This document shows positions 1 through 64,000 of a stretch of 64,000 bases of DNA, piece after piece. The DNA is taken from assembly GCF_009914755.1 (NCBI RefSeq), contig NC_060944.1. One strand, given 5' to 3'. Source of the DNA: the human T2T-CHM13v2.0 reference genome, Homo sapiens. The position numbers were made by a program, and so were the translations under genes. The notes beneath the pieces were generated by a model that did not search any database, was not told the origin of the DNA, and saw only the letters and a list, made by a program, of their open reading frames with translations. Each line of letters starts with the position of its first letter. Within the stretch, counting starts at the first letter, position 1.

Positions 1-124
1 TAAGCAATCCGGGCTCACAGAGCTGGGTCCAGAATCTCTGAAGAGGCAATGACCCTAACCTGGTGGTAGCGGCCCCAGGGGAATCCAGCCTCTGCTCCAT
101 CTCTCACCACATTCTTCCCCTCAG

Positions 125-318
125 TCACGTCACCAGCAGGAGGCAGCCACGACTCAGCTGGAGCAGCTACATCAGGAGGCAAAGCGACAGGAAGAAGTGC
201 TTGCCAGGGCAGTCCAGGAGAAGGAGGCCCTAGTACGAGAGAAAGCGGCTCTAGAGGTGCGGCTGCAGGCCGTGGAGCGTGACCGGCAGGACCTCGCTGA
301 ACAACTACAGGGGCTCAG
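125..318 (+). CDS. CEP250: CEP250 (C-Nap1) internal coding exon (SRHQQEAATT...EQLQGL)
   Basis: Acceptor tcag| and donor |gtaggg. 194 nt, phase 0-2, coiled-coil sequence in frame with the next exon. Confidence 0.95.
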
Positions 319-539
319 GTAGGGCCCAGACTCAGTTCAGCCAAGCACAGAGAGAGCTTTGCAAGGCAAAGGCGTGAAGCTAAGCTCCCTGCCATAAGTA
401 TGCAGGTCCTAAATTGATTATGAATTTATAATTGCCCCCCTAACTTCTCCAGGTAGCCAATACTTAGAACCCAGCTCCTCTTGAGGAAGGGTAAGGGGCT
501 TGATGGGTAAGAAACTCTTCTGATTCCTGAACCTCACAG

Positions 540-667
540 CTCAGCCAAGGAGCTACTGGAGAGCAGTCTGTTTGAAGCCCAACAACAAAATTCTGTGATA
601 GAGGTCACCAAGGGGCAGCTGGAGGTCCAGATTCAAACTGTCACTCAAGCCAAGGAAGTAATCCAAG
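540..667 (+). CDS. CEP250: CEP250 coding exon (SAKELLESS...KEVIQ)
   Basis: cacag| ... |gtgaga. 128 nt, phase 2-1; overlaps ORF 595..828. Confidence 0.95.
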
Positions 668-869
668 GTGAGAACCCAACTGGGATGGGATGCACTCCAT
701 TCCATGGAGATGTTGAAAGGCAGGAAGATGGTGGGAGACTATTAGAGGTCCTTCTCCAGCAGGGTGCAGGGCCTCTGAGATGGGAGTTGCTCATGAGGTC
801 AGGGGAGAGGGAGAATTTTATTAGGTAAAAGGAGGGGGCGGAGGCCTGATCCTGTCCCTGGCATGTTAG

Positions 870-1039
870 GGGAAGTGAGGTGCCTGAAGCTGGAACTGGA
901 CACTGAACGGAGTCAGGCAGAGCAGGAGCGGGATGCTGCAGCCAGACAGCTGGCCCAGGCTGAGCAAGAAGGGAAGACTGCCTTGGAGCAGCAGAAGGCA
1001 GCCCATGAGAAAGAGGTGAACCAGCTCCGGGAGAAATGG
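870..1039 (+). CDS. CEP250: CEP250 coding exon (EVRCLKLE...LREKW)
   Basis: ttag| ... |gtaagt. 170 nt, phase 1-0. Confidence 0.95.
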
Positions 1040-1429
1040 GTAAGTGGTCAATGTGGCCGGGTATGGCCTCCCTTCCATGAGTGCTCTACCTGCTGCCTCT
1101 TGGTCCAGTTATTGCTGCTCGTATGAGTGAAATTTTGTAACCAAGCTGTAAAATCCAACTTCCTGCTATTAAATGAGTTAATATATGAAAAGCACTAAGA
1201 GTAGTTCCTAGCATGTGGTGGGCTCCCTATATGTGTTAGCCATTATTATTGTTGTTGTGTTGGTGTGTACAGAGAATTGAGAGTGGACCCTGGGATTTAG
1301 GATTATTAAACTGGCCTCAGGATGAAAACGGGGGAGAGGAATATCTTGGATGCATTCTTGTGCAGTTCAGAACTGTGTTTTGTCTTTTAATAATGTAATT
1401 TAGTCCATTTGGTTTTATTGTGGTTTTAG

Positions 1430-4560
<3,131 letters not shown>

Positions 4561-5649
4561 CTTTTCCTACTTTCTTCTCTCTTTCTGTACTCTGGTTAGT
4601 TGTATGTCAGACCTTTTTACTCTATCCTTCATGTATCTTCACTGCCTCTTGCATTTTACATGTTTACTTTTCTCTTTGTATGCTGTGTTCTGGATTATTT
4701 TTTTCAGATCTCTCATCTAGTTACTGATTTTCCTTTTCAGCTGTGTCGAATCTGATGTTTATTCTATTCACCAAGTTTTAAATTTCACTTTTTAAATTTT
4801 TTATTTCTAGATATTTTATTTGGTTATTTTTTCATATCTTCTTGGTCATTTTTTTCAGTCTGTTTTCCCTAATTTGTATTTTCAGTCCATTCTTTTAAAC
4901 ATATGAAACATACTTGTGTCCTGTCTAGTAATTCCAATAACTTTTAATTAACGTTTTGGGGTCTAGTTCTGTAATTTGTTGTTTCTGTTGGCTCTTACTC
5001 ATGGGCTTGTTTCCCTGTGTTTTTGTGATTCTTGTCTATGAGCATGTCTTTGGAAATTTTCCTTTTTTTTTCTTTTTTCTTTTTTTCTTTTTTCCCCCAG
5101 AGACCTTTGTTCTGAGGAAGGTTTTCTGTGGGAATCTTTTTAGGCCTGAGGCAAAGGAGTTTTTCCTCAGAGGATTTGTGCTTCTGTCAGGAAGCTGGAG
5201 GACTAGCATCCCAGGACCACCTTAAAGTAAATTTTCTGTTTAAAGTTTTTTGACCCACAGTCAGGCCCAGACCCCATGTGCAGCTCAGCTTGTGGTTATG
5301 AATTTTCAGAGGAGACTTTTTTCCTACCCTGTATCAAAGTTGAGATAAGCATATTTCCTTGATAATTTCCTTCTATAGAGTTTATTTTGTTTTGTCCCCT
5401 CTCCACATCCCTCCAGTTTCTCTTTTTCTCCCTTCCTCCCCATGTCCTCCTTCTTTTTGCCTTTTCCCCCTTAAGCTGAGGTCACTACAGCCCAGAGATA
5501 GGCATTTTTTTTTTTCTTTCTAGAGATGGACTATCACTATGTTGCTCAGTCTGATCTTGAACTCCTGGGCTCAAGGGATCCTCCTGTCTCAGCCTCCTGA
5601 GTAGCTGGGACCACAGGCACAGTCCACCATGTCTGGCTTTTTGTTAAGG

Positions 5650-6360
<711 letters not shown>

Positions 6361-6369
6361 CAGTCCAGA

Positions 6370-11233
<4,864 letters not shown>

Positions 11234-11528
11234 TTAAAACCCAGATACTTGTAGCATATATAAGGGACAATTGCAGTTTGGAAGGTACTTCCACATGTAT
11301 TATATAATTTTATTTTTTAAAATGAATCTCATTTGGTTGTCATGAAATTTGGTAAGATAGATAAGGCAGGGAATATTAGCCTTGCTTTACAGATGAGGCA
11401 ACAGGCTTAGAGAGGTACCAAGGTCACCCCACTAGTGAGTAGTAGAGAGACTTTGTTTTTCCAATCCAGTACCCCTGCCTCCCCTCCTCACCCATTTGGT
11501 TCTAATGGTGTTTCCTTCATGTGGCCAG

Positions 11529-11696
11529 GAGAAGGAGCGCTCCTGGCACCAGCAGGAGCTGGCAAAGGCTCTGGAGAGCTTAGAAAGGGAAAAAATGGAG
11601 CTGGAAATGAGGCTAAAGGAGCAGCAGACAGAAATGGAGGCCATCCAGGCCCAGAGGGAAGAAGAACGGACCCAGGCAGAGAGTGCCCTATGCCAG
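11529..11696 (+). CDS. CEP250: CEP250 coding exon (EKERSW...SALCQ)
   Basis: ccag| ... |gtggga. 168 nt, phase 0-0. Confidence 0.95.
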
Positions 11697-12103
11697 GTGG
11701 GAAGCTAGGAGGATTGGAGCTGCACGTCCAGTCAGCGATCTCCTTACCTTGACCACTTCCTTTTCTACTCCCAAGAGGAGTGCTGCAGAGGGGCTTCCAG
11801 AAGAGAGGGTAGCTACCCACTTTGCTAACAGTGAGCAGGGTGGTCCGCACCATTAGCCACAGTTCCGGCAGTATGTCATACTTCCTGAGGGAGGGCTGAC
11901 ATGTACCACATCCTGTCAGCTTGCAAACCAGTGGTAATCTTTGCACTTCCTTGTTCTGAACCCATGGGCTCAGACCTTCCTTTGCCCTCAGCCCCTTCCC
12001 ATTTGCTAGGAGAGCCCTAGGGCAGCTGGGATGTGCTTGTGGCCTCGTTGGTGAGCATGGTAATCCTGAGCCCACAAGCTGTTACCCCCCTACCCCTCCA
12101 CAG

Positions 12104-12238
12104 ATGCAGCTGGAAACAGAGAAGGAGAGAGTATCCCTCCTGGAGACACTGCTGCAGACGCAGAAGGAGCTAGCAGATGCCAGCCAACAACTGGAACGAC
12201 TGAGGCAGGACATGAAAGTCCAGAAATTAAAGGAGCAG
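12104..12238 (+). CDS. CEP250: CEP250 coding exon (MQLETEKE...KLKEQ)
   Basis: acag| ... |gtatgg. 135 nt, phase 0-0. Confidence 0.95.
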
Positions 12239-12269
12239 GTATGGAGGGTGGTCTCGGGAGTAGGGGAGA

Positions 12270-13954
<1,685 letters not shown>

Positions 13955-14321
13955 TGATTTATTTATATATACGTATACATATGTATATACATATATGTAT
14001 ATGTATTCTCTACTCTCCTGAGTAGAGAATAGTGTGTGTGTGTTTTTAGGGGATCGTGGCATCAAGTGGAAGTAGGGATATGGTTAGGAGACTGTTTCCA
14101 TGGTCTAGGTGAGAGACTATTACCAATTCATGGACTCTGACCAAGAAACCTGGGTGAGCCAGTGCACTTTGTGAGGGAGGAGAGGGACTAGGAAGTGAGA
14201 AGGTGAGGTGGAAACAATGTGGATTGCTGGCTCCTGCCTCAGCTTTTGCCACCCCACCAAAAAAACCAGTATTTCTATGACACAGATTTCCTCTACTCAA
14301 TGATTTCTTATCCCTCTTCAG

Positions 14322-14465
14322 GAGACCACTGGGATACTACAGACCCAGCTCCAGGAGGCTCAACGGGAGCTGAAGGAGGCAGCCCGGCAGCACAGAGATG
14401 ACCTTGCTGCCCTCCAAGAAGAGAGCAGCTCCCTGCTGCAGGATAAGATGGACCTGCAGAAGCAG
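14322..14465 (+). CDS. CEP250: CEP250 coding exon (ETTGILQ...DLQKQ)
   Basis: ttcag| ... |gtcccc (weak donor). 144 nt, phase 0-0. Confidence 0.92.
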
Positions 14466-15416
14466 GTCCCCTCCTCCTCCCCACCAAGTCCCATGGTCCT
14501 TCCCCAACACAGCCAGGCTTTCCCACTTCCTCTTGCAGGACAGGGAGAACCTTGGCCCTGCTGCCTGGTTTGGGAGGGTAGATGGGTGGGCCACAGTACT
14601 GAGTGGAAAATTAGAGGGTGCTCAGAGTTGAGCATGTGCCTGGCAGAGCCCTGGGATAGTAATCTCTTTCTCTGTAATGGTCACAGAGTTTTTGTTTTCC
14701 CTGGCTGTCTCAGTTTCAATTGTTCTTTCCGTCCTTGCCAAAAATCTAATATTTTTACATACTAGGTTGCTTCTCCTCAGAATCCTATATCAAATGATGT
14801 TCTGACTTTTCATTTTTAAAAAAGCAATCACAATACATGTTTTGCCTTTGGGAGTAGTTATAGTCAGCCTTTTTTTCCTTCTTTTTGGTGGGGGAGACAG
14901 GATTTCACTATGTCGCCCGGGCTGAAGTGCAGATCATAACTCACTGCAGTCTTGACTTCCCAAGCTCAAGCAATTCTCCCACCTCAGCCCCCTGAGTAGC
15001 TGGGACTACAGATGTGTGCCATCACACTGGCTAATTTTTAAATTTTTATAGAGACAGGGTCTCACTATGTTGCCCAGACTGATCTCGAACTCCTGGTCTC
15101 AAGCAGTCTGCTCGCCTTGGCCTCCCAAAGTGTTGAGATTACAGGTGTGAGCCACCGCACCCAGCCCAGCCAAGATTTTTATTTGTGCCTGCCTCTATGC
15201 AGCATATGTGAGGCTGGGAGGCAGATGACCAGGCCGAATTGTATTGAGGAAGGGGGTGGTTAAGAACAGTGTGTAGGAATTGGTAGAATCGCCAGAGCAT
15301 TGGAAATGGCCACTGACTATGGTAAACCTCGAAGGACCCTGAAGCCCTAGGTGAGGAGCATCTTCCCACCGGCCCCCTGCCCTGCCATCTTGGTCTTCAT
15401 GCCCTTAATTTTCCAG

Positions 15417-15550
15417 GTGGAGGACTTGAAGTCTCAGCTGGTGGCCCAGGATGACTCCCAGAGGCTGGTGGAGCAGGAGGTTCAGGAGAAGCTGAGAGAG
15501 ACCCAGGAGTATAACCGAATTCAGAAGGAGCTGGAGAGAGAGAAAGCCAG
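15417..15550 (+). CDS. CEP250: CEP250 coding exon (VEDLKSQ...EREKA)
   Basis: ccag| ... |gtaggc. 134 nt, phase 0-2. Confidence 0.95.
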
Positions 15551-17089
15551 GTAGGCTAGATAGGCCATGGAGGTGGCTTTTGTCTATCTGGCTGCCATGG
15601 TCACTGTGATATTGACAGTTGTTTGCTCAGGCCACCTTGCCTTTCATGTCTGCAACTCTGGGATGTACATGTAGCCATGTGGAGAGGACATGGTTCCTGT
15701 CTTCAAAGCTTGAACTTCATTTATTTAGTAAATATTTCGTGAACGCCTGTTATGCACCAGGCACCATGCTTGGGGATACAGTGATAAACAAGACTGTATG
15801 GTCCCTGCCCCAGTAGAATTTATAGTTTTGTGGGGAAGACATTAATCAAATAATAACTCAAATTATTACAGGTTATGACACATGGAGGAAACAGGGTGAG
15901 AGAGAGAAGAGACTTTAGAACCATTGTTAGGGAAGGCCTTTCTCAGGAAGTTGCATTTAAACTGAGCACTCAGCATGAAGTGGAGCTACCCATGTAAAAG
16001 GGTGAGGGGGAGTTCTATTCCGTAAGAGGAGAAATAATATGCAAAGGCCGTGAGGCAGATAAAAGTTTACAGTGTTAACTGAAAGAGTGGTTGGAGCCTG
16101 ATTGGATTGTAATTGGAGCCTGGTGAATGAGGAGAGTGGCATGAGCTGGGCAGGTCCACAGCATTCAAGATTTGGTAGGCCACAGCAAGGAGTTCGTAGT
16201 TTGAGTTTCATAGGAAACCTCTGGAGAATTTTAAGCAGGGAAATTGATACAATCCAACTTATGATGTATTTGAAGGGATTGTAATGCCATGAGACATCAG
16301 GAGTGAAAGAAGACCATTCAGAGTGAAGAGCAGCTTGTATTCTTAGTGCTGTGGGAATTTGAGAAGGGGATGGGCTGGGTGCTGTGTCCCACGACTGTAA
16401 TCCCAGCACTTTGGGAGGCTGAGGTGGGCAGATCACTTGAGGTCAGGAATTCAAGACCAGCCTGGCCAACATGTCTACTAAAAATACAAAAAAAAATTAG
16501 CTGGGCATGGTGGTGGGTGCCTGTAATGCCAGCTACTTGGAAGGCTGAGGCAGGAGAATTGCTTGAACCAGGAGGTGGAGGTTGCAGTGAGCTGAGATCA
16601 CACCACTGCACTCCAGCCTCGGTGACAGAACGAGACTCCATCTCAAAAAAAGCAAAAAACAACAAAAAAAAGACACAGTTTGAGAAGGGACACATTATTT
16701 TGGTGGTGAATCTAGAGGCAGGAAGACAAGTTAGGCTGGTACAGTTGTCCTGATGAGAGATCCTAAAGCTAAACCAAGGTAGGGTAGTGGGGAAGAGGAG
16801 GAGAGAAGAGAAGAGGTTTAAAGGATGTTAAGGGAGTTAGAATCAATTGTATATAATTATAGATTGGATGTAGGTAGGTTGAAGGGAGAACTCTGGAGTA
16901 GTCAAGGTTCTACGTTAGGACACTGTGTGGATGGAAGTGCCATTCACTGAGCTAGGGAACATAGTAGGAGATGATTGGGTGGACAGGGGAGGAGAGGAAA
17001 GGGATGGGGAAGATTTGGACATGTTGAACGTGAGGTACTAATATAAGGTATGTGTGAAATTTGCCAGAGAAGAATAAGGTTGATAGCTA

Positions 17090-17293
<204 letters not shown>

Positions 17294-17471
17294 CTAGGAG
17301 CACTTATTATAGTAAGTGCTCAATAAATGATAGCTTTTATTGTTACATCATAATCATTATCATTACTATTTCTATTTTGATTATTAATGCTATGTTTAGA
17401 ATACTCAGATGAGAAGGTAATTTTTCATTCCCTAAGAGAATGGCCCAGCACTCTGACCCCTCTCTTTTTAG

Positions 17472-17610
17472 CCTGACTCTGTCACTGATGGAAAAGGAAC
17501 AGAGACTCCTTGTTTTACAAGAAGCTGACTCTATTCGACAACAAGAGCTGAGTGCCCTGCGCCAGGACATGCAGGAGGCCCAGGGAGAACAGAAAGAGCT
17601 CAGTGCTCAG
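17472..17610 (+). CDS. CEP250: CEP250 coding exon (LTLSLMEKE...ELSAQ)
   Basis: tttag| ... |gtactt. 139 nt, phase 2-0. Confidence 0.95.
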
Positions 17611-18613
17611 GTACTTCCCACTCTGGTTATGAGCTCTGCATCCCTGGCAGAAGCCTGATTCTGAAGCGGTGGATTGATTGCTCTGAGTCCTCTCATGGAG
17701 AGGACCCATCTATTTTTCCTGATTACAGGATAGGCTGGTGCCTCAACACCCCTACAGGAGGGGGAAGCCAGGACTAGACAAGGCGGGGGCTTGGGAATCT
17801 GACCCAGAGATGGACATGGCTCCTGTGGGAAACCTGACAGCCCACAGCAAAGTGCACACGGGTGTAGCCCATGCAGGCCTGGTTCCAGCACACCGGCTTC
17901 AAAGTATGCTGGGTCTGGTTGGCAAGATGTAGCAGGGAGAATGAGCAACCAGAAATACTCCAGATCAGGCAGGCAGCAGCAAGACTTCCAGGGACTCAGT
18001 CTGCCCCCATCAGAACCCCAGATATTGTATACAGAGAAAAGATGGAACTAGGAGGGAAGGAATGGGGTGTAAGAGCCAGATGGTGGCTTGCAGGGGTTAA
18101 GGGCACACAGGTTTGGCTGTTCAATGGTCTTGAGTTTGAATGTAAGCTTTCTAATTGTGTGAACGTCAGCTTCTTCATCCATAAAACAAGGGTGAACAAT
18201 TCTTGTTCCTAATTCCTATAACCATTATAGGAATATATAAAGTGTCAGGAACACAATAAGCATTCAATACATGGTAGCTATGTTATTGTGACTGGTCTTA
18301 CTAGGCGCAGCGTCGAGGTTTCAGGGCAGAGTTCTGGTCATAGCAAGGAGCCAGCATATCTGCCCAGGAAGCCAGGGCTGAAGCCCATTAGCATAGCAGC
18401 CTGGGCCCATGTGTTCAGTAGTCGGCAGGCAGCCAGGTGTTAGATCTAGGGTAACACTCATTTCAGAGCCCCTCTACCTGCCTGAGAGCTGAGCTGAAAT
18501 CCTCCCAGCCCTGATCAGAGTTTGTACAAGGATTGAGTGGGGTCTGGCCTGGGAAGGCCTGAGGAGAGGGTATCCGCTTCCTGCTTATATTATGTAAAAT
18601 TCTTCCTTGACAG

Positions 18614-18962
18614 ATGGAATTACTAAGGCAAGAGGTGAAGGAAAAGGAGGCTGACTTTCTGGCCCAGGAAGCACAGCTGCTGGAGGAGCTGGAGGCGTCT
18701 CATATCACGGAGCAGCAGCTGCGAGCCTCCTTGTGGGCCCAGGAAGCCAAGGCAGCCCAACTACAGCTGCGACTGCGCAGCACAGAGAGCCAGCTAGAAG
18801 CGCTGGCCGCAGAGCAGCAGCCCGGGAACCAGGCCCAGGCCCAGGCCCAGCTGGCCAGCCTCTACTCTGCCCTGCAGCAGGCCCTGGGGTCTGTTTGTGA
18901 GAGCAGGCCTGAGCTGAGTGGTGGGGGAGACTCTGCTCCTTCCGTCTGGGGCCTTGAGCCAG
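18614..18962 (+). CDS. CEP250: CEP250 coding exon (MELLRQE...WGLEP)
   Basis: acag| ... |gtgaga. 349 nt, phase 0-1. Confidence 0.96.
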
Positions 18963-19489
18963 GTGAGACAGCCTCCCCAGAACTAGGTCCTTTGGGCCAA
19001 AGCCAGGCCTGGCTCCCAGGGGAAAGGGAGAGGAATGCTATTTGTTAGACCATATTGCTTCAGGGTTAAGATTACATACTTGGGAATTAATTCTGAGTTT
19101 AAGCCCCAGCTCTACCATTTGCTAGCTATGTGTCCTTGGGCAAGTCACCTGTCCTCTCTGAGCTTGATTTTCCTCAACTACAAAATGAGGATGTTAAAAG
19201 TATTTACCTTATAGTTTCACCAAGGAGTTATGAGGTTGCAGATGTGAATCACTTACACGGTTCCTGGCACTTATTAAGTGCGTAATAAGTGATAGCTCGC
19301 ATTAATCTAGCACCCACCATAGTGCCTGGCCCATACTTATGGAGAAAATATGTGATGAGTGAACTGCTGAGAAAGGGGTTCTTTGCGGAGAGGAGGGACC
19401 AGTTGGAAGGACAGGGCTGTGTCTGGAGAGGTCTGGCTGTTTCTTTTCATAGTGGCAGCCAGGTAAGGAGGTTTTCCTCATTTTTTCAG

Positions 19490-19611
19490 ACCAGAATGGA
19501 GCTAGGAGCCTCTTTAAGAGAGGGCCCCTGCTGACTGCTCTCTCCGCTGAGGCAGTAGCATCTGCCCTCCACAAGCTTCATCAAGACCTGTGGAAGACTC
19601 AACAGACCCGG
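19490..19611 (+). CDS. CEP250: CEP250 coding exon (QNGARSLF...TQQTR)
   Basis: ttcag| ... |gtatgt. 122 nt, phase 1-0. Confidence 0.94.
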
Positions 19612-20063
19612 GTATGTTTCTCTGCTCCCCTTTCCCGAACTCTTTACATCCCTGGAAAAGCATGAGGCAAAGGGGTGTGAAGCAGTTTGACCTGTTTTAT
19701 TCCTGAGATCAAGTTGGGATGAGTTTCACCTCTATCACTTACCACCTGGCAACCACAAATGAAGCATTTGAAGTTCCTGGGCCTTGTTTTCCCTTGCAGA
19801 GTAGGGCAGATAGTGCCTGCTCAGGGTTTTGAGGATTAGATGAGAGAGGATCTTGAATGAGCCCTGTAAACCAAAAAACCCTGGGTAGGCCAGGCACGGT
19901 GGCTCATGCCTGTAATCCCAGTGCTTTGGGAGGCTGAGACAGGTGGATCACCTGAGGTCAGGAGTTCAAAATCAGCCTGGCCAACATGGTGAAACCCCAT
20001 CTCTACTAAAAATACAAAAATTAGCCAGAGGTGGCGGTGGGCACCTGTAATCCCAGCTACTCA

Positions 20064-20168
<105 letters not shown>

Positions 20169-20943
20169 TCAAACAAACACAAAAAAACCCTGGGCAGATG
20201 TATGGCATTGTTTTCCATCATCTTCCACTCAGCTATGAATTAATTCTTGGTACCCAGGCTTCCAAGAGAAACCCTAGAAATCAGTGACCACTGAGATTTG
20301 AGGTTGGCATTTATAGGCATGTTCTAGGCCTAGGTCTGAAAGAGCTCATAAATTCCACCTCACAGTGAACCTATCAGTCAATACAAATTGAGTGTCATCC
20401 ATATGTCAGCCACTCTGGGCTGGGTATACAAAAAGGAGAAAGACCTGGTCTCTGCCTAAAGAAGGCTTGTGACATGGTGGAGGAACCAAACTGCATTCTA
20501 CTGGAAAGCAGAACTGAGAGAATTAATTGGATCAATAACAGACGCAAGTGATGCACTGTTGGAACTAGGAGGAGGGGGCAATTCATCCTGATTTGGGAAG
20601 GGTCAGAAGGAAAGAAGAGATGACCTTTGGGCTGAGCTTTGAAGTAGGAGTGTTGAGAGGGAAGTGGTGACCCCTGGGCTAACTTTGAGCAGGAGCTCTG
20701 TTTCAAAAGACATAGATAGGTCAGAAGGGGATGGATTCTCACACTCCATCCAAGTGGAGCAGAGCCTGTCATCACTTCAGGAAGCTAAATACACATGTGT
20801 TTAAAGGAAGTAACCCGGCAATCTGGGAGTAGGTCCACAATGGCGGCCCACCACAGAAGCTGAGAATGAGGAGAGAGCTTGAGCCCTGCATTGTTTTGTG
20901 GAAGATGAGGAACTCACGTTTAGCCATGCCCTTCCTTTCCCAG

Positions 20944-21064
20944 GATGTTCTGAGGGATCAGGTCCAGAAACTGGAAGAGCGTCTAACTGATACTGAGGCT
21001 GAGAAGAGCCAGGTCCACACAGAGTTGCAGGATCTGCAGAGACAGCTCTCCCAGAATCAGGAAG
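20944..21064 (+). CDS. CEP250: CEP250 coding exon (DVLRDQ...SQNQE)
   Basis: ccag| ... |gtgaga. 121 nt, phase 0-1. Confidence 0.95.
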
Positions 21065-21335
21065 GTGAGAAGCTCAAGACAGGCAGGGAGATTGAGAGGG
21101 AGAAGGGATAGGTGGGGAGCCCAGAAGTGGCAGGCACAGGCCTAGCAGCCACTCTGTTTATTTTATTTTATTTTTGAGACGACATCTCACTCTGTCACTC
21201 AGGTTTGAGTACAATGTCACGACTTCGGCTCGCTGCAACCTATGTCTTCCGAGCAGCTAGGATTATAGGCATGCGCCACCACGCCTGGCTAATTTTTTTG
21301 GATTTTTAATAAAGACGGGGTTTCACCATGTTCAC

Positions 21336-22539
<1,204 letters not shown>

Positions 22540-22737
22540 GCCAGGCAAATAGAAGCAGCTGGCATCTGCCAGCTCTTGATGTCCTTGATATCTCTAGGAC
22601 ACTGGATATAATTTTCTCCTTCTTGGCCTTCCTTCCCTTTGAATCTGTTCCCCATCCTCCATCTGCCTCTATATCCCTCTATATCCCAAACATGGGTCTT
22701 ACTCCACTACCTCTCCTCTCCTCTCCTCTTCTCAAAG

Positions 22738-22859
22738 AGAAATCCAAGTGGGAAGGAAAGCAGAACTCCCTAGAATCTGAGCTGATGGAACTACATGAAA
22801 CTATGGCATCCTTACAGAGTCGCCTGCGGAGAGCAGAGCTACAGCGAATGGAAGCCCAG
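22738..22859 (+). CDS. CEP250: CEP250 coding exon (KSKWEGKQ...MEAQ)
   Basis: aaag| after a long pyrimidine tract ... |gtaaag. 122 nt, phase 1-0. Confidence 0.94.
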
Positions 22860-23283
22860 GTAAAGTGGTACTGGTTTCAGGGAGGGGTTTGCCTCAGGAG
22901 TAGTCCCTTGGGCCCACCTTGGCCTGTGGTCCTGTGTCCCACTTCCTTCAGCAAGTCTGTCAGTTCCTCTGGCTGTCTCCATGTCCCTGGGGGCCATTAT
23001 TCAGGTTCCAATGAATCCTCCTTCAATTGCTTTTTCTGAATTGAGGTTGATATTTTTGCCCCTTGTCCTGAAGGACCAGCGTCTCCCCTGGGCATAGCAG
23101 AGTCCTGGAAGGTGGTAGGGATGCCCTTTTACAGTATCAGCTTAAGTGGAATATACCACCACTTTTTTTTTGCCCAAGTCCTTATCACTGCTAGTGCCAC
23201 AAAATAAGAAAGAGAAGGGTCGGTGTTGGGGTGACAGTAGCAGGGAAGTGTAGTCTAAAGTGGCTTTTCATCTTGTCTTCTAG

Positions 23284-25899
23284 GGTGAGCGAGAGTTACT
23301 TCAGGCAGCCAAGGAGAACCTGACAGCCCAGGTGGAACACCTGCAAGCAGCTGTCGTAGAAGCCAGGGCTCAGGCAAGTGCTGCTGGCATCCTGGAAGAA
23401 GACCTGAGAACGGCTCGCTCAGCACTGAAGCTGAAAAATGAGGAAGTAGAGAGTGAGCGTGAGAGAGCCCAGGCTCTGCAAGAGCAGGGCGAACTGAAGG
23501 TGGCCCAAGGGAAGGCTCTGCAAGAGAATTTGGCCCTCCTGACCCAGACCCTAGCTGAAAGAGAAGAGGAGGTGGAGACTCTGCGGGGACAAATCCAGGA
23601 ACTGGAGAAGCAACGGGAAATGCAGAAGGCTGCTTTGGAATTGCTGTCTCTGGACCTGAAGAAGAGGAACCAAGAGGTAGATCTGCAGCAAGAACAGATT
23701 CAGGAGCTAGAGAAGTGTAGGTCTGTTTTAGAGCATCTGCCCATGGCCGTCCAGGAGCGAGAGCAGAAGCTGACTGTGCAGAGGGAGCAGATCAGAGAGC
23801 TCGAGAAGGATCGGGAGACTCAGAGGAACGTCTTGGAGCATCAGCTTCTAGAACTTGAGAAGAAAGACCAAATGATTGAGTCCCAGAGAGGACAGGTTCA
23901 GGACCTGAAAAAGCAGTTGGTTACTCTGGAATGCCTGGCCCTGGAACTGGAGGAAAACCATCACAAGATGGAGTGCCAGCAAAAACTGATCAAGGAGCTG
24001 GAGGGCCAGAGGGAAACCCAGAGAGTGGCTTTGACCCACCTTACGCTGGACCTAGAAGAAAGGAGCCAGGAGCTGCAGGCACAAAGCAGCCAGATCCATG
24101 ACCTGGAGAGCCACAGCACCGTTCTGGCAAGAGAGCTGCAGGAGAGGGACCAGGAGGTGAAGTCTCAGCGAGAACAGATCGAGGAGCTGCAGAGGCAGAA
24201 AGAGCATCTGACTCAGGATCTCGAGAGGAGAGACCAGGAGCTGATGCTGCAGAAGGAGAGGATTCAGGTTCTCGAGGATCAGAGGACCCGGCAGACCAAG
24301 ATCCTGGAGGAGGACCTGGAACAGATCAAGCTGTCCTTGAGAGAGCGAGGCCGGGAGCTGACCACTCAGAGGCAGCTGATGCAGGAACGGGCAGAGGAAG
24401 GGAAGGGCCCAAGTAAAGCACAGCGCGGGAGCCTAGAGCACATGAAGCTGATCCTGCGTGATAAGGAGAAGGAGGTGGAATGTCAGCAGGAGCATATCCA
24501 TGAACTCCAGGAGCTCAAAGACCAGCTGGAGCAGCAGCTCCAGGGCCTGCACAGGAAGGTAGGTGAGACCAGCCTCCTCCTGTCCCAGCGAGAGCAGGAA
24601 ATAGTGGTCCTGCAGCAGCAACTGCAGGAAGCCAGGGAACAAGGGGAGCTGAAGGAGCAGTCACTTCAGAGTCAACTGGATGAGGCCCAGAGAGCCCTAG
24701 CCCAGAGGGACCAGGAACTGGAGGCTCTGCAGCAAGAACAGCAGCAGGCCCAGGGACAGGAGGAGAGGGTGAAGGAAAAGGCAGACGCCCTCCAGGGAGC
24801 TCTGGAGCAAGCCCATATGACACTGAAGGAGCGTCATGGAGAGCTTCAGGACCACAAGGAACAGGCACGAAGGCTGGAGGAAGAGCTGGCAGTGGAGGGA
24901 CGGCGGGTCCAGGCCCTGGAGGAGGTGCTGGGAGACCTAAGGGCTGAGTCTCGGGAACAGGAGAAAGCTCTGTTGGCCCTCCAGCAGCAGTGTGCTGAGC
25001 AGGCACAGGAGCATGAGGTGGAGACCAGGGCCCTGCAGGACAGCTGGCTGCAGGCCCAGGCAGTGCTCAAGGAACGGGACCAGGAGCTGGAAGCTCTGCG
25101 GGCAGAAAGTCAGTCCTCCCGGCATCAGGAGGAGGCTGCCCGGGCCCGGGCTGAGGCTCTGCAGGAGGCCCTTGGCAAGGCTCATGCTGCCCTGCAGGGG
25201 AAAGAGCAGCATCTCCTCGAGCAGGCAGAATTGAGCCGCAGTCTGGAGGCCAGCACTGCAACCCTGCAAGCCTCCCTGGATGCCTGCCAGGCACACAGTC
25301 GGCAGCTGGAGGAGGCTCTGAGGATACAAGAAGGTGAGATCCAGGACCAGGATCTCCGATACCAGGAGGATGTGCAGCAGCTGCAGCAGGCACTTGCCCA
25401 GAGGGATGAAGAGCTGAGACATCAGCAGGAACGGGAGCAGCTGCTGGAGAAGTCTCTGGCCCAGAGGGTCCAAGAGAATATGATCCAAGAGAAGCAGAAT
25501 CTGGGGCAAGAGAGAGAAGAGGAGGAGATAAGGGGCCTTCATCAGAGTGTAAGGGAGCTACAGCTGACTCTAGCCCAAAAGGAACAGGAGATTCTGGAGC
25601 TGAGGGAGACCCAGCAAAGGAACAACCTGGAAGCCTTACCCCACAGCCACAAAACCTCCCCAATGGAGGAACAATCTCTAAAACTTGATTCTTTAGAGCC
25701 CAGGCTGCAGCGGGAGCTGGAGCGGCTACAGGCAGCCCTGAGACAGACAGAAGCCAGGGAGATTGAGTGGAGGGAGAAGGCCCAGGACTTGGCACTCTCC
25801 CTAGCGCAGACCAAGGCCAGTGTCAGCAGTCTGCAGGAGGTAGCCATGTTCCTACAAGCCTCTGTCCTGGAGCGGGACTCAGAACAGCAAAGGCTGCAG
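23284..25899 (+). CDS. CEP250: CEP250 very large coiled-coil exon (872 codons)
   Basis: ctag| ... |gtaagt. 2616 nt open frame, E/Q/L-rich heptads (ORF 23332..26019). Confidence 0.98.
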
Positions 25900-26039
25900 G
25901 TAAGTCACTCCATGGGGAGTAAGGGCCAGGGGACACACCCCTGTCTGGCTGAGCTCAGGGACTGCCCACCACCCTGGGCCCTGTGGCACCTCAGGGGTAT
26001 GAGAAAGCTGAGATCATGAGCACCTCAACATCGGTGGGA

Positions 26040-27260
<1,221 letters not shown>

Positions 27261-28632
27261 AGAGGACTTCAGGGTGTATTATTTAACCTCAAGGTCAAGC
27301 ACCGTGTCTTAGTCACCTTTGTACCCCCGGTACTGAGCACAAGACCTGCAGAGAGCAGGCAAACAGGAAAGCCAAGTTGGCTCAAGAGAGAGAGGCATCA
27401 TCTCTTTTTCCAAAAGACGCCCAGTCCAATTTTCCAGGGAAATAGACTCTACATCCTGGTCCCTTGACTGGGCCCCAGAGAACCCCAGACACACAGTCCC
27501 CCAGAGAGTTCATTCTGGGAACTCACAAAGCTCTGCTCTTGGTGAAGGGCAATATGAGGAGAAGGAGGTCCATCTGTGAACTCCAAAGTTCACAGGGTTT
27601 GAAATACAGTAGTGCGGCTTATCAGCTGTGTAACCCCGGGTGAATGCCTTCACTCTGATCTTCAATTTCTCATCAGTAATATAGGCATTGGTGGTATGAC
27701 ATGGCATGATATGTATGAATTGCTTAGGAAGAAAGCACTAAGTGGACCTCCTTTCCTATGTTCAGGCCCATTCTTACAGGCACAGCAAAAGTAAGTTATG
27801 TAATTGGGCAGGAGGGCACTTCCCACCCATACTCTTGGGTTACTGAGCAGTATTCACTCAATAACATAACTCTGGTCAGAGTCACTTCACCCACTGCCAC
27901 CTCCAAACACACAGGGTGAGACTCTTGTCTCAAAAAAACAAACTCATAAATGGCAGGACTGGAATGAGGTCTGAGTCATCTGCCTCTAGAGCGCAGGCTT
28001 TCTGTCACCAAGCTCTTCCTCTCTCCCAGGCAACCCACATCCACCTGCGTACACTTGTTTTCTCTTGTTCATCTCTTCTTGACTGTTATCATTTATGAAC
28101 CACAGGGCACCTAGAAAGTATCTAGCATGAGGCTTCCCCATTTATCCAAAGGGACTTAACCTAAGGACTTGATCCATGTTTCATGGTGCATGTAGTCGTT
28201 TTATAAATGAGGAAATTGGGGTTTGGGGAGAGCTTGTGCTTTGACCAGAGTCATATAGCCACTGAGTGGCTATATGGGCCACTGGGTACGCCACAGGGCA
28301 CCCAGCCCTGTGTGACTCGAGAGTCCATGCTGTTCCCACAGCACATCAGTGCTCTGAGTCATTGCTCAGCCTTCTAGGAGATGTGAAGTGAGCTGGGGGC
28401 TCTGATCCTAGCTTCCTTGCTAGCTCACCGCATATCCTTGAGAAGAGCCCCTCTGCTCCTTTGTTTTACCTATCTGTAAAATGAAGGTTCTGTACTAGAA
28501 TGACTCAGAGCCTCTAGGAAAAATAAGACAAAAGCCTGAGGAGAACATTGAACCGCTGTTTGTGTGGAGGATGGGTTGGTCTGGATATGAGGTTGGCAAG
28601 GTGTGATTTTGCTCCATACCTCCGTACCCTAG

Positions 28633-28746
28633 GATGAACTGGAGCTCACCAGACGGGCTCTGGAGAAGGAGCGGCTACACAGCCCAGGTGCAACCAGCAC
28701 AGCAGAACTGGGGTCCAGAGGGGAGCAGGGTGTGCAGCTGGGAGAG
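28633..28746 (+). CDS. CEP250: CEP250 coding exon (DELELTRR...VQLGE)
   Basis: ctag| ... |gtgagc. 114 nt, phase 0-0. Confidence 0.93.
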
Positions 28747-28929
28747 GTGAGCTGGGGGCTCTGGGGGAACAGGTGACCCAGCAGGGAGCTCCTGTCCAGG
28801 GGTTTGTCCCCTTCCCTTGGGAACTGGGTTCCTGAAGCTTAAACCTGCCAGATTGGTCTGTGTGTCCTCTGTCTGTTCCCTACCTGTCTTAGGGGCTGCC
28901 CAGGTGAGATTCACAGGTCTTTCCCACAG

Positions 28930-29085
28930 GTCTCAGGAGTGGAGGCTGAGCCTAGTCCTGATGGAATGGAGAAGCAGTCATGGAGACAAAGGCTTGAACA
29001 CCTGCAGCAAGCAGTGGCCCGGCTGGAGATTGACAGGAGCAGGCTGCAGCGCCACAATGTCCAGCTGCGGAGTACCTTGGAGCAG
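28930..29085 (+). CDS. CEP250: CEP250 coding exon (VSGVEAE...STLEQ)
   Basis: acag| ... |gtgacc. 156 nt, phase 0-0. Confidence 0.94.
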
Positions 29086-29144
29086 GTGACCCCTCTTCTT
29101 GTCCAGTGGGCATGCATCTCCACTTCTCGTGTGGTCCCTAGAGC

Positions 29145-29612
29145 ATAGGCTCAGTAAATTACAGCCTGTGGGCCAAATCCAGCCTGCTGCCTGTTTCTGA
29201 AAATTAAGTTTGTTTTTTTTTTTCCCGAGACAGAGTCTTGCTCTGTCTCCTAGAGCTGGAGTGGAATGGTACGATCTCCGCTCACTGCAACCTCCACCTC
29301 CCGGGTTCAAGCAATCCTCCTGCCCCAGCCTCCTGAATAGCTGGGATTACAGGCATGCACCACCATGCCTGGCTAATTGTTGTATTTTTAGTAGAGATGG
29401 TGTTTCACTATGTTGGCCAGGCTGGTCTTGAACTCCTGACCTTGTGATCCGCCTGCCTCAGCTTTCCAAAGTGCTGGGATTACAGGTGTGAGCCACCACG
29501 CCCAGCCCTGAAAATTAAGTTTTATTGGAATACAGCCATGCATTGTTTATGGCTGCTTCCCTGCTATGCCCCACAAAGCCTACAGTACTTACTGCAGGAG
29601 AACTTTGCTGGC
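29145..29612. mobile_element. MER58-like element interrupted by an Alu (29212-29506, -) with a 15-bp TSD
   Basis: gcctgtgggccaaatccagcctgctgcctg terminal motif; TSD ctgaaaattaagttt at 29197 and 29508. Confidence 0.75.
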
Positions 29613-29837
29613 CTTTGCTCCAGAGGTCTGAGAGGCTGGCCCTGCCTCTTCTGCTTCAGGAGCACTTCTTTGCACTGAGGCCTGCCCTAGCTGTGCCTTC
29701 CTCAGCCAGGAGTTCTCTTCCCATGGTTACTGTCCCCTCATATACCTGCACAGGCACTGGCCACCTCTGGAGAAAGGCAGCTCTGCTCCAACCACAGAGC
29801 CAAGCCGAGCCCTGATTTCTTATTTGCACCTTGGCAG

Positions 29838-29939
29838 GTGGAGCGAGAACGGAGGAAGCTGAAGAGGGAGGCCATGCGTGCGGCCCAGGCAGGGTCCCTA
29901 GAGATCAGCAAGGCCACGGCTTCTTCACCCACACAGCAG
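29838..29939 (+). CDS. CEP250: CEP250 coding exon (VERERRKL...SPTQQ)
   Basis: gcag| ... |gtttac. 102 nt, phase 0-0. Confidence 0.93.
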
Positions 29940-30892
29940 GTTTACTCATTTTCCTCAGCTGCAGCCTTAGAGAGCCCAACCCCAGCCACCAGAAACTCAG
30001 CCCTCCTCATTGCATATCCCGGGCCAACAGCACTTCAGCTAGTCCAGAGAGCCCCTCCTGACTGCATTCTGCCCTGCTCGGCACAGCTCAGTCTGTCCCT
30101 GCCCTGAGAAGGAGGCCCAACATTGGGGTGGGGGTTGGGGTGGCTAGTGGCCCTGCCTTCTGAGGGACTTAGATCTGTGTACTCCCAGACCAGTGCCACA
30201 GACTGGCCCGGGAGTGGGGCTCATGGGGCTCTGCTTAGGATCCCTGGTGTATGGGGGTTGTGTGGTGCTTGCCAGCTCCTGAGGAGCCTAGGAGCTTGAT
30301 CACAGCTTGATCTCTTAGACCTTTTTACAATGTTGAGTTTATAGGCTTAGGGTCCATGGTCTTTCCTGGAGCCAGTGTCCCTTTTTTGGGTAAGAGGCTT
30401 GGGGAAGACTCCCCAAACTACTCGTCTAGGTGAGGTATCCCTGCCAACAGACACAGGCTTGCAGCCTGACAGGGAGGCGCTGTTTATGGTGGCTGAGCAC
30501 TAGATCTCCATCCCTTGTCCTTTATTGAAAGTTCTCAAGGGCAGGCACCGTGTCTTCCTCTCTGCATCCTTAGCTCACAGCCCAGGGCTAGCACAAAGCA
30601 GATACATGGTGTACTTCTGTTAAATTAAAACATGCCTCAGAGAAGCAAATGCCATCCAGGCCTTTTGGATGTTTTGTGTCAGGTCTCCATGGCGTTGCCC
30701 ATTATGCTGGTGTGGGGCCTCTCCTTGCTGCAGGGCCTGCTGCCCCATAGACGTCCAGTCTGAGTTCAGATGCTTCTGGCCCATAGCCCTTGCCCAGGCC
30801 CCTAAGATTGTGATGAGGTTCTGCAAGGAAACTTGCAGAAACCCCAGAGTGGGAAGGCCTATGCCAACAAGAGTGCTGTTTGTCTTCCTTAG

Positions 30893-30949
30893 GATGGGAG
30901 AGGACAGAAGAACTCAGATGCCAAGTGTGTGGCTGAACTGCAGAAAGAG
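30893..30949 (+). CDS. CEP250: CEP250 small coding exon (DGRGQKNSDAKCVAELQKE)
   Basis: ttag| ... |gtatgt. 57 nt, phase 0-0. Confidence 0.92.
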
Positions 30950-31316
30950 GTATGTTCTGGATTTTCTAAGCCCATATTCCCTCCCTTGCACTCAGGCCCT
31001 TTGTGCACCTCCAGCAGGGAGAGGGGAAGTTCCTCCCTTCAGAGAACTTCAGTCTCCATGGGAGGCAAAAATAGTCCCAGTCCCAACCCCATCTCTCATA
31101 TGCCTAGGGTGGGAGTGGGGAAGAAAGCATGATCCTGGCCCCCGACTTCCAAATCCATACTTAGAAAGGGAAAGGAGTAGGAAGAGGGCTGAGGAGCAGG
31201 CAGAAGATTCTAGGAGGACAGGTGGGAGCAAGGGAAGCCATCCTGGCCTCCCTGCCCTCAGAGGTGCCCTCGCAGCCAAGACTGTTGCCAGTGCCCCAGA
31301 CAGAGGAGCCAGGCAC

Positions 31317-31372
31317 CAGCACAAGCTCCAGGCCACACAGCTCAGCACAAGCTCCAGGCCACACAGCTCAGC
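31317..31372 (+). repeat. 26-bp tandem duplication
   Basis: (cagcacaagctccaggccacacagct) x2, then cagc. Confidence 0.9.
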
Positions 31373-32257
31373 TCAAGCCGCCACTCGCAGAGAAGTGACT
31401 TGAAGAGCCTTCCTGCCTCTTAGGCCTCAACTAAAAGTCCACTCTCCCTTTCAAGTTGCAGGAATCATAAGTGTTACCTTTTTATTTCTGAGCCTATTTC
31501 AGAAATCAGTAGTCACTACTGGCAGGGCCTGACTCTGTAGCTAGACCTAAGCTATTACTTTGAATTCTATTAAACTCAGAATGTTTTTCTATTTTATTAA
31601 AAAGTCAAAGCAGGTGCAGTAGCTCACACCTGAAATCCCAGCACTTTCGGAGGCCAAGGTGGGCGGATCGCTTGAGGTCAGGAGTTTGAAACCAGCCTGG
31701 CCAACATGACGAAACCCTGTCTGTACTAAAAATACAAAAATTAGCTGGACGTGGTGGTGCACACCTGTAATCGTAGCTACTCAGGAGGCTGACACACAGG
31801 AATCACTTGAACCCGATGGGGTGGAGGTTGCAGTAAGCCAAAATTGCATCACTGCACTCTAGCCTGGGCAACAGAGCAAGACTCTGTCTCAAAAAAAAAA
31901 GTCAGATAGTGGTTATACTTGAGTATATATTGTTATCAGCCTCATCAAAATGTACATTTAAAACTGGGCATTTTTCACATGTAAATTATCTTTCAGTGAA
32001 GTTGATGAATAGCTTTGTGGTTTTCAAGCGCGCTATTTGAGTCACATGTGCAGCCAGGATTGAGAATCACTGGATTCTAGAATTCCTAAGGGCCCTTCCT
32101 CTAAACTCTCTACAGCCTGTTTCTGAGATTCGTGTATGTGGTAGAGTTGATTCAGATGCTCAGCCAACGAGCTTCAGAGAACACAGAGCAGGAAGAGCTG
32201 GGACAACTTCAGGGCCCTCAGCTGCTCTCCCTTTTTTTTTTTTTTCCTGCCCACCAG

Positions 32258-32521
32258 GTGGTCCTGCTGCAAGCTCAGCTGACTTTGGAGCGGAAGCAGA
32301 AGCAGGACTACATCACCCGCTCAGCACAGACCAGCCGTGAGCTAGCAGGCCTGCACCACAGCCTCTCACACTCACTTCTTGCCGTGGCCCAGGCCCCTGA
32401 GGCCACTGTCCTGGAGGCAGAGACCCGCAGGCTGGATGAGTCCCTGACTCAAAGTCTGACATCCCCAGGGCCAGTCCTGCTACACCCCAGCCCCAGCACT
32501 ACCCAAGCCGCCTCCAGGTAG
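32258..32521 (+). CDS. CEP250: CEP250 last coding exon (VVLLQAQ...TQAASR*)
   Basis: ccag| acceptor and TAG stop. Counting back from residue 2442 places the serines of LDESLTQS at S2417/S2421, the known NEK2 sites of C-Nap1. Confidence 0.96.
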   Translation: MVLLQAQLTLERKQKQDYITRSAQTSRELAGLHHSLSHSLLAVAQAPEATVLEAETRRLDESLTQSLTSPGPVLLHPSPSTTQAASR

Positions 32522-32843
32522 CAGCCACAGCCAGGAGCACACAGACAGAAGACTGTGTCATGGGTCATGGCCCCTCCGCACACCTACAGGTTTGCCAAAG
32601 GAAAAGCCTGGCTCTGTTAGGCACCCAGGAGCCCCAGGTCGGCGGGTGTTCCCAGGAAGAGGAAGTAAATCTGCAACCCTGGGGAGGACCCCAACTCACC
32701 TGGGAATGAGGCAAATTGCATTTGCTTGCTCCCTATGGAATCACCCAGAGGGGTGCCTTGCCCTGGCTGAGGGACATGTACTGCCTCTCATCTAGAATTT
32801 ATTTTCCTAGCACTTCACCACCTCCTTCATCTTCTCCTTCAAC

Positions 32844-32849
32844 AATAAA
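32844..32849 (+). terminator. CEP250: CEP250 proximal poly(A) signal
   Basis: AATAAA about 320 nt after the stop, followed by a U-rich tract. Confidence 0.75.
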
Positions 32850-34697
32850 CCCTGAGATCTTTGCATTCATTTTCTGCTGCTGTCTCCACTTGTGCAGCTG
32901 GGTGGCAGCACCACATCAAGGGAGTTTATCTGGGAAGAACTTGCCAAAGATTCCTGTTGAGGTAGCATGCATTTATTGTACACCATGCACTGTGATAGGG
33001 AAGGGTTACAGAGAACACACAAGACAAAGCCCCTGTCCACAGACAGCCTACAGTCCAGTTGATGAGAACAGGCTAACACTCATTTATGAGTCAGAGGCAA
33101 TTCTGTGTACTGACTAGAAGAACTGTAGAAATTCCAGGGGCTGAGGAAGGGAGGCACGAACTGGCCCTTGAAAGATGGAGTGGGGTTGGAGGTGTTGCCA
33201 AGCACACAGTGAGAAGACTGGTCTGACTGTGGCAGGGGGTTGGGGCTGAGCTTGGGTGGGTTGAGCGGGGAGATTTTGGAGGGTTAAAAGAAGTTCTGGG
33301 GCCTCAAAAACACAGCGTTGACCTTTAGCTAAAGTCAGAGTCTCTGAGTTCAGAAGCTCCACATGGCCTCATTCCTCTTCTACTCTGGGTGAATGTCCTT
33401 GAGATGTCCCTTCCTGGGCATATCAGCTGGAACTGATCTGGTCGCCTGTAGTCCAACCATGTGTCAAGCCAATCAGAAGGATGGACTATGGCGGAACTTC
33501 TCACCCATGGACTGGTCCTAGTGGAGGCTGGACAGAACCCAGCTCACAGGCTTAAGACCTATTGCTGGCAACCTCCTCAAAGCCTAAAAATTGTTTAATT
33601 TTTTTAAGAGACAGGGTTTTGTCCTGTCTTCCAAGCTGGAGTGCAGTGGCACAATCACATCTTACTGCAGCCTGAAACTCCTGGGCTCAAGTGATCCTCC
33701 CACCTCAACCTCTCAAAGTGCTGGGATTACCGGTGTGAGCCACCATGCCCAACCAGAACAGTTTTCCTTAAAGAAGCAGGCCATTACCTTCCTCTGGCAC
33801 TCCCACCATAATCTGGAATTCCTCTTTACTAAGCCTGGGGATGGAACTGAGACCTAGCCAAGAATCTGGGAGGGGTAAGAGCAGCACCCACTCACCCAGA
33901 CCTCCTAATTTGGGGCTCAGCCCCATTATGTCTCATTGCACCACACAGAGTGGAAATGGGGCTGTTCACAGCGACTAGAGCTTTGTTCCAGAAACCTACA
34001 CATGCAGCTCAGCAACAGATGCTTAGTGAAAACTTCTGAAACCCCAGAAACAGATCTGGGGCCCCAGAAATGCTGTCCTGGTCCCTATTTCCAGTCAGAT
34101 TCCCTGTAGCTTAAAATCCTTACCTGGCTTTTAGGCCATTTATTTCTTTTTCCTTTTTTTTTTTTTGAGACAGAGTTTTGCTCTTGTTGCCCAGGCTGGA
34201 GTGCAGTGACGTAATCTCGGCTCACCAGTGGCAACATCCACCTCCTGGGTTCAAGCAATTCTCCTGCCTCGGCCTCCTGTGTAGCTGGGATTATAGACAC
34301 GTGCCACCATGCCCGGCTAATTTTGTATTTTTAGTAGAGACAGGGTTTCTCCATGTTGATCAGGCTGGTCTCGAACTCCCGACCTCAGGTGATCCACCCA
34401 CCTCGGCCTCCCAAAATGTTGGGATTACGGGCATGAGCCACCGCGCCCGGCCCTTTAGGCCATTTTTATGCTAGGAGTTGTCAGAGACAAGACTTCTCTT
34501 GGTTGTTCACTTGTTACATCCTCCAGCCCTGGTTCTCAGGCTCGGGCTGACAGAGGGTCCCTGTTTTTTACCTTAGAGTTTCTTCTCAGCATCATTTTCT
34601 GTAGGTCATGAGCCAGGGCCTTAGGCCCCACATACCTTCTGGGCCTCAGAGAGGTTCCAGCAGCTGAAAGACATCTTAGAGGCTGCCAAGCAGGGTC

Positions 34698-34703
34698 TTT
34701 ATT
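34698..34703 (-). terminator. Poly(A) signal of unit C
   Basis: AATAAA on the - strand about 130 nt past the stop. Context (cagggtctttattcag on +) matches units A and B. Confidence 0.6.
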
Positions 34704-34833
34704 CAGGACTAGACTAATCTGTATTTGCTCTTCTCTTTCCATCCAACCCTCAAGAGCCCCCCAGCTCCATTATAGACCTCGGCCTAGGGTCTCCCCTCCC
34801 CACCAGATATTCAGAGCAGGGCTGGCCTTCAGT

Positions 34834-36681
34834 TCAAGTGTAGACTGTGCTCTTGCCCTCACACTCGAGCTTGTGGATGATCTTCCACTCCGGCTTTCTA
34901 AAGTACACTTTCCTTGCCCAGTAGCAGGATTGCCTCTGTGGAGTGTCCCACCAATAATGGTGACAACTGCTGTTTTCATCAGCTCCAGACCCAAAGAGAC
35001 CTGAAGTGGGGAAGTGTGAAGGAAGGAATATGTGTCATCCAGGGGGGACCCAACTTTGCCTAAGGGCATGAGGCCGGAGCCTCCTTTCCTGACCTTGTCA
35101 CATGTGGCAGGGTATAACCAGAATGGTGAATCCAGCAGACGGGAGGAGTCCCTGGCAGTCCAGCCAGTTCTCGTGGATGTACTTGAGGAAGGTGCAATTG
35201 GCCACCAGAACATGCAGGAGTAGAGGTTAGAGCTCAGCCACAGAGATTATCTTCTTGCAGAAAACTTTTTTCCCCCTTCCTAATCTTGTCTGCTTTGATA
35301 GAAGCTGGTACTGGCTGGAAAGGCCTGAAAGCAGGAGGGGACAAGAGTCGTCAGAGGCTGGGCAATGTTCTTGTTTCCGGGGAGTGCTGAGGTCCGGCGG
35401 GTGCTGCCCCTGTTCTCTCAAGGATCCCACGTGCTTTGTGTGTTAGAGCAGTGACCATCACCTCCCAACCCAAGGACCTTTGCTGCTCTGCTTCCCACAT
35501 GGGACTGCCAGCACCCTGAAGGCAGAAAAACTGAATGTACCCGTTAAAGGAGGAGAAGCTGGTGGTGTATGTTGAGATAAGGAGGGTGGGGAGTGTACAG
35601 TTACAGGCTGCACAGGGAGGGCAAGATCAATGTTGACACCAAAGTGCCAAAGGCTGTCTGCGCCAGGTCTGGGGCCCCCACTGGTCATACCGCCTGATAA
35701 AACCATTGCAGTCCACACTAGGTCTGGAGGCTTCGACACCCACAGCATGTGGGTGTTCTCATGCAGGCCATGAGTATTCGGGGTGCTTTAAGTGCAGGGG
35801 AGTTCTGTTGTCCACGTTATTCTTAAAGCCCAGAATAGGCCCTGTTTTATTCTACAGAGATAGGAAGGCACTGGGGCTCACAGAGTGGTGCTGCTTCCCA
35901 CCCTCACCCTTCTGCCCCCACCTGAGCACAGTGTGGTGCTCAGTGATGGTTATCCTATATTCCAAATACGCATGGCCCAGGACTGGCAGAGTCGGAGCTC
36001 GGGGTCTAGCTGTGACCTGGGGATCGGTTGGAGTAGCTTCTTGACCAGCCGGAATTGGGTTAGGTGTCCTAGCATTGGTGCCTATGGAGAAGAACACAGA
36101 CTGTTTATCACTCACCCCTGGTTCCAGTACCAAGGAAAGGCTGGAGCCATTGCAACTGGAGGCCCAGCGGAGGAAGGGATCAAGAAGAGGATGCAGCCCA
36201 GAGCCCAGGACCGAGCATCCACCGGCCTCTGGAGATGGCGTGGTCTCCAGTTGCATCGGGGCTTCAGGGCCCATCTGAAGTGCTGATCAAACCAGGCAGA
36301 CACACCATGCTGGTGAAGGCAGGCTTTGTAGATGCGGGGCTGAATTGAGCAGCCACAGAACCTCTGCAGCTCTGGGGCCAGTGGCAGAACTTCTAGAAGT
36401 ACCTGTGGGGTGGGAAACCCCAGCCACAAAAGCAGTGAGCTGACTTCCAGGCCTGAGGCTTTGCCTGCAGGCCTCATCTCAGCCCATGGGACAGATTCCT
36501 GGTTTTTTTAGTTTGGCCTTGGGGTAGATGATACCTTCAGCTGTCCACCCTGCAATACCTCACCTCCTGCCTTCTGACCCAGTACTCTGCAGAGCGGGGG
36601 AATGGGGCCAGGGGACAGGGGCAGGGAAGAGGAAGAAGCAAGAGCTGCCAGTGTGCTCCAAACCAAGAGAGCCCTCCACAT
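34834..36681 (-). pseudogene. ST3GAL-like unit C: unprocessed sialyltransferase (GT29) pseudogene with all exons, multiple frameshifts
   Basis: Putative TM exon 36564-36681 (MWRALLVWSTLAALA). Stem exon from 36402 (CGC..ACLHQHGVSAWFDQHF). 35922-36081 (LVKKLLQPIP..LCQSWA..ITEHHTVLR). From 35851 (GFKNNVDNRT..HPE..ENTHMLWVSKPPDLVW). About 35476-35521 (FRVLAVPCGKQSSK). 35094-35211 (FLKYIHENWLDCQGLLPSAG..CDK). 34834-35000 (GADENSSCHHYW..PEWKIIHKLECEGKSTVYT*). Confidence 0.85.
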
Positions 36682-37299
36682 GATTCTGGGCACAGCTGAG
36701 GAGGAGTGCAAGCTCAACTCTGCTCACCACACTTAAGAAGCAGGCAAGGGAGGATGAAGGGCAAAAACATGGGGTCCTGAGGCCCTTTTACTCCCTCTAC
36801 CCTGCTGGAGGTGAGGATGAGAGGTGAGACTTCGTTGGACTGTGCTCCTGGCCAGTTGATCTCACCCAACTCATTACATCAGTAGCCTGGTCACAGGGTG
36901 GACACTCTGACCTCTTCTTAGCCTTTCATTGGCAATACTACCAGCTCTATATATGCCCTTATAGGGCCTGAACCTTGGCTCAGGTGGATGGGCTTGGAGG
37001 TAAAATAATTGAATGGGTCAGGGGTAGGAGGAGAGATGAGTCTCTGCCAAGGCTGTGTGATGTGTCATCTGAGAGAGTGGGTAACCCCTATTCCCAGCAC
37101 ATGGCCATTTATTTAGAGCCAGGGAGGGGGACGAGAATTCATATTCAAATGTGATTCTTTCTTAATTACTACCAGTTGTTCAGGTGAGGGAATCAGGGAA
37201 GGCCAGATTAATAATCCACACATTGCCCTTGCACCTCCTGTCTTGGTTTCCTATCAAAACCTCTCCCGTATCTATGAACATTCCAGCCCTGCAGGTCAG

Positions 37300-38282
37300 A
37301 TTGCTGGCCAGGAGTAGTCTCACATTCTAGCTGACTGATGGCCTCGGCTTCTGCTGTTGTATGTGGTTTGATGATTCATGCTGGAGCCTTTGGCTATAAC
37401 TCTCTTCCCTGTATAAGGGCCATCTGAAGTTTGTCTGCCTGACTCCATTACCTGGTGAATGAGATTGGCTAGCTGCTGCTCCTGCCCCAGCTATTCAGTC
37501 ATTTGGCAAATACTCATTTAAACAAAGCTCCACAGGGAGCTCTGAGAAGGAGCTCACCTCTAGGCACACAGAACCTGGACACAGATGAAAGTTTGCAGAA
37601 TGACCCAGTTGTGCAGAAGAGACCCACTGGCTGCTCTCAGTGAGGCCAGGGAGAGTCAAACAGAGCATCTTGGACAAAGAGAGGGCTTGAAGGCCCTTTC
37701 AAAGTGTCAAGCCAGTTGGATGCACGGGTTGTGTGGAGTCCAGGGGTACATCCAGAAGCAATGGCAGGTGTTATCCATTCATTCAGGTTAGACCTCTGAG
37801 CAGACGGCAGAAACGTCAGCCACAGGTGAGCATAAGCTCAAACCCCCCCATTGAAGGCTACATTCTTGTCCCACAGGGCAGAGCACATGGCAAGTGGCAT
37901 GCTGACTCAGACACCGGGCACTGAGAAAAGTGGGAAGCCATGGTCACAGACTCTACATTCCCCTCTCCTGTTGGCCTCCATCCCTTCCTCAACCGTCCGC
38001 AGAACACCTCCTTCCAGCACCTTAGCTCCTGCCTCCCTCTGGACCTATTCAGTCCTCAAGGGTGCCCTGCTAAAGGCTGGGCTGAAAGCTAAGAGGAGAG
38101 GTGGCATTCAATGTGTCCTGTGTCCTCCCTGGGGTTGATTAAGGGGTCGATGCCCAATAGAGTCCTTCATCTTGGCGTTCAGCCCAGGGTCCAGCTGCCA
38201 AGGGAAGGCTTGGCAATCAAGGGTGATGGAGATAAGAATGAAAAGGGGCACCACCCTGTGCCAAAGCTGGCATGTTGTATAT
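37300..38282 (-). pseudogene. ST3GAL-like unit D: internally deleted remnant
   Basis: Stem piece 37683-37770 (CHCF..GCTPGLHTTRASNWLD/HFERAFKP). Last-exon piece from acceptor 37451 (AEAEAISQLECE). Possible frameshifted TM segment near ATG 38273 (VVPLFILISITL). AATAAA at 37108-37113. No L-motif exons found. Confidence 0.65.
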
Positions 38283-38499
38283 CTGAGAGAGGAGCTGCCT
38301 ATTCACAGTGTAGGGTTGTCAAGCTGGAGGCAGGGAGAGAAAAGCAAGAGCTTTTTGGTTCCTCTTGAGGATAGAATCTATAGGAAAATGTAAGAGGGTT
38401 AAAAATAAATTTCCCATGCATCCAAACTTTTTTCTTTGGTAGACTTTCTTGTCATCTATTTAAAATGAAACAAGTGCATGTACGTGGTTAAGACATTTT

Positions 38500-41466
<2,967 letters not shown>

Positions 41467-41761
41467 TAAAATTTCTTCTTAGTTCTTTTTGTCCACAGAG
41501 ACTATCCTACAAAGAATATACAATCAAGGTGTTGAGTTTAAGGAACTTGAAATAATTATTTCTCTGGTGTTTATATTATCAATTAAATATAGTTAGGTCC
41601 ATTTGATGTGTTTTCAACTTCAGGGTTCACTTTTTTCTCATTTAATTTTATTTTTTGGTAAGATACAGCATAAGAGAGTCACATGGTGATAAGACAGAAT
41701 CAGTAATAGAATGTAGCCCTTTAATGCCACCAGAAATCCAGAGAGAGAAATAAGCTAGGGT

Positions 41762-41767
41762 TTTATT
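41762..41767 (-). terminator. Poly(A) signal of unit B
   Basis: AATAAA on the - strand about 115 nt after the stop; context tagggttttattcag on +. Confidence 0.65.
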
Positions 41768-41880
41768 CAGTAGCAGAGTAATCTCCATCCAGGGTCTGCT
41801 TGAAGCCCTAGTCCCTCTCTGACACCACAAGGTCCCCTTGGCTACCTGTCAAGCCTCCTGGGGACTCCACTGGAAACATC

Positions 41881-42036
41881 TCAGCCGTAGACAGCAATCT
41901 TCCTCTCACACTGCAGTTTCAAGATGATCTGGTATTCTGCTGGGAAATTTTGCATGGTGTTCTCAAACCAATATTTGTCATCCCAGTAATGGGACCACCT
42001 TTTGCAATTGTCTTCCCCAAAACCAAACAAGGATAC
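41881..42036 (-). pseudogene. Unit B exon 6: end of motif S, motif III and motif VS
   Basis: tcag| VSLFGFGEDNCKRWSHYWDDKYWFENTMQNFPAEYQIILKLQCERKIAVYG*. Confidence 0.92.
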
Positions 42037-42501
42037 CTGAGAGATTGGATAAGACAAAAGATGGTGGTGGTGTAACGGGCTGGATCCTGCCCTGCCCCCA
42101 TGGAACACCTATCATGCCTTCAGCACCACTCACTCAACCACTAGTGTGCCAGGCTTCCTCTTGGAGCTGGGAGGAGAATGGAGTTCACCTTCTTCAAGGA
42201 AGACAGACTCTAAATACTCATAGTGACCCCAGAGCCCAGAAAAGAGAGCACCAACTAGTTGTTCTTCATTATATATTGAGAGAAGAGAGGATTCCCCTGG
42301 GAGACAAGGGAAGGGCATTCCAGGCAGAGGGAGCAAGGTGTGAGAAGGCGTGAGGCAGCTGGTATGTTTGGAGAACCCCAAGAAGTCCAGTGCGGGAATC
42401 TGGGAGAGAGGAGAGGGAGAGAGGAGAGGGGTCAGATCATGTAGGGTGTTGAAAGCTAGGCAGAAAGTTTTAGATTTAACGGGAAGTCCTTAGGAAGACA
42501 G

Positions 42502-42799
42502 ATTTTTTTTTTTTTTTTGAGATGGAGTTTTGCTCTTGTTGCCCAGGCTGGAGTACAGTGGCATGATCTTGGCTCACCGCAACCTCCGCCTCCCAGGTTC
42601 AAGCGATTTTCTTGCCTCAGCCTCCCAAGTAGCTAGGATTACAGGCATGCGCCACCACGCCTGGCTAATTTTGTATTTTTAGTAGAGACGGCGTTTCTCC
42701 ATGTTGGTCAGGCTGGTCTCGAACTCCTGACCTCAGGTGATCAGCCCGCCTCAGCCTCCCAAAGTGCAGGGATTACAGGTGTAAGCCCCCATGCCCAGC
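42502..42799 (-). mobile_element. Alu in the last intron of unit B
   Basis: Full Alu flanked on both sides by gaagacaga. Confidence 0.9.
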
Positions 42800-42863
42800 C
42801 AAGAAGACAGAAATTTTGAGTGGCAGAGGAGTGAAAGTCCGTGAGTTGCAGGAGATATCTTAC

Positions 42864-42983
42864 CTGGTCACAGGTATGCAAGGCATACAACAGAGCCACA
42901 AACTCCAAGGACGGATACTGACCATGGTTCTCCAGCCAACTTTCCTGGATATACCTGAGGAAGTAGAGGCTGATCACCAGCAC
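42864..42983 (-). pseudogene. Unit B exon 5: sialylmotif S
   Basis: ctag| ... |gtaaga. 120 nt encoding VLVISLYFLRYIQESWLENHGQYPSLEFVALLYALHTCDQ. Confidence 0.92.
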
Positions 42984-43082
42984 CTAGGAAGATGGAGAAA
43001 GGGACTGACCTGAAGCCTGTCCCATGGCTACCCACTATCATGTTGTCCTACCACTTTCCCCTTTCCTTCCTGGGACCCTCAC

Positions 43083-43131
43083 CTTATCTTTGCTGTCTTC
43101 GGTTCCACCAGGAACCTGAACCGTCTGAAAT
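43083..43131 (-). pseudogene. Unit B exon 4 (micro-exon FQTVQVPGGTEDSKDK)
   Basis: ttttag| ... |gtgagg. A second acceptor gives an alternative exon start at 43124. Paralogous to 49127-49178. Confidence 0.8.
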
Positions 43132-43283
43132 CTAAAAAGAAATTGAGGTTTGGGAGGATTTCAGAGTCATTTGACAAGCAGACTTCAGCCTTAAGTAAGC
43201 CTTGGGGGTGCCCCAGTATCCAGCCAGGGTCTCTTTGGAGTTACCTCTGTCACTCCCTACAGTGACCTCACTCCCTGACATAC

Positions 43284-43482
43284 CCAGGGTTTTTTTTGCT
43301 TCCACATGCTTGTCTGTTTATGCAGTACACTTATGAACCACTCCAGACCAGATGAATTCAACGGAAGCAGCAGCAGTTGGGTACCGGGGTCCTGAGGGCT
43401 GGCAATCCCAGGGTACATAACGCGCATGGTGGTCCTGTTCCCCACATCTGCCTCAAAGCCTCAGACAGGGGCCTGGTTCATC
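43284..43482 (-). pseudogene. Unit B exon 3: second half of sialylmotif L, with in-frame TGA
   Basis: tcag|G ATG AAC CAG GCC CCT GTC TGA GGC TTT GAG GCA GAT GTG GGG AAC AGG ACC ACC = MNQAPV*GFEADVGNRTT..MYP. Stop at 43461-43463; donor |gtatgt. Confidence 0.92.
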
Positions 43483-43565
43483 CTGAAAAGGAAGTTAGGA
43501 TGGTCATTTAGAGGAGGAAAAGGCTTCGGCTTGGTCTTCGTCTCCACCTCCTACCCTGCACCCAC

Positions 43566-43753
43566 CTGAGGACCACTTCATGTTGATTAATCCTGAAGCC
43601 AAGGCCAGAGCTCCATAGAGACCTTGAGTTTCCCACCACTGCACAGACCCGGCAGTTGGACACCACATGGCCCAGTGGGCACAGGGGAGGTGCTTTAATC
43701 AGCTGCTGCTGCTTATTCTCAACCTCCTTCTCTGACTTGACCCTCTCGAGTCC
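43566..43753 (-). pseudogene. Unit B exon 2: first half of sialylmotif L
   Basis: ctag| ... AG|gtgggt. 188 nt encoding CRVCAVVGNSRSLWSSGLGFRINQHEVVLR. Confidence 0.92.
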
Positions 43754-43901
43754 CTAGGAGCATAGGAGGGAAGAATTTAGGGGCTTGACCCAGGTTCCAC
43801 CTACCTGTGGAAGAAGGTTAGAGCCTGGGGCCTTGATGGAGAGATGGCTAGGACCTGGGGTTGGGTCAGGGACTGGACAAAGACCAAGTTTGCGCACTGA
43901 C

Positions 43902-44210
43902 CAGCCACAATATCAGAGCATCATTGGACGTGGGATCTTGTGGCCTCTGTAGGGGTTCAACGGTACTGTCGAAGCGTCTGTCAAACCAGTCAGACTCGCC
44001 AGGCACGTGGAGGCAGGCAGAGCATGTGTGGACCTCAGATGAGCAGTTGCATTTTCTGGAAAAGTTGCTGGGATGGTGGCAGATTCCTGGGTGTATCTTG
44101 GCCATATTACGGAGGTCCTTCTGGCTGGAGTGCTGGTGTAGGAAGGAGGTGATCAGCCACAATGAAAGGACATAGGCAGCCACCAGGCCCAAACTCCTGT
44201 ATCGAATCAT
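43902..44210 (-). pseudogene. ST3GAL-like unit B coding exon 1: signal anchor and Cys-rich stem
   Basis: ATG 44210, 309 nt open, donor |gtcagt. MIRYRSLGLVAAYVLSLWLITSFL..CNC..CSACLHVPGESDWFDRRFDSTVEPL..LWL. Same length and donor as the C20orf173 exon. Confidence 0.9.
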
Positions 44211-44494
44211 GATCTCTGGCCCTGATGATGGTGCCCCTGGCAGACAGTAGATTGGCCCCGACACCTGGCACCGGGAAGAAGAGGCTGGGGCCACAGAAGT
44301 CCCCAGCATCCCCCATCTTAATGGCTTCCATCCCTCTCCCAACCCTTGACATTACACCTCCTCCCAAAACCTCGCTCCTGCCTCCCTGGCCACCTACTGA
44401 TCACTACTGGAACTGCCAAAGCCTGGCCTAGAGGCAGAAAGAAAGGGAGAGAGGACACTTTTTGTGTTCTGTGGCCTCCCTGAGGAAACTGATT

Positions 44495-44565
44495 CCTAAT
44501 GGGGTCTTCTGTGCCAGCCCAGTGATATCAGGGACTCATCACAGAGGCCACGTTGTGACCTACTC
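44495..44565 (-). promoter_or_regulatory. Putative promoter / 5' non-coding exon of unit B
   Basis: Visible sequence homology to 50545-50612 upstream of C20orf173. Confidence 0.55.
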
Positions 44566-44709
44566 CACCAAGGCCCCTCCTTCACCTTGGCATTCAGCCC
44601 AGTGCCCAGATGACCAGGGAGGTGTGGTAGTCAAGGGTCCAGGGGACAGGAGGGCACAGAGGGAGAGGTTGTATCCAGGCTGGGGTGGGTGAGCAGGAGG
44701 CAAAGAGGG

Positions 44710-47545
<2,836 letters not shown>

Positions 47546-47965
47546 GAATTGGAACTGAGGCACCTAAAAAAACTGGGAACCTCAAAATGCTAAACCTTCT
47601 GTGAAAAGCTGGGCAAAAAAACAAAAAACAAAAAACAACCCTCACCCTCCGGCATGGGTGAAACAAGGAGGTTTACTTCTTTTATCGAAGTGGGTAAAGA
47701 GCCTCCCCCAACAACTCAAAGTCTGGGTTTGCACTTGGCATGAAATTGAATCTAAACTTATACCTCCTACATGATCCAGGGCACTAGGCAAAGAAATCAA
47801 CTCAAATATTGCCCCTGAGATCTGGAAGGCACCTCTGGCCCATCCCTCCCAGACACTGTGGTTACAGGTAAGACAATCAGGCCAGGATTTTATTCAGTAC
47901 CAGACTGATCTTACAATTTCCTCCTGCCCTTTACCCACCCAGAAATAGGATTTGTATGGACTCAG

Positions 47966-48143
47966 CTAGGCTGAGCTTGTGTGAATAGTGAGCTTGTCCA
48001 CACGCTAGCTGATGGATGACTTCGATTTCTGCTCCTGCACTAGACGTGGGCAGTATTTCCTTGGAGCCCTTGGTCTGATTATCCTCCTTCCAGTGATAGA
48101 AACACTTTCCTTGCTATTCTGATCCAAATCCAAAGAGGGTGAC
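47966..48143 (-). pseudogene. C20orf173: Vestigial last exon of unit A (motif III/VS region), likely 3' UTR
   Basis: ctag| VTLFGFGSE*QGKCFYHWKED..AEIEVIHQLAC; AATAAA at 47889-47894. Confidence 0.8.
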
Positions 48144-48457
48144 CTAGTGGATAAGAGAGGGACATGTGCGTCAGCAGGCAGACTCCTGTCCTCACCCCTG
48201 CCTCCCTTCACTCAGCATCTAGGATGACAGGTTGTCCCTGGGAGCTGGGAGGAGACTGGAGCTCACCTCCAGGAAACAGACTCTGGACACTCTCCTAGAG
48301 TCACTGAGGATCCCAAAAAAGAGAATGTCAACTCGCTTTTCCTCATGGTATTGGAGGAAGAGAGGGGAACCCCCAGGACGTAAGAGAAGGGCATTCCAGG
48401 CAAACGGAATGGTGCGAGAGAAGGCATGAGGCAGCTCATGTGTCTGGGGAATTCTAA

Positions 48458-48846
<389 letters not shown>

Positions 48847-48948
48847 ACATGTAGAGTCTTGAAAGCCAGGCAGAAAACTTTAGACTCCATGCTGAAGGCA
48901 TTGAGGAGCAGGAATTTTAAGAGAAGAAGATACAAGAATCTTTCCTGC

Positions 48949-49038
48949 CGGGGCACAGTTGTGCAAGACACAGAACAAAGCCTTGGGCCCCAGGGATGAC
49001 CCTGACCCTGGTAAGACAGCCAGTTGTCCTGGTTGCAC
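48949..49038 (-). pseudogene. C20orf173: Vestigial sialylmotif-S exon of unit A (non-coding)
   Basis: cccag| ..QDNWLSYQGQG / frameshift / SLGPKALFCVLHNCAP; donor reads GC. Confidence 0.7.
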
Positions 49039-49151
49039 CTGGGGAGGAAGGGGGAGGGAACTGACCTGGGGCCCTTCCCACAGCAACCCACAGCCACATC
49101 CTACCCCTTTTCCTATTCCCCCTCACCGTGTCTTTGCTATCTTCCACTCCA

Positions 49152-49178
49152 CTAGGGAACCAGACCATCTTCCAAAAT
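49152..49178 (-). CDS. C20orf173: C20orf173 last coding segment (ILEDGLVP*); total 202 aa
   Basis: ctcag|ATT TTG GAA GAT GGT CTG GTT CCC TAG. The ancestral frame of this 52-nt exon reads FWKMVWFPSGVEDSKDT. Confidence 0.72.
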   Translation of the reverse strand: MLEDGLVP

Positions 49179-49344
49179 CTGAGAAAGAATTGGAGGTGGG
49201 GGAGTTTGGGCCACAAGACCTGGGAAAGTCCTGCAAGTGTCCCCAGTAAGCCAATAGAAGGTCTTCCCAGAGCCCCTGCTGTTACTCCCTGCAGTGACCT
49301 CCCCTCACCCCCACACAGAGAATGTCTGGGGACACCTCCATCAC

Positions 49345-49438
49345 CTTATCACTTAGAGCATCTGAAGTCCACACCAGGTCAGAGAGCTTCCGCAGTAGCA
49401 TCTCCAGCTGCATCCAGGAGCCCTGGTCGCTGGCATTC
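49345..49438 (-). CDS. C20orf173: C20orf173 exon entered at a cryptic internal acceptor (NASDQGSW...ALSDK)
   Basis: cccag|G AAT ... AAG|gtgatg. 94 nt, phase 2-0; keeps the frame open. Confidence 0.75.
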
Positions 49439-49594
49439 CTGGGATAGATGAAGCATTGTGTGTGGTTTGGTTCCCCACGTCCATCTCAAAGCCCTGGACT
49501 TGGGGCCTGCTTCATCTTGGGAAGGGGAGCAGAAACTGATGGAACTGTGGGGCAGGCCTGGCCTTCCTGCTCCCGCCCTCTCCCCAGCACCCAC

Positions 49595-49773
49595 CTGAAA
49601 ACCACGGGGTATTGGTCGATGTCGTTGCCAAGGCTGGAGCCCTGCGGGATCTGTGGGCGCCCCAACAGCACACAAGTCCCACAATAGAAATCAAAATGGC
49701 TCACCGAGAGCCTGGGAATCCCTTTAAACAGCTTCCTCCACAATTTCCCAAGCTCGCTCCCTGAGTTCATGCC
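49595..49773 (-). CDS. C20orf173: C20orf173 exon with degenerate sialylmotif L
   Basis: tccag| GMNSGSELGKLWRKLFKGIP..CGTCVLLGRPQIPQGSSLGNDIDQYPVVFR |gtgggt. 179 nt, phase 0-2. Confidence 0.9.
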
Positions 49774-49958
49774 CTGGAAACAGCAAGAGGGAGATTGGGG
49801 GCTGGGCCCAGGGGAGAGAAAACAGAGCTGGGTGGGTGAGATCTCCATCCAGAGGCTGTGAAGACAGGGCCAAGGGCAGGGATTTGGGCGGAAAGTGGGA
49901 GATGGGTGAGGCCCGGAAAGCATGGGGGATATGGCCGGGCCCAGTGTTGACCACTGAC

Positions 49959-50267
49959 CAACCACCAGAGCACAGTGTCAGAGGTCATAGACTCTCTTGT
50001 CCTCATCAGGTACCCCATAGTCTTCCTGGAGCACGCATCAAGCCAGTTCCATTCGTCGGCTGTGTGGTGGCAGGAGGAGCAGTTGAGGGTCTCAGAAGGG
50101 CAGCCACACTTCCCGGAACTGAACCAAGGGCAGTCGCAATGCTGTGGTACCAAGTACATTCGTTTTTCCTGGGGTGCTGATTCAGGTGTCAGATCCAGAT
50201 AGGGGGTCATCAGCCAGAGGATGAGCACCCAAAAGACCCACAGGACAAAAATCTGCCAGCGCTTCAT
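49959..50267 (-). CDS. C20orf173: C20orf173 first coding exon (TM anchor and Cys-rich stem)
   Basis: ATG 50267 (exon starts at 50318 after an acceptor). MKRWQIFVLWVFWVLILWLM..CDC..CGC..CSSC..WLD..LWWL; donor |gtcagt; 309 nt. Confidence 0.9.
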
Positions 50268-50540
50268 GTCTGGCCCAGGCGGTGGCTCCCGTGGTGGGCC
50301 GTAGACTGGCTTCTCTACCTGTAAGGATGAGGGGCTGAGGCCACAGACAGCACCAGCTTCCCTCTGTCCTGTCGGCCTCCACAACTCCCCATCCCACCAC
50401 CTTCCACCTCCTTCCAACCCCTCCTCTCCTGCCTCACTATCCATTTGCTCACCCTCAAAACGGTCTCTGACTGGGCATGGGGTGGAAGAGGCCAGGGCAG
50501 AGAGACAGCATGTGGCTAGTCCTGAGAGGGGAAGGAATAC

Positions 50541-50615
50541 CTCAGTGGGGGCCTTGCTGTCATCCCAGTTATATCATAGATCTCATCACAAAGTACACAT
50601 TGTGACCTCCCTCCT
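50541..50615 (-). promoter_or_regulatory. C20orf173: Putative C20orf173 promoter / non-coding first exon
   Basis: Donor GAG|gtattc at 50541/50540. The block is conserved with 44495-44565. Confidence 0.5.
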
Positions 50616-50746
50616 TTAGCCTGCCTGAAAAAAGCCACCACCCTACCCTTTCTCTGACACCGAAATGACCTCCACTGGATGTAAGATTCATGAGGACAGG
50701 GGCTGACCTAGTCTCTCTTCTTCACCTCTGCAGCTCTAAGACTTAG

Positions 50747-51322
<576 letters not shown>

Positions 51323-51605
51323 TAGTAGAGACGGGGTTTCCCCATGTTGGTCAGACTGATCTCGAACTTCTGACCTCAGGTGATCCGCCCGCCTTGGCCT
51401 CCCAAAGTGTTGGGATTACAGGCATGAGCCACTGCACCCCGCCCCAGCCTGGAACTTTAAATATACTTGTGTGTGATGCCCTCTCTGGAGTTGTGTGACA
51501 TCAACTCAATCCTCTCTTGTAGTCTCTAGACCCCATATCCAACAGCCTACTGAATTGCCACTTAGATGGCTCAGAGACATCTCACCTGAATAAGCCTGAG
51601 ACTGA

Positions 51606-52410
<805 letters not shown>

Positions 52411-52971
52411 TAGAAACGGGGTTTCACTGTGTTGGCTAGGCTGGTCTCCATCTCCTGGTCTCAAGCAATCCGCCCACCTCGGCCTCCCAAAGTGCTGGAA
52501 TTACAGGCGTGAGCCACCGAGCCTTGCTGATTTTTTTTTTTAAGTAGAGATGGGGTTTACTGTGCCAGCCCTGTCTCGAACTCAGCTCAAGTGATCCACC
52601 CTCCTCGGCCTTTCAAAGTGCTGAGATTACAGGCATAAGCCACTGAGTCTGGCCTCAAATCCATTTTTTAATTCGTTTCTATTTCTAAGTCATCTTCTTC
52701 ATCTCCACTGCCACCCCCTTAATTCAATTGTAGTCTTGTAAAGATAGTAAAAAAATGAAAATGTTTGAGTTGTTTTTAAAGTTTAAGAAAAAAACAGAAC
52801 ATTTTGGTTTTTAAAAAAAATCAAAACATTTTATTCAATGGGATAAGAACAGTAAAATTCTTCATCTTAACTAGTGGAAAGCTGCACTGGATATTGTATA
52901 GCTTTTAAATCAATTCACCCAAATATCTGAGTAAGGTGTGTAGGCTAGTTAATTATATCATACCAACGTCA

Positions 52972-53253
<282 letters not shown>

Positions 53254-53460
53254 TTAGCTGGGCAAAAAGAGTGAAACTCTGTCTCAAAAAAAGAAAAAGA
53301 AAAATTACTATATGTATTATATGGTAAGACACTACCATTAAGAGAAAATGAAGGCCAGGCACAGTGGCTCGTGCCTGTAATCCCAGCACTTTGGGAGGCC
53401 AAGGTGGGGTTTGAAGCTTGAAGCCAGGAGTTTGAGACCAGCCTGGGCAACACAGCAAGA

Positions 53461-53464
<4 letters not shown>

Positions 53465-53511
<47 letters not shown>
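53465..53511 (+). repeat. (AC)n microsatellite in an Alu mid-A linker
   Basis: About 23 units. Confidence 0.95.
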
Positions 53512-53515
<4 letters not shown>

Positions 53516-54059
53516 ATTAGCTGGGCTTGGTGGTGTGCGCCTTTATTCCTAGCTACTTGGGAGGTTCAGGTGGGAGGATCACTTGAGTCCAGGAGTTAAA
53601 GGCTGCAGTGAGTTATGATAGCAGCACTGCACTCCAGCCTGCGTGACAGAGCAAGACTCTGTCTCTAAAAAAAAAAAATAAAGCAAAAATAAAGAATAAA
53701 ATGGGAAAATGGATGATGGGTACATGGGAATTTTCTGTACTATTTTTACAATTTCTTGTGTGCCTATGGTTTTTTCAAAATGAAAAGGTTTTAAAAATTA
53801 TCTACCAGCCTGGGCAACGTAGGGAGACCCTATCTCTATAAAAAATATAAAAATTGGCCATTGTGGTCCCAGCTACTCAGGAGGAGACTGAGGTAGGGAA
53901 TACTTGAGCCCAGGAAGTCAAGGCTTCGGTGATATGTGATTGCACCACTGCACTCCAGCCTGAGTGACAGAGTGAGACCTTGTCTCAAAGAAAAAAAATC
54001 ATTTAGGAAAAGATGTATAGCAAGTTTTATTGCTATTTCATTTACATCAACTGCTATAA

Positions 54060-54368
<309 letters not shown>

Positions 54369-54413
54369 TAAAATTTTTGTAAACTCATAAAATTTACCAT
54401 TTTAACCATTTTA

Positions 54414-54790
<377 letters not shown>

Positions 54791-54809
54791 TTATATAATA
54801 TATATAAAA

Positions 54810-55330
<521 letters not shown>

Positions 55331-55678
55331 ATTTTATCCATTTTTTTAATGTGCAACCATCATCACTATCTAGTCTCAGAACACATTCATCATTCCAAGC
55401 ATACTCTAGTGAATAATACATTGAATAAGACTAGAATCAATTACATGACATTCATATCCCCACTACCCATTTTTTCCAGATCTTAGCATTTCTTTGCTTT
55501 TGCTGTTCTGGTGTTTAGGTATGAATATATGTTCATTTATCCTGTTACAGTACATTCAGGCTTCCTAAATATGAGAACTCTTGCCTTTCATCAATTCTGG
55601 GTAATTCTCAGCCATTTCTTTCAAATATTGCCTCTCCCTTATTCTCAGTATTTCCTCCTATTAGGAAACTCCTATTAG

Positions 55679-56171
<493 letters not shown>

Positions 56172-56212
56172 TAAACTTAAATGACTATTTTTCATTTCTA
56201 GAAATTCTTTGA

Positions 56213-56344
<132 letters not shown>

Positions 56345-56396
56345 TGAGTAGCTGGGATTACAGGCGTGCGCCTGCCATCTTGGGAAAGTCAGTTCA

Positions 56397-56744
<348 letters not shown>

Positions 56745-57586
56745 CTAACTCCCACGTTGTTTTGAGGGTGAAATGGATTACAGCAATGGGCATATTGTCC
56801 ATGTTCAGTTAGTATTAGTTTCTCCTTGTCTTTGCTCCTTCCTTGGTGAGCTGCGGTCAGGCTGCCACAGTCACCCAACTCCAGGGTCCCTCCTCTTCCT
56901 TTTTATGGAAGCATTCCCTAACCCAGCATGTTAGTCACCTTCCCTTACAGACTCCCATGGTCCCCCTGTGCCACCTCTTATCAAAGTTTTGATCTTAAGT
57001 CATTGAATGATTTGAGCTATGCACTTTGAAATAAAACAGACTGGAGTTTAGATATTAGCTTATTAGCCACTCAAAGCTTTTAATCAGGGATAATAATAGC
57101 AGTTAGCATCTAAGGTTGTTGTTTTTGTTGTTGTTTTGTTTTTAGAGACAGGGTCTTGCTATATTGCCCAGGCTGGTCTCAAACTCCTGGGCTTAAGTGA
57201 TCCTCCCTCTCCTGCCTCAGTCTCCCAAGTAGCTGGAACTATAGGTGTGTACCACTGTGCCCGGCCTAAGGTTGTTGTGAAGATGAACTGACATGATATA
57301 GGTGAAGATAAAAGAGTTTACAACAGGGCAGGTGCGGTGGCTCATGGCTGTAATCCCAGCACTTTGGGAGGCCAAAGCGGGCAGATCATTTGAGGTCAGA
57401 GTTCGAGACCAACCTGGCCAACATGGTGAAACCCCATTTCTACCAAAAATATAAAAAATTAGCCAGGTGTGGTGGTGGACGCCTGTAATCCCACTACTCG
57501 GGAGGCTGAGGCATGAGAATCGCTTGAACTGGGAGGTGGAGGTTGCAGTGAACTGAGATTGCACAACTGCACTCCAGCCTGGGTAA

Positions 57587-57943
<357 letters not shown>

Positions 57944-58367
57944 TGAGCCACTGCACCCGGCCAATGCTAGCTATTTTAAAAAAATATTATTATTAGCTAT
58001 TATTTTTATTTTTATTATTTTATTAAGGGATATATTAATATCCATAATTAGGACTGTAACTTTCTTTCTTTCTTTTTTTTTTTTTGATTCGGAGTCTCGC
58101 TCTGTTGCCCAGGCTGGAGTGCAATGGCACAATCTTCGGCTCACTGCAACCTCTGCCTCCCGGGTTCGAGCAATTCTCCTGCCTCAGCCTCCTGAGTAGC
58201 TGGGATTACAGGCGCCCACCACCATGCCCAGCTAATTTTTGTATTTTTAGTAGAGACGGGGTTTCACCATATTGGCCAGGCTGGTCTTCTGGCCTGGCTG
58301 GTCTCAAACTTCTGACCTGGTGATCCACCCTCCTCGGCCTCCCAAAGTGCTGGGATTACAGGCGTGA

Positions 58368-58797
<430 letters not shown>

Positions 58798-58862
58798 TGA
58801 ACTCTTGACCTCAGGTAATCTGGCCTCCTCGGCCTCCCCTAGTGTTGGGATTACAGGCGTGA

Positions 58863-59069
<207 letters not shown>

Positions 59070-59279
59070 TAGAGATGGGATTTTGCTATGTTGGCCAGGT
59101 TGGTCTGAAACTCCTGACCTCAAGTGATCCACCTGCCTTGGCCTCCCAAAGTGCTGAGATTACAGGCATGGGCCACCGCGCCTGGGCTTAGTGCAATATT
59201 TGAGGCACTCAGATTTTTTTTTTCCTGTGCTGCTGGTTTTGGTCCTATGTGGGCAATAAAACAAGGAACCTTTCAGGAA

Positions 59280-59440
59280 AGTACTTCTCACACTTTAATG
59301 TGCATGCTAATTATCTGGAGAGTCTTGTTAGAATGCAGATTCTGATTCTGCAGGTTTGGGGTGGGGACTGGGATTCTGCATTTCTAACAGGTTCCCAGAT
59401 AAGGCCAATGTTTCTGGTTCAAGGATCCCACTTAGGGTAG
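59280..59440. mobile_element. MER5A-like DNA transposon
   Basis: aatgcagattctgattc...tggggtgggg..ttctgcatttctaacaggttcccag. Confidence 0.75.
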
Positions 59441-59664
59441 CAGAGCTTTAGACTTAATTCCATCAGCAGATTCCTTATTACCTATTTCTGATAGAATTCT
59501 TGGTGCTCTCAGGAATCTGAAGCCCAGATAATAGAGGGAGATCCCAGGTGTCCTCTGCCACCCTGTTAGCTGAGGGAGACCCAAAAACTTTGGCTTCCGT
59601 GAAAAGTCCTCCTCCAGTTGTCCCCAAAGTTGTAGCATGAGTCCTTCCAAATCTTTTCTCATGA

Positions 59665-59944
<280 letters not shown>

Positions 59945-60047
59945 TAGCCAGGATGGTCTTGATCTCCTGACCTCGTGATCCGCCCGCCTCGGCCTCCCAA
60001 AGTGCTGGGATTACAGGCGTGAGCCACAGCGCCCGGCCTATGTTTTA

Positions 60048-60479
60048 CATATATAACAATTTATATATAACTACATATATAATATATATAACAGTTTATA
60101 TATATATATAACAGTTTATATATATAATATATATAACAGTTTATATATATATATAACAGTTTATATATATAATATATATAAGTTTATATATTATATATAA
60201 CAGTTTATATATAACAGTTTATATATAATATATATAAGTTTATATATAACAGTTTATATATATAATATATATAAGTTTATATATAATATATATAAGTTTA
60301 TATATATGTTTATATATAATATATATAACAGTTTATATATATAATATATATAACAGTTTATATATATAATATATATAACAGTTTATATATATAATATATA
60401 TAACAGTTTATATATATAATATATATAAGTTTATATATATAATATATATAACAGTTTATATATATTATATATATATATA
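60048..60479 (+). repeat. AT-rich minisatellite (unit about 24 bp, aacagtttatatatataatatatat)
   Basis: About 430 bp of degenerate tandem units. Confidence 0.92.
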
Positions 60480-60557
60480 TGCACACACACAAAGAGAGAG
60501 AGAGAGACTCGCTCTGTCGCCCAGGCTGTAGTGCAGTGGTGTAATCACAGCTCACTA

Positions 60558-61043
60558 TGAGGCAGGAGAACAGGGAATCAGGGTAACCGGGGGTTAAGAC
60601 ATAAGCAAATGAAGGGGTGCAGCCAGTTCTAGGCAGCATACAGGCCACATCTTCAATCCTATGATAACGAGACAGAAGTTTCCACTTCCGCCTCCGATTG
60701 ACCGTGGGGCCAAATCTCCACTTCAGCCTCTGATTGGCTGTGGGCCAAGTCTCCACTTCAGCCTCTGATTTGGTCGCAGGCCAATCCTTCATAGGTGTAG
60801 CCAACTGGAGGCTTCTAAAGGGCACCTAGGGGTGTTGCCAGGTCCCTTTAGCTTAATACAAACCCTGATTGAGGAGGCTCTTGAGCAGCTTGCTCTAACC
60901 AGCTGCCGCTATGAATCGTCTTCAATAAATCTATGCTTTTGTTATTCCGTTCTTCTGTTGCTGTTTGTCTTTCGTTGCCCTTCTGTTACTTTATGTGTTT
61001 TGTTCAACACGCCAAGAACCTGGACAACTCTATGCTGGTAACA
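60558..61043 (+). mobile_element. Solo ERV1-class LTR (MER51-like; subfamily uncertain) inserted into an Alu
   Basis: TG...CA ends, 4-bp TSD acta/actg, tandem CCAAT/ATTGG units, AATAAA at 60924. The Alu resumes after it. Confidence 0.8.
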
Positions 61044-61147
61044 ACTGCAGGTAACCTGGTAACAACTGCAGTTTCAAACTCTCCTGGGCTCAACCCCAGC
61101 CTCCCAGGTAGCTGAGACTATAGACGCATGCCACCACACCTGGCTAA

Positions 61148-61423
<276 letters not shown>

Positions 61424-62910
61424 TAGGGTTACAGATGTAGTTTTTAAAGTTTTTGTAGAGTGGGGTCTTGCTGTGTTGCCCAGGCTGGTCTTAGACTCCT
61501 GGCCTCATGTGATCCTCCTCGGTCTCCCAAAGTGCTGTGATTACAGGTGTGAGCCATTGTGCCCAGCCCAATTTTTAATTAAAAAATGGAATGATGGAAT
61601 GCACATTACTTTGCATCTTTTCCCCCTTAAAAATACATTCTTAGTATACCTAAAGGAGTAAATCTACCTCATTCTTTTGAAAAGTGGCCTAATATTCCAT
61701 AGAATGGGTGTATCGTGATTTATTCAATTTATTTAATGTATCAGTGGGCATTCTGGCTGGTTCCAGATTTTTGCCATTGAACAATCTCATGCATACATCT
61801 TTATGATGTGGTGCACTTAAAATCTTTAAGAGACAGATTCAATATCTTAAGGTGTAACAACCACCCAGATCATGGTACTTTTATCCTTATATTAAAATTT
61901 TTTTCTGTTAACCTTGGATAGCTGCTTACATATTTTTTCTTTTTTAAAATTTTTCTATTAACCTTGACATGGTGCTTTTACTTCCTAAAGTGGAATTCCT
62001 GTATGAAAGCCTATGAGCTTTTATATCTTACTCATTGCAGCTGCATTACTGTGGGAGCTGTCCCTCTAGAGACACTGGGCTGCAATGGGAAGTGTCAGGG
62101 AGAGCTTAAGCTCCATATCACTTGAGTCTAAACCTGGAGGGATAGAGCGTGTCCGTGAGGATCCCAGGGCCTGGAGAGCAATTTAGGGTAATATTCAGAA
62201 AGCAGCGCTCAGGAGAAGCACTGGGACGCTGTTTAGGTAAAATCAACCCAAAAGACCCTGATTCCCAGAGTACTTTGAGGTCCAGAAGAACTGGGCTGGA
62301 AGCAGGTCCTGCTATTAATTGGCTGTGATCTTGGGCAAGTTATTTAACTTCTCCAGGTCACAGTTTGCTCTTTGGAAAACGGAGATAAGTCACACCTGCT
62401 TTCAGGGCGGACACCCTTACTTTACATCAGAATCATCCGATGCCATTCCTAGCGTTTCGGCTTCAGTAGGTGGGAATCAATTATTTGCATTTCTAATAGG
62501 TAATCAGTTGATAATGATGCGGCCGGTCCGGTACACTCGAAAAACCACTGTTCCAGGATATTCCAAGATGTTCCAAGAGTCTTAAACACCTGGTGCAGTT
62601 CCGAGCACAAGGCACACGAACGGTGCTATTAGCGTTTCTAACCCCGCAGAGAACTCCTCGCACCCCAGTCCTCAAAATCCCGCCCCGGACAGCGGAGGCC
62701 CGGGCAGTAGCTTCCAGACCCAATTGCCCGCGCAAGGGGGCGTGGCAGCATCGTTGGGCGGGGCCGCCTGTAAGAGAACGCGGCTAAAGGTGGGGCCAAG
62801 CGTGCGGTTTGCTGCGCCTGCGTGAGGAAAAAGAGGGGGGCGTGGCTCCAGGCCGGAAGAGGGAGTCTGTAGGGGCGGGCCGGCTGGCGTCCCCTTTCCG
62901 GCCGGTCCCC

Positions 62911-62998
62911 ATGGAGGCGCTGGGGAAGCTGAAGCAGTTCGATGCCTACCCCAAGACTTTGGAGGACTTCCGGGTCAAGACCTGCGGGGGCGCCACCG
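62911..62998 (+). CDS. ERGIC3: ERGIC3 coding exon 1 (MEALGKLKQFDAYPKTLEDFRVKTCGGAT)
   Basis: Erv46/ERGIC3 N-terminal FDAYPK motif; donor |gtaggc. Confidence 0.96.
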
Positions 62999-63135
62999 GT
63001 AGGCCGCAGCGGGGCCGGGGTCGCGTGGAGGGGGGCGTCCTAGAGCTTAGCCCGGGCTCCTGGACTCTGACTGGCCTGCCGGTGTCTGAGGGAGCGGATT
63101 CGAGGCCATTCTGACCCTCGCCCCTTGTCCTGCAG

Positions 63136-63206
63136 TGACCATTGTCAGTGGCCTTCTCATGCTGCTACTGTTCCTGTCCGAGCTGCAGTATTACCTCACC
63201 ACGGAG
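63136..63206 (+). CDS. ERGIC3: ERGIC3 exon 2 (TM helix TIVSGLLMLLLFLSELQYYLTTE)
   Basis: gcag| ... |gtaagg. 71 nt, phase 1-0. Confidence 0.95.
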
Positions 63207-63325
63207 GTAAGGGGCGGGGCTTAGTGCGTGGGCGGGGCTTGGCATTCTAGGAGTAGGACCTTTAGGGGTGGGAGTGGGGAAGGAGAGGTTTGGGGCTAAG
63301 TCTTACTGAGGTAGCGCTGCCCCAG

Positions 63326-63413
63326 GTGCATCCTGAGCTCTACGTGGACAAGTCGCGGGGAGATAAACTGAAGATCAACATCGATGTACTTTTTCCGCAC
63401 ATGCCTTGTGCCT
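63326..63413 (+). CDS. ERGIC3: ERGIC3 exon 3 ([29 protein letters not shown])
   Basis: ccag| ... |gtgagt. 88 nt, phase 0-1. Confidence 0.95.
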
Positions 63414-63634
63414 GTGAGTACCTCACCATGGGTGGGACTGGAGAGACCCAGGGTTCTCATGTGGGCTGCCAGATTCACACCTCCACCCTTAGGTTCTGGA
63501 CTGGACCCCAGGACAACCTCCTTCTCCTCATCCCGTTCTGCCCCAAGACAGGCCCAGTATCCCCTTCCCCTCCAAAACCCACATCCCCTTGTCCCTAGGG
63601 TCCCAGTACCTTAGCCTGATTTTCCTGCTTCCAG

Positions 63635-63754
63635 ATCTGAGTATTGATGCCATGGATGTGGCCGGAGAACAGCAGCTGGATGTGGAACACAACCTGTTCA
63701 AGCAACGACTAGATAAAGATGGCATCCCCGTGAGCTCAGAGGCTGAGCGGCATG
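63635..63754 (+). CDS. ERGIC3: ERGIC3 exon 4 ([15 protein letters not shown]...AERH)
   Basis: ccag| ... |gtaacc. 120 nt, phase 1-1. Confidence 0.95.
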
Positions 63755-64000
63755 GTAACCAGGGGAGGGGGCCGGGTCTCAGATCCCAAAGCTGGATGTA
63801 CCCAAGCCTATCTGCTAGCAAGTGAACTGTGGCAGGCATAGTGATACATTAAACAACTAAGAGCTAGAGAAGTCAAGTGACTTGCCTAGGGTCCCCCAGC
63901 TAGTAAGAGTCAGAGTGAGCTAAAATCCTCTATACATATCGAGTCAGGTAATCTACCTGGCTATTATTCTCAGAGGTCCTCAATACCTGCAGATGGTAGT

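What the first reader, a model, noticed from the sequence alone, without database searches (positions are those of the whole stretch)
34698..50615. Tandem array of four ST3GAL-type sialyltransferase gene copies between CEP250 and ERGIC3
Seen: on the - strand the same six-exon design recurs head-to-tail four times: unit A (C20orf173, 47.9-50.6 kb), B (41.8-44.6 kb), D (37.1-38.3 kb) and C (34.7-36.7 kb). The design is TM plus Cys stem (WFD..F), CxxC-AVVGN, MNQAP.GFE.DVG.RTT, a micro-exon ending SKDK, YI..NWL...G.YPS..LH.CD, and V.LFGFG...HYW...E..II..L.CE. Splice phases match where exons survive. Knowledge: these are sialylmotifs L, S, III and VS of GT29, closest to remembered ST3GAL1/ST3GAL2 sequences. 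I recall C20orf173 being linked to an extra vertebrate ST3Gal lineage (ST3Gal VIII) but cannot verify this. Inference: the locus amplified locally and then decayed copy by copy. Units B-D may be unannotated or only partly annotated.
Basis: partly seen in the sequence, partly recalled or inferred. Interest (0 to 1): 0.9.

Follow-up and report, generated by a model that had tools for sequence, protein, structure and literature searches.

The report
Ancient ST3GAL8 gene-copy array, chromosome 20
Four head-to-tail copies of a sialic-acid-adding enzyme gene lie between CEP250 and ERGIC3 on human chromosome 20; none can make a working enzyme in this genome, although the best-kept copy looks intact in many other mammals.

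Summary
Four same-strand (minus) GT29 units lie at about 47.86-50.62 kb (A = C20orf173), 41.72-44.72 kb (B), 37.17-38.35 kb (D) and 34.68-36.4 kb, perhaps to 37.13 kb (C).

- **B** keeps all six exons with AG/GT splice sites. It is dead in this haplotype: a TGA right after MNQAPV, a 1-nt frameshift in an A8 run, and Gln in place of the catalytic His.
- **A** is the conserved, truncated ~200-aa C20orf173. It has no S, III or VS motif in its reading frame.
- **C** is a decayed copy.
- **D** is seen only at DNA level, as a 5' flank and exon-1 start joined to the last intron and exon.

A, B and C fall in one starred mammal-only clade. A-type and B-type each form a starred clade spanning several mammalian orders, so the duplication is ancient, not recent.

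Assignment to ST3Gal VIII rests on similarity ranking and on published synteny. The tree agrees only weakly (support 73/77), and an AU test does not exclude ST3Gal I.

Full-length B-type proteins are predicted in dog, horse, deer, hyena, xenarthrans, mouse lemur and tree shrew. This conflicts with the printed statement that st3gal8 is lost in mammals.

Interest is moderate.

The parts
47863..50620 (-). Unit A = C20orf173, the whole unit: 5' flank, six exon homologues and 3' end
   Evidence: Collinear with unit B by nhmmer and blastn. Family-HMM hits at 50264-49959 (E 2e-20), 49764-49591 (2e-7) and 49502-49339.
49959..50318 (-). A exon 1. CDS starts at 50267. Encodes the TM segment and the Cys-rich stem.
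   Evidence: Hub annotation. Translation. 93% to 57% identical to 'C20orf173 homolog' proteins of other mammals.
49595..49773 (-). A exon 2: degenerate sialylmotif L (CGTCVLLGRP where B has CRVCAVVGNS)
   Evidence: Pfam 20.7 bits, below the gathering score.
49339..49502 (-). A exon 3 homologue (QVQGFEMDVGNQTT...), with a frameshift inside. RefSeq uses only 49345-49438, from an internal acceptor.
   Evidence: Two HMM hits in different frames, 49502-49452 and 49464-49339..
49127..49178 (-). A exon 4 (micro-exon). It is read in a shifted frame, which gives ...ILEDGLVP and a stop at 49152-49154.
   Evidence: 75% identical to the B micro-exon. The same C-terminus is seen in 11 of the 19 aligned A-type orthologue models.
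48935..49053 (-). A exon 5 relic (sialylmotif S; QDNWLSYQG...). It is frameshifted, and the donor GT reads GA.
   Evidence: 68% identical to B exon 5. Not part of any annotated A transcript exon (hub table).
47872..48143 (-). A last exon, untranslated in RefSeq. It holds a relic of motifs III/VS (VTLFGFG..FYHW..EIEVIHQLAC) with an internal stop.
   Evidence: tblastn E 6e-4.. Best per-exon hits are named fish ST3GAL8.
41723..44720 (-). Unit B: an ST3GAL8-type unitary pseudogene, transcribed as alternative C20orf173 transcripts
   Evidence: Five HMM hits, E 8e-34 to 1e-20. Four Pfam hits above the gathering score. Hub table lists exons at 43902-44284, 43566-43753, 43284-43482, 43083-43131, 42864-42983 and 41634-42036. 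All internal borders are AG/GT.
43461..43463 (-). Premature TGA in B exon 3, directly after MNQAPV
   Evidence: Read directly and in the spliced translation. The chimpanzee model P0003 and primate model P0005 have Arg here; other mammals have Gln.
43290..43297 (-). A8 run at the end of B exon 3. One base too many shifts the frame: KQKKPW is read instead of KQKNPG.
   Evidence: Primate model P0004 and the non-primate B-types read KNPG or NPG. The chimpanzee model P0003 shares the shifted reading.
41884..42036 (-). Coding part of B exon 6: motif III (HYWD), and motif VS with Gln at the catalytic-His column. The stop is at 41881-41883.
   Evidence: Alignment A2. HMM E 1e-24.
37704..38350 (-). Unit D, 5' piece: 5' flank plus the first ~20 codons of exon 1 (ATG followed by TAG)
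   Evidence: nhmmer against B, E 5e-30, and against A, E 4e-12. Alignments. A profile of the A, B and D 5' regions finds exactly these three places in the window at E < 1e-130.
37165..37690 (-). Unit D, 3' piece: last intron, last exon relic (..AEAEAISQLECE..) and 3' end. Exons 1 (rest) to 5 are missing.
   Evidence: nhmmer against A, E 2e-11, and against B, E 2e-7. 59% and 55% identity. No protein-level hit.
34677..36408 (-). Unit C: decayed copy with relics of exon 1 (36194-36408), exon 3 (35681-35867), exon 5 (35089-35226) and exon 6 (34830-35004; stop at 34834-36)
   Evidence: HMM hits at 36372-36256 (E 4e-6), 35214-35104 (8e-9) and 34998-34837 (4e-9). nhmmer against B and A. Alignments.
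36535..37129 (-). Possible remnant of C's own 5' flank (weak evidence)
   Evidence: The A+B+D 5' profile hits 37129-36859 (E 0.0017) and 36573-36535 (E 0.02). These come from a search limited to 36404-37178, and the two hits are collinear. Window-wide the E-values are 0.14 and 1.7.

Best explanation
This is what remains of the mammalian ST3GAL8 locus. ST3GAL8 is the third member of the ST3Gal I/II/VIII group of alpha-2,3-sialyltransferases.

History. An ancestral six-exon gene of about 3 kb was duplicated in tandem. It gave at least four head-to-tail units before the placental orders split. The units then took different paths.

- Unit B is the enzyme-type copy. It is predicted full-length, with all four sialylmotifs, in carnivores, ungulates, xenarthrans, mouse lemur and tree shrew. 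In this human haplotype it is a transcribed unitary pseudogene. It has a stop codon after MNQAPV, a +1 frameshift in an A8 run (shared with the chimpanzee model), Glu at a near-invariant Gly of motif S, and Gln at the catalytic His of motif VS.
- Unit A is C20orf173. Its reading frame ends in the micro-exon. It encodes a ~200-aa type II membrane protein with a TM segment, a Cys-rich stem, a degenerate motif L, and no S, III or VS motif. It therefore cannot transfer sialic acid. If it acts at all, it acts non-catalytically. Published expression data place it in testis.
- Units C and D are old dead copies. They lie antisense inside the long CEP250 3'UTR exon.

Shown: the four units, their lesions, and the A-type and B-type clades.

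Inferred: the ST3Gal VIII origin, the date of duplication, enzymatic activity of B-type in other mammals, and any function of A.
For: Units and their statistics.

Lesions of B. P0003 (chimpanzee) has Arg at the human TGA and shares the same frameshift. P0004 reads KQKNPG.

Full-length B-type proteins of 317-356 aa, 57-65% identical to human B, come from Microcebus, Tamandua, Tupaia, Equus, Hyaena, Canis, Odocoileus and Dasypus.

Catalytic His column (alignment A2):
- His is present in ST3Gal I (P0161), two fish ST3GAL8 and P0172.
- His is present in 7 of 7 B-types outside the human, Microcebus, Tupaia and P0017 group.
- His is replaced in those 4.
- The role of this His is stated in PMC10225777 (passage).

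A-type:
- 36 proteins at E <= 0.001 among 39 candidates, mostly named 'C20orf173 homolog'. They come from primates, colugo, tree shrew, bats, carnivores, beaver, pig, peccary and whale.
- 11 of the 19 aligned orthologue models end at the same position as human, with ILEDGLVP-like tails.
- The TM region has 80% mean pairwise identity, against 55% in B-type (7 species each, 21 pairs).

Tree of 45 rows: mammal clade 99/100*, A-type 100/99*, B-type 99/100*.

Tupaia has both A-type and B-type on contigs of the same length, and Microcebus has both types. Fusion models P0025, P0028, P0031 and P0090 read an A part followed by a B part.

ST3Gal VIII:
- After the mammalian rows, most named hits to human B are fish proteins called ST3GAL8, at 36-41% identity.
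- Per-exon scores for the last exons of A, B and C are 40.0, 42.4 and 37.4 bits to named ST3GAL8. They are 25.8, 31.2 and 29.6 bits to the ST3Gal I clade.
- The best tree joins mammals with named fish ST3GAL8.
- PMC4379398 predicts the lost st3gal8 beside CPNE1 on Hsa20 (passages). The hub table puts CPNE1 about 100 kb beyond unit A.
- PMC5000683 names ST3GAL8P on chromosome 20 (passage).
Against: - The join with fish ST3GAL8 has weak support (73/77). Forcing the mammal clade to ST3Gal I costs only 12.25 lnL, AU p 0.187, so it is not rejected.
- The mammal clade sits on a long stem (0.7).
- All non-human evidence comes from predicted gene models. Such models favour open frames and may copy the human C20orf173 structure. 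No mammalian genome DNA could be searched, so no dN/dS was computed and no unit counts are known in other species.
- C20orf173 is listed as 'transcript level only' (PMC10298883, passage) and once as a lncRNA (PMC4750114, table passage).
- The stop and the frameshift were read in one haplotype (T2T-CHM13). Either could be polymorphic.
- D has no protein-level signal, and identities of 55-59% are close to saturation.
- The evidence that C has its own 5' flank is weak.
Confidence: 0.8

Rival explanations
1. A recent, lineage-restricted local amplification of a sialyltransferase gene was followed by decay of one copy after another. All four units, including C20orf173, would then be plain pseudogenes.
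For: - All four human units carry disabling changes relative to the enzyme frame.
- C20orf173 lacks protein-level evidence in one survey (PMC10298883, passage).
Against: - A-type and B-type each form a starred clade with members of several mammalian orders.
- K2P distances between units are 0.58-1.37.
- A and B carry Alu-like insertions at different sites of the same intron.
- A-type ORFs end at the same place across orders.
- B-type is full-length in many species.
Confidence: 0.07
2. There were only three full units. On this view C and D are one unit whose exon 1 was split by a ~1.4 kb insert, and that insert carries an extra copy of the last intron and exon.
For: - D's 5' piece stops at about B coordinate 44153, and C's exon-1 relic starts at about B coordinate 44097, so the two are nearly complementary.
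- No significant 5' flank of C was found window-wide.
Against: - A search limited to 36404-37178 finds two weak but collinear matches to the 5'-flank profile, at E 0.0017 and E 0.02. They lie directly downstream of D's 3' end, as expected for an abutting fourth unit.
- Either way there are four copies of the last exon.
Confidence: 0.25
3. The array is a mammal-specific offshoot of ST3GAL1 or ST3GAL2 that moved to chromosome 20. It would not be the descendant of vertebrate ST3GAL8.
For: - The AU test does not reject a clade with ST3Gal I (p 0.187).
- Automatic names of many mammalian models read 'sialyltransferase 1-like' or '2-like'.
Against: - The best tree and the similarity ranks favour named ST3GAL8.
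- The location matches the region predicted for the lost st3gal8 (PMC4379398, passages; hub table for CPNE1).
- The units have introns at conserved sites, so they are not retrocopies.
Confidence: 0.1
4. C20orf173 (unit A) makes no functional protein. Its conserved-looking ORF would be a by-product of annotation transfer, and the transcripts would be non-coding or noise from a germ-cell promoter.
For: - 'Transcript level only' (PMC10298883, passage).
- Listed as C20orf173_lncRNA (PMC4750114, table passage).
- The C-terminal tail is the ancestral micro-exon read out of frame.
- The stem and L-like exons are only 53-58% identical between orders.
Against: - The N-terminal TM region has 80% mean pairwise identity across 7 species. 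The intact B-type has 55%.
- No stop is seen in about 200 codons in the 19 aligned models.
- Branch lengths in the A clade are no longer than in the B clade.
- An aptamer assay reports a C20orf173 signal in plasma (PMC12228189, passages). Aptamer specificity is not shown there.
Confidence: 0.35

Closest known systems
Vertebrate ST3Gal VIII (st3gal8) of fish, amphibians and sauropsids, as defined by Petit et al. 2015 (PMC4379398)
   Same: - GT29 fold family with motifs L, S, III and VS.
- Member of the GR1 group together with ST3Gal I and II.
- Among non-mammalian rows that carry a name, most of the top hits to unit B are fish ST3GAL8, at 36-41% identity.
- The chromosomal neighbourhood is the one predicted in print (CPNE1 side of Hsa20).
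   Different: - The mammalian clade sits on a long stem (0.7).
- It has an extra Cys-rich stem segment.
- It reads PSLG where others read PSTG in motif S.
- B-type has a 5-residue deletion before the VS His.
- It is tandemly multiplied.
- The human copies are broken.
ST3GAL8P on human chromosome 20 (ENSG00000242507), named in PMC5000683
   Same: A pseudogene remnant of st3gal8 on Hsa20. It is almost certainly one of these units.
   Different: The paper (passage seen) gives no coordinates, copy number or lesions. I could not find out which unit the identifier covers. The four-unit array, the link to C20orf173 and the intact orthologues in other mammals are not in the passages read.
Porcine ST3Gal I (PDB 2WNB, 2WML, 2WNF)
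   Same: Closest solved structure. Dog B-type aligns over residues 56-303 at 157.8 bits. The Cys pair, motif L, motif S and HYW are aligned.
   Different: A different subfamily. P0161, the ST3Gal I representative (619 bits to 2WNB), falls outside the mammal clade.
C20orf173 protein as annotated (NM_001145350.2) and its 'C20orf173 homolog' models
   Same: Unit A is this gene. Its GT29 ancestry is already implied by Pfam tags on the orthologues and by its inclusion in sialylation gene sets.
   Different: In the papers found it is treated as uncharacterised, or listed among sialyltransferases. Here it is shown to lack motifs S, III and VS in frame, and to be the truncated paralogue of an adjacent enzyme-type copy.

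Membership tests
GT29 sialyltransferase (Pfam PF00777) | Significant match to the family profile | tested here: met
   - B: 4 exon ORFs score 29.4-38.7 bits, above the gathering score of 23.
- A: 20.7 and 15.7 bits.
- C: 17.3 bits. Both A and C are below gathering on single exons, but they are significant against my family HMM (A 2e-20 to 2e-4; C 4e-6 to 4e-9).
- D: no protein-level match. Its membership rests on DNA homology to A and B only.
GT29 sialyltransferase (active enzyme) | Sialylmotif L (C..C-AVVGNS ... RMN.AP) | tested here: inconclusive
   - B: present, but a TGA follows MNQAPV.
- A: degenerate, CGTCVLLGRP.
- C: the exon 2 region aligns at 53%, which is not significant.
- D: deleted.
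GT29 sialyltransferase (active enzyme) | Sialylmotif S (PS.G ... C-D.V..FG.G), in frame | tested here: not met
   - B: the motif is present but lies behind the stop and the frameshift, and it has Glu at the near-invariant Gly (PSLEF against PSLGF).
- A: a frameshifted relic outside the ORF.
- C: relic.
- D: deleted.
GT29 sialyltransferase (active enzyme) | Motif III (HYW) and motif VS with the catalytic His (role of the His: PMC10225777, passage) | tested here: not met
   Alignment A2.
- Human B has HYWD but Gln at the His column.
- The last exon of A has FYHW and no aligned His, and it is untranslated.
- C has HHYW and no aligned His.
- His is kept in 7 of 7 B-types of horse, deer, dog, hyena, Tamandua, Dasypus and P0020.
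ST3Gal VIII subfamily | Closer to named ST3GAL8 than to ST3Gal I/II by similarity | tested here: met
   - after the mammalian rows, most named rows are fish proteins called ST3GAL8.
- the last exons of A, B and C score 40.0, 42.4 and 37.4 bits to named ST3GAL8, against 25.8, 31.2 and 29.6 bits to the ST3Gal I clade.
- The local set is rich in fish ST3GAL8, which favours this result.
ST3Gal VIII subfamily | Monophyly with ST3GAL8 in a tree with ST3Gal I/II present | tested here: inconclusive
   - The best tree joins them at 73/77.
- The alternative with ST3Gal I is not rejected: delta lnL 12.25, AU p 0.187.
- ST3Gal II could not be labelled, because no name or solved structure was available.
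ST3Gal VIII subfamily | Conserved synteny with the st3gal8 neighbourhood | not testable with these tools
   No vertebrate genomes are held. The support is indirect. PMC4379398 (passages) used CPNE1 to place the missing st3gal8 on Hsa20. The hub table puts CPNE1 at window coordinates 147020-185875.

The most novel reading that the evidence does not exclude
ST3Gal VIII was not lost in mammals. On this reading it was tandemly multiplied in a mammalian ancestor, and the enzyme-type copy (B) is still an intact, probably active sialyltransferase in Laurasiatheria and Xenarthra. It lost its catalytic His in the human, lemur and tree-shrew group, and was only later broken in apes and humans. A sister copy, C20orf173, was remodelled into a conserved ~200-aa membrane protein with no catalytic half. 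That would make it a GT29-derived non-enzyme of male germ cells.
Probability: 0.45. Interest if true: 0.6.

Novelty: new member of a known kind. Interest (0 to 1): 0.45.

Why it matters
Reviews of sialyltransferase evolution state that st3gal8 is absent or lost in mammals (PMC4379398, PMC5000683 and PMC10225777, passages). Three results here bear on that statement.

- **The locus is multi-copy.** The human locus holds a four-copy fossil-and-survivor array, not a single trace.
- **Full-length relatives exist in other mammals.** If they are active, the mammalian alpha-2,3-sialyltransferase set differs between species such as dog or horse and human. That matters for glycan comparisons between model animals and people.
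- **C20orf173 is not an enzyme gene.** C20orf173 is placed in 'sialylation' gene signatures as if it were an enzyme. Its reading frame lacks three of the four sialylmotifs, so those signatures count a non-enzyme.

The case also offers a dated example of stepwise gene death. The catalytic residue went first, a frameshift shared with the chimpanzee model came next, and a stop not seen in the chimpanzee model came last.

Tried and rejected
- **Protein-level searches for unit D found nothing.** I tried Pfam on 4 ORFs, tblastn with 4 mammalian proteins at E < 1, family HMMs at E <= 10, and blastp of the last-exon peptide, which gave 0 hits. D stands on DNA evidence only.
- **blastn with word size 9 missed part of D.** It found only the 5' match of D and missed its last exon. 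nhmmer was needed.
- **The repeat finder was of limited use.** It returned mainly Alu-like families, which I recognised by eye from a recalled consensus. Only four small families (D15-D18) reflected the units.
- **Labelling of tree clades was incomplete.** The search of solved structures identified ST3Gal I (P0161). It could not tell ST3Gal II from other groups. The protein-atlas search gave only a generic name and 'Chordata'.
- **The AU test did not settle the subfamily.**
- **Steps considered and not run.**
  - Structure prediction of A-type. The absence of motifs S, III and VS already decides the catalytic question.
  - Complex prediction for A with B. I make no binding claim.
- **Rows left out before the careful tree.**
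  - Of the 147 new representatives, I kept 35, chosen by length 290-450 aa and at least 240 HMM positions covered.
  - I then dropped 13 for long branches or odd composition: P0301, P0262, P0289, P0293, P0205, P0253, P0265, P0255, P0269, P0195, P0202, P0176 and P0162.

Full report
**What is in the sequence**

Pfam. 7 of 16 submitted ORF translations hit PF00777.
- Unit B: four exon ORFs scored 38.7, 35.3, 32.6 and 29.4 bits. Each is above the gathering score of 23.
- Unit A: two ORFs, at 20.7 and 15.7 bits.
- Unit C: one ORF, at 17.3 bits.
- Unit D: none of four.

Family HMM as a window-wide control. I built an HMM from 11 mammalian and 8 other relatives and ran it over all 3117 ORFs of 12 aa or more, on both strands.
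- The 12 hits with E < 1e-3 all lie on the minus strand between 34837 and 50264. Four are in A, five in B and three in C.
- Every other hit in the 64 kb had E >= 0.14.

tblastn with four mammalian proteins gave the same picture.

**DNA level and unit D**

nhmmer with pieces of each unit gave these results.
- A and B are collinear from the 5' flank to the 3' end, introns included (E 1e-25 to 1e-52 per segment).
- C matches B and A at exon 1, exon 3, exon 5 and exon 6.
- D consists of two blocks.
  - Block 37704-38350 matches the 5' flank and the first codons of exon 1. Against B 44173-44720 the E-value is 5e-30. Against A it is 4e-12.
  - Block 37165-37690 matches the last intron, last exon and 3' end. 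Against A 47863-48347 the E-value is 2e-11. Against B it is 2e-7.
  - Everything between is missing from D.
- All matches are plus-to-plus, so the units lie head to tail.

A profile of the three 5' regions finds exactly A, B and D in the window at E < 1e-130.

Whether C has its own 5' flank is uncertain. A search limited to 36404-37178 gives two weak, collinear matches (E 0.0017 and 0.02). Window-wide these are not significant (0.14 and 1.7). An alternative therefore cannot be excluded. In it, C and D are one unit split by an insert that carries a second last exon.

The spacers A-B and B-D are filled largely with Alu-like repeats (recognised from a recalled consensus). A and B also carry such inserts at different sites of the same intron.

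**Unit B**

Splicing the six exons that RefSeq lists as alternative C20orf173 transcripts gives AG/GT at every internal border. The reading frame runs from MIRYRS... through motifs L, S, III and VS.

It carries two frame lesions.
- A TGA at 43461-43463, directly after MNQAPV.
- An A8 run at 43290-43297 that shifts the frame (KQKKPW where KQKNPG is expected). Both were read directly.

Primate comparisons:
- The chimpanzee model P0003 has Arg at the stop position but shares the shifted reading.
- Primate model P0004 reads KQKNPG.

Two further changes hit conserved positions.
- Glu replaces the near-invariant Gly of PS.G in motif S.
- Gln sits at the column of the catalytic His of motif VS (alignment A2). 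The role of that His is stated in PMC10225777 (passage).

That His is present in the ST3Gal I representative, in two fish ST3GAL8 and in P0172. It is also present in 7 of 7 B-type proteins of horse, deer, dog, hyena, Tamandua, Dasypus and P0020. It is replaced in all four of human (Q), Microcebus (Q, with His one residue later), Tupaia (E) and P0017 (R).

**Relatives of B**

A search with the human model P0002 found 248 proteins at E <= 1e-10 among 1225 candidates, of which 120 were listed.
- After the primate fragments come full-length proteins of 317-356 aa, 57-65% identical. They are from Microcebus, Tamandua, Tupaia, Equus, Hyaena, Canis (a cluster of 16 member sequences), Odocoileus and Dasypus.
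- In the alignment they keep all four sialylmotifs.
- The next rows are fish proteins at 36-41% identity, and most are named ST3GAL8.

These are predicted gene models. I could not inspect the genomes behind them.

**Unit A = C20orf173**

The annotated CDS gives 202 aa: a TM segment, a Cys-rich stem, a degenerate motif L (CGTCVLLGRP), part of exon 3, and an eight-residue tail ILEDGLVP. The tail is the ancestral micro-exon read in another frame.

Exon 5 and the coding part of exon 6 survive only as broken relics outside the ORF.

A search with exon 1 found 36 proteins at E <= 0.001 among 39 candidates. Most are named 'C20orf173 homolog'. They come from primates, colugo, tree shrew, bats, carnivores, beaver, pig, peccary and a whale.

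In my alignment of 19 of them, 11 end at the same position with a tail like the human one.

Conservation across 7 species, 21 pairs each:

| Region | A-type mean pairwise identity | B-type mean pairwise identity |
|---|---|---|
| N-terminal TM region | 80% | 55% |
| Stem (rest of exon 1) | 58% | 56% |
| Exon 2 | 53% | 58% |

This fits a truncated protein kept by selection, but it does not prove it. No orthologous DNA was available for a dN/dS test. One survey lists C20orf173 as seen at transcript level only (PMC10298883, passage). Published transcript data tie it to spermatogenesis (PMC8850557, passages). An aptamer study reports a plasma signal (PMC12228189, passages).

**Age and order of the duplications**

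A careful IQ-TREE of 45 rows puts human A, B and C with all mammalian A-type and B-type proteins in one clade, at 99/100*.
- Inside it, A-type (7 rows, 100/99*) and B-type (11 rows, 99/100*) are separate clades. Each holds several orders.
- Human C sits unresolved at the base, on a long branch.

Further observations point the same way.
- Tupaia and Microcebus each have both types.
- Four gene models (P0025, P0028, P0031, P0090) read an A part followed by a B part. That is the order seen in human.
- K2P distances between the human units are large: 0.58-0.73 for A-B, 0.62-0.86 for D with A or B, 0.92-0.97 for C with A or B, and 1.37 for C-D.
- The last exons of A and C keep the fish-like length before the VS motif. 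All B-types share a 5-residue deletion there.

The multiplication therefore happened before the placental orders diverged. I take C and D to be at least as old as the A/B split. This is an inference from distances that are close to saturation.

**Which subfamily**

P0161 is ST3Gal I (619 bits to the pig structure 2WNB), and it falls outside the mammal clade.
- The best tree joins the mammal clade to the named fish ST3GAL8, but with weak support (73/77).
- Forcing the mammal clade to ST3Gal I lowers the log-likelihood by 12.25, with AU p 0.187. This is not rejected.
- Per-exon similarity favours ST3GAL8, though my local set is rich in fish ST3GAL8.
- The strongest outside support is synteny in print. 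Petit et al. could not find st3gal8 in mammals and placed the missing gene on Hsa20 by its neighbour CPNE1 (PMC4379398, passages). The hub table places CPNE1 about 100 kb beyond unit A.
- Harduin-Lepers and co-workers later named ST3GAL8P on chromosome 20 (PMC5000683, passage).

I rate the ST3Gal VIII origin at about 0.8.

**What is known and what is not**

Four full-text searches bear on this: C20orf173; ST3Gal VIII or st3gal8; ST3GAL8P or ENSG00000242507; C20orf173 together with sialyltransferase.
- No paper found links C20orf173 to ST3Gal VIII, describes a multi-copy array, or reports intact mammalian orthologues.
- The only joint mentions are two gene-set lists.
- Three papers state that st3gal8 is absent or lost in mammals (passages).
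- Supplementary figure S2 of PMC4379398 (synteny) was not opened, and it may bear on the synteny claim.

Databases already hold the predicted proteins under 'sialyltransferase 1-like' or '2-like' and 'C20orf173 homolog' names. The raw material is therefore public, and the new part is the interpretation.

**Verdict**

The finding is real and the family assignment is right. The history is older and more structured than 'amplified then decayed'.

In this genome the array yields no sialyltransferase. It yields one conserved truncated ORF (A), one recently broken enzyme gene (B) and two fossils (C and D).

Noticed in passing
window 35950-36081 (-): The C-terminal 43 residues of primate model P0005 (APMLGHLIQFQL...) match this ORF, which lies inside unit C in the region that aligns with B's exon 2. 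In that species a transcript model therefore joins B's exon 5 to a cryptic exon in unit C, a read-through across units.
   Followed up: partly
window 32258-40174 (+) against 34677-38350 (-): Units C and D lie wholly inside the 7.9 kb last exon (3'UTR) of CEP250, on the opposite strand. The hub table also lists alternative CEP250 exons starting at 34922 and 37877, which are inside C and D.
   Followed up: no
window 42497-42800 and 48509-48849: A and B each carry an Alu-like insert in the intron before the last exon, but at different sites. The A insert interrupts sequence that is continuous in B (42438-42474 matches 48848-48884). The B insert has no counterpart in A.
   Followed up: partly
proteins P0025, P0028, P0031, P0090: Gene models from other mammals fuse an A-type N-terminal part to a B-type C-terminal part. 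Each gives two or more separate matches to the family HMM. They look like read-through or merged predictions, and they show A upstream of B outside human.
   Followed up: partly
alignment A2, columns about 365-372: All 11 B-type sequences, human included, share a 5-residue deletion between motif III and the VS His. Fish ST3GAL8, ST3Gal I and the last-exon relics of units A and C do not have it. They also read SHYW where the others read HHYW, and PSLG where the others read PSTG.
   Followed up: partly
lists: No mouse or rat protein appears among the listed A-type or B-type hits. Beaver has an A-type, and P0017 and P0018 are of a species I could not read. The lists are clustered and cut, so this is only a lead that the locus may differ in murid rodents.
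   Followed up: no
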